Source: an uncultured Candidatus Saccharibacteria bacterium (lineage in GTDB: Bacteria > Patescibacteriota > Saccharimonadia > Saccharimonadales > CAZDQS01). Taken from it: 64,000 bases of DNA. The translations under genes were made by a program, and so were the position numbers. The notes under the pieces are model-generated. The model saw only the letters and a program-made list of their open reading frames with translations, was not told the DNA's origin and ran no database searches. The stretch spans positions 85,988 to 149,987 of the forward strand of contig CAZDQS010000003.1 in the NCBI GenBank assembly GCA_964507855.1, given 5' to 3'. Of the stretch, positions 1 through 64,000 are shown one piece after another. Within the stretch, counting starts at the first letter, position 1. Every line of letters begins with the position of its first letter.

Positions 1-825
1 TTCGCAACATCAGGTTGGTTCCTGCATGCCGCTCGGCATGCAACTCCGGACATTATGTTCGCGACGCTTGTTTTGTTGCTACTCGCAGGCATTGTTCTGA
101 GGGCGGAATATCGCAAGCCTTGGCTGCTGGCAGCCTGTATGCTGGTCCTGATAACGCTCCTGTACGTACCTGGCATGGTGTGGCTCATAGCCGCCGGATT
201 TATCTGGCAGCGCCGCACGCTGGTTCGGGAAATGAACGACACCCCATTCTGGAGTGGCGTATTCGGCGGTCTTGCATTGCTGTTCGTGCTGCCGCTCGTG
301 TGGGCTTTCATCCAGGACAGGACACTTTTGCTCACATGGCTCGGCCTACCGCAAGCCGTGCCATCCATTGCTGATGTCGGACAAAACCTTATTAATATTC
401 CACGCAGTTTCTTCTTTGCTGGTTTGCCAGACCATGACAAATGGCTACCGGGAACCCCGCTCATAAATGCCTTTGTTGCCGCCATGTTCATCTTGGGAGC
501 ATATGCCGCCACGAAACAGTGGAAGCTCGATCGTATACGATCTATCGCAGCGGTATTTGCACTCGGTATCATAAGCATCTCTTTGGGCGGACCCGTCAGC
601 TATACACTATTCGTACCGTTTGTGTATCTGATTGTCACAGTTGGAATAGCAGATATGCTTGAGCGCTGGCTGGAAGTCTTTCCGCGCAACCCGTTCGCGA
701 GGAACCTTGGTATCGTCCTTATGGCAGGTGTCGTCGGCCTCACAGTGTATTACCAGCTCACGCATTATTTCGTGGCATGGCCGAATACGCCAGAAACCAA
801 AGACACGTTCTCTGTAAGACTTTGA
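1..825 (+). CDS. polytopic membrane protein, C-terminal portion (start lies left of window); possibly GT-C/PMT_2-type glycosyltransferase
   Basis: Frame 1 is open from nt 1 to the stop at 823-825, and track ORF 55..825 is its tail. It has >=5 hydrophobic segments (FATLVLLLLAGIVL, LLAACMLVLITLLYV, GGLALLFVLPLVWAF, AVFALGIISISLGG, LGIVLMAGVVGLTVYY). Family assignment is by general resemblance only. Confidence 0.55.
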   Translation, partial: FATSGWFLHAARHATPDIMFATLVLLLLAGIVLRAEYRKPWLLAACMLVLITLLYVPGMVWLIAAGFIWQRRTLVREMNDTPFWSGVFGGLALLFVLPLVWAFIQDRTLLLTWLGLPQAVPSIADVGQNLINIPRSFFFAGLPDHDKWLPGTPLINAFVAAMFILGAYAATKQWKLDRIRSIAAVFALGIISISLGGPVSYTLFVPFVYLIVTVGIADMLERWLEVFPRNPFARNLGIVLMAGVVGLTVYYQLTHYFVAWPNTPETKDTFSVRL

Positions 826-860
826 TAAAATACGTAAGTAACAGGTAAGGGAGTTATTCA

Positions 861-1154
861 ATGAGTAGGTTTGACCAAGCGAAAATGCTGATGAAGGTAA
901 AGAAGCTGCAAAAAGAGCTTCAGAAGCAAGTTATCACTGTTGAAAAGGGCGACGGCGCTGTAAAAGTTGAGATAACGGGCGAGCAGAAGATTAAGAAAGT
1001 CCACATCGATCCTGATTTTGTTGACCTCGATGATATTGGCCAGCTTGAGCGCTGGATCGAAGAAGCGGTCAAAGAAGCAATCCAGACCAGCCAGAAGTTG
1101 GCTGCCGAAAAGATGCAGCCAATGATGGGCATGCTCGGCAATCTCGGCCTGTAA
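861..1154 (+). CDS. ybaB: YbaB/EbfC family nucleoid-associated protein
   Basis: 97 aa with KVKKLQKELQK...AVKVEITGEQKIKKVHIDPDFV, typical of YbaB. SD AAGGGAG lies 7 nt upstream. It is followed directly by recR, a conserved pairing. Confidence 0.9.
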   Translation: MSRFDQAKMLMKVKKLQKELQKQVITVEKGDGAVKVEITGEQKIKKVHIDPDFVDLDDIGQLERWIEEAVKEAIQTSQKLAAEKMQPMMGMLGNLGL

Positions 1155-1163
1155 GGATTCGTC

Positions 1164-1772
1164 GTGCATATTCTACCCCCGGCGTTAGAGGACGTTATAG
1201 AGGCACTCGGTTCGCTGCCTGGCGTCGGCCCGCGCACAGCCGAACGGTATGCGTACTATCTCCTGAAAACCGATCCCGCCAAAGCCAAGAAAATTGCCGA
1301 ATCCCTGGACAAACTCCATGACGGTATAAATTTCTGTAAAAAGACGTTTGCCTTAGTAGAGAAGGGTAAGGAGCTTTCCGATCTTTACACCGATCCGTCA
1401 CGTGACAAACGGCTCGTGGCCGTGGTCGCGGAACCGCTCGACATTGTCGCCCTGGAGAAAACCGGCCAATACAAAGGCACATATCATGTGCTCGGCGGCC
1501 TTGTTTCGCCGATAGACGGCATTGGCCCCGAGCAATTGCACATCCAGGAATTAATCCAACGCATTGATGATGATAAGGTAAAGGAAGTCATCCTTGCCAC
1601 CAACGCCAGCGTGGAAGGCGAATCAACTGCCCTGTATATTCAGCAGCAAATAGGTGACCGTAAGGTGAAGATAACTCGGCTTGCCCGCGGCCTGCCAATT
1701 GGCGTCGACCTGGAGTACGCCGACCAAATCACGCTCAGCCGTGCGCTCGAAGGCCGCACCACACTCTCTTAA
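1164..1772 (+). CDS. recR: recombination protein RecR (variant lacking the Cys4 zinc finger)
   Basis: 202 aa with a GTG start. HhH motif 'LPGVGPRTAERYAYYLL', Toprim 'VILATNASVEGESTALYI' and 'RLARGLPIGVDLEYAD' are present. Only one Cys remains where CxxC..CxxC normally sits. Confidence 0.92.
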   Translation: MHILPPALEDVIEALGSLPGVGPRTAERYAYYLLKTDPAKAKKIAESLDKLHDGINFCKKTFALVEKGKELSDLYTDPSRDKRLVAVVAEPLDIVALEKTGQYKGTYHVLGGLVSPIDGIGPEQLHIQELIQRIDDDKVKEVILATNASVEGESTALYIQQQIGDRKVKITRLARGLPIGVDLEYADQITLSRALEGRTTLS

Positions 1773-1826
1773 GCCTTACCTGGCTTTGATGTAAACACTC
1801 TCGCTACCTGATACACTAGTACCAAT

Positions 1827-2834
1827 ATGACAGCTACCAAAGACATCCAGAAGCTCATTGACGGAGCCCAAACCATTGTTATTATCCAGGCCGACAATCC
1901 CGACGGGGACAGCCTGGCCAGCAGCCTTGCGCTCGAAGAAATACTCGGCGACATGGGCAAAACAACACACCTCTACTGCGGTGTTGATATACCCGACTAC
2001 CTGAAGCACATCCAGGGCTGGGACCGCGTAAACAAAGATATCCCGTCACAATTTGACCTCAGCATCATCGTCGATACGAGCGCCATAATTTTGCTAGAGA
2101 AACTAGAAGAAAGCCCGTACCGTGCCTGGGTCGCCTCGCGACCGGTCATAGTCATCGACCACCACAGCGACGTGGCTTGCGACATACCGTATGCCACGCT
2201 TGTCCATAACGACAACGATGCCGTTGCAACCGGTGAGGCCATCTACAAACTAGCCACTACCCTCGACTGGCCGCTCAACACACAAGCCAAGACCCATATC
2301 GCCAGTTCAATTTTGTCAGATTCACTCGGACTGGCAAGTGAAGGTACAACTCCCCAAACCTATCGGATTATGGCGGACCTGATTGAAGGTGGTGTTAACC
2401 GGCCAATGCTCGAGGAGGCCCGCCGCGCTATCAACAAAATGCCCGAATCCATATTCCGCTATAAAGCTCGGCTCATAGAGCGGACAGAACTCTACGCCGA
2501 CAACCAGCTCGCTGTTGTGAGCGTACCGCACGACGAGCTAATGGAATACAGTCCGCTCTACAATCCCGCACCGCTCATTCAAACTGATATGCTACAGACA
2601 GAAGGTGTTTTGGTCGCGATTGTGCTAAAGCACTACAAGGACGGCAAAGTAACCGGCTCTATCCGCTGCAATAGCGGCGCAAACATCGCCGCCGAGCTTG
2701 CCGCGTCCTTTGGGGGCGGCGGGCATCCGTATGCTGCCGGATTCAAGGTTACGGATGGGCGGCAGTTTAATGAAATTAAATCAGAGTGTATCACCAAAGC
2801 AACCGAACTACTGCAAACCAATGACAGGAATTAA
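1827..2834 (+). CDS. DHH/DHHA1 family phosphoesterase (NrnA-like oligoribonuclease/pAp phosphatase)
   Basis: 335 aa with 'NPDGDSLAS', the DHH motif in 'VIVIDHHSD', and DHHA1 'GGGGHPYAAGF'. Confidence 0.85.
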   Translation: MTATKDIQKLIDGAQTIVIIQADNPDGDSLASSLALEEILGDMGKTTHLYCGVDIPDYLKHIQGWDRVNKDIPSQFDLSIIVDTSAIILLEKLEESPYRAWVASRPVIVIDHHSDVACDIPYATLVHNDNDAVATGEAIYKLATTLDWPLNTQAKTHIASSILSDSLGLASEGTTPQTYRIMADLIEGGVNRPMLEEARRAINKMPESIFRYKARLIERTELYADNQLAVVSVPHDELMEYSPLYNPAPLIQTDMLQTEGVLVAIVLKHYKDGKVTGSIRCNSGANIAAELAASFGGGGHPYAAGFKVTDGRQFNEIKSECITKATELLQTNDRN

Positions 2835-4245
2835 TACTGTGAATATCTACAACACACTCACCAAGAAAGTCGAACCCTTTCAGCCCCTCAAAGACAAAGT
2901 AGCCAGCATATACTCCTGTGGTCCGACGGTATACGATCACATCCACATCGGCAACCTCAGTGCGTTTATCATGGCCGATACACTGCGCCGCGCCCTTACG
3001 GCACACGGATATAGCGTCAAGCACGTCATGAACTATACCGATGTCGACGACAAAACCATCCGCCGTAGCCGTGAAAACTATCCGGATCTGTCACCCGAAG
3101 AAGCACTGCAGAAACTTACCCGACACTACGAAACCATCTTCCTCGCCGACATGGAGGCTATCGGCAACGATACTGCCAGCGTGACGTTCGTGCGGGCCAC
3201 AGAGCACATCGCCGACATGCAGGCACTCATCACCAAGCTCTACAAAGACGGCTTCGCGTATATTGCCGACGACGGCGTGTATTTTTCTATTGAGAAGTAC
3301 CGAGCTAGCGGCAAAACCTACGGTCAACTCGTAGAGCTCAGCGAAGAAAGTGTTGCCTCAGCACGGATCGATAACGACGAATACGACAAAGCCTCACCGC
3401 ATGATTTCGCACTCTGGAAGACACGCAAGGACAATGAGCCGGCATGGGATTTTGAACTCGACGGGCACAATCTCCTCGGCCGGCCTGGCTGGCACATCGA
3501 ATGTTCGGCTATGAGCAAGTCCGCGTTCGGCCAGCCGTTTGACATCCACACTGGCGGCGTTGACCTCATGTTCCCGCACCACGAGAACGAAATCGCCCAA
3601 AGCACTGCCGGCGAAGACGAGGTGTTCGCACGCTACTTCGTGCACAATGAACACTTACTCGTCGAAGGCCGCAAGATGAGCAAATCACTGGGCAATTTCT
3701 TCACGCTGCGCGAAATCCAGGAGCACGGATACGACCCATTGGCCTTCCGCATGATGATGCTGCAGTCCCACTATCGAAGCCAGAGCAACTTCACCTGGGA
3801 AGCACTCCAGGCTGCCAACAACAGACTGTCCGCGCTCAAGCGGATGGCAGAAAACTGCTGGCAAGCCACTGATACCGGCAAAGCTGCCAACGCCGAGATA
3901 GACGACACCAAGCAACATATCTTGAATGCACTCGCCGATGACTTGAATACGCCCATTGCGCTGGCTGAGCTGAGTAAGCTCGAGAACGCTATTGATACAG
4001 ATGGCCTGCACATTGACGCCCGTGAATCATTTACTAGCTTCCTTGCGTGGCTTGATGGTGTCTTTGGCCTGAAGCTTGCCAAGATCGACGACATAACCCC
4101 CGATCAGAAATTACTACTGACGGAGCGCGCAGCTGCACGAGAGGCTAAAGACTGGGCCATGTCGGATGAGCTAAGGAGCAAGCTTGCAAAAGAGGGCATA
4201 GAAGTCCGCGACAGCTCCCACGGCCAAATCTGGCACAAATTATAA
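2821..4245 (+). CDS. cysS: cysteine--tRNA ligase
   Basis: ATG 2821 ([12 protein letters not shown]...) was chosen within the longer track ORF 2698..4245. Class I motifs 'HIGN' and 'KMSKS' are present. It overlaps the upstream gene by 14 nt. Confidence 0.92.
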
Positions 4246-4262
4246 GATATTTTATCGTACTA

Positions 4263-4313
4263 TTGCTTTTTTTAGTATTTGTGTTATAATTTAATTGTCA
4301 TCACCTGATGACA
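4263..4313 (+). promoter_or_regulatory. sigma70-like promoter with extended -10, followed by a perfect palindromic operator candidate
   Basis: TTGCTT (4263-4268), then 16 nt, then TGtTATAAT (4282-4290). A perfect inverted repeat TGTCATCA-cc-TGATGACA follows at 4296-4313. SD AAGGAG at 4350-4355 precedes GTG 4361. Confidence 0.55.
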
Positions 4314-4360
4314 TCAACGGAGTGTGGCCCATATCAGGGCTTGAGCCTTAAGGAGCATAC

Positions 4361-4708
4361 GTGCAAACGATTCGGGCTTCATGTCCCGATTGCGGAGACG
4401 TGGAGCTTACCAATTATCACGTCACTGTCCGCGTCAACGCTGAGAGCCATGAGAGTAGTTACTGCTTTCTGTGCCCAGGATGTAAAATGCGGGTAGTGAA
4501 GCCGGCTGGACAGAGGATCGTTGATCTCCTTGTCGGCTCTGGGGTTAAGCTTGAGACGTGGAGGTACCCGGCCGAACTGGCTGAACCGCACGAAGGCGAA
4601 CCCATCGACTATGACGACCTGCTTGAATTCCACGAGTTGATCAGGGATGCCGACGTGATGCAGCTGATCGAGGAAGTGCTGGCCGAGCAAGGAGAAGCAG
4701 AACATTGA
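4361..4708 (+). CDS. small zinc-ribbon protein (CxxC..CxxC) with acidic C-terminal tail, function unknown
   Basis: 115 aa with a GTG start and a good SD. It has 'CPDCG' and 'CPGCK' pairs. It has its own promoter and a strong downstream hairpin. Confidence 0.6.
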   Translation: MQTIRASCPDCGDVELTNYHVTVRVNAESHESSYCFLCPGCKMRVVKPAGQRIVDLLVGSGVKLETWRYPAELAEPHEGEPIDYDDLLEFHELIRDADVMQLIEEVLAEQGEAEH

Positions 4709-4799
4709 GGGCGACAGGAAGCGGTTGTGCCTGAAAAGCACAACAATGCCAATCTGGCACAACCGCCTCCGCCCGCAAGCTTCACCCACACTCCGTTAT

Positions 4800-4851
4800 C
4801 TTCCTCATCAACCGACAGGCATAGTAATCAGGCAATCGGTTGATGAGGAAG
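4800..4851. terminator. 16-bp stem hairpin between convergent genes (bidirectional terminator candidate)
   Basis: cTTCCTCATCAACCGA (4800-4815) pairs with TCGGTTGATGAGGAAg (4836-4851) around a 20-nt loop. It lies between the 4361..4708(+) and 4858..5934(-) genes. Confidence 0.6.
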
Positions 4852-4857
4852 TTATTG

Positions 4858-5934
4858 TTAGGCTTTTGAAGAACTCAGCTGGTTGTAGCGGTCTTCCAAG
4901 AGTATTTTGATGCAGCTTGCGGCCGGGATGGCAACGAACGCGCCCAAGATACCGCCGAAGTTGATACCGACCAAAGCTGCTATAAACACGAGCAGGGGAG
5001 TAAGCTCACTCTTCCGCGACTGGATAATCGGCTGTATGGTCACATTCTCAATCTGCTGGTACACAAGGAAGAAAATTGCCATAGTGATTGCCAGCGGCAC
5101 CGACACGAACAAGCAGGCCAGTACAACGATAGCCGCGCCCAAGGTGTTTCCAAACATTGGTATGAGACCCGTCAAAGCAACGATACCCGCAAGCGCCACC
5201 GCATTGACTGAAACATTGTAGACAGAGCTTGCTATAAACAATGCTACCAGCGCAAAGAACGCGCCGATGAGCGCTATGAGCAGCTGTCCATTCACATAGG
5301 CAGTGACGGCCAGGTACATCTTCCTCACAAGCTTCCTGTTCCGTTCCCGGTTCTCCTCAGGATGCAGCTCCCAGATTCGCTTGAGCCATCCCGGACCTTC
5401 TACCAGCATCATAAACGTCAGCACCAGTACAGTTACGATAGAGATAAGCGCACTACCGATTCTCGTGGCGGTATTGAACAACTGGCCCCGCATTTCTGGC
5501 AGTCTGCTGGCAACATCACGACTGAGATTATTGACCTGGTCTTCCAAATCATACCGGCGCACAAAGTTACCAACAGCCGAATCCTGGACGGTCAATTCTC
5601 GAAGCGTGGCCGGAATCTCACTGACAAAATCAACGGTCTGTCGCACCAATGGTGGGATAACCAGCGAAAAGAACGCGATAAGGAAAGCGATAACAATCAG
5701 ATACGCGATGCCCGTCGCCAACACGCGGTTGCCCTTCCTGAGGCGCCGTGATATCCAGCTGACCGCTGGATTAAGTGCAATTGCCAAGAAAAACGCCGTC
5801 GCGATCAACACCAATACATCGGCAATCATATTCAGAAACCTGAGCGCAAACAGCGTTGCAATAATCAAAAGGATGACCTTCACAACCGTCCTGTTACTTA
5901 CTGTTAGCTCAACTTTTGGTTTCAAGATGCTCAT
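4858..5934 (-). CDS. AI-2E family transporter (PerM/UPF0118)
   Basis: 358 aa with about 8 TM segments. The N-terminus 'VVKVILLIIATLFALRFLNMIADVLVLIATAFFLAIALNPAVSWISRRL' and the overall layout are typical of the family. Confidence 0.8.
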   Translation of the reverse strand: MSILKPKVELTVSNRTVVKVILLIIATLFALRFLNMIADVLVLIATAFFLAIALNPAVSWISRRLRKGNRVLATGIAYLIVIAFLIAFFSLVIPPLVRQTVDFVSEIPATLRELTVQDSAVGNFVRRYDLEDQVNNLSRDVASRLPEMRGQLFNTATRIGSALISIVTVLVLTFMMLVEGPGWLKRIWELHPEENRERNRKLVRKMYLAVTAYVNGQLLIALIGAFFALVALFIASSVYNVSVNAVALAGIVALTGLIPMFGNTLGAAIVVLACLFVSVPLAITMAIFFLVYQQIENVTIQPIIQSRKSELTPLLVFIAALVGINFGGILGAFVAIPAASCIKILLEDRYNQLSSSKA

Positions 5935-5974
5935 ACTTGAGCCTTATTATTGTCGTAAAGCGTTTATTTTGCAA

Positions 5975-7111
5975 TCATTTGCTGTTCTGTCTCCGGGCAA
6001 TCGCTTGGCGGTAGGTTGCAAGTAACGCCTGCCCGACAGTCCGCGCGTCATACTTATCAACTTGCTTCTGCTGCCAATTATACGCGCGCTTCCGGGCCCG
6101 GCCATTGGTGAGAAAGTGTTTCAGCTTTTTCGCAAAAGCCTCAACATCGTGCGGGTTTACCAATAGCTCCTCACGCCCAGCCAACACCGAGGCGTACCCG
6201 ACGTTATCTCCCGCCAGAACGACTTCAGCACCCGCTGCCATTGCCTCAACCAGCACAATCCCAAAGCTCTCGCCGCCCGTGCTGGGAAAAACAGCAATAT
6301 GCGCGCTTGCCAGCATATGTGGCTTGTCCTTTTCGCTGACAAAGCCAGCGAAGTACACAAATGACCCAAGGCGGTGTTTGCGTACATATTCTTTTAATTC
6401 AGGCTGCAAGGGCCCTTTGCCGCATATGATAATACGTACATTCATGAGTGGCTGCTTGGCGTGCAGGTATGCAACCGCCTCAAGCAAATGTTGACAGCCT
6501 TTGCGCTCCACCAGACGCCCCAGGAACACAACATTTATCTTGCCGTCGTCATACTTGGGCAGACGCCTGCCCGTCGCCAGGACACTTGTATTAACAGCGT
6601 TGGGAATTACTTTCGATTCAACCCGGAAACACTTTTCGGCACACAAGGCTGCCGGCTCAGACACACTGACAATTTCATCAAACAATGCCAGGTTCCGGCG
6701 CAGCCAGAATCCCAAAGCCCGCGACGCAAGCCGCTCGCGCCGTGAGTAGGGGACGATGTGGAACGTACCGATGATGGCCGTCGTCGGGGCAGCTAAACGG
6801 ACTAACCGCGCGGCAAACATGGGGCTGTGCGGCATCTGCACATGCAGGACGTCGAACTGCTCACGTTCAAGCAGCGCCGCTAACTTCTGCTTAGAGACCG
6901 GCAAAGGAATAGACATGCGGTTTTGGTTAAAGCGCACGTTGATGTTTTTGCTGAGGCTGTGCATGTGGGTGATGTCTGTGCGGCGGGATTCGCCCACAAG
7001 GTAATGCACCTCGTGACCCTGCTGCGACAACCATGTGCCGACAGTCAATATGTATTGCTGGACACCATCAGGCTTATCAAGAGAATCATCAAGTACGAAG
7101 CCGATTTTCAT
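5975..7111 (-). CDS. glycosyltransferase family 4 (GT-B, Glycos_transf_1)
   Basis: 378 aa starting 'MKIGFVLDDSLDKPDGVQQY', with 'FPSTGGESFGIVLVEAMAAG' (EX7E region). Confidence 0.85.
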   Translation of the reverse strand: MKIGFVLDDSLDKPDGVQQYILTVGTWLSQQGHEVHYLVGESRRTDITHMHSLSKNINVRFNQNRMSIPLPVSKQKLAALLEREQFDVLHVQMPHSPMFAARLVRLAAPTTAIIGTFHIVPYSRRERLASRALGFWLRRNLALFDEIVSVSEPAALCAEKCFRVESKVIPNAVNTSVLATGRRLPKYDDGKINVVFLGRLVERKGCQHLLEAVAYLHAKQPLMNVRIIICGKGPLQPELKEYVRKHRLGSFVYFAGFVSEKDKPHMLASAHIAVFPSTGGESFGIVLVEAMAAGAEVVLAGDNVGYASVLAGREELLVNPHDVEAFAKKLKHFLTNGRARKRAYNWQQKQVDKYDARTVGQALLATYRQAIARRQNSK

Positions 7112-7122
7112 AAAGACCTGTC

Positions 7123-8268
7123 CTATGCCGCTTTAGAGTTGGTTTTTTGTTTGCGGCGCTTTTTGCCAAGGCGCTGATACAGCTTCTCATACTGCGAAAC
7201 GATATTCTCATAACTGAATTGCTTGACGTATTCCTGTGCCCACGCCCGCCACATATCCCGCAACTCCTCATCAGTCAGCAGCAGTTCCAGTCGGCGGGCA
7301 AACTCTGTTTTGTCCTTTGGATTGACAATGGATATCGCGCCTTTATCCTTCATGACCGCGCAATAGCCCGGGTTGTTGCCTGCGACCGTCACGACGCCCC
7401 GCGCCATTGCCTCAAGCAGCACTATCCCGAAGCTCTCGCCATAAATCGCCGGCGAACAAAACAAATCGGCCTTCTCAAACCACGCCAGCTTTTCTGCGTC
7501 ATCAACAAACCCGGTGAACGTGACGTTCTTCAGACCCTCATTTTCACAGTACCACTCCAGCCTGTCGCGTTCAGGCCCGTCACCGACGATGACCAAACGC
7601 ACATCGGGGCATTGCTCCTGCAGGACCTTGTATGCCGCCAAGAGATAACGGACGCCTTTGCGCTTCTCCAGTCGCCCGACATACAGGATGGTCTTTTGCT
7701 CGTTTTGCGGCGGAGGCGCCGGGGTGTATTTTGCCAGGTCAATACCATTCGGGATTATGTGCACCTTCCGGCCAGTTCTGGCACGAACAAACTCGGCCGC
7801 GACATCAGACACGGCCGTCAGCTCGTCAAGCTTGCTGAAGATCGAACGCGAATAGGGAATCCTCAGCGCCTCAATCGTCTTCGCCATCGGCGTTTCCGGA
7901 TACATGGCATGGAATGTGGCGATGACCGGACACTGGGCCTTGGCGATAATCTGCGCGCCAAGCATCGGCACTTCCGGTTCGTGGATATGCAGTACATCAA
8001 AATTTTCTTCGGTCAGCACGTCGTCGATAGCGTCACGTGCGAGGTTGATGCCAAGCTCCAACGAGGTACTGATGGGCGTCTTGAGCATCGCTGAACTGCC
8101 CACATAAATCACATCGTCCTGCTGATGCCCGTTGTGCGTCAACGGCTTCGGCGTCAGGATGCGCACATCATAACCCCGCGACTTAAGCTCCGCCGCTTGC
8201 GCCAACACGTGCTCTTGGACGCCGCCACCTCGCGCAATATCATACGGACAAACTAGGCCGATTTTCAT
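7123..8268 (-). CDS. glycosyltransferase family 4 (PimA-like)
   Basis: 381 aa starting 'MKIGLVCPYDIARGGGVQEHV', with 'SPAIYGESFGIVLLEAMARG'. It lies in tandem with the previous GT4. Confidence 0.85.
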   Translation of the reverse strand: MKIGLVCPYDIARGGGVQEHVLAQAAELKSRGYDVRILTPKPLTHNGHQQDDVIYVGSSAMLKTPISTSLELGINLARDAIDDVLTEENFDVLHIHEPEVPMLGAQIIAKAQCPVIATFHAMYPETPMAKTIEALRIPYSRSIFSKLDELTAVSDVAAEFVRARTGRKVHIIPNGIDLAKYTPAPPPQNEQKTILYVGRLEKRKGVRYLLAAYKVLQEQCPDVRLVIVGDGPERDRLEWYCENEGLKNVTFTGFVDDAEKLAWFEKADLFCSPAIYGESFGIVLLEAMARGVVTVAGNNPGYCAVMKDKGAISIVNPKDKTEFARRLELLLTDEELRDMWRAWAQEYVKQFSYENIVSQYEKLYQRLGKKRRKQKTNSKAA

Positions 8269-8304
8269 CTTACCCCTAGTATACCATTTCAGAACTTGAG
8301 GCCG

Positions 8305-9234
8305 CTAACTCTTTGCCAGTATACGGCGCAGTTTCTGGGGAATAAGCGGCGCAGCGGTCTTCATATCCGCAATCACGCTCGGCGCATGTGTGTCCATCTT
8401 GGACTCGACTTCGTTAAACTCAGTGAAGACAACCCGCATGTGCTGTTCCACGACGCGGTTGTCAAAATATCTGTCGGCTTTCACGGATACATGCCACACC
8501 GGCAGATTGACTTGCTTCCTGCAGTTGTCCAACCGCAGGAACTCATTGGTAGTTTTCATGTAGGTACGCAGGTCGTTACAGTGCCAGAGATGCACTTCAA
8601 AATCCATAATTTCCTTGTGCTCATCACGGCGGACATTTTGGAATTTCTGCCGCGCATTGTGCGTTCTGCCATATACCAACCTGAGGATTGTCGGATGAAG
8701 ACAGACATTTTTAAAAAAGAGCGATGGCAGTTTATGCGAGAAGAAGGCCGCACCACCTCGATAGAACCAATACCGTGGCTTGCTGAACGTAAAGTCGCTT
8801 TTGTGCGCAAAGCCCACCACACTCACCAGCAGATCAACTTTCTTCGTCAGCTCCGGATAGCGCTGCAGCATACGTGTCGCAATGACAAATCCAAATGACA
8901 AGCCTGCGATACACACCTTCTTGCGGCGATAGCGCATTTTCACGAATGCCGCCAAGTAATCTGCCAGGTTATCGATAGTCGGCTCTTCGCCAATCTTATA
9001 AAACGGCTCCATGCCACCGAATCCCGGCAAGTCAGGCATCGTCACCGCGCCGTAACGGTTGAGGTCCTGTACCACGCCCCACCAGCGCTCAAGGCTCGAG
9101 TGGTGGCCATAGACGAACAAAATCTCCCGCTTCTTGTTCTTGGGCGCCGGGAGGTGAAGCATCCGGCCCTGAAGGCCGTTCATATTAAGTGGCATGATGT
9201 AATCTGCCACGTTCTTTTCCTTGCGTTTCGCCAT
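8305..9234 (-). CDS. alpha/beta hydrolase fold protein
   Basis: The start was moved to ATG 9234 (MAKRKEK...). 'ILFVYGHHSSLERW', 'MPDLPGFGG' and nucleophile-elbow-like 'IAGLSFG' are present. The longer track ORF (to 9555) runs through the divergent gene start. Confidence 0.72.
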   Translation of the reverse strand: MAKRKEKNVADYIMPLNMNGLQGRMLHLPAPKNKKREILFVYGHHSSLERWWGVVQDLNRYGAVTMPDLPGFGGMEPFYKIGEEPTIDNLADYLAAFVKMRYRRKKVCIAGLSFGFVIATRMLQRYPELTKKVDLLVSVVGFAHKSDFTFSKPRYWFYRGGAAFFSHKLPSLFFKNVCLHPTILRLVYGRTHNARQKFQNVRRDEHKEIMDFEVHLWHCNDLRTYMKTTNEFLRLDNCRKQVNLPVWHVSVKADRYFDNRVVEQHMRVVFTEFNEVESKMDTHAPSVIADMKTAAPLIPQKLRRILAKS

Positions 9235-9298
9235 ATCGTTATGAATAAGATACGACAATTTCAGGGAACCGACAAGTGTAACGTATACTAGTGAAGTC

Positions 9299-10108
9299 AT
9301 GAAATATCTACATCCGCAACGCCCCCATAAAGTTATCGTCCTCGTACTTGTCGTCGCGCTCGGCGTGGCCGCATACGTGCTGTGGCCATCTGGCAGTGCC
9401 AGCAACAATCCGAACGAGCAAACGAACACATCCGACTCGTCCACAGCATCAGAAGATCCGGCCGAGCAAAACGAGCATGGTAAGCAAGAACAAGGCTTCG
9501 ACAAGCAGCAGCACTCCATCGATGATCCGGCCAGCCCGTGGGTCATCGTCAACAAACAACGCCCCCTACCTGCCTCCTACGCACCCGAAGACCTACGAGC
9601 ACCTAACATCCCGCTGCGAAGAGGGTCAGGATCTGAAGAAATGTGGATGCGCGATGATGCCGCCAGCGCGCTAGAGCGGATGGCGACGGCCGCCCAAGCC
9701 GACGGTATTAACCTCATGTTGGCCAGCGGTTATCGTTCATACGGTACGCAGCAAGCACTCTACACCCGTTACGTCTCACAGGACGGCCAAGCGGCTGCCG
9801 ACCGCTATAGCGCCCGGGCCGGCCATAGTGAGCATCAAACCGGCCTCGTGGCGGATATTGCGCCAGCCAATGGGACGTGTGTCGTTGATCAGTGTTTTGC
9901 CAACACTCCCGAGGGCCAGTGGGTCGCCGCACATGCACACACCTACGGCTTTATCATCCGTTATCCGGAAGGGAAGGAGTCTATCGTCGGCTACATGTAC
10001 GAGCCGTGGCACTTGCGCTATGTCGGCGAAGCACTCGCTAGTGAGCTTGTTACCTCGGGGCAGACAGTAGAAGAGTTCTTTGGGCTTCCAGCCGCTCCTG
10101 GCTATTAA
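9299..10108 (+). CDS. D-alanyl-D-alanine carboxypeptidase, VanY/peptidase M15B family, N-terminal membrane anchor
   Basis: 269 aa with a TM 'VIVLVLVVALGVAAYVLW'. 'SGYRSYGTQQALY', 'HSEHQTGLVADI' and 'EPWHLRYVG' are the zinc-ligand motifs of M15B. Confidence 0.85.
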   Translation: MKYLHPQRPHKVIVLVLVVALGVAAYVLWPSGSASNNPNEQTNTSDSSTASEDPAEQNEHGKQEQGFDKQQHSIDDPASPWVIVNKQRPLPASYAPEDLRAPNIPLRRGSGSEEMWMRDDAASALERMATAAQADGINLMLASGYRSYGTQQALYTRYVSQDGQAAADRYSARAGHSEHQTGLVADIAPANGTCVVDQCFANTPEGQWVAAHAHTYGFIIRYPEGKESIVGYMYEPWHLRYVGEALASELVTSGQTVEEFFGLPAAPGY

Positions 10109-10110
10109 AG

Positions 10111-10998
10111 TTACTCTGTCACCGCTTCGTGGCCAACCCAGACGTACTCCCACGGTTCCGGCTCGGGCCCTTGGTTCGTCGTACCGGCCGGATAGCTCGG
10201 CACCCAGCCGGTCAGCTTGGCTTTCTCATAATTATCCGCGCTTATCCAGCGATAGCAGATGCTATCGGCAAACTGCACAAAGTAGCCTGGGTCACACATG
10301 AGGTCAACAGTGTAGCCAGTGTGGTGACGCGAGTAGCCAGGCGGGGCAGTGAGCTGGAGGGTCTTTTCGATCGCCGCATCAGCCCTGCCGGCCACAATGG
10401 CTTCGACTGTGGCCCCATTCGCATACAGCCGTTGCGTGAACAGCGTGCGCTGGTAATCAATTGAGCGGTAGGCCGACAAGAGCCTCAGGGGTATGCCATC
10501 CTCGGCCGCCAGCGCCTTGAGCTCTTTCCAACCTTCGAATGCCTTTGGCTGCAACAGATCATCGCCCTCAAGCAACGGCTCGTTGATCTTCACAATGGGC
10601 GCTACTGGCACACTGGTGCGTCGGTAGCCACGGCGCTCAGCTATCTCGATAATCTTGGCATCCGCCTCCACACTGTCGGTAATCCGCGTGGTTATCGTAA
10701 TCTCCTGGATATTCGGGTAGGCCAAGTTTTGATACAGGTTGCGGAACTCATCCGGTGCAAACTCACGGATTTTACGGGGTTTTTCTTCGACATCTTCGGG
10801 CTGCTGCTCGGGAACCGGCGTCGGACTGACCGATACAGGAGTAAGAGAGGAGATAAGTGAGTTGTCCATGCCACGCGTCATCCAAAAGACTGCCACCGCT
10901 CCTGCGAGCACAAGACTAACAGCCCCGATAGTCACATAGCGGCGTCTACCGGAGTTACGACTGCTTTTCCGCAGCTGATGCGGCTCAATGATACGCAT
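10111..10998 (-). CDS. second VanY/M15B-like D,D-carboxypeptidase, membrane anchored
   Basis: 295 aa with a TM 'IGAVSLVLAGAVAVFWM'. 'LLSAYRSIDYQRTLF', 'YSRHHTGYTVDL' and 'EPWEYVWVG' are present. It is convergent with the previous gene, with stops 2 nt apart. Confidence 0.8.
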   Translation of the reverse strand: MRIIEPHQLRKSSRNSGRRRYVTIGAVSLVLAGAVAVFWMTRGMDNSLISSLTPVSVSPTPVPEQQPEDVEEKPRKIREFAPDEFRNLYQNLAYPNIQEITITTRITDSVEADAKIIEIAERRGYRRTSVPVAPIVKINEPLLEGDDLLQPKAFEGWKELKALAAEDGIPLRLLSAYRSIDYQRTLFTQRLYANGATVEAIVAGRADAAIEKTLQLTAPPGYSRHHTGYTVDLMCDPGYFVQFADSICYRWISADNYEKAKLTGWVPSYPAGTTNQGPEPEPWEYVWVGHEAVTE

Positions 10999-11062
10999 AC
11001 TTAACCATAAGTATACTAAACAGATTGAGAAAACGCTTGCAATGAGGTAAAATAACCGGGAT

Positions 11063-11230
11063 TAATGGGACGTCGCCAAGCGTGAGAAGTGCCAGTGGCA
11101 CTTTGCAAGGCCGGAAGCCCGGCGTGGCTTGGCAGCCACCCGAGCTGAGGCGGGGTCGCGAATCCGCCAGCTGGCGGATATCGTGACAAGGCACCGAACA
11201 GGCCGGCAGGCAGCAGAACGAGTCCCATTA
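11063..11230 (+). other. GC-rich multi-hairpin element beginning with a 16-nt copy of the tRNA-Gln 5' end (degenerate tRNA-Gln copy or unclassified structured RNA)
   Basis: ATGGGACGTCGCCAAG at 11065-11080 equals 11261-11276. The ends pair (TAATGGGAC 11063-71 with GTCCCATTA 11222-30). Hairpins: AAGTG-CCAGTGG-CACTT (11087-11103), GTGGCT-TGGC-AGCCAC (11124-39) and a 14-bp stem at 11155-11187. 'AAGGCACCG' is shared with the tRNA. Confidence 0.35.
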
Positions 11231-11261
11231 AGATAGTTGATATACTTCTTTTGGTTGTTGA

Positions 11262-11336
11262 TGGGACGTCGCCAAGTGGTAAGGCACCGGGTTTTGGTCC
11301 CGGCATTCGGGGGTTCGAATCCCTCCGTCCCAGCCA
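11262..11336 (+). tRNA. tRNA-Gln (anticodon UUG), CCA encoded
   Basis: TGGGACG-TC-GCC-AAGTGGTAA-GGC-A-CCGGG-TTTTGGT-CCCGG-CATTC-GGGGG-TTCGAAT-CCCTC-CGTCCCA-G-CCA folds as a cloverleaf. It is close to the E. coli tRNA-Gln sequence as I recall it. Confidence 0.9.
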
Positions 11337-11380
11337 AAGAATAAGCACTATGCCCGTGTGGTATGGTGCTTATTCTTTTT
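11337..11380 (+). terminator. rho-independent terminator after tRNA-Gln
   Basis: AAGAATAAGCAC (11337-48) pairs with GTGCTTATTCTT (11366-77), followed by TTT. Confidence 0.75.
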
Positions 11381-11404
11381 GTCTTGTAGGTAAGGAATTC
11401 GAAC

Positions 11405-11502
11405 GGGAGTGCCAGTGACACTCCCCGGCACCCCTGCCTGAAAGATGCCGGTGGCATGTTTCAGGTGGCTGTTCGCAAAACTATTTTTTGTTTTGCCAGC
11501 CA
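11405..11502 (+). other. three consecutive strong hairpins preceding the displaced tRNA-Gln 3' fragment
   Basis: GGAGTG-CCAGTGA-CACTCC (11405-23) has the same loop family as 11087-11103. CCTGAAAgATGCC-GGT-GGCATgtTTTCAGG lies at 11436-65. TGGCTG-ttc-GCAAAAC-tatttttt-GTTTTGC-CAGCCA lies at 11466-502. Confidence 0.35.
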
Positions 11503-11504
11503 GG

Positions 11505-11529
11505 CGAATCCCTCCGTCCCAGCCAAAGA
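11505..11529 (+). repeat. 25-nt direct repeat of the tRNA-Gln 3' end (att-like scar)
   Basis: CGAATCCCTCCGTCCCAGCCAAAGA at 11505-11529 is identical to 11316-11340 (T loop to 4 nt past CCA). It lies 17 nt from the first island gene. Confidence 0.85.
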
Positions 11530-11546
11530 GAACACACGGGATTGTG

Positions 11547-12251
11547 CTAGATAATTTGCAGCTCTAGTTTTTCTTTAGTCTTTTGCCAACCAGGGAATTT
11601 TAATTCAAGCAGCTGATAAAATTTTGCGTCATGATTTTTATACTTCATGTGACATAGCTCATGCGTAATTACATAATCGATCGCTTCTTTTGGTGCTTGA
11701 ATAAGTAAAGGGTTGAGGACGATACGTTCACCCTTCACATAGCTTCCCCAGCGTTTAGCCATAGCTCGCACAGTAAGCTCGGGCTTAGTTTTATAATCAA
11801 ATTTTTTGAGCATTTCCTCATAACGATCATTGAAAATAATGTGACGGCGCTTCTTATACCAACGATCTAGTAGCAGGCGATTACGCCCACCGTCGTTTGT
11901 TGCTTTGGTCGTCGTAATAGTTAATTTGCCCTTGCTTAGTGCAACGGAGTTTTTCTCACCGGAAGTCACTACTAACTTATATTGTCTTCCGAGATAGTAG
12001 AAGCTCTCGCCAGACACATATTCTTTTGCGTAATGCTTACGACGATATTTCTCAAAAAACGTGAGCTGCTTATTCAGCCACATCCATTTCTTCTTTAAGA
12101 ATGATTCAATTCGCTCGTCACTCGCACCCTCTGGAGCTTTGAGTGTAATCGTGAGACAAGGCTCAACAGTTAGACTGAGCGTTTTGCGATCTTGTCTAAT
12201 GAGTCCGTATTTATAACGGTGAGTGCCATAAATGAATGTCCGCTCAATCAT
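11547..12251 (-). CDS. DUF45/YgjP-like HExxH metallopeptidase (M48-type), R-M associated
   Basis: 234 aa with 'ITHELCHMKYKNHDAKF' near the C-terminus. Its start overlaps the hsdR stop by 4 nt. Confidence 0.8.
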   Translation of the reverse strand: MIERTFIYGTHRYKYGLIRQDRKTLSLTVEPCLTITLKAPEGASDERIESFLKKKWMWLNKQLTFFEKYRRKHYAKEYVSGESFYYLGRQYKLVVTSGEKNSVALSKGKLTITTTKATNDGGRNRLLLDRWYKKRRHIIFNDRYEEMLKKFDYKTKPELTVRAMAKRWGSYVKGERIVLNPLLIQAPKEAIDYVITHELCHMKYKNHDAKFYQLLELKFPGWQKTKEKLELQII

Positions 12252-15200
12252 TTAACGAAATTTTCGTGGTTGTTCTCAGCGAGTCTCATGACGGTTTCTA
12301 CGATCTCGTCAATTTGCTCAGCTGAAACATCCAATCCACGACCCACCTTAAGTTCGTCATATACATAATCATCGATACTGTTTCTCATAACTCGCTTCAT
12401 TTCGTGATTCTTCCACCAGTCGACTCGAGCATTTTTGCTTAGTATCTGATATATATCAAGTACAGATTCAACAAATTCATCCTCATTCAAATGAATCAAA
12501 TCCTTCAAGTTTCGATACAGTACATCGGCGCCGTCAGTTTGTGTGATTTTTTCAGGCAAGGAATCATCTTTTTTGTTGAGAACTTCGTCGGTAATCAGCT
12601 TGAGCTGCTTCAGCGCCTCAATGTCGGCTAGCTTCTTCGCGCGCATTTCTTCCAGTATTTGACTAATTTTCTTCGAGAATTTGCCATAGAACTCTGGGTC
12701 AGTTTCAAACTTCTCAGTAATAGTGCGCTTGGTTTGCGCTGCAATTGCTTCAGCTTTGGACTTATCCGAACCAAGATCCTCAATAGCCCGATCAAACACT
12801 TCTTTGTCAGTTATATTTATTTCTTCAGTTAGAAGCTCCGCTTCTTCAGCTTTAATGTTGTCATCGAGGATTTTGATTAGTGTGTTCTTGTACTTAGAAT
12901 AATCAACTCGCTCGTCGTGCATTAAAGTCGCCGACTTACGTAGCTCCATAAATTTCTTTAGCTCTTTGCGGTATAGATCGAGATCGTCAAACTCATGAGC
13001 AAAATCCTGCAGAACCATACACTCACCAAACTCGCGCATAAATTTATTGAGTGCGGCATAAAACTCTTTGCGCGTCGGATCATCTTTTAGGTGTTGTAGG
13101 TATGCTTCGTCATCGCTCGGAACATTATTAAATATGTCGTGAAGCGCAGCGTAGCTTGCCTCAAGATCGTTGATCTTCTCATTTACATCAATCAAGGCAC
13201 CTTTAACATCCTCTTCATCGTAGTTGCCAAATAACGCCATGGCTGTATGTATATTTTCGGCATTTTCAGAATAGTCGATGATATATCCAGCAGTCTTTGG
13301 TAGTGTGGGATTGTCATAGAGTCGGTTAACACGCGCGATAGCTTGCAGTAGGTTATGATCTTTGAGTTCTTTGGCAAGATATAGAACAGTATTTCGCGGC
13401 GCATCAAAGCCGGTGAGTAGTTTATCTACTACGATGAGGATTTCAATGCCTTCATCATTGTATTTAAAGCTATCGATTACTTCTTTTTCGTAGCTCAGCA
13501 GGCTTTGATATTTATCTTTTATGTCCTTAAGGTATGCTTCGACTTCTTTTTTATGCTCGTCTTTATCGTCTATGATGCCGTTTTCATCAGAGATGACGAG
13601 TGCTGTATTAATCTTGCCGCTATCCTTAAAGTACTTTTGAAATAGCATTGCCGAAAACTTAGACGGTGCAACAATCTGAGCCTTTAAGCCGAAGCCTTGG
13701 AACCGATCTATGTAGTGCTTCTCAATATCGTACGCTATCTCGGTAATACGCTTAGGGTTATCCTTGATGAGCTTCTTCTCGACATTTTTTTGAAGCTGCG
13801 CCTTTTGCTCGTCGCTCAAGTCAGCGGTTAGCCTATCAGTAAGACGATCAATCTCATCTTTATCTTGCTTTAGGTCAACATAGCGTCCTTCATAAATGAG
13901 CGGCAATACGATGTTGTCTTCAAGCGCGTCATCAATGGTGTATTTATCTATGAAATCGCCGAACTTTTGTCGAGACTTTTCATTTTTCAAAAGTGGAGTA
14001 CCAGTGAACGCTATATAGCAAGCATTTGGAATCGTCCGAGTCATCTCGATATTAGCTTCACCATGCTGAGAACGGTGGGCTTCGTCGATCAATACAAATA
14101 TATTCTGACCTTCATCAATAAAGTCTGCTCGCTTGCGTGAGGCAGATTGAAATTTATGAATTAGCGTCGTAATAACGCTAGTATCCTTTTCTTTGATCAT
14201 CTTAAGCAGGTCTTCGCCGCTTCTGGCTTGTTTAACCTTCTTTTTTAGCCCGGCGTTTTTGAACGTGCCAAGGATTTGTCTATCGAGGTCTTTTCGGTCG
14301 GTAACAATCAAAATTCTGGGGTTTGTTATGCACGGATCTTCAATTAAGGCGCGTACAAACATGACCATGGTGAGCGACTTACCAGAGCCTTGGGTATGCC
14401 AGATAATACCACCCTTTCGGCGTTCGCCATGCTGGGTGGGTTCTTTTTCTTCTATACGCTTCAGTGCCTTGTTGATAGCAAAGTACTGCTGGTAACGCAT
14501 AACTTTCTTTTGGGCTCCATCATATAGTATGTAGTTTTTCGTAATGTCTAGCAGGCGCTCGGGCGCAAGCATTGCAACGGCAGTTCGGTCTTGCTCAGTT
14601 GGCTTGCGGCTTAGTTTCTGTTTATGTCCATGAGTTGAGCCATTTAAATCTAGAAGAAGCTGCGCATATGTTGCGTCATCGATCTTTTTACTAAGCAGGC
14701 TAGCAATACGGTCCTCCAGGTCTTGTTCTGACATTTCACGTTCGCGCCAATTGGCATAAAACTCAGCAGGCGTGCCGGTAGTACCGTAGCGTACTTCTTT
14801 GCCATTCGATGCCAACAATAACTGAGGATATATGAAGAAGCGGGGGCTATAATCCGGGCCTTGGTTGCGCACCATTTGGTTTATGGCGTCAGCTACATCA
14901 ACACTCGACTTCTTGTTTTCTATAACAGCAAACGGTATGCCGTTTACATAGCAAACAACGTCAGGTCGACGAGTACCAGACTTAGCACTGACTTCAACTT
15001 CTACTGCAACGTGGTAGACATTGTTTTCTGGGTGTTCGAAGTCGATAAATCTAAAGCTCTTGGATTCATATTTACCATCATGGAACACCCGGATAGTTTT
15101 GCCACCTTTTAGTGGCATGATGGTGTTATATACGGCTTTAGATGTGTCGATCAATCCTTCAAACTGAATATTCTCTAACTCGTCGATCGCTTCTGCAACA

Positions 15201-15421
15201 TCCTTTTCACTGAACTTATACTCTTTTCCGTGGTGTTCGTAGCCATTTATTCGCATTAAAACATCGGCAGCGATGTCTTTGAGTAGGTAATATGAAGGGT
15301 CGTTGTTACGCTGAGCCATCAACTGTTTTGTTGGCAAATAGGTATAGCCCATGTTGATCAGCAGCTCAACTAAAGGCAGTTGAGACTGTCTGGCTTCATC
15401 AAAATTAATATTTTCAAGCAT
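12248..15421 (-). CDS. hsdR: type I restriction endonuclease subunit R
   Basis: 1057 aa. It has an N-terminal PD-(D/E)xK 'PDVVCYVNGIPFAVIENKK', Walker A 'TQGSGKSLTMV' and DEAH 'LIDEAHRSQHG'. It overlaps hsdS by 8 nt. Confidence 0.93.
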   Translation of the reverse strand: MLENINFDEARQSQLPLVELLINMGYTYLPTKQLMAQRNNDPSYYLLKDIAADVLMRINGYEHHGKEYKFSEKDVAEAIDELENIQFEGLIDTSKAVYNTIMPLKGGKTIRVFHDGKYESKSFRFIDFEHPENNVYHVAVEVEVSAKSGTRRPDVVCYVNGIPFAVIENKKSSVDVADAINQMVRNQGPDYSPRFFIYPQLLLASNGKEVRYGTTGTPAEFYANWREREMSEQDLEDRIASLLSKKIDDATYAQLLLDLNGSTHGHKQKLSRKPTEQDRTAVAMLAPERLLDITKNYILYDGAQKKVMRYQQYFAINKALKRIEEKEPTQHGERRKGGIIWHTQGSGKSLTMVMFVRALIEDPCITNPRILIVTDRKDLDRQILGTFKNAGLKKKVKQARSGEDLLKMIKEKDTSVITTLIHKFQSASRKRADFIDEGQNIFVLIDEAHRSQHGEANIEMTRTIPNACYIAFTGTPLLKNEKSRQKFGDFIDKYTIDDALEDNIVLPLIYEGRYVDLKQDKDEIDRLTDRLTADLSDEQKAQLQKNVEKKLIKDNPKRITEIAYDIEKHYIDRFQGFGLKAQIVAPSKFSAMLFQKYFKDSGKINTALVISDENGIIDDKDEHKKEVEAYLKDIKDKYQSLLSYEKEVIDSFKYNDEGIEILIVVDKLLTGFDAPRNTVLYLAKELKDHNLLQAIARVNRLYDNPTLPKTAGYIIDYSENAENIHTAMALFGNYDEEDVKGALIDVNEKINDLEASYAALHDIFNNVPSDDEAYLQHLKDDPTRKEFYAALNKFMREFGECMVLQDFAHEFDDLDLYRKELKKFMELRKSATLMHDERVDYSKYKNTLIKILDDNIKAEEAELLTEEINITDKEVFDRAIEDLGSDKSKAEAIAAQTKRTITEKFETDPEFYGKFSKKISQILEEMRAKKLADIEALKQLKLITDEVLNKKDDSLPEKITQTDGADVLYRNLKDLIHLNEDEFVESVLDIYQILSKNARVDWWKNHEMKRVMRNSIDDYVYDELKVGRGLDVSAEQIDEIVETVMRLAENNHENFVK

Positions 15422-16628
15422 GAACGGCCTCCTTGGTCTCTACGGATTCGGGAACTCTTATTTTCCCCGAAACTAAATTATTGAGTAGGTACTTTTTTTG
15501 ATTAATTAAATTACGCTTCTTTTGTATTAGTAAATCAATTTCACTATCAATACTGCCAATAATGTGTGCTATTTTTTTCTGTTCTTCAATTTCCGGCAGG
15601 ATAATATCAATTTTTTCGACATCTTTCTTTGAGAATTCTAAAAAGGTGCTTCCTTGGCTTATTCGAACAAAAGCTTTTCTGTTGTTAAGTACCCAATAGT
15701 ATAAAAATTCTATATCTATGTCTTGTTTCGGCACTAAGTTTTTAAACCCTTGATTGGTTGAGATTTCAAACTTGTTAATAGAACACTCTGCTATTGTGGC
15801 ACGAGAACATAAAATCAAAGATCCTGGCGGAATTATTTGTGCAGAACTTGATAATAAACCGGCCATGGTAATAGTTTTGTCTGTATTTTTTTCAATATAT
15901 TTACCAAGTTTGGTGATTTCAGATGGTGTTATCCAATTTATATCCCCGCCCCAGTAACTAGTATTCTCAGTGCTTGGCGTTCCGCCAGAAATAATATCGA
16001 CATACTGACCAAGTTTGCCAGGATTCCACTTTCTATTAAATCCTGGCAGGCGAGTTTTGCCAGTAAGAAGCTGTTGCATCAAGCCCTTCTTGATATTTTT
16101 CTTTATCTCAATCTTCCGGTCGAGTTTCTCGAGATACTCATCCCAAGTTTGTAGAATATTGACGACGCGCGTCTGTATTTGAACCGAAGGGATACGAAGC
16201 TTAAGCTTTGCCATATCCGATCCATAAAGATGAAACACCGTTGATCCAGAAACTAAGCGTAGTATTTGATGTTTGTTCGCGGTAATTAAGTAGGCGAGAT
16301 ACAGGCCGTATAATTTTTCTGAATCAGGCCTAATGATCAGGATATCCCCGCCGAGCACTACGTTCGACTTACCGATGAAGCTGGCAGTTGCAAGCCCCCT
16401 GGGAGTTACATCCGAGGTAGGCATTAATACATCGTTGTCCTTGGATAAAAAGGCCCCATTCAGTGAATCTGTTCTGCTAAGTATTTTATTTATATTTTCC
16501 TTATATGCAGTGAAGAGCTCTCCGTAATGAATACATTCATATTTACCATCTTCCAGTATCTTGCTTTTTGGTAATCCCTTGCCTTTGTGAAAAGTTGCAA
16601 TTTCACCCAAAGTTGTTTCATGCCACAT
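15414..16628 (-). CDS. hsdS: type I R-M specificity subunit S (two target-recognition domains)
   Basis: 404 aa. Two TRDs are separated by the conserved helix 'WDEYLEKLDRKIEIKKNIKKGLMQQLLTGKTRLPGF', and the C-terminal helix is 'IDLLIQKKRNLINQKKYLLNNLVSGKIRV'. Confidence 0.9.
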   Translation of the reverse strand: MWHETTLGEIATFHKGKGLPKSKILEDGKYECIHYGELFTAYKENINKILSRTDSLNGAFLSKDNDVLMPTSDVTPRGLATASFIGKSNVVLGGDILIIRPDSEKLYGLYLAYLITANKHQILRLVSGSTVFHLYGSDMAKLKLRIPSVQIQTRVVNILQTWDEYLEKLDRKIEIKKNIKKGLMQQLLTGKTRLPGFNRKWNPGKLGQYVDIISGGTPSTENTSYWGGDINWITPSEITKLGKYIEKNTDKTITMAGLLSSSAQIIPPGSLILCSRATIAECSINKFEISTNQGFKNLVPKQDIDIEFLYYWVLNNRKAFVRISQGSTFLEFSKKDVEKIDIILPEIEEQKKIAHIIGSIDSEIDLLIQKKRNLINQKKYLLNNLVSGKIRVPESVETKEAVHA

Positions 16629-16629
16629 A

Positions 16630-17811
16630 CTAATTACTCCGCTCTACAATGAATCTTGCTCGGTCATAAAGTTCATCATAAGTAAATATGCGTACATTTC
16701 TTGAGTCACGACGGAAAAGCTCAAATGTACGCATCTTGATTTCTTTTGTTTTATCATCGCCATTAAACATTGAATCTCTACCGATAATTAAAATAGCTTT
16801 TGAATCAAGTGCTTGGTGCTGTATTTTTGTTCCGTCAGCGTCATATCGCTTAGATTCATCAAGCCACTCAGTGAGATGGCTGGCTTTATATTCTAATATT
16901 TGCGACACTGCCAAAAATAACTCAGAAGATAACGTCCACGAATTTGATCTATTCTGAGTTTCACTAAAAATCATCGTACTTGGTTTTTTTAGTTCTATAA
17001 GGACAGTATATTTATTGGTGCCGGCAAGCGTATCAAGCTTCTCTTCGCCCTTACCAGAAACATCTGCGCCTCGAACAGTTGATTCATTTTGTAAAATAGA
17101 AAGAAATTGATAATCAAGACCGTAGCCGAATATCCATGGGTTTTTCTTAAAAAAGTGCTGAAAAACTTTTTCCTCTTTAGTTATATCTAGCGTCTCACCT
17201 GAATCTTGTTCAGCTTTAGCATATTCCCGCCAGTAGTTTGTGTTATCAAGAAGTTTTTTAAATTTACTCAGTTGCGCACGGCGATAACCTGTATTAACTA
17301 TGTCACCCGAAGTGAGTTGGCCGCCATCCATGACAGCCCTTAACACTTCTTGCCCGTCATCGGACGATAGTAGGGTTATGAGTTTTTTTCTAGTTTCGTC
17401 ATCAATCTTATCCAATGAGTCATCGCCAAGCTTAATACGACGCTCAGAAATACCCTTTAGATCGTGTGACTTTATAAAATCTGCAAATGCAACTATATCA
17501 CCTAGGGTTGCACTTGATAGATTTAGTGACTCGCTGGTTGTTTTATATTCTCCATTTTCAGAGGTCTTTTTTAGTTTAGTAATTTCAAATCCACAAATAT
17601 CCTGCTTGTCATATATGTAGACAATCTTCAGCTGAACATATTTACTCACTTGTAATTTAGACGAGATGCTATCTTGGTAAACGACACGCATATACTTGCC
17701 TTTATTGTTAAAGTCGTGCGTATATAGGTGATCAGGCTTGGAGTTGATAATTACGCTTTCTTTGCTTGCGCCAGCAATCCGTAATTTAGTGTTATTGCCG
17801 TTCACATGCAT
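16630..17811 (-). CDS. Shedu-like protein: unknown N-terminal domain plus C-terminal DUF4263 PD-(D/E)xK nuclease domain
   Basis: 393 aa with 'FFKKNPWIFGYG', 'KLDTLAG', 'VLIELKKPS', 'SQILEYK', 'AILIIGRD' and 'IFTYDELYDRA'. The gaps are 2 nt after hsdM and 1 nt before hsdS. Confidence 0.7.
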   Translation of the reverse strand: MHVNGNNTKLRIAGASKESVIINSKPDHLYTHDFNNKGKYMRVVYQDSISSKLQVSKYVQLKIVYIYDKQDICGFEITKLKKTSENGEYKTTSESLNLSSATLGDIVAFADFIKSHDLKGISERRIKLGDDSLDKIDDETRKKLITLLSSDDGQEVLRAVMDGGQLTSGDIVNTGYRRAQLSKFKKLLDNTNYWREYAKAEQDSGETLDITKEEKVFQHFFKKNPWIFGYGLDYQFLSILQNESTVRGADVSGKGEEKLDTLAGTNKYTVLIELKKPSTMIFSETQNRSNSWTLSSELFLAVSQILEYKASHLTEWLDESKRYDADGTKIQHQALDSKAILIIGRDSMFNGDDKTKEIKMRTFELFRRDSRNVRIFTYDELYDRARFIVERSN

Positions 17812-17813
17812 CT

Positions 17814-19322
17814 CTATCTAATCCCCAGGTCTCTTAGGTAATCTTGCATCTGCGCTTCAAGTTTTTCTAGCTCAGGATTTAGTTTTTCTAGCTCCGCTAG
17901 GTTTGCAGCGATATCAATTTCAGCCTCTTCTTCGAATGTATCGACATAACGAGTGATGTTGAGGTTGTAATCGTTTTCTTGAACTTCCTCTAAGCTTGCA
18001 ACATGGGCAAACTTATCGATGTCTTTGCGCTCAACATAAGCATTGTAGATTTTATTAATATGTTCTTCGGTAAGAGTGTTTTGGGCTTTGCCAGGTTTAA
18101 ACTCTTTCGATGCTTCGATGAACAGAATGTCTTTCTTGTGCTCATTTTTGCCGCCAGGTTCACGCGACCTGTCTAAGATCAGTACAGCGACCGGAATGCC
18201 AGTTGTCTGGAACAGTCCAGCAGGGAGTCCGATTACGGCATCAACAATATTTTCTTTAATAATAGCTTCGCGAATCTTGCCTTCAACGCCGCCACGGAAT
18301 AGCACGCCGTGCGGCACAATCACCGCTACTCGGCCGCTCTTGGGCTTAACTGTTTCGATCATGTGCGTAATGAAGGCATAATCACCCTTATCCTTTGGTG
18401 GCACACCACGCCAGAAGCGATTGTATTTATCACTCTCGGCATTTTCTGCACCCCATTTTTTAAGAGAAAACGGCGGATTCGCTACACATATGTCAAACTT
18501 CATAAGCTTGTCATTCTCGACAAGTAGCGGGTTGTTTAGTGTATCACCCCATTCAAGATATGCTGAGTCCTTGCCATGCAGGAACATATTCATTCGCGCA
18601 AGTTGGTAGGTGCTACCGGTAGATTCTTGGCCATAGAGGGCGTAGTTATTTGAACCTTGTTTTTCAACTTCTTCACCGGCAAGCAGGAGCAAACCGCCGC
18701 TTCCCATAGCAGGGTCACAAATCCTGTCGCCAGGCTTTGGTTGAGCGAGCATAGCAACGAGCTTGGCGACTGATTTGACAGTAAAGAACTCTCCCGCCTT
18801 CTTGCCTGCATCTGCTCCGAAGCGCTCAATCAGATACATATAAGAGTTACCGATTATATCTTCATCCGCATCACTGAGGTCGATTTTATGAAAGTCATCA
18901 ATAAGATTACGTAGCATCTTATTTCGTTGCGCCTGCTTACCGAGAATTGATTCGGAGTTAAAGTCGACACTAAATACACCTTCAAGCTTGGCTTTATTGG
19001 CCTCTTCAATACGATGCAAGACCTTGTTCAGCTCTTCACCGATGTTGTCCTCTTCTTTTTTTGCGTAAATATAATCAAAATCAGTGTTGGGAGGGAGATA
19101 GAAACGGTCTTGTTTCATCTTGGATGCAATACGGTCTTCATCGTCGCCATACCGCTCTTGATATTTGGCATGCTGCTTCTTAGATTTATCACTAAGATAC
19201 TTAAAGAAGAGCATGGTAAGTGCGTAATCTTTATATATACCTGCATCGACACTGGTTCGGCTTGAATCAGCAGCGTCCCACAGGATGTTATTTAGTTCGG
19301 TTTGCGAATATTGCTTGGCCAT
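17814..19322 (-). CDS. hsdM: type I R-M DNA methyltransferase subunit M (N6-adenine)
   Basis: 502 aa with the AdoMet motif 'DPAMGSGGLLL', catalytic 'NPPF' in 'VANPPFSLKKWG', and an N-terminal HsdM_N-like 'LNNILWDAADSSR'. Confidence 0.93.
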   Translation of the reverse strand: MAKQYSQTELNNILWDAADSSRTSVDAGIYKDYALTMLFFKYLSDKSKKQHAKYQERYGDDEDRIASKMKQDRFYLPPNTDFDYIYAKKEEDNIGEELNKVLHRIEEANKAKLEGVFSVDFNSESILGKQAQRNKMLRNLIDDFHKIDLSDADEDIIGNSYMYLIERFGADAGKKAGEFFTVKSVAKLVAMLAQPKPGDRICDPAMGSGGLLLLAGEEVEKQGSNNYALYGQESTGSTYQLARMNMFLHGKDSAYLEWGDTLNNPLLVENDKLMKFDICVANPPFSLKKWGAENAESDKYNRFWRGVPPKDKGDYAFITHMIETVKPKSGRVAVIVPHGVLFRGGVEGKIREAIIKENIVDAVIGLPAGLFQTTGIPVAVLILDRSREPGGKNEHKKDILFIEASKEFKPGKAQNTLTEEHINKIYNAYVERKDIDKFAHVASLEEVQENDYNLNITRYVDTFEEEAEIDIAANLAELEKLNPELEKLEAQMQDYLRDLGIR

Positions 19323-19325
19323 AAT

Positions 19326-19892
19326 TTACTTAACTCCTTCTAATGTTCTACTGACGGCTCCAGTAAAAATATCGTTAATAATTTCTGACTTTCGGTTCAG
19401 TGCTGACAACAAACTGCGCACGTTGGTATGCAAATCCACCATATTTTGTTGGTCTTCGATTGGTAGTTGAGGAACTTCTAATGAGTGGAGATCGCTGATT
19501 CTCAGACTATGAATCGTTGCCCCTCTAGAAACTTGAGAGATATACGACTGTGCCTGAGGGGAGTTAAGATAAATCGCCAAGTACTCAGGCAGGTAGCTTT
19601 GGTTGGTAACGCGCAATACAAAAACAGATGATGAAGCAACTGATGGCTCATCGCTCATAAACACCCCAGCACGAAATGAGCCACGTGAAGTTAGCACAAT
19701 GTCGCCTGGAGCTAGGTACTTATCATTAGGGATGTGATCACTCACTCGTGGCAAGTCTACACCTGAAACATAGCCGTTACTGACATCCTTGGCTTGTATC
19801 ACTCGCACACCAACACCTTCATCACGAACAGCACCACGGAAAGAATATCCGCTTTTAATGTCTGCCACTTCACTGAGTTTTTTCAACCTCAT
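19326..19892 (-). CDS. half-size type I specificity subunit (single TRD plus one conserved helix)
   Basis: The start was moved to ATG 19892 (MRLKKLSEVADIKSGYSF...), with SD GAGGA upstream; 188 aa. 'DIVLTSRGS', 'ATIHSLRISDL' and the C-terminal helix 'DQQNMVDLHTNVRSLLSALNRK' are present. A 3-nt gap separates it from hsdM. Confidence 0.7.
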   Translation of the reverse strand: MRLKKLSEVADIKSGYSFRGAVRDEGVGVRVIQAKDVSNGYVSGVDLPRVSDHIPNDKYLAPGDIVLTSRGSFRAGVFMSDEPSVASSSVFVLRVTNQSYLPEYLAIYLNSPQAQSYISQVSRGATIHSLRISDLHSLEVPQLPIEDQQNMVDLHTNVRSLLSALNRKSEIINDIFTGAVSRTLEGVK

Positions 19893-20094
19893 AATCCTCA
19901 GGGTATACGAATTGTGCATAAATTGCAACAGTTTTATACGCACACAGGCTTCTACTGCATATATATTGACTTTTGACTGCACAACTACTATTGTAATGCT
20001 TATTAACAAGTGGGTATCCACACAACTCTGAAGCGGGGTCAGAAGCACTCGCTGTTTCATAATTTGTTGGATTCCTGGAACGATTTGAATAGCT

Positions 20095-20508
20095 ATGAAC
20101 ATATATATCGATATTGATGGTGTCTTGTTAGCAAATGAGAATTCAGCCGCTCCATATGCTGATGAATTTTTGCAGCAAGTAATGAAGAAGTTTCCAGAAA
20201 CAACACACTGGCTGACTACGCACTGCTGGAAGGGCGAAAACCGCTGTATTGAAGTCCTGTCGCCGCATCTGAAACATGAAACTATTGAGATGCTTTACAA
20301 AATCAAACCCACAGATTGGAACGAGTGGAAGACAGACGCCATAGACTTCAGCAAACCATTCCTATGGTTCGATGACGATCTGTTTCCCGACGAAAGGGTA
20401 ACGCTAGAAAAATACGATGCGTTGCAAAACTATGTTAAAGTCGACCTCTTCAATAATCCTGAACATCTTAAGGAGCTTTTAAAGCTAGTTGATGTAGACC
20501 GCGGTTAG
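20095..20508 (+). CDS. small HAD-superfamily-like hydrolase
   Basis: 137 aa with motif I 'IYIDIDGVL' and an acidic motif 'LWFDDDLF'. It is transcribed divergently from the R-M operon. Confidence 0.55.
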   Translation: MNIYIDIDGVLLANENSAAPYADEFLQQVMKKFPETTHWLTTHCWKGENRCIEVLSPHLKHETIEMLYKIKPTDWNEWKTDAIDFSKPFLWFDDDLFPDERVTLEKYDALQNYVKVDLFNNPEHLKELLKLVDVDRG

Positions 20509-20639
20509 AATTAGTAAATAGCAGTTGGTTACAATATAACGTGGCGTCTGGTACATTTCAGAGAAGCTCGGAACGCGCACCAGCTCGCATGTTGTTCTAT
20601 TCGTTTATCAGGTGCCTGTTCAATGCGCATACTATGCAA

Positions 20640-21299
20640 CTACCACGTTAAATCTGAGTCTCCGTTCTCGGCGTAATTTCTTGCTGCGAGTATTAGGCGC
20701 GGAATTATAGCATCACCACTAACATAGGCAGGTACGAAGAACTTTGTATTAATACTTCGCATGCTCGTCTTTGCTGAACCAAGTCCAATAATTTGTGCAT
20801 CAATTGACCCTGCCTTACCGCTAAAAAGACTGAGCGCATCGTCTACCGATACCTTAATCAGTCCACCTATCTCTCGTCTGTCGTACTTTATAGTATTGAG
20901 CGATAGACCATTTACCACGATAAGCCATACATACTGCCATTCGAATTCAGAAAAATTAAAAGCAATATTTGCTGCAGATTGTCGCTTACCCAGAAACACT
21001 GGCTTATATTGTTCGGGCTTTAATCCTAGCTCCTCTTCAAGCTCTCGAAGTGTGGTCTCTGGCTTCTCGCCAGCTGATATGTGGCCCCCAGCACTAAAAT
21101 CAATTTCAAACTCCTCGCCATTTGTCTTGTGCTTTGACCTAGCCTTTGCCTGAAGAATGACAGAACGGTCTTTCTCGTCATACACTATTGAAATGAACGT
21201 TGGGTGCCATAGGGCATAGTGATGAATCACATCACGATCTGCAGATCCAATAATGTTTCCTCTTGAGTCTAATACTGTAAGCCACTCTTGTTCCTTCAT
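20640..21299 (-). CDS. NUDIX hydrolase
   Basis: 219 aa. The Nudix box is 'GHISAGEKPETTLRELEEELGL', with the RELEEELGL core intact and the loop one residue shorter than GX5EX7REUXEEXGU. Confidence 0.8.
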   Translation of the reverse strand: MKEQEWLTVLDSRGNIIGSADRDVIHHYALWHPTFISIVYDEKDRSVILQAKARSKHKTNGEEFEIDFSAGGHISAGEKPETTLRELEEELGLKPEQYKPVFLGKRQSAANIAFNFSEFEWQYVWLIVVNGLSLNTIKYDRREIGGLIKVSVDDALSLFSGKAGSIDAQIIGLGSAKTSMRSINTKFFVPAYVSGDAIIPRLILAARNYAENGDSDLTW

Positions 21300-21946
21300 G
21301 CCTGAGCCTGTTCTTCCATTCGTGGTACCAAATCAACAGATGTGATGTGCATAGGCGCGTCGTCCACGATCATATCCTTAAATCTACTACTAAGGCCGTC
21401 CCACTCGTGGGGCTTCAATCCCTGCCTAAATCCTATCAAGGTATTGAGCACACTACCATGAGTAACTACAAAAGGTGTTTTGGGGAATACTGCTTTCAAC
21501 CTATCTCTCACGATCATCATTCTTGTCCAGGTATCCTTTATCGATTCACCACCGTTGGGCGCCCTGCGCGCAAACTGTTCATCAGGAGATAAGTTGCGAT
21601 AGAGATATGGTGAAAGTCGATCATCCATACTGACCTCTTCTATTGTTCTTGCCTCTAAGGCACCAAAATGCTGTGCCCGCAACTGTTCGTCGACTTCAAT
21701 ATCAAAATCTAATTTATCAGCAATAATCTCTGAAGTCATCATGGCTCGTCGCAGAGGACTGGTTACAATAATTTCGGTAACATCCGTTAAGATACAATCA
21801 CCCAGTACACGATATAGTTGATCTGCCATGATTGTTGCTTTCTTAACGCCTACTTCATCTAAGGGCCTGTCTGTACCCGCACCAACTATTTCGTTATATC
21901 GCCTGGGTATTGGAGCATGTTGCAACCAGTAGAGCTGTTCTGCCAT
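21296..21946 (-). CDS. histidine phosphatase (phosphoglycerate-mutase-like) family protein with RHG->QHA variant
   Basis: 216 aa with 'WLQHAPI' in place of RHG, plus 'TSPLRRAMMTSEII', 'HFGALEARTIEEV' and 'VVTHGSVLNTL'. It has a 4-nt ATGA overlap with the Nudix gene. Confidence 0.7.
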   Translation of the reverse strand: MAEQLYWLQHAPIPRRYNEIVGAGTDRPLDEVGVKKATIMADQLYRVLGDCILTDVTEIIVTSPLRRAMMTSEIIADKLDFDIEVDEQLRAQHFGALEARTIEEVSMDDRLSPYLYRNLSPDEQFARRAPNGGESIKDTWTRMMIVRDRLKAVFPKTPFVVTHGSVLNTLIGFRQGLKPHEWDGLSSRFKDMIVDDAPMHITSVDLVPRMEEQAQA

Positions 21947-22024
21947 TTAAATGTTTTACCAGATGATTATAGTTTTGTCCAGTCTACCCTTAGACCAGCT
22001 TTGTGTCGTGGTAAACTTAAACCC

Positions 22025-22480
22025 ATGCGTACAAACACAAAATGGAATCAAAACAGTTTTGAACAAGCGGTGATTCAGGCGCAAAAAAGCCTGGATGAGG
22101 GCGGCGTGCCCGTCGGTTCGGCGCTGGACATCGACGGCGAAATCATCGCCACAGGACACAACGAACGGGTACAGAAAGGCGACCCAATCGCACATGGTGA
22201 GATGTCATGCCTGCGTGCCGCCGGCCGGCAGAAATCATACAAAAAGGCCGTGCTCTATACTACGCTTGCACCGTGCGCCATGTGCGCCGGCACCATCGTA
22301 CAGTTCGGCATCCCGCTGGTCGTGGTCGGCGAGGCCGAGACTTTCCCGGGTGAGCTGGACTTCCTGCGCTCGCGCGGCGTGGAAGTAGCTGTGCTCAACG
22401 ACGACCGCTGCAAACAGATGATGCAAGAATTCCAGGAAAGGTATCCCGAAGTCTGGGCTGAGGACATCGGAGAAAGCTGA
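22025..22480 (+). CDS. cytosine deaminase, FCY1 (CDA-fold) type
   Basis: ATG 22025 was chosen; 151 aa. 'GHNERVQKGDPIAHGEMSCL', 'LYTTLAPCAMCAGTIVQFGIPLVVVGE' and 'WAEDIGE' closely parallel yeast Fcy1 as I recall it. Confidence 0.85.
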   Translation: MRTNTKWNQNSFEQAVIQAQKSLDEGGVPVGSALDIDGEIIATGHNERVQKGDPIAHGEMSCLRAAGRQKSYKKAVLYTTLAPCAMCAGTIVQFGIPLVVVGEAETFPGELDFLRSRGVEVAVLNDDRCKQMMQEFQERYPEVWAEDIGES

Positions 22481-22483
22481 CCC

Positions 22484-22960
22484 ATGCAACCAACCGACAG
22501 TGAATTTATGAAGCTTGCTATTGACCTGTCGCAGGAGGGGATGGACAAGGGCGCTGGCGGACCGTTCGGCACCGTCATCGTTAAGGACGGCCAGGTCATC
22601 GCTACCGGCGTCAACCAAGTGACCAGCACCAACGACCCGACCGCCCACTCTGAGATGGTTGCCATCCGAGCAGCCTGCGAGAAGCTGGGCACGTACGACT
22701 TAAGCGGCTGCGCGCTCTACGCCAGTTGCGAGCCATGCCCGATGTGCCTCGGTGCTATCTATTGGGCGCGTATCGACAGGGTGTATTACGCGGGCACCCG
22801 TGAGGATGCCGCCCGGATCGGCTTTGACGATGCGCACATCTATGACGAGTTGGCGAAACGGCCGCACGAGCGTGATATCACCTTCACACAGATTGGGCGC
22901 GACACAGCGCTAGACATCTTTGCCGCATGGGAAGCAAAGCCCGACAAAATAATGTACTGA
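22484..22960 (+). CDS. guaD: guanine deaminase (GuaD-type, CDA fold)
   Basis: 158 aa. 'GGPFGTVIVKDGQVIATGVNQVTSTNDPTAHSEMVAIR', 'SCEPCPMCLGAIYWAR' and 'GFDDAHIYDEL' closely parallel B. subtilis GuaD. Confidence 0.87.
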   Translation: MQPTDSEFMKLAIDLSQEGMDKGAGGPFGTVIVKDGQVIATGVNQVTSTNDPTAHSEMVAIRAACEKLGTYDLSGCALYASCEPCPMCLGAIYWARIDRVYYAGTREDAARIGFDDAHIYDELAKRPHERDITFTQIGRDTALDIFAAWEAKPDKIMY

Positions 22961-22961
22961 C

Positions 22962-23774
22962 TTACGCCAAAATATTGCGCCGGTTGAGTATCCAATACGC
23001 GGCCGCTGTTAACGCACCAGAAATAACGATTATCGCCACAACCGGCCCCAATCGCGGGCCATCCATCGCCCATACTGCCGGCACCGTCTGGTAAAACACC
23101 GAGAGGCCGACAACATCCTTCAGCGGCTCCCACAATTGACCAGCGAAATTCAAAAAGTACGACGCAACCACAAACACCGTCACCGTAGACGTCGCGATTG
23201 ACCGCTGCGAAACGGCAGCGCTGACCGCAAAGCCCAGCCCAGCCACCAACAAGGCCAATGGGATGTACGACGCAACCATCAGCAAAACATCGCCATAGCC
23301 AACATGCGCGCTCAATGTTTCGCTGAACTGCATGCCGACAACTGCGCCAATGAAGCTGGCAGCCAATAACGTGGCAAGCCCTGCCAAAAAGTGCACCACT
23401 CGGGCAGTCAAAACCTTGGCCCGGGCCACCGGTCGCGTAAAGAGCAGCTCCGCGGTGCCATCCTCAATCTCTTTGGCAACAGCACTAGCTGATGTCACGA
23501 GCGCCCATGCAACAATAAGGACGATGGGTATGGGGTGCGCGAAGCCAACCCCGAGCCATCCGGCCGGATCAAACATATTGGCACCGCCAGTAAATACACC
23601 GAGCGCATCCGGCATGGCGCCATCGGCTGTGAAGCCGCTCTCCGAAAAATACGGCGCGAAGGGGTCAAACATCGCCCCCATCAGGAGCTGGAAGGCAAAC
23701 ATGCCAGCCGCCAGGCTGATGAGCATCCGCTTATATTTACGAAAAGCTGCAGAGTACAGTGCCTTAAACATCAT
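22962..23774 (-). CDS. ABC-2 type transporter permease
   Basis: 270 aa with 6 TM segments. It overlaps the upstream ATPase gene by 11 nt. Confidence 0.72.
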   Translation of the reverse strand: MMFKALYSAAFRKYKRMLISLAAGMFAFQLLMGAMFDPFAPYFSESGFTADGAMPDALGVFTGGANMFDPAGWLGVGFAHPIPIVLIVAWALVTSASAVAKEIEDGTAELLFTRPVARAKVLTARVVHFLAGLATLLAASFIGAVVGMQFSETLSAHVGYGDVLLMVASYIPLALLVAGLGFAVSAAVSQRSIATSTVTVFVVASYFLNFAGQLWEPLKDVVGLSVFYQTVPAVWAMDGPRLGPVVAIIVISGALTAAAYWILNRRNILA

Positions 23775-24669
23775 TGCTCACCTCATAATAGTGCTTGAAC
23801 GCTTCCTCAAGCGATGCGTTTTCTATACTTATATCCTCGACTGGCAGGTTGGACACAGCCTTCAAAAACGGTTTTGGATCGCCGGTAAAGGTCACAATGT
23901 GGCGCCGATCCGTCCCGCTGACTTCATTGAACCCTCTGAGACCCTCCCAGGTGCTGTGCGCAACGTCACTCGCAAACACCACATCAAGCTTGCGTGCCAG
24001 CGTTTCGCGCAAATCATCCAGCGAGCCGTCATACACAATCTTGCCGGAACGGATGATACCGACACGCCGGCAGACCCGCTCAACTTCACTAAGCGTATGC
24101 GATGAAATCAGGATTGTTTTGCCGCGCTGCCGCTCTTCGTCCAGTAGCTGAGCGAACTCTGACTGCATGAGCGGATCCAGCCCAGTGGTCGGCTCGTCAA
24201 GGATATAAATCGGCACATCATGCTGGAACACACTAGCAATCGCAATCTTCTGCCGCATACCGCTGGAGTAGTGCTTCACCTTTCGCCCAAGATCTGCCTT
24301 GTCGAACTTGAACCGCTCAAGTATCTCCCGCTGCCTGGTCGGCTTCAGCTTATGCAAGCTACCTAAGAAATCTAAGTTTTCCTGGCCGCTCAAATGACCG
24401 TACAGCCGGACGTCGCCGGGCAGATAGGCAAACTGCGCCTGCACTGATATACGGTCACTCAACATATCGGTGCCGAGAATACGAACCGAGCCGCCATCCG
24501 GCCGCAGCAAGCCTGTCAACACCCGAAACAGCGTGGATTTCCCGGCGCCATTAGGGCCCAGCAAGCCGTACAGCTCGCCCGTGGTGATAGATATATCAAC
24601 CGCATCGAGCGCTCGTTTGGGGCCAAATGAAACAGAGACATTGTTTATTTTTACCGCGTTTTCGCTCAT
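23764..24669 (-). CDS. ABC transporter ATP-binding protein
   Basis: 301 aa with Walker A 'GPNGAGKST', signature 'YSSGMRQK' and Walker B 'IYILDEPT'. Confidence 0.9.
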   Translation of the reverse strand: MSENAVKINNVSVSFGPKRALDAVDISITTGELYGLLGPNGAGKSTLFRVLTGLLRPDGGSVRILGTDMLSDRISVQAQFAYLPGDVRLYGHLSGQENLDFLGSLHKLKPTRQREILERFKFDKADLGRKVKHYSSGMRQKIAIASVFQHDVPIYILDEPTTGLDPLMQSEFAQLLDEERQRGKTILISSHTLSEVERVCRRVGIIRSGKIVYDGSLDDLRETLARKLDVVFASDVAHSTWEGLRGFNEVSGTDRRHIVTFTGDPKPFLKAVSNLPVEDISIENASLEEAFKHYYEVSNDV

Positions 24670-24718
24670 GCTTTTAAGTATAACAATTATCTTAAGTTAA
24701 GTAAGGATGGGTGCGCAA

Positions 24719-26008
24719 TCAGAGCTGAACGGCGCGCGACAGCCGCCAGAGGAGCGGCGGTCCGGGTGGGGCACTGCTCAATACAACCGGCACCTGCAGC
24801 TGGTCATCTCCGCGCAGCCTAATTTTGCCGGCAATATTTGCGTCTTCGTCTTCGTCCGGTGCAACCTCTGGGCTCAGCCGGCTACCGGGCCATCCGTACA
24901 GCCACACACTTTCACCCGCCATCACATCAACTGTTTCGCCCCAGGGCAGGGTATAGGTACCGATTGTCTCTCCCTTGCGGGCGACTTCTATTCGCTGGAA
25001 ATGTGCCTTGGCGCTGTCGAGCAGTTGCCGGGACGAATCATACAAAACAGTCTGATCCGGCGCACCCAGCACCACGCCCAACAGCGTTTCCTCATGGCCA
25101 TCCTCCGCGATGTGCCGGGCAGAGAAGAGCAGGCACAATCCGGCCTCATCAGTGTTGCCAGGCTTAATGCCCGTCACACCATCAACGAGGAGCAACCGGT
25201 TATAGTTGTAGATGACATCGCCGCTGGGAAGCGTAGCCGTCGGCTGCGCCACGATCTCTGCCAGCACTGGATGGGCGATCGCCTTTTGCCCGATGCGTAT
25301 CAATTCTGACGGTGTACTGACAGTATCAGGAGAAAATCCGGTCGCATCGGCTACACGCGTGCGCTTTAGGCCAGAGCGCTGCAGCATGTCATTGGCATAT
25401 GCCACATACTCGTCGACCGAGCCGAACACGCGCCTTGCCAGTGAGTCGGCCATGTTGTTTGATGATGGCAGCAAGATTGCCTGCAATGCTTGGTATTGGT
25501 TCATCTGCCAACCGGCCGTCACCGGCGAAACCGTACCCCACTGCGACACATAGTGGCGGTAAAGTTCTTCATCAGCCGCATCAAGTGTGAAGGTGATGCC
25601 GGGTTCGCCCGGCTCCATGGGTGCTTTTTCAAGGACCGCTAGTGCAGTGATGACTTTCGCCAGGCTGGCAATCGGACGTGGCTGCTCATCGTCGCGTGAC
25701 GTTAAAAGCGGGCCGTGCTCAAGCGTACCCAGCGCGGCTGACCCGTGCGCCGGCCAGACAATGCCCGGCTGATCGCTTTGTGCAAATGCCGTTTCATGCA
25801 GCTTCAGCTGGCCGACCGGCAATTCACGCCGGAACATCAATAGTAGCCCGATCAGTGCCGCGCCAATAAGCACCATAGTCGCCAGCCGGCGGAGGCGCAT
25901 AAACGTGCCCTTGACCGGTCTGACGCGCTGATACCGTTGATGTTGTTGGTGTCGTTGGTCATGACGACGAAACCGACGGCGAGAGCGATGACGAAAGCGT
26001 GCAACCAT
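24719..26008 (-). CDS. serine-type D-Ala-D-Ala carboxypeptidase (peptidase S11, PBP5-like)
   Basis: SxxK is 'ASLAKVIT' and SxN is 'PSSNN'. The start is uncertain: ATG 26008 was chosen and 25900 is also possible. The basic N-terminal tail is followed by a TM 'LATMVLIGAALIGLLLMF'. Confidence 0.78.
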   Translation of the reverse strand: MVARFRHRSRRRFRRHDQRHQQHQRYQRVRPVKGTFMRLRRLATMVLIGAALIGLLLMFRRELPVGQLKLHETAFAQSDQPGIVWPAHGSAALGTLEHGPLLTSRDDEQPRPIASLAKVITALAVLEKAPMEPGEPGITFTLDAADEELYRHYVSQWGTVSPVTAGWQMNQYQALQAILLPSSNNMADSLARRVFGSVDEYVAYANDMLQRSGLKRTRVADATGFSPDTVSTPSELIRIGQKAIAHPVLAEIVAQPTATLPSGDVIYNYNRLLLVDGVTGIKPGNTDEAGLCLLFSARHIAEDGHEETLLGVVLGAPDQTVLYDSSRQLLDSAKAHFQRIEVARKGETIGTYTLPWGETVDVMAGESVWLYGWPGSRLSPEVAPDEDEDANIAGKIRLRGDDQLQVPVVLSSAPPGPPLLWRLSRAVQL

Positions 26009-26130
26009 AATCTCTTTATTGTACGCGACCAGACACAAAAGAGGTAGTGTACTTAACACTACATATGCCATCTATGCCACCATATATGGTGTACCTACGC
26101 TATATATAGCGTAGTCTGAAATGGCTTCCT

Positions 26131-27087
26131 TTATTCTTGCAGGTCAGAAACCGGCGCTTCTACTTCTACTTGGACGCGACGGATTTGGGGGAATTCTTCT
26201 TGTAAGCGAAGCTTGATCTCATCTGTCACTTCTTCGATTTCGTCGGTCGTCAAGGCATCTTTTAGGTGCACTTCGATAACAACAAGCAGCTTGTCGGAGC
26301 CAATGTATAGCGCATACAAATCTTCGACTGTATTAACCCGCGGGTGGGCAGTGGCGGTGCGTACAATCTGCTCTGCCAACTCAGGCGATATACTGCGGCC
26401 AATAATCAGGGCGTGGACATCGACCATAATCAGCAGTGACGCAATCATGGTCGAAAAACCGACAACCATGGCGCCGATACCATCAAAACGTGCGTTACTG
26501 GTGATGATGACAATAATAATCGCAACCAGGCCGAACAGTGCCGCGACGCTGCCCATCATATCAATCACAAAGGTTATCTTTGTCTCGACCATGCCGGACT
26601 GGAAAGCCCGCCGCCACCACGACTCTTTGCCCTCGTTCTGGTTGAGCCTCATGACACTGCGGCTGAATGCATATACATTGGTGGTCAATCCAAAGATAAG
26701 CATCACGGCGGCCAGGCCGACCAGCTCGATACCATGCGGATTAGTAAACTGGCGGTAGCCGAAGTAGAAAGACAACACACCCGTACCAAGAAACATAACA
26801 AATGCCGAAACCAGCGCCCAAAAGAATATCTCGCGGCCGTACCCCAGCGGATGCTTCTTGTCCGCCTGGCGGTGACTCCGGCGCGTGCCGTAGTACAAGA
26901 CACCTGCCGTGGTCACATCTGACAACCCTTGCAGGGCCTGCGCCAACATAACCGCACTGCCCGTGAAGAACGCAACCGCCAGGTTCAGCACCACGTCCGA
27001 AACACTGACAATAAAGGACGTGCTTACGACAGACTTATCGGACAGCTTGGTGTCTTGAGCAGGCGGCTTTGGGGTGGTTTTTGTCAT
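26131..27087 (-). CDS. cation diffusion facilitator (CDF) family transporter
   Basis: 318 aa with 6 TM segments and a C-terminal cytoplasmic domain. 'SVSDVVLNLAVAFFTGSAVMLAQALQGLSDV' is typical of CDF TM1-2. Confidence 0.82.
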   Translation of the reverse strand: MTKTTPKPPAQDTKLSDKSVVSTSFIVSVSDVVLNLAVAFFTGSAVMLAQALQGLSDVTTAGVLYYGTRRSHRQADKKHPLGYGREIFFWALVSAFVMFLGTGVLSFYFGYRQFTNPHGIELVGLAAVMLIFGLTTNVYAFSRSVMRLNQNEGKESWWRRAFQSGMVETKITFVIDMMGSVAALFGLVAIIIVIITSNARFDGIGAMVVGFSTMIASLLIMVDVHALIIGRSISPELAEQIVRTATAHPRVNTVEDLYALYIGSDKLLVVIEVHLKDALTTDEIEEVTDEIKLRLQEEFPQIRRVQVEVEAPVSDLQE

Positions 27088-27195
27088 AAGTAGCTGATTT
27101 TTAGTATAGCAAACGCTAGTGTGCCGCTATGGTTCTGTATATTGAGTGGTCTGCAGACAAGCCAAGCGAGACGGTCGCCACCGCTTTTGGCAACA

Positions 27196-29553
27196 CTATC
27201 GATCGCCCGTACCGTCTGCCTTGACCGGCTGGACGGCAAACCGGCCTAAAACCGGTTTCCGCTTGGGTGTCGCGTGGTACGTGACAGTGCTGGTGCGCTT
27301 CAATTTATTCCAGCCGACGTGCGCGCCCTTCAGCATTGTGAAAACCGAAGCATACAGCAAATACGTCCTTACCGGGGAATACACAAACCGATACATAGGC
27401 AGGGCAATCAAATGCATGAACTGCTCGCGCGCCAGCACCAGGCCGATAAGCGCCGCCAAAAATTGGATAAGGCTAATAATCATGAAATAGAACAAGATGG
27501 TCGACAACTGGCCGGCGGCGATATTCTCAAGCGCGATAATCACAAGGACAGGCGTAAACACAACTGGCACGATGACGCTGAATATTGCATTCGGGACAAC
27601 ATACATGCCGAGCCAACCGCGCTTTCGCCGGAGTATAACGTCACGATGCTTCCAGAACACCTGGATATTACCAAATAGCCACCTGAAACGCTGCTTGGCG
27701 AGTGACCGGAGCGTCAGCGGCGATTCGGTGTAGGCAACCGCCTCTATGTCCTGGATGACTGTATAACCCGCCTTGTGGATGGCGATGGTGAGATCGCAGT
27801 CTTCGGCTAACGTCGACCCAGAGTAGCCGCCTGCGTCCGTAATGGCCGCCTTCCGCCACGCGGCACACGCACCGGGTGCAATCATAATGGCACCTACGTA
27901 GGCTTGGGCAGACCGCTCAATATTAATGCCGGTTATATATTCGAGCGCTTGCCATCGCGCTAGATAATTCCTGACATTACCTACCTTGACCACACCAGCG
28001 ACCGCACCGACATACGGATTAGCAAAGTGCCGGATCAGCTTACCAATGGTCTGTGACAAAAATATGGTATCGGCATCAATACTTATCACGATATCACCCT
28101 GCGCGATGCGAAGACCTCTGTTGATGGCTGCCGACTTGCCCATATTCTTCTGGCGGACACCCCTTACTTGAGCATTGGCGCTGAAGCTCTGGACGATACG
28201 CCACGTCCCGTCTTTTGAGCCGTCATCAACGATAATAATCTCAAAGTTTTTATACCGTGACCTAAGCAGGGAGCGGATGGTTTTGTCCAACACTTTCTCT
28301 TCGTTATAGGCGGGGACGATGACACTGACGAACGGCGTATAGCCTGCCTTGCGGCGCGGGTAGCGTATGCGTTTCACGAAAAGACTTGCCAGCGCTATCT
28401 TGAGCACCATGCCGAACGTCGCCAAAACGACACCAATAATGAACAGCCACTCGAGCGTGCGCTGCGGCCAAACCAGCGTTGCCTTGGCTGCCACGAGGCT
28501 TAGGTAGTCCGGCAACGTCGGCTGGACGATGGGATACAGCTGCGGTGATTGCTGATATAGCTCGTCAATGGTCACGAACGAGTAGCCCGCTGCTTTTGCC
28601 TTGGGGATAAATGACCTCAGGTATTCAACTGTATACGAGCGGTCGCCGCCGGCATCATGCAGCAGCATGACAATGTCACCACCGCTCAAATCAGGAAATT
28701 GGAACGAATCGCCAGCGTGGTGCTGCCAATCGTTAGAATTAAAATGATAGCTCGTGACGACATACCCTTGTTGCTGAGCCTGCAAAATAGCCCGCATGTT
28801 ATCACGAAGTGAATCGTCATCCTCGCCGCCATATGGGATGCGAAAGTACGACGGATTGCGCCCAACGGTCGCTCGGATCGCCCGCTGTGCCTGTGTAATT
28901 TCCTGCTGCCCGCGGAAATCACTCGCATAGTCAAAATCAACATGACTAAAAGTGTGGTTAGCGACAACATGCCCTTCGCGCGCAATCCGCTTCGCAATAT
29001 CCGGAAACTTCACGACATTTTCACCAAGCGCAAAGAACGTGCTTGGCGCTGCTTCGGCCGCTAAGATATCTAAGATTTGTGGCGTAAACGCTGGGTCGGG
29101 CCCGTCATCGAACGTCAGCGCAATTCGCTTGCCACCGGTTTGTCCGTACCGCTCCAGGAGATAGGGGAACGATCCCGCTGCCTCAATCTCATGCTCGTAC
29201 AGCGGCCTGATTGGCTTATGGGTAAACGGGTCTAGCAGATACGGCTGCCTGTCGACAACACCACGCTTCAACACTCGAATCAACGGGCCACTGCCGATTA
29301 CAGGCACATTGTCTCGCTCGAACGAATAGGCAATCTTCGATGGTGAGACAGCAGGAGTTGACGCAGCAGTAGTCACCGCCGAACTGCTTAACACAAATGG
29401 TGAGACCGACACGTCCGCAAGCACTCTCGGCACAAATGAGAGCAATGCCGCAAACAGAACATAAGCGCAGAGAAAGACGGCTGTTTTTGTTCGCCTCCAT
29501 CGCTTTCCTGTGCTGTCGAAAAAGACAGGTACCTCGCTGCGGTTTTTCCTCAC
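27196..29553 (-). CDS. fused polysaccharide deacetylase (NodB) - processive GT2 synthase (PNAG/chitin-synthase-like)
   Basis: 785 aa. NodB 'ALTFDDGPDP' and 'HTFSH' are present. GT2 motifs are 'SVIVPAYNEE', 'VDDGSKDGT', 'SIDADT' and 'KQRFRWLFG' (QxxRW), and there are C-terminal TM segments. Confidence 0.85.
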   Translation of the reverse strand: MRKNRSEVPVFFDSTGKRWRRTKTAVFLCAYVLFAALLSFVPRVLADVSVSPFVLSSSAVTTAASTPAVSPSKIAYSFERDNVPVIGSGPLIRVLKRGVVDRQPYLLDPFTHKPIRPLYEHEIEAAGSFPYLLERYGQTGGKRIALTFDDGPDPAFTPQILDILAAEAAPSTFFALGENVVKFPDIAKRIAREGHVVANHTFSHVDFDYASDFRGQQEITQAQRAIRATVGRNPSYFRIPYGGEDDDSLRDNMRAILQAQQQGYVVTSYHFNSNDWQHHAGDSFQFPDLSGGDIVMLLHDAGGDRSYTVEYLRSFIPKAKAAGYSFVTIDELYQQSPQLYPIVQPTLPDYLSLVAAKATLVWPQRTLEWLFIIGVVLATFGMVLKIALASLFVKRIRYPRRKAGYTPFVSVIVPAYNEEKVLDKTIRSLLRSRYKNFEIIIVDDGSKDGTWRIVQSFSANAQVRGVRQKNMGKSAAINRGLRIAQGDIVISIDADTIFLSQTIGKLIRHFANPYVGAVAGVVKVGNVRNYLARWQALEYITGINIERSAQAYVGAIMIAPGACAAWRKAAITDAGGYSGSTLAEDCDLTIAIHKAGYTVIQDIEAVAYTESPLTLRSLAKQRFRWLFGNIQVFWKHRDVILRRKRGWLGMYVVPNAIFSVIVPVVFTPVLVIIALENIAAGQLSTILFYFMIISLIQFLAALIGLVLAREQFMHLIALPMYRFVYSPVRTYLLYASVFTMLKGAHVGWNKLKRTSTVTYHATPKRKPVLGRFAVQPVKADGTGDR

Positions 29554-29682
29554 ATCACCCCCTCCAGAATCTACCTCTTGAAATGTAACGGTCTAAAGCA
29601 GTTTTTTGATGTGCAAATTTTTACAAACACCGCGCAATACAGATACAGAGACGTTAAAGTTCGTTCTGATATAGTGAGTACC

Positions 29683-30861
29683 ATGCAGGCAATTCTGGAC
29701 AATACCAAAACCCGGCCACATGTCGTTATTATTGGCGGCGGTATCACGGGGGCCGGTATTGCCAGAGATGCCAGCTTGCGAGGCTTCAAGGTAACGCTCG
29801 TCGAACAAGACAAGCTCGGAAGCGGCACCACCGGCCGGTTTCACGGCATACTGCACAGCGGTGCCCGCTACGCCGTCAACGACTCCGAGACAGCCGCCGA
29901 CTGCTACCGCGAAAACCAAATCCTGCGTCGCATCGCGCCGTCCGCAATCACGGACACTGGCGGTATTTTTTTGGCATTGACACCAGAAGAAGCGACGTAT
30001 GCCGATACGATTATGCAGGCGTGCGAAGACGCGGGCATCCCGGTTATAGAAATTTCGCGTGATGAAGCCGCACGGCGGGAACCGAACGCAACACCTGAAG
30101 TGTTGCGCGCCTTCACCGTACCGGATGCGTACGTTGATGGCAAAGCGTTGATCGAGCTGAATATGCGCTCATCCACAGAAGCCGACGAGCCGGCCACACT
30201 CCTGACAGGCCATACCGTGACAGAGCTGCGCAGGGAAGGCGATAGTATCAAAGCCGTTGTCGTACACGACGAGCAGGCAGACACGACAAAAGAAATCGCG
30301 TGCGACTATGTCGTGAACGCGTGCGGAGTATGGGCTGGCGCTGTTGCCAACATGGCATCACTGGAACTCCCGATGGTTTATGACAAGGGCACAATGATTG
30401 TGTTCAAGCTGCGACTAAATAACACTGTGCTGAACCGCTGCCGGCCGGAGGATGATGGCGACCTGCTTGTGCCGCACGGCGACCACAGCATCATGGGCAC
30501 AACGGCCAGGCCTGTCAGTGACCCCAACGACAACCAGCCGACACAAGAAGAAATTGACCTCTTAATCCGCGAAGGCACCGCCATGGTGCCGGCCATTCGT
30601 AATACTGCTATTACGAGCGTTTTCGCCGGCGTCCGCCCGCTCTTTGACTCTGGCCTGCTGCAAACTCCCGGCACGACAACCCGCTCGCTTAGCCGGTCGT
30701 TCCACGTCATCGACCACGAGTCCGACGGCGTCAGTAATTTCATCAGCGTTATCGGGGGAAAGGTAACGATTTACCGGCTCATGGCCGAGGCGGCCGTTGA
30801 TAAACTCTGCGAGAAGAGCGGCCTGTCCGCCTCCTGCACAACAGCGGACATCAAGCTGTAG
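29683..30861 (+). CDS. FAD-dependent glycerol-3-phosphate dehydrogenase/oxidase, GlpA-like (short form)
   Basis: ATG 29683 was chosen; 392 aa. 'VVIIGGGITGAGIARDASLRG' is the dinucleotide fold, and 'GRFHGILHSGARYAV' is GlpA-like. Confidence 0.78.
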   Translation: MQAILDNTKTRPHVVIIGGGITGAGIARDASLRGFKVTLVEQDKLGSGTTGRFHGILHSGARYAVNDSETAADCYRENQILRRIAPSAITDTGGIFLALTPEEATYADTIMQACEDAGIPVIEISRDEAARREPNATPEVLRAFTVPDAYVDGKALIELNMRSSTEADEPATLLTGHTVTELRREGDSIKAVVVHDEQADTTKEIACDYVVNACGVWAGAVANMASLELPMVYDKGTMIVFKLRLNNTVLNRCRPEDDGDLLVPHGDHSIMGTTARPVSDPNDNQPTQEEIDLLIREGTAMVPAIRNTAITSVFAGVRPLFDSGLLQTPGTTTRSLSRSFHVIDHESDGVSNFISVIGGKVTIYRLMAEAAVDKLCEKSGLSASCTTADIKL

Positions 30862-30881
30862 TTAAACACGACAAGGAGCCG

Positions 30882-30920
30882 GGACTTTCGCAGCTGGATG
30901 CAGAAACGGTACGAAAGTCC
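30882..30920. terminator. 9-bp stem hairpin between convergent genes
   Basis: GGACTTTCG (30882-90) pairs with CGAAAGTCC (30912-20) around a 21-nt loop. Confidence 0.4.
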
Positions 30921-32086
30921 TACGGGAAGTGGATGAAAACGAGGCCAGCAGTTGAGCGCACCGCCTCACTATACCGTCCATCCCACGCGCCATTGTACTG
31001 GCTGATGCGGATGGTACCGTTGCCATAGACTTCTTCTACGTACATAGTGTGCCCATAGTAGCCAGCGTGGCTCACTGCAACGTCGCCAACGCGCGGGTTT
31101 GTATCAACCGGGATGCCAGCCGCGCGGGCATTATCATCCCAGAGGTTTGCGTTACCGCGACCACCCCAATACGGCATGTGCCGGCCTGTAGAAGCCACCT
31201 TCCAGGCGGTATACGAAACACACTGGCGCTTGTACATACCCCACGGATCTGGCATGGCGTTCGGGAAAGGCACGTTGGCCCACGGGTAACTACCCGTACC
31301 GGCATAGCTGACGCTGCCAATAACATGTTTGGCATTTTCGGCGGCCTGCTGGCGTCGGAGTTCGGCCATGCGGCTGTTGTTGTTACTTATTTCGCGCTCG
31401 AATTCTGCCCGCTGGGCGCGGTTGAGGGCAAGCAGCCTGTTGGTTTCTGCCCGCTGTGCGGCGAGTTCAGACTGCATTGCCTGCTGATCTTGCAGCAATT
31501 TTTCTACTAGTGAACGCTGCTCTTCCAGCTCTGCCTTGAGCTCTTCAATCCTGTCCAGTGTTTTCTTGATTTGAGCCTGGATAGTCAGGCGGTACTGCTC
31601 ACGATCAACAAATTCGCCGAGGTCTTTGCTGGTAGCCAGCATCTCGCCGGTTGTCATTTGGTCCTCCAAATACATCTTGCGGATGTTGATGCCGAGGATA
31701 CGCTTTTGCTCGGCCATTTCTGCTTCGGCGGCGTTTATTTTGTGATGTAAATCATCGCGCTTCGCTTGATTGTCCCTGATTTGCGCCTCCAGGGCCGCAA
31801 TCTGAGAACGTAAGGCAGCAATAGTCGCTTCGAGGCTATTTGCCTCCGCACGCAGCTCACCAAGAGCAGCGCCGTTTGTGGCGTTCTCGTTCTGAAGTGC
31901 TCGGATCTGATCATCGTACCTATCGGCTTCGACGACAGGCGCCGCGAACCCAGCTACCCCAAATACAAGCACCATTGATAGTGCGACAAGTGCTTTGCTT
32001 GATAAAACGTTTCTTAAAGTTTGACTTTCTATGGAGCGTCCGACATAGCGCAGTACGCCGGATGCGGCTTTTGAAAGTTTGTGCAT
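30920..32086 (-). CDS. secreted coiled-coil + CHAP domain peptidoglycan hydrolase (PcsB-like)
   Basis: 388 aa with a signal/TM 'ALVALSMVLVFGVAGFAAPVV' and a long heptad-rich region. CHAP motifs are 'RQCVSYTAWKV' (Cys) and 'GYYGHTMYVEEV' (His). Confidence 0.85.
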   Translation of the reverse strand: MHKLSKAASGVLRYVGRSIESQTLRNVLSSKALVALSMVLVFGVAGFAAPVVEADRYDDQIRALQNENATNGAALGELRAEANSLEATIAALRSQIAALEAQIRDNQAKRDDLHHKINAAEAEMAEQKRILGINIRKMYLEDQMTTGEMLATSKDLGEFVDREQYRLTIQAQIKKTLDRIEELKAELEEQRSLVEKLLQDQQAMQSELAAQRAETNRLLALNRAQRAEFEREISNNNSRMAELRRQQAAENAKHVIGSVSYAGTGSYPWANVPFPNAMPDPWGMYKRQCVSYTAWKVASTGRHMPYWGGRGNANLWDDNARAAGIPVDTNPRVGDVAVSHAGYYGHTMYVEEVYGNGTIRISQYNGAWDGRYSEAVRSTAGLVFIHFP

Positions 32087-32383
32087 GAACCCCCCTGGTT
32101 ACTACATAAAAGTAGCGCGCAATAAATAAATGTGGCTTTGATGCCGGGCCGAGCGGCTTCTTCGGGCTGTTTGTTTGATGAAGAGTTTGGTGTGAGGCAC
32201 CAGTGTTTTAGCGATGTTTGTTATCGTGCGTCGTCTTCCGCTCGATAGTAATTACATTGCTGTGATTTACCCCCGCTCCTTACAATATTCTTACGTAAAA
32301 TACTGGGTCATAGAATTGTTGTTTGGACAATTTTTGGATGAAACAACCTCAAAAATATACCAGCCTTGATATATAAAGGTCAA
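32087..32383 (-). promoter_or_regulatory. promoter plus about 260-nt structured 5' leader of the CHAP hydrolase gene (riboswitch candidate, unclassified)
   Basis: On the minus strand, TTGACC (32383-78), 18 nt, then TATATT (32359-54). The leader contains GGAGCGGGGG (32279-70), a long-range pair CGAGCGG...CCGCUCG, hairpin GGUG-ccuca-CACC and CCCGAAG. Confidence 0.35.
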
Positions 32384-32442
32384 GTAGATTCTATAAAAAT
32401 TCTCACAATGCTTCTGTCGGGCGTAAAATCAGATGAAAATTA

Positions 32443-33405
32443 TCACGCTACAGTGCCGAGCAATTGACGTAAACGTTCGATAGTCACTACGCCAATTATC
32501 TGCCTGTTCTTCCCGACATACAGCCGTGAGGCATGCCCTTGTTGCATTCTCATAAGCGCCGTCGCGATAGTGTCATCGGGCGTCAGCTGTGCCGATTGCG
32601 CACTATCTGTAGGCGTGGGGTCCATAATTTGACGCACCGTCACGTTCTTGTACCGCCGCAGGAAAACCGACTGGAGATAGCTGAACTTGGCAGCAGTCGC
32701 CAGGAACCAGCCCAGCACAATCAACCATACGCCGCTTACAAAAATTCCCGTCAATATCTGCGCCCCGCCAAGAACGGCGAGCAACACCCCGACCACTCGT
32801 CCACCATAGCTAGCAATCCGCATTGCCGTATCAACATTGCCGGTCAACCGCCACACTATTGCCTTAAAGACCCTGCCACCATCGAGCGGGTACCCGGGAA
32901 GTAGATTAAACGTTGCGACAGCCGCATTGGCGATAGCGAGCGTTACACCGACAGCCAGTATATATTCGTTTGAGAATACCCAACCGCCGAGCGCGCCAAG
33001 ACCGCCAAACAGTCCCGCAGCAATATAACTGGCTACCGGTCCAGCTGCCGCCATAAGGAACTCGGCACGTGGCGTCGGCGGCTCTTGGTTTATCTCGGCA
33101 ACACCACCGAGCATAAACAGTGTTATGCGTTGAACCTCAAGCCCGTATCGTCTGGCTACGAGGGCATGCGCAAACTCATGGGCCACGACAGAGGCAAAGA
33201 AGAAGAGCACAGTCACAACGCCCATCACAACCGCGGCAACGGCTGCGACATCAAGCACAACTGAATAGAAGCGCAGGGCAAAGACCCAAGACAGCAACCA
33301 GAAAACCACCAGCCATGAATAGTGTATCTTAAGTTCAATTCCTTGTATCTTGCCCAGGCGAAAGCCTCTCCCGTTCACCTCTCGCGCCCTCCTAAACTCG
33401 CACAC
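32443..33405 (-). CDS. site-2 protease family (M50) zinc metalloprotease with C-terminal CBS domain
   Basis: 320 aa with 'HEFAHALVARRYG' (HExxH) and 'NLLPGYPLDGGRV'. The CBS-like tail is 'VTVRQIMDP...IIGVVTIERL'. The exact start is uncertain. Confidence 0.85.
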   Translation of the reverse strand: MCEFRRAREVNGRGFRLGKIQGIELKIHYSWLVVFWLLSWVFALRFYSVVLDVAAVAAVVMGVVTVLFFFASVVAHEFAHALVARRYGLEVQRITLFMLGGVAEINQEPPTPRAEFLMAAAGPVASYIAAGLFGGLGALGGWVFSNEYILAVGVTLAIANAAVATFNLLPGYPLDGGRVFKAIVWRLTGNVDTAMRIASYGGRVVGVLLAVLGGAQILTGIFVSGVWLIVLGWFLATAAKFSYLQSVFLRRYKNVTVRQIMDPTPTDSAQSAQLTPDDTIATALMRMQQGHASRLYVGKNRQIIGVVTIERLRQLLGTVA

Positions 33406-33459
33406 TAACTGTACGCCACAGCGGCCGGCACATCAGCCGGTTATCTCACATCATTAGGT

Positions 33460-34041
33460 CTACGGAAGAAGCGGCACAAACGCAAAGCCAGTGTGGCGCT
33501 CGGTAGTAGCCTGGCCGTGCTTTTTACCGAGAACGAGAATCTCGTCCCTGACAGGGATGACCGTCCTGCCGCCGTCACGCAGTTGTGATAATAATTCGGC
33601 TGGCAACTCGTCACTTGTAGCACTGACGAGTATGCGATCATACGGGGCTGTGGCCGGCCAGCCGAGAACCTCGCCAGCTTCATGAAAAAACACTCCTTGT
33701 ATGCCTGCACGTCGACAATTGGCCGCCCCCATGCGCACCAGTTCCGGTATGCGCTCTACAGCGTGAACTTCGCCCTTGCTGCCAACCAGCCACGCCAGCA
33801 GAGCAGTCGTCCACCCCGAGCCGGAGCCAACATCCAGGACCTTATCACCAGGCTGCGGGTCAAGCCACGTCAGCATCAGCCGCACCGTATACGGCTGGCT
33901 ATTTGTCTGGCCATAGCCGATAGCAACAGGTACATCAAATTCGGCTAGATGTTTTGCATACGGCGGCAGAAAATTCTCTCGGGCAACTGCCTGCATCGCC
34001 TCTTCAACTCGCCGTTTCGTAGAAGGTAGTGGCTCGTCCAT
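33460..34041 (-). CDS. pcm: protein-L-isoaspartate O-methyltransferase
   Basis: 193 aa with 'GYGQTNSQPYTV', the SAM motif 'VLDVGSGSGWTTALLA', and 'GGRTVIPV'. Confidence 0.85.
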   Translation of the reverse strand: MDEPLPSTKRRVEEAMQAVARENFLPPYAKHLAEFDVPVAIGYGQTNSQPYTVRLMLTWLDPQPGDKVLDVGSGSGWTTALLAWLVGSKGEVHAVERIPELVRMGAANCRRAGIQGVFFHEAGEVLGWPATAPYDRILVSATSDELPAELLSQLRDGGRTVIPVRDEILVLGKKHGQATTERHTGFAFVPLLP

Positions 34042-34086
34042 ACCAAACAGCTAAACACATCATTATGCCGCGGGGCAGTGAAATTT

Positions 34087-34359
34087 TTAGGCAGTTACAA
34101 ATTTACGAGAAATGAGCCGCGCGAGTGCACTATAACCCACCACATAAGACCCGAGCACAAGACAACTTGTCGACACAGAACCCGCCATAGGCAAGAGCAC
34201 AAGGCCGCTTATCGCAACAACTGCTAGGCAGTACTTGCCCTGTACAAGCCACGCCCGCACATTCGACGATCCCTGAACGCCCCTGATTATCGCGCCACAC
34301 AGCATAAGGATGGACAGAATAGCGGCTGATACATGGAGCATTACAAGCACTGCAGTCAT
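34087..34359 (-). CDS. small membrane protein (3 TM), unknown function
   Basis: A 90-aa hydrophobic ORF with no recognisable motif. Confidence 0.4.
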   Translation of the reverse strand: MTAVLVMLHVSAAILSILMLCGAIIRGVQGSSNVRAWLVQGKYCLAVVAISGLVLLPMAGSVSTSCLVLGSYVVGYSALARLISRKFVTA

Positions 34360-34411
34360 ATGCCTAAAGTATAAAAGCTTGTGGCTATTATCGGCAACAT
34401 TTTTAGCAATT

Positions 34412-34427
34412 TGTGAATTTATTCACA
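34412..34427. promoter_or_regulatory. perfect CRP/FNR-type palindrome TGTGA-N6-TCACA
   Basis: TGTGAatttatTCACA at 34412-34427 lies in the 134-bp divergent intergenic region. Its centre is about 74 nt upstream of ATG 34494. Confidence 0.45.
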
Positions 34428-34493
34428 GTTCAGCCGGCACCTTTTGCTTATGCTTAAGACACCACCAAATCCAAAAGGAGGGGAACGAAAAGT

Positions 34494-34646
34494 ATGAGCA
34501 AACCTTATGTCCCATCTGGCGGGATGAGCCTTAGCAGCTTTTCCAATATATCCTGGGAAGATGACCAGGATGATTGGAACGAAAAAGCTCAGCGTATCCA
34601 AATACGCGCTTGGCGCAAACTCAAGAACGAAATGAAGCAAAGATAG
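34494..34646 (+). CDS. 50-aa small protein (not in ORF track, <60 aa)
   Basis: My own translation gives MSKPYVPSGGMSLSSFSNISWEDDQDDWNEKAQRIQIRAWRKLKNEMKQR*. A strong SD AAAGGAGGGG lies about 9 nt upstream, and a terminator follows 18 nt downstream. Confidence 0.5.
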   Translation: MSKPYVPSGGMSLSSFSNISWEDDQDDWNEKAQRIQIRAWRKLKNEMKQR

Positions 34647-34664
34647 CCCGGCATCACAACGATC

Positions 34665-34697
34665 AAGCGGCGCAATTCCTAACAGCGCCGCTTTTAT
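34665..34697 (+). terminator. rho-independent terminator
   Basis: AAGCGGCGC (34665-73) pairs with GCGCCGCTT (34685-93), followed by TTATTAT. Confidence 0.7.
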
Positions 34698-34706
34698 TAT
34701 GCCTGT

Positions 34707-35213
34707 TTAGTTGCTCTTTTCTTTTTCGGCTAGAGACCCATTAAAGTAGTGGCGTATCTGGAACAGCACATACAGCGAGAGCAAAGTGCCGATAATAAAT
34801 CCGATTATCTCCCCCGCGAGGGAAGCAGCCCGGACACCGAACAGCTCAAGAAGGTTGTGAGCAATACCGAGGAGCGTCAGCATGTACAGATAGTCCCATC
34901 CCGTTTTCTCCATACGCCTGAGTCGAGGGAATGCCTGCCAGGCCAACACGACATAAACTATCAGGAACAGCGCACCGAGCCACAACAGCAAGGTAACGTC
35001 CGAACGCCCGAGAAATGTCGCCAGGATAGAGGCGAAGCCAATGATAGGAAGTGCCAGCAATCCAATCAAGCCGGCGATAAAAGCGATCAAAACAAATATC
35101 CACGCGTAGGTAGCAAGCCACTTCCGCAAACCCTCCGGTAGCTGAAACGGCGCGTTTTTTACCAGCATCTCATCGAGCTTCGTCTCAAGTTGTCTCAAAG
35201 CTTCCATACCCAT
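34707..35213 (-). CDS. membrane protein (4 TM), unknown function
   Basis: 168 aa with an amphipathic N-terminus 'EALRQLETKLDEMLVKNAPFQLPEGLRKWL' followed by 4 hydrophobic helices. Confidence 0.6.
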   Translation of the reverse strand: MGMEALRQLETKLDEMLVKNAPFQLPEGLRKWLATYAWIFVLIAFIAGLIGLLALPIIGFASILATFLGRSDVTLLLWLGALFLIVYVVLAWQAFPRLRRMEKTGWDYLYMLTLLGIAHNLLELFGVRAASLAGEIIGFIIGTLLSLYVLFQIRHYFNGSLAEKEKSN

Positions 35214-35314
35214 ACTCCTTTTTACTGTTTACCCTAGCTTAGGGCTACCATCAGCAATTCGCAAGCACACACCTTGTGGATATCTATTACAAAAGCGGTA
35301 AAATACTACCAGAG

Positions 35315-38300
35315 ATGGGGAAGTTTGAAGAAGAGTACAAGCGGCTGAATGCCGCGCAAGCTGCGGCCGTTGATGCGATTGACGGGCCGGTGCTGGTCAT
35401 TGCCGGGCCAGGCACCGGCAAGACGCAGTTGCTCAGCATGCGCGTTGCCAATATCTTGCGCCGGACTGATGTTAACCCCGGCAATATCCTCTGCTTGACC
35501 TACACCGAATCCGGCCAGCAGGCTATGCGCCAGCGTTTGACACAGCTCCTCGGCAAGCCGGCAAAGAAGGTTGAGATCCATACCTTCCACGGCTTCGGCA
35601 ATTATATAATTGGCCGCTTCTCGGAACATTTTCCAGAGTTGGAAGGCTTCCGGCCGGCCGATGACCTCGCGCTCTATGAAACCATGCGTGATTGCCTTGA
35701 GCGGCTACCACGGAATAATCCACTTTCCAAAATGTCGTACGGTCAGTTCATCTACCAGGCCGATGCGTCAGCTCGTATCAGCCAGCTGAAACAAGCCGGT
35801 ATTTCGCCAGAGCAAGCCTGCGATCTGGCAGAACAGGACACCAAGTGGTGCGCTGAAGCCGGCGCAGTAATTACAAAAGCTTTTAGCACCATTGGGCGCC
35901 TGTCACCAAAATCCATCCCTTTGTTGCAACAGGAGCTTGCGTCGGTGCTGGACGGCACACATGAATCAAACGGCCTCGGCGACGCCTGCACGAGCGAACT
36001 TACTCAGGTGCTCGAAGAAGCCGCTGCCAGCAACAAGACCGCCCCGCTCAGCGCATTTAAGAAGCGCTGGTTTGTGAGCGAGGACGGCTCTCTTTACTTC
36101 CGTCCCAAGGACCAGCTCAAGAAGCTGTCCGCCCTGGTTGACCTGTACGCAATGTACGAGGCGGAAATGCAAAGCCGCAAGCTCTACGACTATGACGACA
36201 TGATCCTCTACGCGCTGCAGAAGCTGGAGTATGACAAAGAACTTCTAGCCGAGGTGCAAGAAACATTCCAGTACATTCTGGCGGATGAATACCAGGACAC
36301 CAACGCCGCGCAGGCTAAAATTATCACCCTCATTGCCAGCAATCCAGTGAACGAAAACCGCCCGAACGTCATGGTGGTGGGCGACGACGACCAGGCGATT
36401 TACGGCTTCCAGGGAGCGCTCGGCGACGTGCTGTTGCACTTCCGCGAAGCATGGCGGGATGTCACCACCATCACTCTCAAAGATAATTATCGCTCAACCC
36501 AGCCCATCCTCGACCTTGCCCGCCAGGCTATCCGGACAGGGCAGAAGCGCTTGGAGAATTATTACGAGGATATCGACAAAACGCTCACGGCCAATGCCAC
36601 GTACCGGCCCCAGCCGCCCGCCATGCACATCACCACCTCTCATGAAGCAGTGCTCGACCTAGCAGTCCATGCGGCAAAAAGCGCGGGCTCAGATCGACAG
36701 CTGGCGATAATAGCGCCGAAGCACAAATACTTAAAAGAGCTCGCTGACAGACTTGACGCCGCGCATGTTGATTATTTCTACGAAGGCCGCGAGGACCTCC
36801 TCAAAGACCCGGCACTCAATAACGTGCTGATGCTCGCCAGCTGTGCCCTAGCTGTGAAAGAACGTGAGTATGGGCTGACCAATTACATTTTGCCTGAACT
36901 GATTACAACAGGAGCGCTGGATATCACGCGGCCGCAGGCCTGGCGTATCGCCGTCCAAGCGCGCCAGCAATCAAAAAGCTGGTGGGAAGTACTTGCCAGC
37001 GACTCAATCGAGGGGTTGGAAAACGCCCGCACCAACATCCGGGCGCTTGCTGATTCGCTGGATGCGGCAGATGCCAAGGGCTCGCTTGCTTTTGTCGCGC
37101 GAACAAGAAACATCCATCGCCAGCGGCACATTCGCGCGCTTGTTGAACATGCAAAAAAATATTTGGGTCGAGACACGGTATCGCTCCATGAGCTGCTGAG
37201 GTACATAGAGCTGTGTAAACTGGCGGGCATTGCCTTAAGCGAAACGTTCGAGAAGGGAAATCGTGAAGCCAACATACTCCTCCTCAGCGCCCACAAGTCC
37301 AAAGGCCTGGAATTCGACCGAGTCCACGTGCTGCATGCCGATTATTACACCTGGTTTAAGGAACGTGGACGGATCAACACCATATCACTCCCGCCAGGAT
37401 GGCAGTATATCGAGCCTGAACGCCAGACCCTCGATGACAGGCTGCGGCTCCTGTACGTCGTCATGACCCGGGCCAAGCAGGAGCTGAGCCTTATCAAGAG
37501 CAATATCCGCACCGCACACACTGATAAACAAACCGATAACCTGCCCGGAACCGACGACATACAAACATTTGAACAAGCCGCACCGTCCGCTGATTCCATC
37601 CTCTCATCGCCGCAAGCGGAAGAGCAGTGGCAGAGCTGGTACTTGCCGACTGACAGCAAGGAGCAACAGCAGCTTCGGACAATCCTAGATCCCGTGTTAA
37701 GCCAGTACCGCCTCAGCGCCTCCCACCTGACCACATTCCTTGATATCGCGCATGGGGGCCCTTTACAGCTATTTGCGCACTCATTGCTCGGCATCCCAGC
37801 GCCCGCACACCCGGAAGCCTTGTTCGGCAACGGCGTCCATCAAACACTTCGGTTTTGCCAAGAGACGCTCAACGCGACCGGCAAGCTACCGGACAATGAG
37901 CAGCTAGCACACTACATTCGCACACACCTGCCGACAATGCGCGACGACCAGCGCAACGATGTCGTCTCGGCAGTACGGGAATTTATTGACCACACGGCAA
38001 TCTTAGAACGCGGCGGAGTCAGCGAATTCAGCTTCCAACCGCAAGATATCCAGATTGACGGCATCAGGATTACCGGCAACGTCGACCATTACATCGAGAA
38101 AGACGGTATTGTTCATATAACCGATTTTAAGACAGGGCGAGCTATAAACTCATGGCGCGTTACCGAAGATTACTACAAGCAAAAGCTGCACCGGTTCCGT
38201 TTGCAGCTTCTGTTTTATGACCTCCTGTTCCGCCTAAGCCCCATGTTTAACAATATTACCGGCACGAGCCTCAAGATAGCGTTCGTCGAACCCAGCCGGC

Positions 38301-38482
38301 GCGACGTGTACTGCGAGCTTCCCCTGGAGGCCGACGACCAATCACGCGAAGAGCTCACTAAGCTCATGGCTGCCGTCTGGAAACATATCATTACTTTGGA
38401 TTTTCCTGATACAAGCAGCTATGGCACGGACATGAACGGTCTCGCCGCCTTCCAGGACGACCTGCTGGCTGGATTGGTATAA
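35315..38482 (+). CDS. UvrD/PcrA-type SF1 helicase fused to C-terminal RecB-like PD-(D/E)xK nuclease
   Basis: ATG 35315 was chosen (the track starts at GTG 35276). 'LNAAQAAAVDAIDGPVLVIAGPGTGKT', 'ILADEYQDTN', 'VVGDDDQAIYGFQGA' and 'SAHKSKGLEFD' are present. The C-terminus has 'GNVDHYIEKDGIVHITDFKTG...YKQKLHRFRLQLLFY'. Confidence 0.85.
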   Translation: MGKFEEEYKRLNAAQAAAVDAIDGPVLVIAGPGTGKTQLLSMRVANILRRTDVNPGNILCLTYTESGQQAMRQRLTQLLGKPAKKVEIHTFHGFGNYIIGRFSEHFPELEGFRPADDLALYETMRDCLERLPRNNPLSKMSYGQFIYQADASARISQLKQAGISPEQACDLAEQDTKWCAEAGAVITKAFSTIGRLSPKSIPLLQQELASVLDGTHESNGLGDACTSELTQVLEEAAASNKTAPLSAFKKRWFVSEDGSLYFRPKDQLKKLSALVDLYAMYEAEMQSRKLYDYDDMILYALQKLEYDKELLAEVQETFQYILADEYQDTNAAQAKIITLIASNPVNENRPNVMVVGDDDQAIYGFQGALGDVLLHFREAWRDVTTITLKDNYRSTQPILDLARQAIRTGQKRLENYYEDIDKTLTANATYRPQPPAMHITTSHEAVLDLAVHAAKSAGSDRQLAIIAPKHKYLKELADRLDAAHVDYFYEGREDLLKDPALNNVLMLASCALAVKEREYGLTNYILPELITTGALDITRPQAWRIAVQARQQSKSWWEVLASDSIEGLENARTNIRALADSLDAADAKGSLAFVARTRNIHRQRHIRALVEHAKKYLGRDTVSLHELLRYIELCKLAGIALSETFEKGNREANILLLSAHKSKGLEFDRVHVLHADYYTWFKERGRINTISLPPGWQYIEPERQTLDDRLRLLYVVMTRAKQELSLIKSNIRTAHTDKQTDNLPGTDDIQTFEQAAPSADSILSSPQAEEQWQSWYLPTDSKEQQQLRTILDPVLSQYRLSASHLTTFLDIAHGGPLQLFAHSLLGIPAPAHPEALFGNGVHQTLRFCQETLNATGKLPDNEQLAHYIRTHLPTMRDDQRNDVVSAVREFIDHTAILERGGVSEFSFQPQDIQIDGIRITGNVDHYIEKDGIVHITDFKTGRAINSWRVTEDYYKQKLHRFRLQLLFYDLLFRLSPMFNNITGTSLKIAFVEPSRRDVYCELPLEADDQSREELTKLMAAVWKHIITLDFPDTSSYGTDMNGLAAFQDDLLAGLV

Positions 38483-38486
38483 AAAA

Positions 38487-38515
38487 CTACCCGGCGTTCA
38501 CCGGGCAGTTTTGTT
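38487..38515 (+). terminator. rho-independent terminator of helicase gene
   Basis: CTACCCGG-cgttca-CCGGGCAG with one mismatch, followed by TTTTGTT. Confidence 0.65.
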
Positions 38516-38534
38516 CGAACTATCAGCAGATTGG

Positions 38535-39242
38535 CTATTTGCGTGAAGTCTTCTTCTTCGCTGCAGGGCGGCGAGTTCGAGACACCATCGTACGCACTTG
38601 TGCAAACCGGAACCGACGACCCATCTCCGCGCCATCATCAGGCGCATAGAGCAGGGCATAGAGGTTTACGCCCAAGATACCACCGACAAGCGGTCCAACA
38701 ACATAGGCAACGTCCCATGCCTGCACACCGAGTGCAAGCGCAGGGTTGATAAGCCCTAAGGACGCAACCGTTGCAGCAACTACACCTAAGAATAGTGATG
38801 CTGCAGCCGTGCTTGCCCAGCGAAGGCCGGCCTGTGCTTGATAGACTACCGCTGCGATACCAAGACTGAATACAAAGGCACCGATAAGCTCTGCAACCAA
38901 GATCTTGGCATCGAACTCACCACCTGTTAGCTGGTTCAACTCCTGGCCTGTCAGGTACTCATAAAGCTGCCAGGATGCGAATGCACCCAGGAACTGTGCA
39001 GCAATCGAGCCAACGGTCTGGAAAAAGTTCAACCGGCCTGCGGTCCACAAACCAAGTGACACCGCCGGGTTGAAGTAACCGACAATATGCTTGCCGAACA
39101 CGAGCACGAGCATCAACATCGCCAACCCCATACCAAGCGAATAGCCGACGCCAGAGCGGCTTACCGTGAGAATTGTGACAACTAGCAGTGCTGTCCCCAA
39201 AAACTCCGTCACCAACATGGCGATTTTGTTTCTTCCGAACAT
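38535..39242 (-). CDS. MIP family channel (aquaporin/glycerol facilitator)
   Basis: 235 aa with two NPA boxes, 'NPAVSLG' and 'NPALALG'. SD GGAGGG is present. Confidence 0.9.
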   Translation of the reverse strand: MFGRNKIAMLVTEFLGTALLVVTILTVSRSGVGYSLGMGLAMLMLVLVFGKHIVGYFNPAVSLGLWTAGRLNFFQTVGSIAAQFLGAFASWQLYEYLTGQELNQLTGGEFDAKILVAELIGAFVFSLGIAAVVYQAQAGLRWASTAAASLFLGVVAATVASLGLINPALALGVQAWDVAYVVGPLVGGILGVNLYALLYAPDDGAEMGRRFRFAQVRTMVSRTRRPAAKKKTSRK

Positions 39243-39303
39243 TTCGTCCCTCCGTATTATTATTGTTTAAACAGTAATACGAGCAATTCAAAAAAGCAAA
39301 CAT

Positions 39304-39339
39304 AAGTGCATTACATATACTTTATCGATGCACTTTTTT
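39304..39339. terminator. hairpin terminator at the end of the atp operon (T-tracts on both strands)
   Basis: AAGTGCAT (39304-11) pairs with ATGCACTT (39328-35). TTTT follows on the plus strand, and TTTGCTTTTTT follows the hairpin on the minus strand. Confidence 0.6.
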
Positions 39340-39357
39340 CGTCAATCCAAGAGACTG

Positions 39358-39792
39358 CTACTTATACTGCGAACGGCGATGGCGGCGGAGACCAGCTACC
39401 TTGAGCCGGACAGCTTGGCGGTCGATAAGCGACTGTGCTTTCTCAAGCTCGATTTGATCTTTGGCTTCATTGCGCATTTTGCGGGCTAGTTCCAGAGCTT
39501 CTTGAATCTCTTGTTCATTCAACTCCTCGGGGTCATCAGCTTCATCAACCAACACGCGAACCGCGTTATCACGTACTTCGACAACGCCGCCGCTAATGGC
39601 ATAATGCTGCATCAAATCATCCGGCGTATTTTCCTGTGGGCGGATACTGACAACACCAGGAGCGGCGAGACTCACGAGCGGCATATGATGCCGGAACACC
39701 GCAATCTGCCCGTCGGGGGTGGGGAGCAGCACTTCATACACGTCCTGGCTGAACTTCGTCCCGGATAATGTTACGAGCTCGAATCTAATCAC
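39358..39792 (-). CDS. atpC: F1 ATP synthase subunit epsilon
   Basis: 144 aa with a GTG start and SD AGGAG. 'FELVTLSGTKFSQDVYEVLLPTPDGQIAVFRHHMPLVSLAAPGVVSI' is typical. Confidence 0.9.
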   Translation of the reverse strand: MIRFELVTLSGTKFSQDVYEVLLPTPDGQIAVFRHHMPLVSLAAPGVVSIRPQENTPDDLMQHYAISGGVVEVRDNAVRVLVDEADDPEELNEQEIQEALELARKMRNEAKDQIELEKAQSLIDRQAVRLKVAGLRRHRRSQYK

Positions 39793-40002
39793 TTTCTACT
39801 CCTGGCACACCCCAGACTATTTCTTCCGGAATAGGACGCACAATATCTGCAGCAGGCTCACAAGCGCCAACACAGGCAGAGCAGATTACCTGTCCCGCAG
39901 GACCTACCACTCTCCAGCATTTATCTGGACTCTGATTTATAGCCGCCTCTATGCCATCCACACTACTTTGAACTTTAATCTCGGGGGGATTACATCTCAC
40001 CA

Positions 40003-40003
<1 letters not shown>
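39785..40003 (-). CDS. 72-aa Cys-rich small ORF intercalated between atpD and atpC
   Basis: Its ATG shares 1 nt with the atpD stop (TAATG). SD AAGAGG lies in the atpD 3' end, and it overlaps the atpC start by 8 nt. It has 5 Cys including 'CSACVGAC' and belongs to no family I recognise. Confidence 0.45.
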
Positions 40004-41623
<1,620 letters not shown>

Positions 41624-41627
<4 letters not shown>

Positions 41628-42490
41628 TTTATCGCCTCCGCGCCGCCGGTGATTTCGGCCAACTCCTGGGTAATTGCTGCCTGGCGGGCACTGTTGAATG
41701 CCAGCGTCAAATCATCAACAAGGTCGGTCGCGTTGTCGGTTGCGTTCTTCATGGCCATCATGCGCATGGAGTGCTCACTGGCGCGTGACTCGAGCAGTGC
41801 TTGAGAAAGCTGCACTTCAATCAACCGTTCAGTGACATTCTCCAGCACCGCCTGGGGCGATGGCTCAAACTCCGCCTCGTCCAGCCCTTTCGGAACTTCA
41901 ACCTCCTGAAAGGCTGCCGGCAAGAGCCGGTCGTGCTTCACGTCTTGGCGAATGCTTGAAATGTAATCCGTATAGATAACGTCAACGACGTCAACATCTT
42001 TGGCAAGGAACCTATCAATGGCAGTTTGCATAATCGGCCGGATATCGTTGGCTGTCGGTCGCTCCGGGAAATTATGATACGCACCGATGACGTCAACGTC
42101 CTTCAGGCGGCTCGCGAAACGTGATCCTTGCTTGCCAATCAGCAACACCTCAGTGTGTATCCCCATAGCCTGGTCATCCTGAACGGCTTGGGCAAAGTAG
42201 CGAAGCACGTTGCTGTTGTAGGCGCCGGCCAGTCCGCGATCGCTCGTGACGATAATCAGCAAGCGCGACTTCACGATCCGCTGTTTATAGAGCGGGTGGC
42301 CATCGACATCGGTCAACTGGCGCAAGCGGGTCAGGATAGCCCGGGCAAGATTACGATAATCGCGGCTGCGCAGTGCGTTTTCCTGGGCGCGGCGCATCTT
42401 GGAAGCCGCCACCAACTCCATCGCCTTGGTGATTTGCTTCGTGTTCTTGACGCTAGTGATTCGGCGCTTCAGCGCGGTGGTTTGGGCCAC
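41624..42490 (-). CDS. atpG: F1 ATP synthase subunit gamma
   Basis: 288 aa with 'LKRRITSVKNTKQITKAMELVAASKMRRAQ' and the C-terminal 'ITQELAEITGGAEA'. Confidence 0.93.
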
Positions 42491-42493
42491 GTG

Positions 42494-44038
42494 CTACTCC
42501 TTGCTGCCTTTCTCTTGGTACGACTTCGCAACTGCCTCTGCTGTCTTGATGATAAGTGCCTGCAGCTTGTCGTCCGGCTTGTCGCCTTCATTGAGTTTGT
42601 CCATTTCCTTGCGGTACTGTGATTGTAATTGGCTCAGCAGCGCTTCCTGAGCACTCTTAATCTGCGCTACCGGTACGCTGTCGAACACACCTTCGTTAGC
42701 AGCCAAAAGGGTAGCGGTCTGCTGCCACACACCAAGCGGGGTGTATTGCGGCTGTTTGAGTAGCTCAGTGAGTCGCTGGCCGCGTTCAATGCGAGCCTTG
42801 GTTTCGGCATCCAGGTCAGTCGAGAACTGGGCAAAGGCCGCCAGCTCACGGAACTGGGCCAAGCTGAGGCGAAGGTTACCGGCAACGCTCTTGACTGCCT
42901 TTGTCTGGGCCGAACCACCCACACGCGAGACAGACAAACCGACAGAAATAGCCGGGCGAATACCCTGATAGAACAAGTTGGTTTCCATGAAGATCTGGCC
43001 GTCAGTAATCGAGATAACATTGGTCGGGATGTAGGCGCTGATGTCACCGGCCTGCGTTTCGATAATTGGCAGGGCGGTGAGCGAACCGGCACCAAGCTCA
43101 TCGCTCATTTTGGCTGAACGCTCCAGCAGGCGGGAGTGCAAGTAGAAGACATCACCGGGGTAAGCTTCGCGTCCCGGTGGGCGGCGAAGCAAGAGTGACA
43201 TCTGGCGGTAGGCGGCAGCATGCTTGGAAAGATCATCATAGATAATCAGCGCGTGCTGGCCGTTGTCGCGGAAGTATTCGCCCATAGCCGTACCAGCGTA
43301 TGGTGCGAGGTACTGCAAGCTGGCCGGGTCTGACGCGCTGGTAGCAACAACAATTGTCTGATCCATAACACCCTCGCGCTTGAGACGCTCAACGAGGCGC
43401 GCAACCTTGCTCATTTTCTGGCCGACTGCAACGTAGATGTTAATAACACCGGTTTTTTGGCGGTATTGGTTAATCATCGTGTCAACCGCAACGGCTGTTT
43501 TACCAGTCTGGCGGTCACCGATAATAAGCTCACGCTGGCCGCGACCAATCGGCACCATAGCGTCAATTGCAAGCAATCCTGTCATGAGCGGCTCATGCAC
43601 ACTCTTGCGGTCCAGTACACCAGGTGCCGGGCGTTCAACCAACCCGGTGCGGGTGGCAGCAATAGGGCCACGGTTATCGAGCGGTCGGCCAAGCGGGTCG
43701 ACAACACGCCCGACCAGTTCCGGACCGACCGGAACCTCAACAACCTTACCGGTCAGGCGCGCCCGGGCACCAGCCTTGACGTTGATGTCCGAGCCAAGCA
43801 ACACCGTACCAATCTCATCTTCAGTCAAGTTGAGTGCAAAACCGGTCACAGAACCACCGTCAGTCGTATCAATTTCGATCATCTCATTGAACCCACAGTC
43901 GCTGAGGCCATAAATCCAGGCGACACCATCACCAACTCGGGTCACAATGCCGACGTTTTCAACTTCCGGTGAAGACTTGAGGTCGGCTATGGCCGCGCGA
44001 ATATCGGCGGACAGTTCTTTAACGGACAATTCACTCAT
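42494..44038 (-). CDS. atpA: F1 ATP synthase subunit alpha
   Basis: 514 aa with Walker A 'GDRQTGKTA' and '[41 protein letters not shown]'. Confidence 0.96.
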
Positions 44039-44433
44039 GCGTTACTCCTTACGGGTCGTTTCTTTAACATCTCTAATTTGCGGCGGGCGGTGAGGTCCAG
44101 GAGCGTTCCGTCCGCCTCTACCTTGATTCCACTGAGCAGGCGATTATCAACGTGCTCGTTGATGACCACCTTGTCGGCAGAAAATAATGACTGTACTTGC
44201 TGGCGCACGTCTTCGGTCAATGGAAATGCTGTTGCAACATCCGCCTCCAGCACGCCCTCCTCGCGGCGACGGGTAGCAGCCACCTCACGCATCAGTGCGT
44301 CTAGCTCGCCGGTGCGGCGCTCGGCCAGCAGATAGCCAGCGATTTCTCGCACCAACTGCTCGCGGTCCAGCTCGCTGCTGCGCATCATACGGGCAATGAC
44401 CTGTGCGACTTGCTTGCGAGTTGGCTTGGCCAT
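44035..44433 (-). CDS. atpH: F1 ATP synthase subunit delta (short, 132 aa)
   Basis: Its position lies between atpF and atpA. The C-terminal part '[32 protein letters not shown]' matches the OSCP/delta C-terminal pattern. It has a TAATG junction with atpF and an ATGA junction with atpA. Confidence 0.75.
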
Positions 44434-45005
44434 TATCGCCTCACTCCTGCGAGCGCACGCTCGATTAATGTGCGGTCTTTCTCCGCATTGACTTTCTCGC
44501 TGATAATAACTTCGGCAGCTTCAGCAACCAATGCAACAACCTCTTGCTCTAAGCCCTGGCGTGCGCGCTTGAGGTCTTCGTCGATCCGTGCCCGAGCATC
44601 TGCCAGGATTGCATCTGCTTTGCGCGAAGCGGCCTCTTCGGCCTCTCTGATGATTGCTCCGGCTTCCTGATTGCCAGCGGCGATGATTTTGTCGGCTTCG
44701 ACACGCGCTTTGGCGAGGATCTTCTCAACTTCTTCGTCCAGACGGTTCTTTTCCTTTTCCATCTGGATACCAAGCCGTACACCGTCATCGATAGTCTTGC
44801 GGCGCTTCTCCAGCGTCTCGACAATCGAGCTCAAAGCAAATTTCTTAATGACGAAAAAGAGCAGGAGGAACGTGACGCCCTGCGCCAAAATTGCCAACGG
44901 GTCAATACCCAAGGCAGCAATGCCTTGCGCTTCCTCTTCGGCGTGTTCGGCCGTCGCGGCAAACACGTTGATCATTTGAATTAGTTCAGTCACATGCACT
45001 CCCAC
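44433..45005 (-). CDS. atpF: Fo ATP synthase subunit b
   Basis: 190 aa with a single TM 'LAQGVTFLLLFFVIKKFAL', followed by a long charged helix. Confidence 0.85.
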   Translation of the reverse strand: MGVHVTELIQMINVFAATAEHAEEEAQGIAALGIDPLAILAQGVTFLLLFFVIKKFALSSIVETLEKRRKTIDDGVRLGIQMEKEKNRLDEEVEKILAKARVEADKIIAAGNQEAGAIIREAEEAASRKADAILADARARIDEDLKRARQGLEQEVVALVAEAAEVIISEKVNAEKDRTLIERALAGVRR

Positions 45006-45070
45006 AAATTATTATTCTATCAGTTATACCTCTGTCAAAGTAATTTTGAATCTTGGATGAGCCGCTAGGC

Positions 45071-45131
45071 GGCACTGCGGATCGCAAGTGAGCCGTATGA
45101 AACATACGGTGAACGCGAACCGCAAAGTGCC
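45071..45131 (-). other. long imperfect hairpin within the 152-nt atpE-atpF spacer
   Basis: The outer stem is GGCACT..GCGG (45071-80) with CCGCaaAGTGCC (45120-31). The inner stem is CCGTATG (45093-99) with CATACGG (45103-09). All other atp junctions are <=16 nt or overlapping. Confidence 0.4.
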
Positions 45132-45157
45132 AACAACGCGGATCGCCAAGAGGCAAA

Positions 45158-45367
45158 TTACGACAACAAGAATGCGCCAAGCAGGAAAGCTAAAAGCGCA
45201 GTAACTTCGATCATGGCCGCGATAATAACAATCTGGCCAGCTGCCTTACCAGCTTCTGGGTTGCGACCCAAAGCCTTCATGTAGTTTGAGCCAAGCCATC
45301 CCAAGCCGAGAGCTGCTGCTCCGAGGGATACGGCAAGCATGATTGCTTTTGCTACGATTGGTTCCAT
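45158..45367 (-). CDS. atpE: Fo ATP synthase subunit c
   Basis: 69 aa forming a two-TM hairpin, with a polar loop 'GRNPE' and the carboxylate in 'AAMIEVTALLAF'. Confidence 0.9.
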   Translation of the reverse strand: MEPIVAKAIMLAVSLGAAALGLGWLGSNYMKALGRNPEAGKAAGQIVIIAAMIEVTALLAFLLGAFLLS

Positions 45368-45383
45368 ACCGTTTCTCCTTTAT

Positions 45384-46325
45384 TTAACCCTTAATTTGTC
45401 CCTGATTTGTAGCCGAAAGAGGTGTAATCTTCTTTTCTTCCGGCGTAAACGGTTCAACACCATACTTTTCGACCGACGAGTCGACCTCACTCTCATCAGT
45501 ACGCTCATGGTGTTCATCGTGATGGTCCTCGTGTGCGTGCGCCGTCGCCAGTCCCAGGTACGTCGTGGTCAGGATAGTAAAGACGTACGCCTGGATACCA
45601 GCTACCAGGACTTCAAACAACAGGATAGGAATAACTGCGAATGGCGTGCGGCCGCCTGCCAGAATCATCGAAGTAAAGACCGCGATGAGAATTTCGCCCA
45701 CGGCGGTATTGAGGAAGAGCCGGAGCGCAAGGCTCAGGATACGCGTAAACTCACCAAAGACTTCCAGGACGCCGATAAAGAAGTTGATCGGATTCCACGG
45801 CTTGTTGGTGAAGTAGTGCTGCAGATGCTTCTTGCCGCCCTGCATGCGGATAGAGAGAATCTGCACCATCACGATCGCAATAACAGACATCGCAATCGTG
45901 CCGTTGATATCTGCCGTAAAGGGGCGGAACAGCGGCGTCTCGACGCCATCGACATTGAGATGCACGCCTGGGCCGACAATCGGCAGAATACCCATGAGGT
46001 TATTGAAGATAATAAAGAGGAAGTACGCGAGCAGAAACGGCGCGAACCGGACGGCATTCTTTCGGCCGCCCAAAGGACCTTCGAGCAGATTGAGGACAAA
46101 TTCGATGACCACCTCCATGGCCTGCACCGCACCCTTGGCGGGGCGGAGCTTCACCCGGCGTGCAGTCCAGATAAGCAGCGCGGCGATGACAACAGCAACA
46201 ATAACGCCATAGACCATGGCATTAGTAACGGTGAGTGGCCCGAGCGTGAACAGCTTTTCGGCTTTGAGGCTGATGTGGATACCGTTATCAGCCGCAAAGA
46301 AAGCGGGGAGCAAGAAGGTTAGCAT
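45384..46325 (-). CDS. atpB: Fo ATP synthase subunit a, with His/acidic C-terminal extension
   Basis: ATG 46325 was chosen (SD GAGG 8-9 nt upstream; the track starts at GTG 46343). 'LSLALRLFLNTAVGEIL' contains the essential Arg region. The tail is 'HAHEDHHDEHHERTDESE'. Confidence 0.87.
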   Translation of the reverse strand: MLTFLLPAFFAADNGIHISLKAEKLFTLGPLTVTNAMVYGVIVAVVIAALLIWTARRVKLRPAKGAVQAMEVVIEFVLNLLEGPLGGRKNAVRFAPFLLAYFLFIIFNNLMGILPIVGPGVHLNVDGVETPLFRPFTADINGTIAMSVIAIVMVQILSIRMQGGKKHLQHYFTNKPWNPINFFIGVLEVFGEFTRILSLALRLFLNTAVGEILIAVFTSMILAGGRTPFAVIPILLFEVLVAGIQAYVFTILTTTYLGLATAHAHEDHHDEHHERTDESEVDSSVEKYGVEPFTPEEKKITPLSATNQGQIKG

Positions 46326-46406
46326 ACAGGAACCTCGCTCCACGACCGGACACGGGGCACTCTACTCACTGAGTTTGCCTTTGCACCTCTTATCATTTAC
46401 GGGGCG

Positions 46407-46415
46407 ATTATAGCA
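46407..46415 (-). promoter_or_regulatory. extended -10 (TGCTATAAT) candidate promoter of the atp operon
   Basis: On the minus strand TGCTATAAT lies just downstream of hairpin GACCATT-gcgcgccg-AATGGTC, which ends the upstream gene. It is about 85 nt upstream of the atpB ATG. Confidence 0.45.
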
Positions 46416-46473
46416 GCAGACCATTCGGCGCGCAATGGTCATACCCACACAAAAATACGGTGATTATGGCAGA

Positions 46474-47091
46474 TTAGAGGCCAAAAGCGCGCTTCAGACG
46501 GATCGGAATGGTCAGCTCTTCGGGCCCGGAGCAGGCGCTGGGATCAGACTTTTTATTGTACTCTTCCGCATCCTTAGGGATGGCGTCATAGCGCTCACCA
46601 AGCTCCGACTTAGATGAATCACCGTAGTCAATGAGCAGCATGTCGCCACTTTCGATCAAACGGTTAGCTACTGAGCCGATTTCGTTGCCATTCAATATAA
46701 ATGTCAGTTTACCGCCTTCGCCATCGACAAACACACCGTCATCCGTCTTGATGAGGTTGTTGCCAAGTGCGTAACTCAAGTTTGCAAAAAAGTGCCCCCA
46801 GGTCACCCCAGGTTCGTGCACATGAATCACATGGTTGACCATGTCATGCATATGCACGCGGGTCTTTGGGTCGCTGCCTTCGGCGCTACAACTCTGCACC
46901 TCTTCATAAAATGTCGGGTCATCGAACTCATCCCGCTCACCATTGATGTAGAGCGCAAAGTTTGCATGGTAGTGCACATCGTCACCGGACTGCGTCAGAA
47001 CATGCACACCAGCAAGCCACAACACACCACCAACAAAGCCCGCAAGGGCGGCTAATATAAGAGTTCTGGGAAGTTTCTTTACAATATCCAT
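46474..47091 (-). CDS. membrane-anchored His-rich protein, unknown function (conserved hypothetical type)
   Basis: 205 aa with an N-terminal TM. His clusters are 'VHYHANF', 'RVHMHDMVNHVIHVHEPG'. It has 2 Cys. Confidence 0.62.
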   Translation of the reverse strand: MDIVKKLPRTLILAALAGFVGGVLWLAGVHVLTQSGDDVHYHANFALYINGERDEFDDPTFYEEVQSCSAEGSDPKTRVHMHDMVNHVIHVHEPGVTWGHFFANLSYALGNNLIKTDDGVFVDGEGGKLTFILNGNEIGSVANRLIESGDMLLIDYGDSSKSELGERYDAIPKDAEEYNKKSDPSACSGPEELTIPIRLKRAFGL

Positions 47092-47123
47092 ACTGCTAGT
47101 GTACCAGATGGTATAATAAGATT

Positions 47124-47309
47124 ATGATGACATTACTCGCCCATGCCGGGCACGACCACTCGGAACCAACCGCCACAACTAACAACCAGCTTCTTAGCTG
47201 GCCAGTGGCAGCAATATTGATGGCTGCCGTTGTTACTGCCGCGGTCGTCGCGACACTTGTGTATCTGAACCGCAAATCTGTACCAGCAGAGAAAGCCGAG
47301 AAGAAATGA
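47124..47309 (+). CDS. 61-aa membrane peptide with N-terminal His cluster (HAGHDH)
   Basis: It reads 'MMTLLAHAGHDHSEP' followed by a TM 'WPVAAILMAAVVTAAVVATLVYL'. It has an ATGA overlap with the following glutaredoxin gene, and TATAAT lies 6 nt before the ATG. Confidence 0.5.
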   Translation: MMTLLAHAGHDHSEPTATTNNQLLSWPVAAILMAAVVTAAVVATLVYLNRKSVPAEKAEKK

Positions 47310-47548
47310 TAGCAATCTACACAACCCCAACTTGTGGCTTTTGCCACATGGCAAAGCAATACTTCCAGAGCCTCGGTGTTGAGTATGAGGAACACGACCT
47401 CACACAAGACCACGAGGCCCAACAGTGGGTCTACGAAAAGACCGGCCAGCTCGCTGTACCAGTCATTGATATCGAGGGTGATGTTATTCTCGGTTTTGAC
47501 AAGCCTCGCATCGATACCGCACTGCGTGAAAACAAGCTCGTCTCTTAG
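47306..47548 (+). CDS. glutaredoxin-like protein (NrdH/YruB type)
   Basis: 80 aa with the active site 'TCGFCHMAK' and 'VPVIDIEGDVILGF'. Confidence 0.85.
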   Translation: MIAIYTTPTCGFCHMAKQYFQSLGVEYEEHDLTQDHEAQQWVYEKTGQLAVPVIDIEGDVILGFDKPRIDTALRENKLVS

Positions 47549-47550
47549 AT

Positions 47551-47572
47551 AACACTACAGCTAGTGTTTTTC
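47551..47572 (+). terminator. rho-independent terminator
   Basis: AACACTA-cagc-TAGTGTT followed by TTTTCTT. Confidence 0.65.
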
Positions 47573-47624
47573 TTGCGCGCGCTAACTCTATATTTGTATA
47601 ATAAGGTAAATACAAGGAGGGTAT

Positions 47625-48194
47625 ATGGGCGAAACAGCAGCAGATTACACACCAGATCAAACGCCGGACCTTATACTTCACGAAGCGGACACTCCCGAAG
47701 AAACCGGCCCCACGAGACGGCTCGGTAACCTCTCGCTGGCATCAAGCGAGCTCGAATCACCCATCAAATACCCTACCTATACTTTTCGTATAAATGAGCA
47801 CCATATGCTCGACAGGGGCGTGCTGGTCACCTCACCATTCGCAAGAGTCCGCGAAAGCATGCGTGCCTTGAGTGCTGTCCGTCCTGAGTATGGAGAGCTG
47901 GCTCGCCCTAACCCCCGCGATCGAGCACTGAAGAAACACCAGGCCTACATTAAACAGAAACACATCACCGCCGATGAACAGAAGCAAGTAACAGCCGAGA
48001 CATTCGCCGATATGGTTGAAGAAAACCATCCTGCCGCCCAGCTTATCGTGCAGATAATAAATAGTTATAGCGATAAGCTAGGAGTTGACAAGCTACAACC
48101 GCTTGTTGACGACCTTATGAGTTTGACCGCCTGGGACCGCATGCAACCACGCTTTCAGGAGATTGCCAGGAACAGAAAGAACGGCAATACATAA
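47625..48194 (+). CDS. hypothetical protein (189 aa), translationally coupled to the adenosyltransferase gene
   Basis: It has a good promoter/SD (TGTATAAT...AAGGAGGG). The N-terminus is acidic and Pro/Thr-rich. Its stop shares 1 nt with the next ATG (TAATG). Confidence 0.6.
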   Translation: MGETAADYTPDQTPDLILHEADTPEETGPTRRLGNLSLASSELESPIKYPTYTFRINEHHMLDRGVLVTSPFARVRESMRALSAVRPEYGELARPNPRDRALKKHQAYIKQKHITADEQKQVTAETFADMVEENHPAAQLIVQIINSYSDKLGVDKLQPLVDDLMSLTAWDRMQPRFQEIARNRKNGNT

Positions 48195-48763
48195 TGGCTT
48201 TTGAAGATTATCAGCAAAAGAAATCTGTCGCGCTCGTCTACACTGGGGAGAGCAAAGGCAAAACCAGCGCCAGCGTCGGCCTCATGGCACGAGCGCTCGG
48301 CAACGGCTGGCGGGTCGCCTTCATCCAGTTCATCAAGCACTGGGAAGTTGGTGAGCACAAATTTATCCGCGAAATCGACAAAGTGTTCGGCGACCGGTTG
48401 CTGTTCCACAAGGGCGGGAAGGGCTTCTACAATGCCGGCGACCTGAGCGCCAAGAACGTCACTGAAAACGAGCACAAGCAGTTTGCCAGGGAAACATACG
48501 ACATTGCCTACCGCGCCGCCACCAGCGGCGACTACGATTTGGTTATATGTGACGAGATCAACAACGCTGTACATGACGGCCTGCTGACCGAAGATGACAT
48601 GGAAAAATTACTGCGTGACCGCCACCAAAACACAAGCGTCTGTCTAACTGGCCGCAACTTCCCGGAGAAATACCTCGAACTGGTAGACATCGCCACCAAA
48701 ATGACCAAAATCAAGCATCACTTCGACGAAAAGTTCCTTGCTAACAAGGGTATAGATTACTAG
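48194..48763 (+). CDS. cobO: cob(I)yrinic acid a,c-diamide adenosyltransferase family (CobO/BtuR-type)
   Basis: 189 aa with 'VYTGESKGKTSASVGLMARALGNGWRVAFIQFIK' and 'LVICDEIN'. Confidence 0.82.
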   Translation: MAFEDYQQKKSVALVYTGESKGKTSASVGLMARALGNGWRVAFIQFIKHWEVGEHKFIREIDKVFGDRLLFHKGGKGFYNAGDLSAKNVTENEHKQFARETYDIAYRAATSGDYDLVICDEINNAVHDGLLTEDDMEKLLRDRHQNTSVCLTGRNFPEKYLELVDIATKMTKIKHHFDEKFLANKGIDY

Positions 48764-48774
48764 GCCCTCATTAT

Positions 48775-48801
48775 CTAGCACTCTTGACATGTGAGTGCCA
48801 G
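48775..48801. promoter_or_regulatory. CIRCE-like inverted repeat (HrcA operator candidate) overlapping the hsp20 promoter
   Basis: CTAGCACTC-ttgacatgt-GAGTGCCAG compares with the consensus TTAGCACTC-N9-GAGTGCTAA (8/9 and 7/9). The spacer contains TTGACA. Confidence 0.55.
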
Positions 48802-48876
48802 ATATTTTACATTTTTATAGGGGGAAACCCCTTATGATAAACCTGTAAACCTTAACATTAAGGAAGGAGGAAGATT

Positions 48877-49341
48877 ATGCAACTAATACGATGGAACGAC
48901 GATCCATTTGCGAGCATCGGTTCGTTACACTCCCAAATTGATGACATGTTTAACAGATACTTCAGCGCGCCTGTACACAGCGGCCTCGGCACTATGCCGA
49001 CAATGGATGTCTATACCGAAGAAGACAAACAGCTTGTCGCCGAGATCAATGCTCCGGGCTTCAGCAAAGATGACATTGAAGTTAGCGTAGACAATGGCAT
49101 CCTCGAAGTCCGCGGCGAGAAGCACGAGAAAGACGAAGAAAAGAATAAAAAGCGCAATTACATGGTGCGCGAATCGCACGCCAGCTTTTACCGGCGCATC
49201 GCCCTGCCGAAGCATGCGGACGGCGACAAGGTAACAGCACATTTTGAAAACGGCGTCCTGAAGGTAGTAGTGCCATTCAGTGAATTGCCCAAGCCAAAGC
49301 GAGTTGCAATTTCCCACGGCAAAGCAGAAGACAAGAAATAA
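48877..49341 (+). CDS. Hsp20/alpha-crystallin small heat-shock protein
   Basis: 154 aa with 'PTMDVYTEEDKQLVAEINAPGFSKDDIEVSVDNGILEVRGEK' and 'SFYRRIALP'. SD AAGGAGGA is present. Confidence 0.9.
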   Translation: MQLIRWNDDPFASIGSLHSQIDDMFNRYFSAPVHSGLGTMPTMDVYTEEDKQLVAEINAPGFSKDDIEVSVDNGILEVRGEKHEKDEEKNKKRNYMVRESHASFYRRIALPKHADGDKVTAHFENGVLKVVVPFSELPKPKRVAISHGKAEDKK

Positions 49342-49408
49342 GGGTTAACGCCACACGCGCATAGTCAGAATTGATTTGCGGCTCTGTTTTTGTGCTTAAA
49401 TAAAGCAT

Positions 49409-50413
49409 ATGCAGCGCGCAAGAGCCAAAGTACAGATACCACCAAAACACCATCGCGCGGTCAGGATTAGCGGGAAAGTCATGGTGGCGGGAGCGCTTTT
49501 TGTCGCCTGGTCCCTTGGCTTAACCCTGCTCGTCCTGGCCATCGCGTGGCTTGTTTTCGTCCAACTGGGCCTGAACCCAAACAGCAGCGAGATCTCGCAA
49601 GCCCAACTTGCACAAGTCTCTTTCTGGGTCACTATCTGGTCCGTGCTTGCGGTCTACGTTATACAGCGGCTGCTTCGCCACCGACGGCGGATATTCGCCC
49701 GCTACAGCCGCCGGCTGCTACTTATTGCCATACCTACCGGCCTCATTGTCGGCAGCCTCACGACCGCTGGCTTGTCGATTGCGGCCTATCACACCCCGGA
49801 GAGCCCGGAGCTCTGCAGCATCCAAGATACGCTCAAAGTCGCACTCGCTAGCACACTCGCGATTGATACCAATCAAGGAAATGGCAGTGGTTTCGTGATT
49901 GACAACCAGGGGTACGTGGTAACGAACTACCATGTTATTGAGGGTGCCACCGCGCTACACACCTGGCTCGATGAGCAGACACAAGTCCCGCTTGAAGTAG
50001 TGCGGACCTCGCCAGAACATGACCTTGCCTTGCTGCGGCTCGCTCAGCCCATACCGCAACATTTGACGTTCGCTGGTCTTGACGACACGCATCCGGCCGA
50101 AGAGGTCTTCGCTATCGGCTTTCCTGGCAATGCATTTAGCGGGGGTTACGCGACGGTCACCAGTGGTGTTGTCTCACGAAAAGTTATCCCCGCCGGCTCC
50201 TACGACCTACCGCCAGACATCGAGCTATTCCAGACAGACGCGGCAATCAATCCCGGCAATTCCGGTGGGCCAATTATCAGCAAATGTGGCGTTATTGGTG
50301 TTATTGCTGCTATCTCCACCTCAGATTCGCAGTTCGGCGGGCTTCCGCGTGAAGAAGGTATCAGTTACGCTATAAGCAGTGAAACCGTAAAGCGCGTATT
50401 GGAGTTACCATGA
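49409..50413 (+). CDS. membrane-anchored trypsin-like serine protease (S1C, no PDZ)
   Basis: 334 aa with N-terminal TM segments. 'GSGFVIDNQGYVVTNYHVI' carries the His and 'NPGNSGGPII' the Ser. Confidence 0.85.
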   Translation: MQRARAKVQIPPKHHRAVRISGKVMVAGALFVAWSLGLTLLVLAIAWLVFVQLGLNPNSSEISQAQLAQVSFWVTIWSVLAVYVIQRLLRHRRRIFARYSRRLLLIAIPTGLIVGSLTTAGLSIAAYHTPESPELCSIQDTLKVALASTLAIDTNQGNGSGFVIDNQGYVVTNYHVIEGATALHTWLDEQTQVPLEVVRTSPEHDLALLRLAQPIPQHLTFAGLDDTHPAEEVFAIGFPGNAFSGGYATVTSGVVSRKVIPAGSYDLPPDIELFQTDAAINPGNSGGPIISKCGVIGVIAAISTSDSQFGGLPREEGISYAISSETVKRVLELP

Positions 50414-50943
50414 GCAAACCAACACTATATCTCATGCTCGGCTACCCGGGAGCGGGCAAGACGACAACGGCCCAAGTCATTCACAAACTTACCGGCGCCG
50501 AACACATTTGGGCCGATCACGAACGCCGCAAACGTTTTGGCGCACCGACATTCTCGCACGCCGAAAATCAAATGCTCTACAACGACCTGAACGCCAAGAC
50601 TAACCAGTTTCTAGCCGAGGGAAAAAGCGTTATTTTTGATACCAACTTCAATCTCTACAAAGACCGTGAGCGTTTGCGCGGTTTTGCCGCCAAACACGGC
50701 GTGAACACCGTAATCGTGTGGGTGTCGACACCACGCGAGATTGCACGTGAGCGCGCAACGAAAGGCGCCATCCTCCAAGACACACGGCTGCTCGGAGACT
50801 ATTCGCAAGAAGAGTTCGACCGCCAAAGCCGCAAGCTTGAGCCGCCACGGCAAGATGAAGCAGTTATTGAAGTGGACGGAACAAAAGTCACCGACGAATA
50901 CATACAGAATCTGCTCGCCCAGAATGAAATAATGGCTTCCTAG
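50410..50943 (+). CDS. P-loop kinase-like ATPase (AAA_33-type)
   Basis: 177 aa with Walker A 'GYPGAGKTT'. It has an ATGA overlap with the protease gene. Confidence 0.68.
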   Translation: MSKPTLYLMLGYPGAGKTTTAQVIHKLTGAEHIWADHERRKRFGAPTFSHAENQMLYNDLNAKTNQFLAEGKSVIFDTNFNLYKDRERLRGFAAKHGVNTVIVWVSTPREIARERATKGAILQDTRLLGDYSQEEFDRQSRKLEPPRQDEAVIEVDGTKVTDEYIQNLLAQNEIMAS

Positions 50944-50948
50944 CTTCC

Positions 50949-51527
50949 ATGAAGCTCGCCGGCATACGCATAGGCAAGCGCACACCACTATGGGTGGTGC
51001 TCATCGCCCTGACACTGTTCGGCATCCAAGAACTTGGACTGCTGGAGCGCCCCAAGCAGGCCATTGAGCAAGCCCAGCCGGGGCTTTACCGGGTCGTGAG
51101 CGTCGAGGACGGCGACACAATAACCGTCGCGATGAATAATTCAGAAGAACGGGTGCGCTTCATTGGTGTCGATACGCCCGAAACGCATGACCCACGCAAA
51201 CCGGTCCAGTGCTTCGGCAAAGCCGCATCAGCGTTTACGCGAGATTTAATCGGCAACCATGACGTGCGCCTGGAGGCCGACCCGCTCAACACCAACCGCG
51301 ACCGCTATAACCGCCTGCTGCGCTATGTCTACCTGCCGGACGGGACGTTGGTTAATGCCGAGATTATCAAGCAAGGTTACGGCTTCGCGTACACCAGTTT
51401 CCCTATGACAAAAGCAGAGGAGTTTAAGGCGCTCGAGAAAGAGGCAAGAGAGCAAAACCGCGGACTCTGGAGAGATTGCACCCCACAGCCAAACGAGTTC
51501 GGCGGCTACACCTCAAACCCGGAATAG
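50949..51527 (+). CDS. membrane-anchored thermonuclease (SNase/micrococcal nuclease family)
   Basis: 192 aa with a TM 'LWVVLIALTLFGI'. 'VSVEDGDTITV', 'VRFIGVDTPE' and 'NRLLRYVYL' are present. Confidence 0.85.
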   Translation: MKLAGIRIGKRTPLWVVLIALTLFGIQELGLLERPKQAIEQAQPGLYRVVSVEDGDTITVAMNNSEERVRFIGVDTPETHDPRKPVQCFGKAASAFTRDLIGNHDVRLEADPLNTNRDRYNRLLRYVYLPDGTLVNAEIIKQGYGFAYTSFPMTKAEEFKALEKEAREQNRGLWRDCTPQPNEFGGYTSNPE

Positions 51528-51576
51528 CCCCACCACAAAAGGGTGACCCCTAAGGTCTGTTCTGCAACAAGAGAGG

Positions 51577-52380
51577 TTAGCGGGCTTTTGGCAGGTTTTT
51601 TATACGGGAATAGGCTTGCTCGATAAGAGCAAGCGGCCAGAACAAGAGCACCGAGCCTCTCAGTAAGCCCTGCAGCAGCGTCCGCCACAGGCTGGTATTC
51701 AGATAAAACGCCCGCACAGCCCGGAAATGGTAGCGAAGTTGCTGCAAAAACGGTCGCTGCAGGGAGCGGAACGAACAACCAACCGTGATTGCGGGAACGT
51801 GCCGGATATCCCCAAGTGGCGCAAGCGCAAACGCCAGGTCATAATCTTCCCATATATCAGGTCGTAAGTGCAGCTTGGGCTTGACCTGTAGCCACAACGA
51901 ACCCCGAAATGCGCAGTTCGACCCCCACAACACCACATGGCCAGCATGCAATCGGGTAAAAACGCAGTGGTACAGATGAAGCAAAAACACCCCCGGCCAC
52001 TTGACCGGGACGTCGTACGGATCGGGGTGCCCATTAAATGCAACCATTTCACGGTCATCAGCAAACAGCTCTGTCACATCAGTAACCCATGTCGGCGGCA
52101 GCACCGTATCCGCATCGATACGGGCAAAAATATCACCTGATGCGGCACTGAAGCCAGTGGCTTGGGCAAAAGCCTGGTGTTGGCGTTTTTCGTGCAGCAC
52201 TGTGACAAAAGGGAAGCGCTGCGCAACCTCCACCGTCTTGTCAGTAGAATTGTTGTCAACCACAATAACTTCCTTCGGCCGCACGGTTTGATTCGCAATC
52301 GATTCAAGACAGGCACCAAGGTAGCGTTCTTCGTTGTAGGCAGGTATAATAATGGAAAGCGTAAGGGTTTTTCTCGACAC
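51577..52380 (-). CDS. glycosyltransferase family 2
   Basis: 267 aa with 'LSIIIPAYNEERYL', 'VVDNNSTDKT' and 'RIDADT'. Confidence 0.85.
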   Translation of the reverse strand: MSRKTLTLSIIIPAYNEERYLGACLESIANQTVRPKEVIVVDNNSTDKTVEVAQRFPFVTVLHEKRQHQAFAQATGFSAASGDIFARIDADTVLPPTWVTDVTELFADDREMVAFNGHPDPYDVPVKWPGVFLLHLYHCVFTRLHAGHVVLWGSNCAFRGSLWLQVKPKLHLRPDIWEDYDLAFALAPLGDIRHVPAITVGCSFRSLQRPFLQQLRYHFRAVRAFYLNTSLWRTLLQGLLRGSVLLFWPLALIEQAYSRIKNLPKAR

Positions 52381-52400
52381 TACCGTAGAATACTAACAGA

Positions 52401-53540
52401 ATGCCAGCAAAAAGCAGAACGACTAATAACAGGCAAACAGCAAAAAGCAGCAAGCAGGGGAGCCGCAACCCCCTGAAGCATTACACTGTTCATGTGGTAC
52501 GAAACTACTGGCGGCGGGGCATATGGCAAAAACTCATACTCACAGTCTTCGCCATAGTTTTGCTGCTAGTCGGCTCCATGTACGGCATTGCGCAGTGGTA
52601 CATACACCGCCATGCCAATGAGCCGTTTGTTACAGCCGCAACCTTTATCCCACGCTACGCGCGCCACCTGGGCGTAGACCCCGAAGAGACGATGGATGCG
52701 ATGATTAACGATTTGGGCATCCGCCAGTTCCGGCTCGTTAGCTACTGGGACGACATCGAAACAACTCCCGGGGTGTACGACTTCTCCGAGCTGGATTGGC
52801 AGTTCAAAAAAGCCGAAGAATCAGGCTCCAAAGTATCACTCGCCGTCGGACTGCGCCAGCCGCGTTGGCCGGAGTGCCACCATCCCGAATGGACCAAGAG
52901 CCGGCCTATCGACGAATGGTACGAGGATCTGAAGAACGTCATGCGAGCAACAATTGAGCGTTACAAAGCAAGCCCAGCCCTCGAAAGTTACCAGCTGGAA
53001 AACGAATTCTTTATGACCGTGTTCGGCATTTGTCCGGACCACACACGTGAGCGTTTGGTTGATGAATATAATTTCGTCAAGTCGCTCGACAGTGAACACC
53101 CGATCATCGTCAGCCGCAGCAACAACTGGGTTGGCATACCAATTGGCGAACCACGTGCCGACCAGTTCGCTATCTCCGTCTATAAACGAGTCTGGGACAA
53201 GACGATTACCAAACGCTACTTTGAGTATCCTTTGCCTGCATGGTTCTACGCCTTCCTGGCAGGCGCCGGAGAGATTGCAACAGGCCGAGATATGATCATT
53301 CACGAACTACAGGCAGAAGCTTGGCTGCCGGACGGGTTTGACATGCACACCGCACCCGCCGAGGAGCTCTACAAGTCAATGAACGCAGAACGGCTCAAAC
53401 ACCGCTTTGAGTACGGCCGCGCCACTGGTATGCGAACCATGTACCTCTGGGGCGTCGAGTGGTGGTATTCCCGCATGATCAACCACAACGACCCCAGCCT
53501 CTGGAACGTCGCGAAAGAAGAGATCAAAGAGCTTAATTAA
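52401..53540 (+). CDS. membrane-anchored glycoside-hydrolase-like TIM-barrel protein (clan GH-A-like)
   Basis: 379 aa with an N-terminal TM. 'FRLVSYWDDIETTPGVYDFSELDW' and 'YQLENEF' (candidate acid/base NE) are present. The family is not certain. Confidence 0.58.
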   Translation: MPAKSRTTNNRQTAKSSKQGSRNPLKHYTVHVVRNYWRRGIWQKLILTVFAIVLLLVGSMYGIAQWYIHRHANEPFVTAATFIPRYARHLGVDPEETMDAMINDLGIRQFRLVSYWDDIETTPGVYDFSELDWQFKKAEESGSKVSLAVGLRQPRWPECHHPEWTKSRPIDEWYEDLKNVMRATIERYKASPALESYQLENEFFMTVFGICPDHTRERLVDEYNFVKSLDSEHPIIVSRSNNWVGIPIGEPRADQFAISVYKRVWDKTITKRYFEYPLPAWFYAFLAGAGEIATGRDMIIHELQAEAWLPDGFDMHTAPAEELYKSMNAERLKHRFEYGRATGMRTMYLWGVEWWYSRMINHNDPSLWNVAKEEIKELN

Positions 53541-53545
53541 GCTTC

Positions 53546-54343
53546 TTACTTAGAGCGAAGATATTGTATTACCGTCCCGGCTACACGTCGTGGGTTGAAC
53601 TGCTCATCGTTGTGGCTGGCTTCACTGCCTAGTCGTAGCCGGCCATCAGGACCATCATCTAAGGAGACTGGCGTCGCGTAAGCAAACTTAGCAACAGCAT
53701 CACCTTGCTGTATTCGCTCATCTGTATATTCCATAACCTGTGCTGCTGTACGTTCTATCTGCTTATGGCTGAAAGTCTTGTCTTCAGCATAACCCATAAT
53801 CGCCAACCGAGCTTGAGGTAATTCTCCTTTTCGAATGAGCCGCTCGGTGCCAACATGACGACATCAACATCTTGAAAACACGTCCAACCACGTTCCTCGG
53901 CTATGCGCTGCATTTCATCAAATACCAGACTACCGTAGCTATGAGAAATCACGTTCAAGCGCTCGTTTTGTAGGCCTTCAGCCTCAACAATTGAAAGAAA
54001 ATTTAGCGCCTGTGTGAGGGTAGCATCTTTTTGCCTTTTTCGTTTCGAACTATACCCTTACGATGCTGATCAGGGACGATAACATCATATCCCTGCTTCG
54101 CAAACTCAAGGGCAAATGGCGCTTTTGCGATTACACCCTCAGTAAATCCCGGTACATACAGGAACCGCTCCGTATCATCACCACGACCTTCACCCAAACG
54201 CACATACTCGATAGATTCACCATCCATGTGCTCTAAAGGAGCTGAACGCCAGCCTTTTACGACTTGATGTCTTGAAGCTCATATGCATCATAAAAGCGTG
54301 TTGCCAGCTCATTGCTTATCCGGTGACCTGTTTCAATACTCAT
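53546..54343 (-). pseudogene. alpha/beta hydrolase pseudogene broken into >=4 frame segments
   Basis: Four consecutive fragments lie in different frames: MSIETGHRISNELATRFYDAYELQDIKS*, then ...MDGESIEYVRLGEG..FLYVPGFTEG.., then ..NVISHSYGSLVF.. (GxSxG-like), then ..MAIMGYAEDK..VIQYLRSK. I traced the 1-nt frame shift at about 54003 by hand. Confidence 0.7.
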
Positions 54344-54414
54344 GTTTGATACTATATCATACTCTGTGATTTTTGTCTATACTTCTCACGCTTTTCTGAT
54401 ACAATATTCACATA

Positions 54415-54876
54415 GTGAAAAAGAAGTCACAGAACCAGCCGAAAGCAATTAGCAACCGGCGGGCGCGGCATGATTACGCGCTCGACGATTCTTTAGTTGT
54501 TGGCATTGAACTGAACGGCCGGGAAGTAAAGGCGCTCCGCACCGGCCATGGCCACCTGCAGGGCGCGTATGTGACCATCAAAGACGGGGAGCTGTGGCTT
54601 ATTAACGCCACGATTGCCGGCTTCAACGGTGTGCCTATCAGTGAAACCGAGCAGACCCGCAGCCGCAAACTGCTGGCCAAACGGCGCGAGATTGAGCAGC
54701 TGATACGCGCCAAGGAGCAGGGAAGAACTATCGTACCACTCGAGATACTAACTGGCGGCCGTTACATCAAAGTCCGTATTGCTGCGGGTCGGGGCAAGAA
54801 ATCATATGACAAGCGAGAGACTATCAAGCGCCGCGACCAGACCCGCCACGTAGAACGTGAACTGAGAGCACGATAG
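54415..54876 (+). CDS. smpB: SsrA-binding protein SmpB
   Basis: 153 aa with a GTG start. 'ISNRRARHDYALDDSLVVGIELNGREVKALR' and 'RSRKLLAKRREI' are present. Confidence 0.93.
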   Translation: MKKKSQNQPKAISNRRARHDYALDDSLVVGIELNGREVKALRTGHGHLQGAYVTIKDGELWLINATIAGFNGVPISETEQTRSRKLLAKRREIEQLIRAKEQGRTIVPLEILTGGRYIKVRIAAGRGKKSYDKRETIKRRDQTRHVERELRAR

Positions 54877-54990
54877 TCCATCCAGCAACGGCTGCCCAGA
54901 CGTACCCCCTAAGGGCCTGGGATTGAAAAGCAAAATGTGGTATAAATATACCGTAAGAACTTATAGTATTTACGGGTTTTTGCAGATTAT

Positions 54991-56028
54991 ATGATTAGTT
55001 TTGTTTGGGCCGACCATAATCCACTCTATGCCGGAAGGGGAGGCACAGAGTCTTTCACCATCGGAAAGATACGCGAGCTCAAATCACGGGGTATCCCGTC
55101 TCGAGTCCTGAGTCTGGGCCTCGGCAAAAACGATGGCCGCCAGTTTTATGATGATATTGAGTTCGTGGACCTGGACTCACCCAAGCGACTATCTGAGCTC
55201 GATGACATACTGGTATACGTCAATTATCCGTACAATGTCCCGACAAAGAAACGCTCTTTCACTTTCTTGCATTATCCACCACTCGACACCAGAAGCAGTG
55301 CCAAGCCGCCAAATTACCGCAAACTCCTCCACCCGGAAACTGTCATTATCACGAACAGCCGCTTCATGCGGGGTGTGTGGTCAGAGTTCTTGGGCATTAA
55401 TGTCAACAAAATCCACATCGTTTACCCATTTGCAGATCCTGTTTTTTCTAATGTAAAGCGCCCGAAGAAAACCTGGAACAACACCCGCGTACTCTTCGCG
55501 GGGCGACTAGTACCAGAGAAGGGAATATTTTTATTTCTGGAGGCAATGCATCATAAGATTCTGCAGGAAGGCTTTAAGTTCCGGGTAACGAATGCTGGGA
55601 ACCAGACAGATCAGGGCGCTGCAATCGAGAAACTCCTCCGATATCACCCATGGGTGCAAGTACTCAAGGCGCGGTACACACCGGCAGAAATGGCACGCCT
55701 GTATGCCCGCCACGATATCGTCGTCGTGCCCTCGAACAACCATTATTGGCACGAGGCTTTCGGTATGGTTTCGGTCGAAGCGCAGCACAGCGGCTGCAAG
55801 GTGATTGCCAGCAACAGCGGCGGCCTGCCCGAGACGAACTGCGGCGAACTGATGCTGTTCCAGCCCAGCAACTCATTTGATTTGGCACAAAAGATCGTAA
55901 AAGCCGCTACTGACGGCCCCATACTTCCGGAGTATCGGGCAGATACTATTACACATTTCACGCGAGCCTCATCGGTTGATGCGCTTCTGAGCATTATCAG
56001 TCGCTACTCCAAAGTACAGTTCGCCTAG
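54991..56028 (+). CDS. glycosyltransferase family 4
   Basis: 345 aa with 'FAGRLVPEKGI' and 'VVPSNNHYWHEAFGMVSVEAQHSGCKVIASNSGGLPE'. Confidence 0.8.
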   Translation: MISFVWADHNPLYAGRGGTESFTIGKIRELKSRGIPSRVLSLGLGKNDGRQFYDDIEFVDLDSPKRLSELDDILVYVNYPYNVPTKKRSFTFLHYPPLDTRSSAKPPNYRKLLHPETVIITNSRFMRGVWSEFLGINVNKIHIVYPFADPVFSNVKRPKKTWNNTRVLFAGRLVPEKGIFLFLEAMHHKILQEGFKFRVTNAGNQTDQGAAIEKLLRYHPWVQVLKARYTPAEMARLYARHDIVVVPSNNHYWHEAFGMVSVEAQHSGCKVIASNSGGLPETNCGELMLFQPSNSFDLAQKIVKAATDGPILPEYRADTITHFTRASSVDALLSIISRYSKVQFA

Positions 56029-56069
56029 GCACGCCCCACGCCTGTCGATATCATCCTGCTATTGCTATA

Positions 56070-57671
56070 ATGCTTAGTATGGATCAACCCTTTGAGCTGC
56101 TGCCATTCTCTGAAATGGTGGTTTATCAGATATACCCGCGCAGTTTCAAGGACTCTTCTGGTGATGGCGTCGGCGACTTGAAGGGCATTACCAGCAAACT
56201 AGACTATCTCGAATGGCTGGGCATAAATGCGATATGGATATCGCCCTTTTACAAGTCTCCCATGGCGGATTTCGGCTACGACGTAGCCGATTATTATAAA
56301 GTAGACCCACTGTTTGGCAGCATGAGAGATTTTGACGAACTACTCAGCGAGGCCCACCGGCGCAAAATCAAAGTCCTCTTGGATTTCGTACCCAACCACA
56401 CATCAGACCGGCACGCCTGGTTCAAAGAATCACGAGCAAGCAGGGAAAGCCCCAAGCGCGACTGGTACATCTGGGCAGACCCGAAGCCCAATGGCTCTCC
56501 GCCCAATAATTGGCTCAGCGTATTCGGGGGTTCCGCCTGGGAATTCGATGAAAAAACCGGCCAGTATTACATGCACAGCTTCCTCAAAGAGCAGCCCGAT
56601 CTGAACTGGGCCAATCCGGCCGTACGTGAAGCCATGAAGGATGCGATGCACTTTTGGTTCGACAAAGGCGTGGACGGCTTCCGGGTCGACGCCGTGTACT
56701 GGATGGCAAAAGACGCCAAGCTGCGTGACGACCCGCCCAACCCCAACTTCAAGCCACACGCAGACAACCCCTACGACTCCCTTCAGCACGAATACAGCAG
56801 CAGACGGCCAGAGCTTTACGGCTATCTCAAAGAGCTCGCCCGTGTCGCCGCCGAATACAAAAACCGTATCCTCGTCACAGAAGCTTATCCCGAGAAGCGA
56901 TTCAACCTCGCAGGATACCTGGATTTTTATGAAAATGTCGACCCAGAACATCTCGTACCGTTCAACTTCGAAGGACTGCATCTACCCTGGGATGCGCGGG
57001 CGTACAAACAGTACATCGACGCTTTCCAGGCGGCCCTGAAGCCAAATTATTGCCCGGTGTACGTCACCGGTAACCACGACAAACCCCGCATTGCCACCCG
57101 AATAGGGTACAAGGCCTCCCGGGCGGCGGCCTTGCTTCTCCTCAGTCTGCCGGGTATGCCGTTTATTTATTACGGCGATGAAATCGGCATGGAAAACGTG
57201 CCACTCAAAAAGCATGAGATTCGAGATCCCTTTGAGCTTAACGTGCCAGACCGCCGACTCGGCCGGGACCCAGGACGAACCCCCATGCAGTGGGCGCCCG
57301 TACGGCATGGCGGCTTCTCCCGCGTAACGCCGTGGCTCCCTCTGAGCAACAAGCACAAATCACGTGACGTAGAGTCTCAATCTAAAGACCCGAGCTCAAT
57401 ACTCAACCTCTACCGGAACCTCCTTTACTTCCGGCGGGCATCACCGACCCTGAAGTATGGCGGCTACCATGCAGTCGCCTCGCCGCATCGGGACGTATAC
57501 ATGTTCGTGCGGGAATACGAAGGCGAAAAGCTACTCATTGCCATTAACTTCTCTAACAAACGGCTCCGGAAACTCCCCGTGAAAGGCACGCCGATTATTT
57601 CTACTGCCGGTCATAAGGTGCCTGCTCGCGCGCTCCTTCCGCTTGAGGGACGCATCATCAGACTCGACTAA
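56070..57671 (+). CDS. GH13 alpha-glucosidase / oligo-1,6-glucosidase family
   Basis: 533 aa carrying the conserved GH13 regions 'DFVPNHTSD', 'GFRVDAVYW', 'LVTEAY' and 'VTGNHD'. Confidence 0.9.
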   Translation: MLSMDQPFELLPFSEMVVYQIYPRSFKDSSGDGVGDLKGITSKLDYLEWLGINAIWISPFYKSPMADFGYDVADYYKVDPLFGSMRDFDELLSEAHRRKIKVLLDFVPNHTSDRHAWFKESRASRESPKRDWYIWADPKPNGSPPNNWLSVFGGSAWEFDEKTGQYYMHSFLKEQPDLNWANPAVREAMKDAMHFWFDKGVDGFRVDAVYWMAKDAKLRDDPPNPNFKPHADNPYDSLQHEYSSRRPELYGYLKELARVAAEYKNRILVTEAYPEKRFNLAGYLDFYENVDPEHLVPFNFEGLHLPWDARAYKQYIDAFQAALKPNYCPVYVTGNHDKPRIATRIGYKASRAAALLLLSLPGMPFIYYGDEIGMENVPLKKHEIRDPFELNVPDRRLGRDPGRTPMQWAPVRHGGFSRVTPWLPLSNKHKSRDVESQSKDPSSILNLYRNLLYFRRASPTLKYGGYHAVASPHRDVYMFVREYEGEKLLIAINFSNKRLRKLPVKGTPIISTAGHKVPARALLPLEGRIIRLD

Positions 57672-57813
57672 TGAGCAAATAGTTGCCACTTTCGCCCCTG
57701 TTCGGTATAATTTGTCCGACAGTGTGCTCATGGGAAAAGAGCAGCCCGAGAGGCGAATTCATTTCGCCCCCGGCGCGATGAGAAAAACCGCAGGTTTGTC
57801 TCATTACTGTTGT

Positions 57814-57888
57814 TCCGGGGTAGCTCAGCGGTAGAGCGGGTGGCTGTTAACCACTAGGTCGAAGGTTCGAATCCTTTCCCCGGAGCCA
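57814..57888 (+). tRNA. tRNA-Asn (anticodon GUU), CCA encoded
   Basis: TCCGGGG-TA-GCTC-AGCGGTA-GAGC-G-GGTGG-CTGTTAA-CCACT-AGGTC-GAAGG-TTCGAAT-CCTTT-CCCCGGA-G-CCA folds as a cloverleaf. Confidence 0.92.
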
Positions 57889-58019
57889 AACCAAGCACTA
57901 ACAGATGTAGATCGGGTTCCTAGACCGGTCTTTTCTATTTTCTTAGGTTACCTCCTATCTGTTATTTAGTTCGAATCCGGTTTCCCTAAACTTTGAATAT
58001 GTAGCTTAGTTGTTGGAAC
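57889..58019 (+). repeat. cassette leader block, copy 1
   Basis: About 85% identical (111/131 by hand alignment) to 59174..59305. It contains a nested inverted repeat AACAGAT...ATCTGTT and an inner hairpin followed by TTTTCT. Confidence 0.8.
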
Positions 58020-58164
58020 CGCTGAAAACCATATAACTTAACTTCACACCCCCTTTAAACAGTTCCAAAAGTGACCCGTTCCCCCATGGCGACCCAGCGG
58101 TTGAAAACCCAACATGGTTCCGTGACCATTGTTAGTATGCTTATGCTTTGCGGTTAGGTGAAAT

Positions 58165-58596
58165 GTGTATCTAATGTATTGTAATCTACAACATGATGAG
58201 TTTAATCAGCCCAATAATCCGCTGACTGACGCTTATGAGAACGCCATCGGTACATGCTTGGCTGCATATCCAATATACGGCAAACCTCTTAGTGAGGTAT
58301 TTCCAATCGCTGAAATAGTATCCGACTACGAAAATATTAGAGATACAAGGCTTACAATTGTAAACGAGAAGATAGAGATGACGAAACAAAAGATTCGCGA
58401 GCAAGGTCGAACCGACCTACACATTCTTTACGAACTTCAAAAGTACGTATTCATCAGGGAGTGTATAAGTAATAGAGTATTTAACCATCTCAGCATTAAA
58501 CATCCCGACCTATCTATTCCCAACTTCTCCGAAATCTATACTCAAGACCTCGAATCCTGTGGCGTACAACTAAAAATAGAAAGGGCGCATGAATAA
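58165..58596 (+). CDS. hypothetical protein (cassette 1, gene 1)
   Basis: A 143-aa ORF with an uncertain start (GTG 58165 or ATG 58174). No motif was recognised. Its stop shares 1 nt with the next ATG (TAATG). Confidence 0.5.
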   Translation: MYLMYCNLQHDEFNQPNNPLTDAYENAIGTCLAAYPIYGKPLSEVFPIAEIVSDYENIRDTRLTIVNEKIEMTKQKIREQGRTDLHILYELQKYVFIRECISNRVFNHLSIKHPDLSIPNFSEIYTQDLESCGVQLKIERAHE

Positions 58597-59084
58597 TGGC
58601 AACACAACGATATGTAATCATTAAACTACTAGAGCAGTTGAAAGAAGGTGACGAGTTTTCTCCAGAAAATTACCCTCTACACATCACTATTGTTCCAAGT
58701 TTTCAGCTTGAAAGAATGGACGACGTTTTGTTGGGTAAAATAAAACGGCTTTGTGACAACCTCAAGGCATTTACCCTTACAGCCGGACAGGATGAGTTTT
58801 TTGGCCCAAATAGAGAGGTTCACGTTACGACAATGGTTATGAATGATGAGATTCGCCGACTACACAATAGACTGGTAGGTATCTTAGCGGATGCAGGTGC
58901 TATCTTCGATGAGCCTGAATATATGTTTGAGAATTACCACGCACATGCGACCGTTCAAAGAGCCACTCGTTTGTATAGCAACGACTCAGTCACGGTAGAG
59001 GATGTAACAATTATTGACAAGTTACCAAATGGTAATCCGGACAAACGAAAATTATTAAAAACGCTATATTTTTCTAAACGATAG
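58596..59084 (+). CDS. 2H phosphoesterase superfamily protein (LigT/cyclic phosphodiesterase-like)
   Basis: 162 aa with two HxT motifs at the expected spacing, 'PLHITIV' and 'HAHATVQ'. Confidence 0.68.
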   Translation: MATQRYVIIKLLEQLKEGDEFSPENYPLHITIVPSFQLERMDDVLLGKIKRLCDNLKAFTLTAGQDEFFGPNREVHVTTMVMNDEIRRLHNRLVGILADAGAIFDEPEYMFENYHAHATVQRATRLYSNDSVTVEDVTIIDKLPNGNPDKRKLLKTLYFSKR

Positions 59085-59173
59085 TTTTGATAATTAAAAG
59101 ATGTAAGCTAAAGTAAAGCGAGCCTAAAATTAGGTGGTAAAAGCTCTTGGTTCGAATCCAGTCCCCGGAGCCA
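59085..59173 (+). pseudogene. degenerate tRNA-Asn copy closing cassette 1
   Basis: It starts right after the stop codon. GATGTAAGCTAAAGTAAAGCG parallels the tRNA GGGGTAGCTCAGCGGTAGAGCG. The 3' 25 nt GGTTCGAATCCAGTCCCCGGAGCCA differ at 2 positions from the tRNA. The 5' acceptor strand is missing. Confidence 0.75.
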
Positions 59174-59305
59174 AACCAAGCACTAACAGAGGTAGACCGG
59201 TTTCCTAGACCGGTCTTTTCTATTTTCTCAATCTACCTCTTATCTGTTATTTAGTTCGAGCCTGGTTTCCCTAAAGATGAACTATGTGGTGTGGTTGTTG
59301 GAACT
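59174..59305 (+). repeat. cassette leader block, copy 2
   Basis: It matches 57889..58019. The inner hairpin AGACCGGT-ttcctag-ACCGGTCT plus TTTTCT lies at 59194-59220, inside the inverted repeat AACAGAGGTAGA...TCTACCTCttaTCTGTT. Confidence 0.8.
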
Positions 59306-59434
59306 GTCGCAAGCGACTAATTCTTACTTTTGGCCCCTATTGTTTGGTTTCGAAACTGACCAGTCAGCCTCATAGGGACTGTGCAGTCCAAAAGTCGACC
59401 GGGTTCCGTGACCGAAAGCTGATACTATATCTCT

Positions 59435-60475
59435 ATGAAAACCTTTCTAAAACTACCGAAACTTAAGCCTGGCGACCAAGTTGGCATTGTCTCTCCTTCG
59501 GCTGGCCTGCCAGGCTTATTTCCATGGGTACAGGATTTAGGACTGGAAAGACTACAGAACGTCTTTCAGCTGACTCCAAAAGAGTACCGGACTACTCGAC
59601 AAATGGGTTCGTCGCTTGAAGACCGTGCTCAGGACATTATGGCTGCTTTTAGTGATCAGGTTAACAAAGCTGTGTTTGCCTCTATTGGTGGAGAAGACCA
59701 AATAAAGCTCATTAAACTACTCGACCCTAAAGTATTTACTGACAACCCTAAACCATTTTTCGGATACAGCGACAATACTCATCTGCATAATTTTCTATGG
59801 GGATTAGGTATTCCTTCTTACTATGGCGGTGGGATTATGACCGAATTGGCCTTTCAGCAAAAAATCCCAGACCTTACCATTAAATACTTAAACCAGGCGC
59901 TTTTTGAAACAGGCGAGCTAGAAGTCGAGTCTTCTAGTGAATTCAACGACATCGGACTTGACTGGTCAGCAAAAGAAAACCTGGATAAACCACGGCAATT
60001 TGAGCCGAATGATGGACCACAATGGGATGGTAACAAAAGTGCGGAAGGTATACTGTGGGGCGGATGCGTCGAGTCACTTATTGTACAGTGTTCTACCGAA
60101 AAGTATTTACCTAAGCAAGAAGACCTGGAAGGTACGATTTTATTCATCGAAACTGCGGAGGATATCCCTGATGCATGGATTATCGAGTATCTGCTGACGG
60201 GCTTTGGCGAACGTGGGTGGTTTGATGTCTTTCAGGGTGTATTGGTTGGACGACCAAAATCATGGGAATTCGACAAACAAAATTCGCCTGAGCAGAAAGT
60301 AGCCTACAAGAAGCAGCAGCGCGAGACTATCGTAAAAACGGTCCGAGAATACAATGTCAATATTCCTATTGTTCAGAATTTAGATTTTGGTCACACAGCT
60401 CCACAAATTGTTATGCCTTATGGCGGCTTGGCAAGGATAGATTCTACCGCACATAGAATTATCCTAACTTATTAA
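59435..60475 (+). CDS. S66 family LD-carboxypeptidase / MccF-like serine peptidase (cassette 2)
   Basis: 346 aa with 'GDQVGIVSPSAG', the nucleophile motif 'FFGYSDNTHL', and 'DFGHTAPQ'. Confidence 0.85.
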   Translation: MKTFLKLPKLKPGDQVGIVSPSAGLPGLFPWVQDLGLERLQNVFQLTPKEYRTTRQMGSSLEDRAQDIMAAFSDQVNKAVFASIGGEDQIKLIKLLDPKVFTDNPKPFFGYSDNTHLHNFLWGLGIPSYYGGGIMTELAFQQKIPDLTIKYLNQALFETGELEVESSSEFNDIGLDWSAKENLDKPRQFEPNDGPQWDGNKSAEGILWGGCVESLIVQCSTEKYLPKQEDLEGTILFIETAEDIPDAWIIEYLLTGFGERGWFDVFQGVLVGRPKSWEFDKQNSPEQKVAYKKQQRETIVKTVREYNVNIPIVQNLDFGHTAPQIVMPYGGLARIDSTAHRIILTY

Positions 60476-60565
60476 TTTTTGATAATTCACAGATGTAAGC
60501 TAAGGTAGGGCGAGCCTAGAAATAGGTGGTAGTTATCGCTGGTTCGAATCCTTTCCCCGGAGCCA
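60476..60565 (+). pseudogene. degenerate tRNA-Asn copy closing cassette 2
   Basis: It starts right after the stop codon and is about 80% identical to 59085..59173. The last 25 nt (60541-60565) are identical to tRNA-Asn 57864-57888. Sequence after CCA diverges from the leader blocks. Confidence 0.8.
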
Positions 60566-60870
60566 ATTTTGACTATTAGGGTCAAGCAATAACCCAGAGA
60601 AAGGTTTCAACAGATACAGTTGGAGCCTTTTTTGGTTCAAAGTAAGGTTCGCAAGTAGCAATCGTAAAATCTTGTTCTTTTGCTGTGGTTGCGAACTTTC
60701 AAACAAATCTTTGGCTCTTGAGGCTAGTCGTAACAGATGTTCTGCTGTTACTACGAAACTTTTATCATTGTTTGTAAACTCAACAAGTTTGCGGTCTAAT
60801 TCGTCCATCTCAGCCTTTAGCTTAGTTACATATTTGTCATAGTCAGCGACAGTAATTCTTGTCAGCTATT
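60533..60870 (-). pseudogene. 5'-truncated remnant of a large serine recombinase (C-terminal region only)
   Basis: The open frame begins right after a TAG. It reads 'LTRITVADYDKYVTKLKAEMDELDRKLVEFTNNDKSFVVTAEHLLRLASRAKDLFESSQPQQKNKILRLLLANLTLNQKRLQLYLLKPF', a pattern I associate with the C-terminal coiled-coil/tail of serine integrases. There is no catalytic domain. Confidence 0.5.
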
Positions 60871-60885
60871 ATACAATAATGTTAT

Positions 60886-61068
60886 ATGGCAAACGACGAA
60901 CTACCAGAGTATCTAACACTTAGTGAGGTCAGCAAGATGCTGAAAGTGCATCCTAACACCTTACGTAACTGGGATAAGAGCGGTACACTCAAGCCCATTC
61001 GGATTGGCGAACGCAAAATACGACGATACAAAAAAGAAGACGTAATGAAGTTTTTGGAGCAAAAATGA
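60886..61068 (+). CDS. excisionase-family (MerR-type) helix-turn-helix DNA-binding protein
   Basis: 60 aa with 'LTLSEVSKMLKVHPNTLRNWDKSGTLKPIRIGERKIRRYKKEDV'. Confidence 0.8.
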   Translation: MANDELPEYLTLSEVSKMLKVHPNTLRNWDKSGTLKPIRIGERKIRRYKKEDVMKFLEQK

Positions 61069-61736
61069 CCGAGTTAAATAAAGCCACGCTTGCGTTTGTT
61101 GAAAAACTTAAAAACCAAGAAAATGTTCTAGGGATTGTGTTATTCGGCTCTTGGGCAAGAGGCAACCAAAGAGCGACCAGCGACGTTGATTTAGTTGTAA
61201 TCGTCAAAGAAGGGTATAGAAGGTCTGTTGAACAGCTTGATGGTCAGGTGTTTGAAATAATATACGTCACTGCCAAAGGTGCAAAAGATTACTACAAGAC
61301 TGACCTTGATGCCACTCAAAGATTTTGGAAGATTGCTAAAATACTTTTTGATAGAGATGGAAGTGTTGAGGGCGTTAAGCAGTTTGCAATCAACCTGACA
61401 AGCGAGGGCAAAAAACCACTTAGCGACGATACTTTACGCCATTTTGAATTTGATGCACAAGACCAAATTAGCTTTGCGAAAGATGCTCACAAGAATGGAG
61501 ATATGGCAACGGCAAATCTAATACTATCTATTAAGATGGCTGCTCTTACCGAAATATACTTTGACACTATTAAAGAATGGCGACCAGCTCCAAAACAGGT
61601 ACTAAGTGAGATTGAAAGCAGAGATAGCGAGTTGCACGGCTACTTCGTACAATTCTTTGCCGACGATATAAGCTTTGACGATAAGGTTTCTGTTGCTTCT
61701 GATATTGTTAAAACAATTTTTGAAGACAAGGCATAG
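61065..61736 (+). CDS. nucleotidyltransferase-domain protein with helical C-terminal domain (KNTase/ANT-like architecture)
   Basis: 223 aa with 'GIVLFGSWARGNQRATSDVDLVVIV' (GS..RG..DxD). It has an ATGA overlap with the HTH gene. Confidence 0.72.
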   Translation: MTELNKATLAFVEKLKNQENVLGIVLFGSWARGNQRATSDVDLVVIVKEGYRRSVEQLDGQVFEIIYVTAKGAKDYYKTDLDATQRFWKIAKILFDRDGSVEGVKQFAINLTSEGKKPLSDDTLRHFEFDAQDQISFAKDAHKNGDMATANLILSIKMAALTEIYFDTIKEWRPAPKQVLSEIESRDSELHGYFVQFFADDISFDDKVSVASDIVKTIFEDKA

Positions 61737-61739
61737 CAA

Positions 61740-62336
61740 ATGATTAAGGCTGTACTCTTTGATGCTGATGGCGTTCTAACGCTACCAGAAGACGTTTTCT
61801 CGGTAGTTTATGCTCGTTCACACGGACTAGATACCAAACCATTTGAAAACTTTTTTAAGAATGACTGGTATCCTATTGTTACAGGCAGTAAAGATTTGAA
61901 GGATAGCATTGCTGCTAACCCTGAGCTTTGGCAATGGAACGGTACTACCGACGAGCTGCTTGATTACTGGTTCAAAACCGAAGATGTCCGCAACGAGGAA
62001 TTACTTACAGAAATTGGTAAGCTAGCCAATCAAGACATACCTTGTTATCTTGCAACCGACCAGGAAAAATACCGTGCTGAGTATATGAAAACTGTTATGT
62101 TTAAGGATATTTTTAGTGGCTACTTTGTGTCAGCTGAGCTTGGAACTACAAAAACAGACCCAAGATTTTTTGAGTTGGTATTGCAGGAGTTGGGCGTCAA
62201 GCACCCTGGAATACAACCAGCTGAGGTCGTCTTCTTTGATGACAGCCAATCAAAAGTAGATACAGCCAAAGCAACAGGAATTGACGCAAGGTTATTTGAA
62301 AGGAATGACCAAGTGAGGGACTTGTTAAATGCCTGA
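61740..62336 (+). CDS. HAD-IA family hydrolase
   Basis: 198 aa with motif I 'AVLFDADGVLT', 'YLATDQEK' and 'VVFFDDSQSKVDTAKATG'. Confidence 0.83.
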   Translation: MIKAVLFDADGVLTLPEDVFSVVYARSHGLDTKPFENFFKNDWYPIVTGSKDLKDSIAANPELWQWNGTTDELLDYWFKTEDVRNEELLTEIGKLANQDIPCYLATDQEKYRAEYMKTVMFKDIFSGYFVSAELGTTKTDPRFFELVLQELGVKHPGIQPAEVVFFDDSQSKVDTAKATGIDARLFERNDQVRDLLNA

Positions 62337-62856
62337 ACCACTTGGCTTAAAACGTGGGACAGTACACTTGATTTCGCATCAATCTTCTTGGGCAACTGAT
62401 TTTGAAAAAGAAAAACTGCAACTTCTTAGTGCGATTGGTGACTATATTTCAACTATTGAACACGTCGGTAGTACATCCATACCTGGCTTAGCTGCTAAGC
62501 CTATCATTGATATGCTTGCCGAAGTTGATAACTTGTCCGTCTATAAACAGCTCATTGAGCCGCTTGCTGCACTTGGATACGAATTTATGCCTGAGCGTAT
62601 CTTTATTGACAGAGTGTTCTTCCCAAAAGGTGCAAGAGAAAACCGCACCCATCATCTCAGTCTTGTAGTAAAGGATAGCGACCAGTGGAAAAAGACTTTG
62701 GCTTTTAGGGATTACTTACGCAAAAACTCTGCTGCAAGGGATAAGTATCAAACACATAAAACCGAGCTTGCGGCAAAGTACCCAGACGACAGAGCCAGTT
62801 ACACTAAAGCCAAAGAACAACTGATTGAGGAGATATTAGATGAGGCATTGATATGA
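62329..62856 (+). CDS. GrpB/UPF0157 family protein (NTase fold)
   Basis: 175 aa with 'IEHVGSTSIPGLAAKPIIDML', 'HHLSLVV' and 'FRDYLRKNSAARDKY'. It overlaps the upstream gene by 8 nt. Confidence 0.85.
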   Translation: MPEPLGLKRGTVHLISHQSSWATDFEKEKLQLLSAIGDYISTIEHVGSTSIPGLAAKPIIDMLAEVDNLSVYKQLIEPLAALGYEFMPERIFIDRVFFPKGARENRTHHLSLVVKDSDQWKKTLAFRDYLRKNSAARDKYQTHKTELAAKYPDDRASYTKAKEQLIEEILDEALI

Positions 62857-63329
62857 GTGAGTTTGAAAAATCACTAGAACTTGCCAAGCAACGGCAAGCG
62901 GTTGAGCTACAGGCTGTACTTGATGTACATAAAAGTGAACGTGTTGTAGTAGTTGGCGGCACTTGTACTGGCAAAAGTACATTGATTGAACATCTAACTG
63001 ACGCTCAAGATATGGACAAGCTGGTCTTTCCGCTTTTGACGCAGGAAGAAGCTGACTATGTTTGTCAGACGCCTTGGACACCTGAAATTGGGGAAACTAT
63101 GACACGCTTAACCAAAGAGCGGGTCAAAGTACAACCAGGTAAACCTGTATTTGGCACTGTGGTACTAGATGCTGACCGTATAGTGTATTTGAAAATAAGT
63201 GATGATTTATTACGTGAACGCACTGCTGCACGAAGTGTGTCATTTGAGGACGCTAAGAATATGCAGCAGCATATTGAAGCAGAAGTGGCTGCATCAGGGT
63301 TACCAATCACAGAGTTTGAGGTAGGTTAG
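62853..63329 (+). CDS. P-loop NTPase/kinase-like protein
   Basis: 158 aa with Walker A 'VVGGTCTGKSTL' and a 4-nt overlap upstream. Confidence 0.62.
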   Translation: MSEFEKSLELAKQRQAVELQAVLDVHKSERVVVVGGTCTGKSTLIEHLTDAQDMDKLVFPLLTQEEADYVCQTPWTPEIGETMTRLTKERVKVQPGKPVFGTVVLDADRIVYLKISDDLLRERTAARSVSFEDAKNMQQHIEAEVAASGLPITEFEVG

Positions 63330-63331
63330 AG

Positions 63332-64000
63332 GTGTATATTGCGTACTTTGATGAAACTGGCGACGATGGCTATCCAAAACGAGAAACCGAGCTATTTGTG
63401 CTAACGTCTGGGTACGCTCATCACGCTAACTGGCAAACCAACTACAAAAAAACCTTAGATTTTAGAATGTATCTTCACAAAACTTATAAGTTTCCAATTA
63501 AACTGGAGATGCACACAAAGTATTTTCTGCTCAATAAAAACCCTTATCGTCAATTTGGCTGGGATGAGAAAACACGCTTAAAGATAGTTCAGGAGTATGC
63601 TGATTTTATTGCAAGCTCAGACTTTGAGTTTATAAACGTTGCAATCAATAAGCTCAAGATAACTAAGACCAACCAAACAATGTATAAACCTATCCTTGAT
63701 GCCGCATTAAAGTTCAACGTTCAGCGAATTGAAAATACTATCAAGGCATCGCAACCAGGCACAAAGTTCTTGATTATCAGTGATGAGGGTCGTATTGGTA
63801 CGATGCGTAAAACAACTCGCAGAATACAGAAAATCAACTTCATTCCTTCAAAGATTGACGGACGAAGTTACAGGCAAGAAATTGACCTACTTATTGAAGA
63901 CCCTTTACCTAAAAACTCAAACCAATCATACTTCATACAGTTTTGCGATTATGTTTCTTTCTTCGCATATCTTAGGCTTGTGAAGAAGCTGAATGCAGGT
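63332..64000 (+). CDS. DUF3800 family protein, 3' end outside window (not in ORF track)
   Basis: My own translation from GTG 63332 is open to nt 64000. It reads 'VYIAYFDETGDDGYP...FLIISDEGRIGTMRK...NSNQSYFIQFCDYVSFFAYL', which matches the DUF3800 pattern (N-terminal DExG, C-terminal IQxxD). Confidence 0.62.
   Translation, partial: MYIAYFDETGDDGYPKRETELFVLTSGYAHHANWQTNYKKTLDFRMYLHKTYKFPIKLEMHTKYFLLNKNPYRQFGWDEKTRLKIVQEYADFIASSDFEFINVAINKLKITKTNQTMYKPILDAALKFNVQRIENTIKASQPGTKFLIISDEGRIGTMRKTTRRIQKINFIPSKIDGRSYRQEIDLLIEDPLPKNSNQSYFIQFCDYVSFFAYLRLVKKLNAG

Follow-up and report, generated by a model that had tools for sequence, protein, structure and literature searches.

A conserved cysteine-rich small-protein gene between atpD and atpC in the ATP synthase operon of a Saccharibacteria bacterium

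The stretch of DNA analysed (referred to as the window; 64,000 nt, with its own numbering) carries an ATP synthase operon on its minus strand, in the gene order atpB, atpE, atpF, atpH, atpA, atpG, atpD and atpC (Table 1). The spacer between atpD and atpC is filled end to end by an ORF of 72 codons with a Cys-rich, acidic predicted product, of which IPEEIVWGVPGVESD is a peptide; the sequence is exactly that quoted in the initial annotation. At its 5′ end the start codon shares one nt with the stop codon of atpD (TAATG), and a Shine-Dalgarno-like hexamer lies within the end of atpD. At its 3′ end the stop codon lies inside atpC, the overlap being 8 nt (GTGATTAG), and the Shine-Dalgarno sequence of atpC is embedded in the ORF. 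All of these details were found to be correct when the sequence was re-read, as were the five Cys and the arrangement C41-x2-C44-x3-C48 (CxxCxxxC) that had been reported. No promoter-like or terminator-like site was seen on the coding strand of the stretch from atpD through the 72-aa ORF to atpC. Overlapping stop and start codons are a recognised, well documented signature of termination-reinitiation coupling (PMC6728339), and their occurrence at both ends of the ORF would thus tie its synthesis to that of the beta and epsilon subunits. A second small ORF, of 82 codons, occupies the junction between atpG and atpD and is likewise overlapped at both ends.

Table 1. Positions of genes and sequence features at the atp locus of the window and at related loci.
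Feature	Sequence	Position	Strand	Remarks
Glutaredoxin-family gene, 80 aa	Window	47306-47548	+	PF00462, E 3e-20; CGFC active site
205-aa ORF	Window	46474-47091	-	Directly 5′ of atpB
atpB	Window	46343-45384	-	
atpE	Window	45367-45158	-	
atpF	Window	45005-44433	-	
atpH	Window	44433-44035	-	
atpA	Window	44038-42494	-	
atpG	Window	42490-41624	-	
82-aa ORF	Window	41627-41379	-	atpG-atpD junction; ATGA and TAATG overlaps
atpD	Window	41379-40003	-	F1 beta, 458 aa; Pfam ATP-synt_ab, E 5e-74
AAGAGG, Shine-Dalgarno-like	Window	40016-40011	-	Inside atpD end, 7 nt 5′ of the ATG of the 72-aa ORF
atpD stop TAA	Window	40005-40003	-	Part of TAATG
72-aa ORF	Window	40003..39785	-	Cys-rich, acidic; ORF call, stop included
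72-aa ORF start ATG	Window	40003-40001	-	Part of TAATG
Cys cluster (CWRVV...ICSACVGAC)	Window	39919..39860	-	Residues 29-48; three-member alignment
C-terminal motif RPIPEEIVWGVP	Window	39838..39803	-	Residues 56-67; invariant among three members; codons differ synonymously between loci
AGGAG, atpC Shine-Dalgarno	Window	39803-39799	-	Within 3′ end of the 72-aa ORF, 6 nt before GTG
atpC start GTG	Window	39792-39790	-	
72-aa ORF stop TAG	Window	39787-39785	-	Inside atpC
atpC	Window	39792-39358	-	F1 epsilon, 144 aa, GTG start; Pfam ATP-synt_DE_N, E 1e-17
Basic tail of epsilon	Window	39358-39400	-	
Antisense ORF, 105 aa	Window	39719-40036	+	Spans the 72-aa ORF
UvrD-helicase/PD-(D/E)XK nuclease gene	Window	35276-38482	+	AddB-like
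UvrD-helicase/PD-(D/E)XK nuclease gene	L007	10020-12255	-	AddB-like
Antisense ORF, 242 aa	L006	1455-2183	-	Spans the small gene
Cys-free acidic ORF, 80-81 aa	L004	3763-4008		atpD-atpC slot; 8-nt atpC overlap
Cys-free acidic ORF, 80-81 aa	L005	3766-4008		atpD-atpC slot; 8-nt atpC overlap
184-209-aa family	L004	1541-2095		atpG-atpD; absent from window
184-209-aa family	L005	1462-2022		atpG-atpD; absent from window
184-209-aa family	L007	3978-4607		atpG-atpD; absent from window
152-aa ORF	L007	2664-3122		atpA-atpG
Further unannotated atp-junction ORFs	L004	509-1544, 2092-2370		
Further unannotated atp-junction ORF	L005	2019-2363		

The surroundings of the operon show several other features. Subunit a, the atpB product, carries a C-terminal extension of about 55 residues (residues ~264-319) past the Pfam ATP-synt_A domain, with many His, Asp and Glu residues (AHAHEDHHDEHHERTDESE...) that may point to metal binding. 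The 205-aa ORF upstream of atpB occupies the usual place of atpI; its product has a hydrophobic segment at the N terminus and a stretch rich in His (HMHDMVNHVIHVHEPG), and no Pfam match was found for it. The glutaredoxin-family gene is located about 1 kb upstream of the operon on the opposite strand. A gene for an AddB-like UvrD-helicase/PD-(D/E)XK nuclease is present a few kb downstream of atpC in the window and in the related contig L007, and an aquaporin (MIP) gene comes after atpC in the window and in two related genomes (L004 and L005).

Relatives of the 72-aa product were sought by an exhaustive phmmer (HMMER) scan of 1.84 billion representative proteins. Besides the query, only two sequences were recovered, P0004 (83 aa, E 6e-9) and P0005 (84 aa, E 5e-5), with about 40-47% identity. 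P0004 is encoded on a contig labelled JX_forest (L006), and P0005 on JGI contigs (L007/L008), one of which is 102 kb long. Both genes occupy precisely the atpD-atpC junction, where they again start with a TAATG overlap and overlap atpC by 14 or 8 nt, and as position formed no part of the search criterion, it represents independent evidence. Word-index protein searches with the 72-aa ORF, or with a profile of the three members, brought back only the input or already known sequences; the family surfaced only through the exhaustive scan. A metagenome scan with the three-member profile found only the L007 contig again (as L009), and a scan of viral contigs with the same profile gave no match. Three Logan contigs (runs SRR7082976, SRR7082982 and SRR7082984) are 100% identical to the window at the DNA level, i.e., the same organism was assembled three more times, and they add no independent information.

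The three distinct members, of 72-84 aa, all come from environmental Saccharibacteria-like contigs and all map to the atpD-atpC slot, and are taken to form a very rare, unannotated family of predicted proteins. In the window, L006 and L007/L008 alike, the gene lies in this slot, starts with the TAATG overlap and runs at its 3′ end into the start of atpC, and the three products share an N-terminal CN, PxxCWR, Cx3/5C, RP[IL]PEEIxWGVP and five Cys in all. None of the members bears a name in any source, at least one of them being in NCBI, and the family had no match among Pfam, NCBIfam, PHROGs and PDB sequence profiles. The literature searched describes neither a gene between atpD and atpC nor ORFs of this kind in Saccharibacteria or Patescibacteria, and a literature search for the sample accessions returned nothing relevant.

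Cys residues are found at positions 4, 29, 41, 44 and 48 of the window's product and make up 6.9% of it, tenfold more than the 0.67% measured over 53 long ORFs of the window. The three-member alignment has 24 invariant columns, including four Cys and the 12-residue C-terminal motif, and these occur in the order Met1; Cys-Asn near the N terminus; P-x2-C-W-R; A-G; I; C-x-G-x-C; and D-x2-R-P-[IL]-P-E-E-I-x-W-G-V-P. Each member has exactly five Cys, four of them at invariant positions (C29, C44 and C48 among them), so the expectation that the Cys positions would be conserved in relatives holds for four of the five. In P0004 and P0005, which show CWRxC plus C-x3-C or C-x5-C, the fifth is the Cys that closes CWRxC; its stand-in in the window is C41, a window-specific residue three positions before the C-x3-C. 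The CxxCxxxC pattern to which attention had been drawn is present in the window, but it is not conserved, and only its C-x3/5-C part is kept in the relatives. It is not a canonical 4Fe-4S motif (CxxCxxCxxxCP), and no Fer4 Pfam match was obtained at E ≤ 1. A constant number of Cys with one shifted site would be easier to reconcile with a set of metal ligands than with disulfides in a fixed pattern, and the chances of metal binding by the conserved Cys appear evenly balanced. The net charge is about -5 in the window's product and -9 to -12 in its relatives. On inspection, a hydrophobic stretch of transmembrane length was absent from the 72-aa product. AlphaFold2 runs with the three-sequence alignment gave no confident fold (pLDDT 55.9 and 42.0), and the only element common to both low-confidence models is a beta-hairpin in which the CWRV strand pairs with a strand ending at the next Cys.

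A frame of 72 open codons that exactly fills a spacer would arise by chance with a probability of about (61/64)^72 = 0.03 (arithmetic), and the comparative data place the predicted gene far beyond chance. Nei-Gojobori values in the small ORF family are 0.70-0.75 for pS and 0.36-0.42 for pN, while pS is 0.66-0.92 in atpD and atpC between the same genomes, i.e., synonymous saturation. Because synonymous sites are saturated, dN/dS was dropped as a ratio and the contrast between pN and pS was used instead. At this divergence a spacer free of constraint would have lost its open frame and would no longer show 40-47% amino acid identity, which argues for a gene. Synonymous codon differences are seen at 16 of the 24 invariant columns (three of the other eight are Met or Trp), and the indels that separate family members are in-frame. 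The WGVP motif of L006 lies ~27 nt 5′ of the atpC start, apart from its Shine-Dalgarno sequence, and so is not a by-product of the ribosome-binding site of atpC. Conservation of the frame in relatives had been suggested as a check, and the two homologs, in the same slot and with pN below pS, provide it. The 72-codon frame is almost certainly a real protein-coding gene that is kept by selection, and the three members would constitute a new, very rare small-protein family that is real and conserved.

Codon usage of the 72-aa ORF is atypical, which counts against coding. Its codon log-likelihood of -0.09 per codon is lower than in any 72-codon segment read in frame from the genes of the window (mean 0.25, sd 0.11) and above 98.8% of the out-of-frame segments (-0.61 ± 0.31), and GC3 is 0.35 vs 0.57; part of this is due to the unusual amino acid composition. 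A structured RNA, raised at the outset as an alternative account of the spacer, is not indicated: no Rfam covariance model matched the spacer at E ≤ 1, and the predicted RNA folding is no better than that of shuffled sequences (MFE z-score +0.78). Antisense ORFs span the small gene in both the window and L006. The first codon positions of these frames fall on the third positions of the sense codons, which are the variable ones, and the antisense ORFs are therefore shadow ORFs that are not conserved as proteins.

The closest relatives of atpC in the genome collection, at 60-65% identity, are those of L004 and L005, two MAGs labelled uncultured Candidatus Saccharibacteria. In a neighbour-joining tree built from AtpD and AtpC in concatenation, the window clusters with these two, and 279 of 300 bootstraps separate this group from L006 and L007; midpoint rooting places L007 outermost. 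The atpD-atpC slot of both MAGs is occupied by a Cys-free acidic ORF, which is like the 72-aa ORF in its junction, its 8-nt overlap, its similar length and its net acidic charge. The two Cys-free ORFs are 59% identical, with pN 0.29 vs pS 0.79, indicating purifying selection, and a word-index search of a 5.8-billion-sequence database found no other relatives of them. Homology with the Cys-rich family is undetectable (BLASTP E 1.6, hhalign probability 0.1%, Smith-Waterman shuffle z ≤ 1.1), and the only look-alikes are the M-x-R-x-N-P start and the VES(P)D end. A tblastn match of the L005 ORF to the window was rejected as a chance match; it covers 23 aa inside atpC, in the frame of the 72-aa ORF past its stop, and runs through a stop codon (E 1.8e-4, the database searched being 400 nt), and nothing similar was found in the corresponding alternative atpC frames of L004 and L005. 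Under midpoint rooting, the Cys-rich family would be ancestral and would later have been replaced, or have diverged beyond recognition, in L004 and L005.

Some features of the slot are common to all five loci. The stop/start overlaps are kept at both ends, whichever protein family lies between them, the slot occupant 5′ of atpC is acidic, and the epsilon subunit ends in a basic tail (RRHRRSQYK, KRHRKSR, KRHRRKRS, KRRHRRQG and KRRGRR). Equivalents of the atpC Shine-Dalgarno sequence (GGAG/GAGGGAG) were identified in L007, L006 and L004.

Other atp junctions of the related loci also carry extra ORFs (Table 1). Members of the 184-209-aa family from different lineages are ~30% identical (E 1e-14 to 1e-17), and the family has no significant match to Pfam, NCBIfam or PHROGs. 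The atpG-atpD region of L004 contains about five ORFs over 2.3 kb, and a 114-aa ORF of L005 has a 62%-identical counterpart at 509-820 of L004. The 82-aa ORF of the window has no relative among the fetched loci; its best match, to a partial 92-aa ORF 5′ of atpD in L006, is weak (Smith-Waterman z 2.4), and its Pfam matches are all sub-threshold, the best being DUF6761 (E 0.016). An AAGGAG sequence in the region of this ORF precedes atpD. Two insertions in one atp operon are unusual for bacteria in general. The initial annotation had made the same point, and the second insertion is indeed present, but within this clade extra ORFs at atp junctions are the rule (L004, L005 and L007). Such ORFs, fast-evolving and with the predicted translational coupling, are a feature of the clade. 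Since unrelated ORFs occupy the same and other junctions, position by itself says little about a role in the ATP synthase.

The 72-codon frame is coding and conserved, its position is fixed, and its junctions have the architecture of coupled genes; the homologs, the selection on the frame and the junction overlaps uphold the original proposal of a genuine small-protein gene. The product is most likely a small protein, acidic and metal-binding, whose synthesis is translationally coupled to that of the F1 subunits. The gene would be transcribed within the atp operon, and stop/start coupling would lead from translation of atpD to the 72-aa ORF and on to atpC. The conserved Cys could then hold a metal ion, most simply as Zn(Cys)4, around a short beta-hairpin. 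The protein may serve as an accessory, non-core partner of F1 that either assists assembly or, as a regulator, acts on epsilon or beta, and docking might occur via the invariant C-terminal motif. More speculatively, the basic tail of epsilon could pair with an acidic partner. It is position that points to F1, and at present nothing beyond position links the product to ATP synthase function; such a function is regarded as possible, and rather less than an even chance. The complete proposal, i.e., a metal-binding mini-protein, coupled translation and an F1 accessory role, is offered tentatively, as falling just short of probable.

The main alternative is that the gene is real and unrelated to the ATP synthase, the atp junctions of this clade acting as permissive landing sites for small lineage-specific genes on a strong constitutive transcript, and the product working elsewhere. 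This would accommodate the unrelated Cys-free ORF in the same slot of L004 and L005, the 184-209-aa family and the 152-aa ORF at other junctions, the window's 82-aa ORF without a relative among the fetched loci, and the atypical GC3 of the 72-aa ORF. However, the Cys-rich family is confined to one slot in three lineages that have diverged to synonymous saturation, the L004/L005 replacement is alike in length, acidic charge and 8-nt overlap, suggesting that the slot selects a kind of protein, and the tight overlap of all junctions binds expression to the F1 subunits. A permissive landing site is thus considered somewhat unlikely.

A thiol or redox switch, of the kind that the initial annotation had considered conceivable, is improbable. 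In such a switch the Cys would be reversibly oxidised, or a redox-labile metal or Fe-S centre would be lost, altering binding to epsilon or beta and so tuning activity. The four invariant Cys, the five Cys of every member and the CxxC pair of the window would be in keeping with such a switch, the glutaredoxin-family gene upstream of the operon implies that thiol redox proteins exist in the organism, and a disulfide in the gamma subunit controls chloroplast F1 (PMC9317440). Yet CxxC is not conserved within the family, no match to redox or Fe-S families was found, and in L004 and L005, which cluster with the window, a Cys-free ORF fills the slot, so a thiol switch is no general requirement of these ATP synthases.

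If only the act of translation mattered, with the ORF as a spacer that sets the epsilon:beta ratio by termination-reinitiation, then the overlaps at both ends in all five loci, regardless of family, and the atpC Shine-Dalgarno sequence embedded in the 3′ end of the ORF would be readily understood, coupling by overlapping stop and start codons being documented (PMC6728339). This is very unlikely to be the full explanation, as purifying selection acts at the amino acid level along the whole ORF, including the invariant Cys and the 12-residue motif, and would not be expected if ribosome transit were all that counted; a coupling role and a role of the product can, moreover, coexist. That there is no gene, the long spacer being open by chance or encoding a structured RNA, might be read from codon usage weaker than in the neighbours, the return of the query alone by the word-index search and the antisense ORF across the region, but it is already contradicted by the comparative data (same-slot homologs, in-frame indels, synonymous-only changes at invariant residues, pN well below pS, no Rfam match, no excess folding energy and an antisense frame unconserved as protein) and is extremely unlikely.

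Few gene arrays of bacteria are as conserved as the ATP synthase operon, and Saccharibacteria are ultrasmall epibionts with minimal energy metabolism. The lineage-specific regulators zeta, IF1 and AtpTheta each revealed a new control of the enzyme. The Cys-rich protein of the beta-epsilon slot and the unrelated junction ORFs of the relatives provide a concrete candidate set of F1 accessory proteins; if the protein is unrelated to the enzyme, the locus would even so clearly illustrate small-gene turnover inside an otherwise rigid operon. A broader extension, regarded as unlikely, is that in this branch of environmental Saccharibacteria lineage-specific accessory proteins of F1 turn over rapidly at the atp junctions. 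The Cys-rich one of 72-84 aa would respond to metal or redox state and, as a partner of epsilon or beta, tune or assemble the enzyme, with an unrelated acidic protein as its functional replacement in the sister clade.

With four conserved Cys in fewer than 90 aa, the family resembles Cys4 zinc mini-domains (zinc ribbon, rubredoxin, small Tims), and the low-confidence models of the 72-aa family likewise put a beta-hairpin between Cys. Unlike zinc ribbons and rubredoxins, the family lacks paired CxxC knuckles; a single CxxC was found, in the window only, and neither Pfam, NCBIfam nor PDB profiles gave a match. P0004 is like the twin CX3C proteins, with CX3C...CX3C and the two motifs 10 residues apart; it is the only member with both motifs, P0005 having CX3C/CX5C and the window being without the first pair.

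AtpI (uncI), AtpZ and AtpQ/AtpR are small non-core ORFs of ATP synthase operons that are co-expressed with the subunits. They are membrane proteins whose genes lie 5′ of atpB or, in N-type operons, between atpC and atpB, whereas the 72-aa product is Cys-rich and acidic, has no hydrophobic segment and is encoded in the atpD-atpC slot. Assignment to these families found no support in Pfam or NCBIfam matches or in a stretch of transmembrane length.

Thiol or redox control of an F-type ATP synthase has a precedent in the disulfide of the chloroplast F1 gamma subunit (PMC9317440). The chloroplast switch is a Cys pair within gamma that is reduced by thioredoxin, whereas the Cys described here are on a separate small protein.

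To our knowledge, zeta, IF1 and AtpTheta are encoded outside the atp operon, and none has been described as Cys-rich. No sequence similarity between them and the 72-aa product was detected, and none of the three family members matched Pfam zeta/DUF1476 or IF1 at E ≤ 1. Zeta (Paracoccus and other alpha-proteobacteria), mitochondrial IF1 and cyanobacterial AtpTheta are small, soluble and lineage-restricted F1 binders that control ATP hydrolysis (PMC9317440, PMC10469736, bioRxiv 10.1101/2021.07.30.454416). They offer a plausible analogy for the 72-aa product, which by comparison with them might be a lineage-specific partner of F1.

What the first reader, a model, noticed from the sequence alone, without database searches (positions are those of the whole stretch)
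57814..60565. tRNA-Asn followed by two integrase-less cargo cassettes, each opened by a conserved leader and closed by a degenerate tRNA-Asn copy
Seen: the architecture is tRNA-Asn | leader (131 nt) | 2 ORFs | tRNA-like block (89 nt) | leader (132 nt, ~85% identical) | 1 ORF | tRNA-like block (90 nt) | unrelated DNA. The tRNA-like blocks begin immediately after the cargo stop codons and are ~80% identical to each other. They parallel the real tRNA from the D arm onward, and their last 25 nt match its 3' end (23/25 and 25/25), but they lack a 5' acceptor strand. Copy 2 has T-stem changes that are partly compensatory. The leaders contain a nested inverted repeat plus a terminator-like hairpin, and a second short conserved box (GGTTCCGTGACC) lies 25-50 nt before the cargo start. 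Established: tandem accretion of islands at tRNA genes leaves repeated 3' tRNA segments. Inference: these ~1.3-kb units are too small to encode their own recombinase and are bounded by the same module pair. They therefore look like gene cassettes stacked by a trans-acting recombinase, possibly the now-truncated serine recombinase next door, using a tRNA-derived attachment site. That would be an integron-like logic with a different chemistry.
Basis: partly seen in the sequence, partly recalled or inferred. Interest (0 to 1): 0.72.

Follow-up and report, generated by a model that had tools for sequence, protein, structure and literature searches.

The report
Stacked recombinase-less gene cassettes at tRNA-Asn
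Two small gene cassettes with no recombinase of their own sit head-to-tail at the 3' end of the tRNA-Asn gene of a Saccharibacteria genome, and related genomes carry none, different ones or the same ones at that site, so this is a real cassette-swapping hotspot of a kind already known in a few other bacteria.

Summary
The architecture is real. It reads tRNA-Asn | ~245-nt leader | 2 ORFs | 89-nt block | leader | 1 ORF | block, and the block ends repeat the tRNA 3' end (23/25 and 25/25).

It is not a local duplication. The same leader/block pair bounds about 11 complete units, with different cargo, in other Saccharibacteria genomes and metagenomes. A sister version sits at tRNA-Met. No unit encodes a recombinase.

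Cassette 2 is ~87% identical to a copy in a genome whose core gene is only 59% identical. Two syntenic relatives have an empty site.

The DNA after block 2 is the last ~105 codons of a large serine recombinase. Intact homologues abut intact tRNA-Asn at the identical junction.

Hybrid terminal blocks place the cassette crossover in or next to the T-loop. The recombinase-bearing element itself joins at ...GAGCCA|, so the neighbouring enzyme is only a candidate.

The first 55-60 nt of the blocks are not demonstrably tRNA-derived.

Best reading: trans-mobilised, CIME/pseudo-SCC-like cassettes accreted at a tRNA site. The closest precedent is the Dehalococcoides ssrA islands. This is a new variant of a known kind.

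The parts
57814..57888 (+). tRNA-Asn(GTT), the anchor and attachment site. Its T-arm segment GGTTCGAATCC is the core shared with both blocks.
   Evidence: ARAGORN; Rfam tRNA, 71 bits.
57889..58134 (+). Leader 1. It holds a terminator-like hairpin (~57909-57931 plus T-run) nested in an outer inverted repeat, reiterated motifs, and ends with the box GGTTCCGTGACC (58116-58127).
   Evidence: nhmmer map; alignment of 22 leaders; fold; box count.
58165..59084 (+). Cargo of cassette 1. ORF 58165-58596 (143 aa) matches no family. ORF 58596-59084 (162 aa) is a 2H phosphoesterase / 2'-5' RNA ligase superfamily protein.
59085..59173 (+). Block 1. It is a 60-nt element-specific arm that contains TTGATA-16-TAAAGT, followed by the core and tRNA 3' part (59149-59173, 23/25).
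59174..59421 (+). Leader 2. Terminator-like hairpin at 59194-59216; box at 59402-59413.
59435..60475 (+). Cargo of cassette 2: an LD-carboxypeptidase (peptidase S66, MccF-like), 346 aa.
   Evidence: Pfam; the ~87% identical copy in L004.
60477..60565 (+). Block 2, the terminal and hybrid block. It has an element-type 5' T-stem strand (GCTGG) and a host-type 3' part (60541-60565, 25/25 to the tRNA).
60533..60856 (-). Remnant of a large serine recombinase gene (last ~105 codons). It is 94% identical in DNA to the intact gene of L036. Its last 11 codons are the complement of the tRNA part of block 2.
60886..64000 (+). Rest of the recombinase-less derivative of element E: an HTH_17 (excisionase-like) gene at 60886-61068, then nucleotidyltransferase, HAD hydrolase, GrpB, a P-loop protein and DUF3800. 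It runs off the window.
   Evidence: Pfam; HTH_17 also lies in the intact elements; BLAST to L038; L039.

Best explanation
The region is a tandem array of two small non-autonomous integrative cassettes inserted by site-specific recombination into the tRNA-Asn gene of a Saccharibacteria chromosome.

Composite attachment site. In its free form each cassette carries one composite site made of four parts:
- an element-specific arm of about 60 nt (the 5' part of the block);
- the core GGTTCGAATCC (the T-loop and its edges);
- a copy of the tRNA 3' end;
- the ~245-nt leader.

What integration does. Crossover in or just 3' of the T-loop gives the tRNA a new 3' end and a new terminator, which is the start of the leader. 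It leaves a hybrid partial tRNA copy, the block, behind the cargo. The tRNA stays a usable target afterwards, so repeated events stack cassettes head to tail.

The enzyme. A recombinase acts in trans. The most obvious candidate is the large serine recombinase (LSR) family whose intact members lie convergent with this same tRNA in relatives. Only a 3' remnant of that gene is left here, so the array in this genome is probably frozen unless another copy exists elsewhere.

Status of each step. Shown: the anatomy, its spread, cassette-level variation, horizontal transfer, the identity of the neighbouring remnant, and the empty sites. Inferred: the crossover position, the circular intermediate, action in trans, and the identity of the enzyme.
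For: Spread and absence of a recombinase
- The same leader plus block bounds 11 complete units (0.8-7.3 kb) in the window, L004, L017, L018, L020, L021 and L026.
- No recombinase was seen in any unit, by reading the ORF translations of the units and by Pfam on the window cargo and 10 other cargo proteins.
- A tRNA-Met version exists in L011, L019 and L022.

Variation and transfer
- Cassette 2 is ~87% identical between the window and L004, leader and block included. The adjacent glucosidase gene is only 59% identical.
- Syntenic relatives L036 and L040 have tRNA-Asn joined directly to the same flank ATTTTGAC... with no cassette.
- The RT/bAvd cassette is followed by a leader in L006 and by other DNA in L017.
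- The ParE cassette occurs in three contexts.

Crossover position
- Both terminal blocks next to the recombinase flank carry host-specific 3' parts. In the window this is CCTTTCCCCGGAGCCA after an element-type GCTGG. In L026 the block carries the host acceptor strand CGTCGGA.

The neighbouring gene
- The remnant belongs to a Resolvase + Recombinase + Zn_ribbon family.
- Intact members end inside intact tRNA-Asn genes.

Precedent
- Dehalococcoides ssrA islands (PMC3146451) show insertion in the T-loop, an LSR on the reverse strand next to attL, and 15 islands without an integration module.
Against: - No autonomous element carrying the same leader/block pair was found in about 15 units or in four viral-contig scans.
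- The recombinase-bearing element E joins at ...GAGCCA|. The tRNA 3' part next to its 94%-identical flank is host-specific. That is a different sublocation from the inferred cassette crossover.
- The five loci sampled with an intact LSR gene at an intact tRNA-Asn junction (L030, L031, L032, L034, L036) contain no leader/block cassette.
- The crossover position rests on only two terminal blocks.
- The window tRNA keeps a host-type 3' part even though it is cassette-proximal. That needs conspecific cassette shuffling, selection or gene conversion.
- No circular junction or excision product was observed.
- About 190 nt of the leader have no assigned role.
Confidence: 0.6

Rival explanations
1. 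The units are fossils. Each was once an autonomous island with its own integrase that integrated at tRNA-Asn and later lost everything except cargo and att arms. Nothing moves as a cassette today.
For: Tandem accretion followed by deletion is well documented (tycheposon preprint; ICESt1-type elements cited in PMC3146451). The neighbouring element in the window is itself a deletion derivative. No master element or circle has been seen.
Against: None of the 11 complete units keeps any integrase remnant. In 4 of 4 cases read, the cargo ORFs end within 0-3 nt of the block, and the leader ends 20-50 nt before the cargo. That looks like a defined minimal unit, not the result of random deletions. The same small cassette is found at 87% identity in a genome whose core gene is 59% identical.
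Confidence: 0.2
2. Cassette exchange is driven by homologous recombination after DNA uptake. The conserved tRNA, leader and block serve as homology arms, and no dedicated site-specific recombinase is involved.
For: Leaders (~245 nt) and blocks (~90 nt) are 80-90% identical between units and genomes. By my recollection, not a tool result, Saccharibacteria are naturally transformable.
Against: This does not explain how the module pair arose. It does not explain the exact left boundary at ...GCCA| in every leader, degenerate junctions included, nor the hybrid terminal blocks, nor the parallel tRNA-Met family. Identity of 80-85% over 90-245 nt makes a poor substrate.
Confidence: 0.1
3. The block-plus-leader module is mainly an RNA device. 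It would be a small RNA transcribed from the TTGAYA-16-TAAAGT motif in the block to the leader terminator, or a processing or insulating signal between genes.
For: A sigma-70-like motif was called by the scan in block 1 and is visible by eye in all 12 block sequences listed. A terminator-like hairpin follows ~100 nt downstream. Leader 2 folds better than shuffles (z = -2.9).
Against: There is no Rfam match. RNAalifold on 22 leaders finds almost no covariation: 2 of 17 pairs, and the covariation term is not favourable. The T-stem is not maintained in the blocks (my hand count). Leader 1 and both block folds are not better than shuffles. An RNA role would not explain the mobility pattern.
Confidence: 0.05
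4. This is a local segmental duplication unique to this genome.
For: Within the window the two units look like a tandem repeat of non-coding modules.
Against: The cargo of the two units is unrelated. The modules occur in 3 genome loci and 17 metagenome loci with other cargo.
Confidence: 0.01

Closest known systems
Dehalococcoides ssrA-specific genomic islands (McMurdie et al. 2011, PMC3146451)
   Same: Tandem islands lie downstream of a single-copy tRNA-like gene. Each is bounded by a direct repeat of its 3' end, with further conserved nucleotides around the repeat. Insertion is inferred in the T-loop. A ~540-aa large serine recombinase lies on the reverse strand next to attL. Fifteen islands have no integration module and were read as cis-mobilizable elements.
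   Different: The target here is tRNA-Asn (and tRNA-Met), not tmRNA, and the host is Saccharibacteria. Many units are far smaller (0.8-1.5 kb, 1-2 genes). The boundary is a ~335-bp composite (block plus leader) rather than a 20-bp repeat with a 15-bp motif. The LSR element and the cassettes appear to use different sublocations of the tRNA. No integration module with the same ends was found.
SCCmec and pseudo-SCC composite islands of staphylococci (from my knowledge and from the discussion in PMC3146451)
   Same: Cassettes integrate at the 3' end of a conserved gene through large serine recombinases (CcrAB/CcrC). Recombinase-less cassettes stack in tandem between direct repeats and can be moved in trans.
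   Different: The target there is a protein gene (rlmH/orfX), the elements are 20-60 kb, and there is no tRNA-derived site or long conserved leader. Whether an LSR acts on the present cassettes is untested.
Cis-mobilizable elements (CIMEs) and tandem accretion in the ICESt1 family (Pavlovic et al. 2004, cited in PMC3146451)
   Same: The units keep attL/attR-type ends, lack recombination and transfer genes, and accumulate next to an autonomous element at the same site.
   Different: CIMEs are recognisable deletion derivatives of a known ICE that shares their att sites. Here no parent element with the leader/block ends is known, and the units look minimal.
Integron gene cassettes (from my knowledge)
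   Same: Arrays of 1-2-gene units with no recombinase of their own, a recombination site starting right after the stop codon, variable cargo rich in toxin-antitoxin and accessory genes, and a recombinase gene next to the primary site.
   Different: There is no IntI tyrosine recombinase and no attC hairpin architecture. Cargo lies in both orientations and appears to have its own promoters. The site is tRNA-derived and about 335 bp long. The adjacent recombinase is a serine enzyme, and its role is unproven.
Tycheposons and Prochlorococcus tRNA-seeded islands (bioRxiv 10.1101/2020.12.28.424599)
   Same: Neighbouring elements at a tRNA are separated only by partial tRNA copies, with newer arrivals pushing older ones inward. 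Degenerate remnants build the island. The genomes are small and streamlined.
   Different: The tycheposons described there were found as integrase-carrying elements. The partial tRNA is about 40 nt without a long shared leader. Integrase-less cassettes are not described there as a regular unit.

Membership tests
Integron | An IntI-type tyrosine recombinase gene next to the primary site attI | tested here: not met
   The adjacent recombinase remnant belongs to a Resolvase + Recombinase + Zn_ribbon (serine) family. No integrase-like ORF was seen when reading ORFs of 170 aa or more between 23 and 52 kb or the islands. Not every ORF was scanned with Pfam.
Integron | attC sites: 60-140-bp imperfect palindromes that fold as hairpins | tested here: not met
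   The blocks are not palindromic, and their folds are no better than shuffles (z = -1.7 and -0.8). They end in a direct copy of the tRNA 3' end.
Integron | Mostly promoterless, co-oriented cassettes expressed from a common promoter | tested here: not met
   Cargo lies on the minus strand in the ParE cassettes of L018, L020 and L021, and on both strands in the 7-kb unit of L020. Each leader starts with a terminator-like hairpin.
Cis-mobilizable element (CIME) / tandem accretion | The unit is flanked by direct repeats of the attachment site (attL/attR) | tested here: met
   The tRNA 3' end is repeated at 59149-59173 and 60541-60565. Shuffles expect 0.
Cis-mobilizable element (CIME) / tandem accretion | No recombination or transfer genes inside the unit | tested here: met
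   Pfam on the window cargo and on cargo of other units. ORF reading of 11 units.
Cis-mobilizable element (CIME) / tandem accretion | A cognate autonomous element with the same att arms | tested here: not met
   None was found among about 15 leader-bearing units or in four scans of viral contigs. The sampling is small, one genome scan and one metagenome scan with a single 21-25-nt pattern each.
Large-serine-recombinase islands at a tRNA-like gene (Dehalococcoides ssrA-GI / SCC type) | A large serine recombinase gene on the reverse strand directly at attL | tested here: met
   A remnant lies at 60533-60856(-). Intact homologues (P0069, P0230, P0244) are convergent with, and overlap, intact tRNA-Asn genes in L030, L032 and L036.
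Large-serine-recombinase islands at a tRNA-like gene (Dehalococcoides ssrA-GI / SCC type) | Insertion point inside the T-loop, with the 3' end duplicated | tested here: inconclusive
   The hybrid terminal blocks of the window and L026 fit a crossover in or next to the T-loop. That is only two cases. The LSR-bearing element itself joins after GAGCCA.
Large-serine-recombinase islands at a tRNA-like gene (Dehalococcoides ssrA-GI / SCC type) | The recombinase acts on the cassette ends | not testable with these tools
   This needs a recombination assay or junction reads.
tRNA gene or pseudogene (for the blocks) | Cloverleaf recognised by tRNA models, or similarity over the whole tRNA | tested here: not met
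   ARAGORN and Rfam (E up to 1) call only the real tRNA. The first 55-60 nt are no more similar to the tRNA 5' part than shuffled sequence.
Tycheposon | The element carries its own integrase beside a partial tRNA repeat | tested here: not met
   The units hold no recombinase. The partial tRNA repeats are present.

The most novel reading that the evidence does not exclude
Saccharibacteria may possess a dedicated cassette-capture platform analogous to an integron but built from different parts. A tRNA gene (Asn or Met) would serve as the permanent docking site. A ~335-bp composite site (block plus leader) would mark cassettes that appear to carry their own promoters. A large serine recombinase of the family that overlaps the tRNA 3' end would insert and excise them in trans, giving these reduced-genome episymbionts a shared pool of toxin-antitoxin, Fic, DGR and immunity genes. 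The recurrent, nucleotide-precise truncation of the recombinase gene would then mark a second leader type derived from the recombinase gene itself.
Probability: 0.25. Interest if true: 0.8.

Novelty: new variant of a known kind. Interest (0 to 1): 0.58.

Why it matters
Saccharibacteria and other CPR bacteria have tiny genomes, and little is known about their mobile elements. My literature searches found nothing on this locus type.

A tRNA-anchored array of exchangeable one- or two-gene cassettes would explain how they keep a flexible accessory gene pool. The cargo seen so far includes toxin-antitoxin pairs, Fic proteins, a diversity-generating retroelement and an MccF-like peptidase.

The conserved leader and block give a simple sequence handle for cataloguing that pool in metagenomes.

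If a serine recombinase proves to move the cassettes, it would add a compact tRNA-directed integration system with a natural stacking property. If not, the locus is still a clean example of accretion at a tRNA gene in a phylum where none has been described.

Tried and rejected
- Rfam, at gathering thresholds and at E up to 1, found only the tRNAs.
- Four scans of viral contigs with leader, block and junction patterns found nothing.
- I tested whether the blocks are whole degenerate tRNA copies. I had come to believe this from GGGGTAAGCT-type matches. Global and local alignment against shuffles did not support it, so I dropped it.
- RNAalifold on 22 leaders gave no useful covariation.
- The serine recombinase in L021 is not detectably related in its C-terminus to the window remnant, so it says nothing about this locus.
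- I considered whether the T-arm-like copy inside the leader co-varies with the target tRNA (Asn against Met). The differences do not discriminate, so I dropped it.
- I noticed an 11-7-11 dyad across the tRNA|leader junction. It is not kept in the tRNA-Met version, so I did not use it.
- Logan contigs of the source organism are 100% identical to the window and break at the repeats, so they give no polymorphism information.
- I could not reach the far end of the recombinase-less element beyond 64.5 kb.
- PADLOC and NCBIfam did not assign the two cassette-1 proteins or the S66 peptidase to a defence system.
Full report
**1. What is in the window**

ARAGORN finds tRNA-Asn(GTT) at 57814-57888. Its last 25 nt, GGTTCGAATCCTTTCCCCGGAGCCA, recur at 59149-59173 (23/25) and at 60541-60565 (25/25). 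One hundred shuffles gave no such matches.

Each recurrence closes an 89-nt block, 59085-59173 and 60477-60565. The two blocks are 83% identical. Each begins 0-1 nt after a cargo stop codon.

The tRNA and block 1 are each followed by a leader. The two leaders are 85% identical over the first 131 nt. A profile built from several copies shows the homology running ~245 nt, to 58134 and 59421, where it ends with the box GGTTCCGTGACC.

Each leader opens with a terminator-like hairpin (GACCGGT-TTCCTAG-ACCGGTC plus a T-run) nested in an outer inverted repeat.

The cargo is as follows:
- Cassette 1 holds an orphan 143-aa ORF and a 2H-phosphoesterase-family ORF.
- Cassette 2 holds a peptidase S66 (LD-carboxypeptidase, MccF-like) ORF.

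GC falls from about 0.53 to 0.41 exactly at the tRNA and stays low to the end of the window. The organism is a member of the Saccharibacteria, judged from the record titles of the related loci.

**2. Corrections to the observation**

The first 55-60 nt of the blocks are not detectably related to the 5' two-thirds of tRNA-Asn. Global and local alignments score within the shuffle distribution (z <= 1.6). Neither ARAGORN nor Rfam at E up to 1 calls the blocks. Only the last 25-31 nt are tRNA-derived.

By my hand count on the sequences, 10 blocks from different loci keep only 3-4 of the 5 T-stem pairs. The apparent compensatory change in block 1 is therefore not evidence of an RNA constraint.

The DNA after block 2 is not unrelated DNA (section 5).

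**3. The modules are widespread and bound different cargo**

I ran one genome scan and one metagenome scan, each with a short leader pattern. They returned 3 and 17 loci. Profile searches then mapped leaders and blocks in those loci.

- L004, another Saccharibacteria MAG, has the same glycosyltransferase-glucosidase-tRNA-Asn synteny as the window. After the tRNA it reads leader | AIR-synthase-like ORF | block | leader | the same S66 peptidase | block | a diverged leader | further genes.
- L020 reads leader | Fic plus a small ORF | block | leader | 7 kb with SNF2 and other helicases and a Fic protein | block | leader | ParE toxin and antitoxin on the minus strand | block.
- L017 reads tRNA-Asn | leader | reverse transcriptase plus bAvd (a diversity-generating retroelement) | block.
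- L006 has the same RT and block, followed by another leader.
- The ParE cassette recurs in L018, L020 and L021 with different neighbours.
- L011, L019 and L022 show the same leader family behind tRNA-Met, with a block that ends in the tRNA-Met acceptor strand.

In all I count 11 complete units of 0.8-7.3 kb. I saw no recombinase in any of them, by reading their ORF translations and by Pfam on the window cargo and 10 other cargo proteins.

**4. Evidence for horizontal movement and for presence/absence**

Cassette 2 is about 87% identical between the window and L004 across leader, gene and block. The adjacent core glucosidase gene is 59% identical.

Two syntenic relatives have no cassette at all. 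In L036 and L040 the tRNA-Asn is joined directly to ATTTTGAC.... In L036 this flank matches the sequence after block 2 in the window over the 34 nt compared, and the homology continues at 94% for about 320 nt.

The blocks are not unique to this genome. Relatives do vary at cassette level. No larger element with an intact integrase encloses the units in the window.

**5. The neighbour is the 3' end of a large serine recombinase gene**

The minus-strand ORF 60533-60808, with in-frame homology up to 60856, has 68 short homologue clusters of 72-175 aa.

An exhaustive phmmer search with the longest fragment found full-length proteins of about 500-516 aa. They align with the fragment exactly at their C-terminus. 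They carry the Resolvase, Recombinase and Zn_ribbon_recom domains.

The family has more than 1,200 members. Most of the full-length members listed end in ...NWL followed by a tail, and that tail is the reverse-complement translation of a tRNA 3' end.

In L030, L032/L034 and L036/L037 an intact gene of this family runs convergently into an intact tRNA-Asn. The intact elements, which I call E, also encode a Phage_CRI-like replication protein, a SpoVG-like protein, an HTH_17 protein and variable restriction or defence cargo.

The window keeps only the last ~105 codons of the recombinase and then goes straight to the HTH_17 gene. It is therefore a deletion derivative of E.

**6. Where the crossovers lie**

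For E, the flank after CCA is 94% identical between the window and L036. The tRNA 3' part next to it is host-specific in each genome, CCTTTCCCCGGA in the window against CCGGCCCCGGGA in L036, and each matches its own 5' acceptor strand. E therefore joins at or after GAGCCA.

Other right ends support recombination at that point. B' (GTTATRACTTCCTCTATCGTGGKGAGCCA) is joined to the recombinase flank in L024 and L038 and to a leader in L023. Several degenerate junctions keep only G[AG]GCCA in front of a leader.

For the leader/block cassettes the evidence points elsewhere. Block 2 of the window combines an element-type 5' T-stem strand (GCTGG) with the host-type 3' part (CCTTT...). The terminal block of L026 carries that host's unusual acceptor strand, CGTCGGA. 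This is what a crossover inside the shared core GGTTCGAATCC predicts. That core is the T-loop and its edges, the same sublocation inferred for the Dehalococcoides ssrA islands.

This inference rests on two genomes. It also requires that the cassette now nearest the tRNA brought a host-compatible 3' part.

**7. Most likely mechanism**

The cassettes are non-autonomous integrative units. Their composite site is arm, core, tRNA 3' copy and leader.

Integration regenerates the tRNA and gives it a new terminator. The tRNA remains a usable target, so units stack.

The enzyme must act in trans. The serine recombinase family at this tRNA is the obvious candidate. Three facts keep that link unproven:
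- the crossover sublocations differ;
- the five loci sampled with an intact recombinase gene at an intact tRNA-Asn junction contain no leader/block cassettes;
- arrays exist without an adjacent recombinase (L017, L020).

About 190 nt of the leader have no assigned function. This stretch holds reiterated motifs:
- TAACAGAGGTA and its complement;
- a second GGTTCGAATCCAGTCCCC;
- a 3' repeat of the leader start.

A recombination synapse with several binding sites is one possible reading, and it is untested. A promoter-like TTGAYA-16-TAAAGT in the blocks, facing the leader terminator, could make a short RNA. There is no covariation or Rfam support for that.

**8. Comparison with what is known**

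The closest published case is the family of Dehalococcoides ssrA islands (PMC3146451). It shares:
- tandem islands behind a tRNA-like gene;
- T-loop insertion;
- a large serine recombinase on the reverse strand at attL;
- fifteen islands without an integration module, which the authors read as cis-mobilizable elements.

SCC/pseudo-SCC composite islands, ICESt1-type CIMEs and tycheposons share parts of this logic. Integrons share the cassette idea, but the locus fails their defining features.

The following are new:
- the phylum;
- the very small, tightly packed units;
- the long conserved composite boundary shared across genomes whose core genes have diverged to 59-70% identity;
- the two tRNA targets;
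- the absence so far of any master element.

My searches of the paper library found nothing describing this in Saccharibacteria or Patescibacteria.

**9. Verdict**

The finding is a real, interesting but not unprecedented system, which I rate as a new variant of a known kind. Interest is 0.58. The bolder reading, a dedicated cassette platform driven by a serine recombinase, is not excluded. I give it a probability of about 0.25.

Noticed in passing
window 11262-11529 (island to ~21900): tRNA-Gln (11262-11336) is followed 189 nt later by an exact 21-nt copy of its 3' end (CGAATCCCTCCGTCCCAGCCA, 11505-11525), and the match continues through AAGA. The identity starts inside the T-loop. After it comes a low-GC (0.37-0.46) island of about 10 kb with a type I restriction-modification system and no integrase. 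This is a second tRNA-seeded island in the same window.
   Followed up: partly
window 60856 (minus-strand gene); L024 ~10001; L041 ~10001: The truncated serine recombinase genes start at exactly the same nucleotide (...|ATTACTG) in at least three unrelated contexts. Each has a close intact counterpart (window against L036: dN/dS 0.02). The breakpoint is therefore recurrent and precise, and the ~320-nt gene end behaves like a second kind of leader. I have no explanation.
   Followed up: partly
window 60533-60565; L030 1978-2019; protein set: In this large serine recombinase family the last ~11 codons are encoded by the complement of the tRNA-Asn 3' end. The C-terminal tail of the enzyme therefore changes with the host tRNA, or with whatever has been inserted there.
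   Followed up: yes
window 57712-57813 (promoter-like TTGCCA-17-TATAAT at 57683-57711): A ~100-nt segment between a strong promoter-like site and tRNA-Asn is conserved in L005, L036 and L040 but absent in L004. It folds into two hairpins, and RNAalifold counts six pairs kept through changes on both sides. Rfam has no match. It may be a co-transcribed small RNA or a structured 5' leader.
   Followed up: partly
L031 ~11510-11850 (minus strand): The tRNA-Asn next to an intact recombinase gene is interrupted in the anticodon loop by an insertion of roughly 200 nt, so ARAGORN does not call it. It may be a group I intron.
   Followed up: no
L017 oriented 515-3285; L006: One cassette carries a complete-looking diversity-generating retroelement: RVT_1 reverse transcriptase, bAvd and a 268-aa candidate target protein. 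The contig L006 is labelled Clostridiaceae (DUPE01000005.1), but the 93-nt RT-proximal block I compared is identical to that of the Saccharibacteria-type locus L017 and the RT coding region reads the same, so it may be mis-binned.
   Followed up: partly
L036 8843-9958; L038 8805-9926; L032 8817-9941: The intact recombinase-bearing element encodes a ~370-aa protein next to the recombinase, and in L036 and L038 it hits Phage_CRI (the replication initiator of filamentous phages; the L038 hit is faint, and L032 has no hit on record). This suggests the element replicates as a circle, plasmid-like or phage-like.
   Followed up: no
L001-L003, L039 (Logan contigs of SRR7082966, SRR7082976, SRR7082984 and SRR7082982): Short-read assemblies of the source organism break at, or within a few tens of nt of, the leader and block repeats. 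Arrays of this kind will therefore be systematically fragmented and under-counted in metagenome assemblies.
   Followed up: yes
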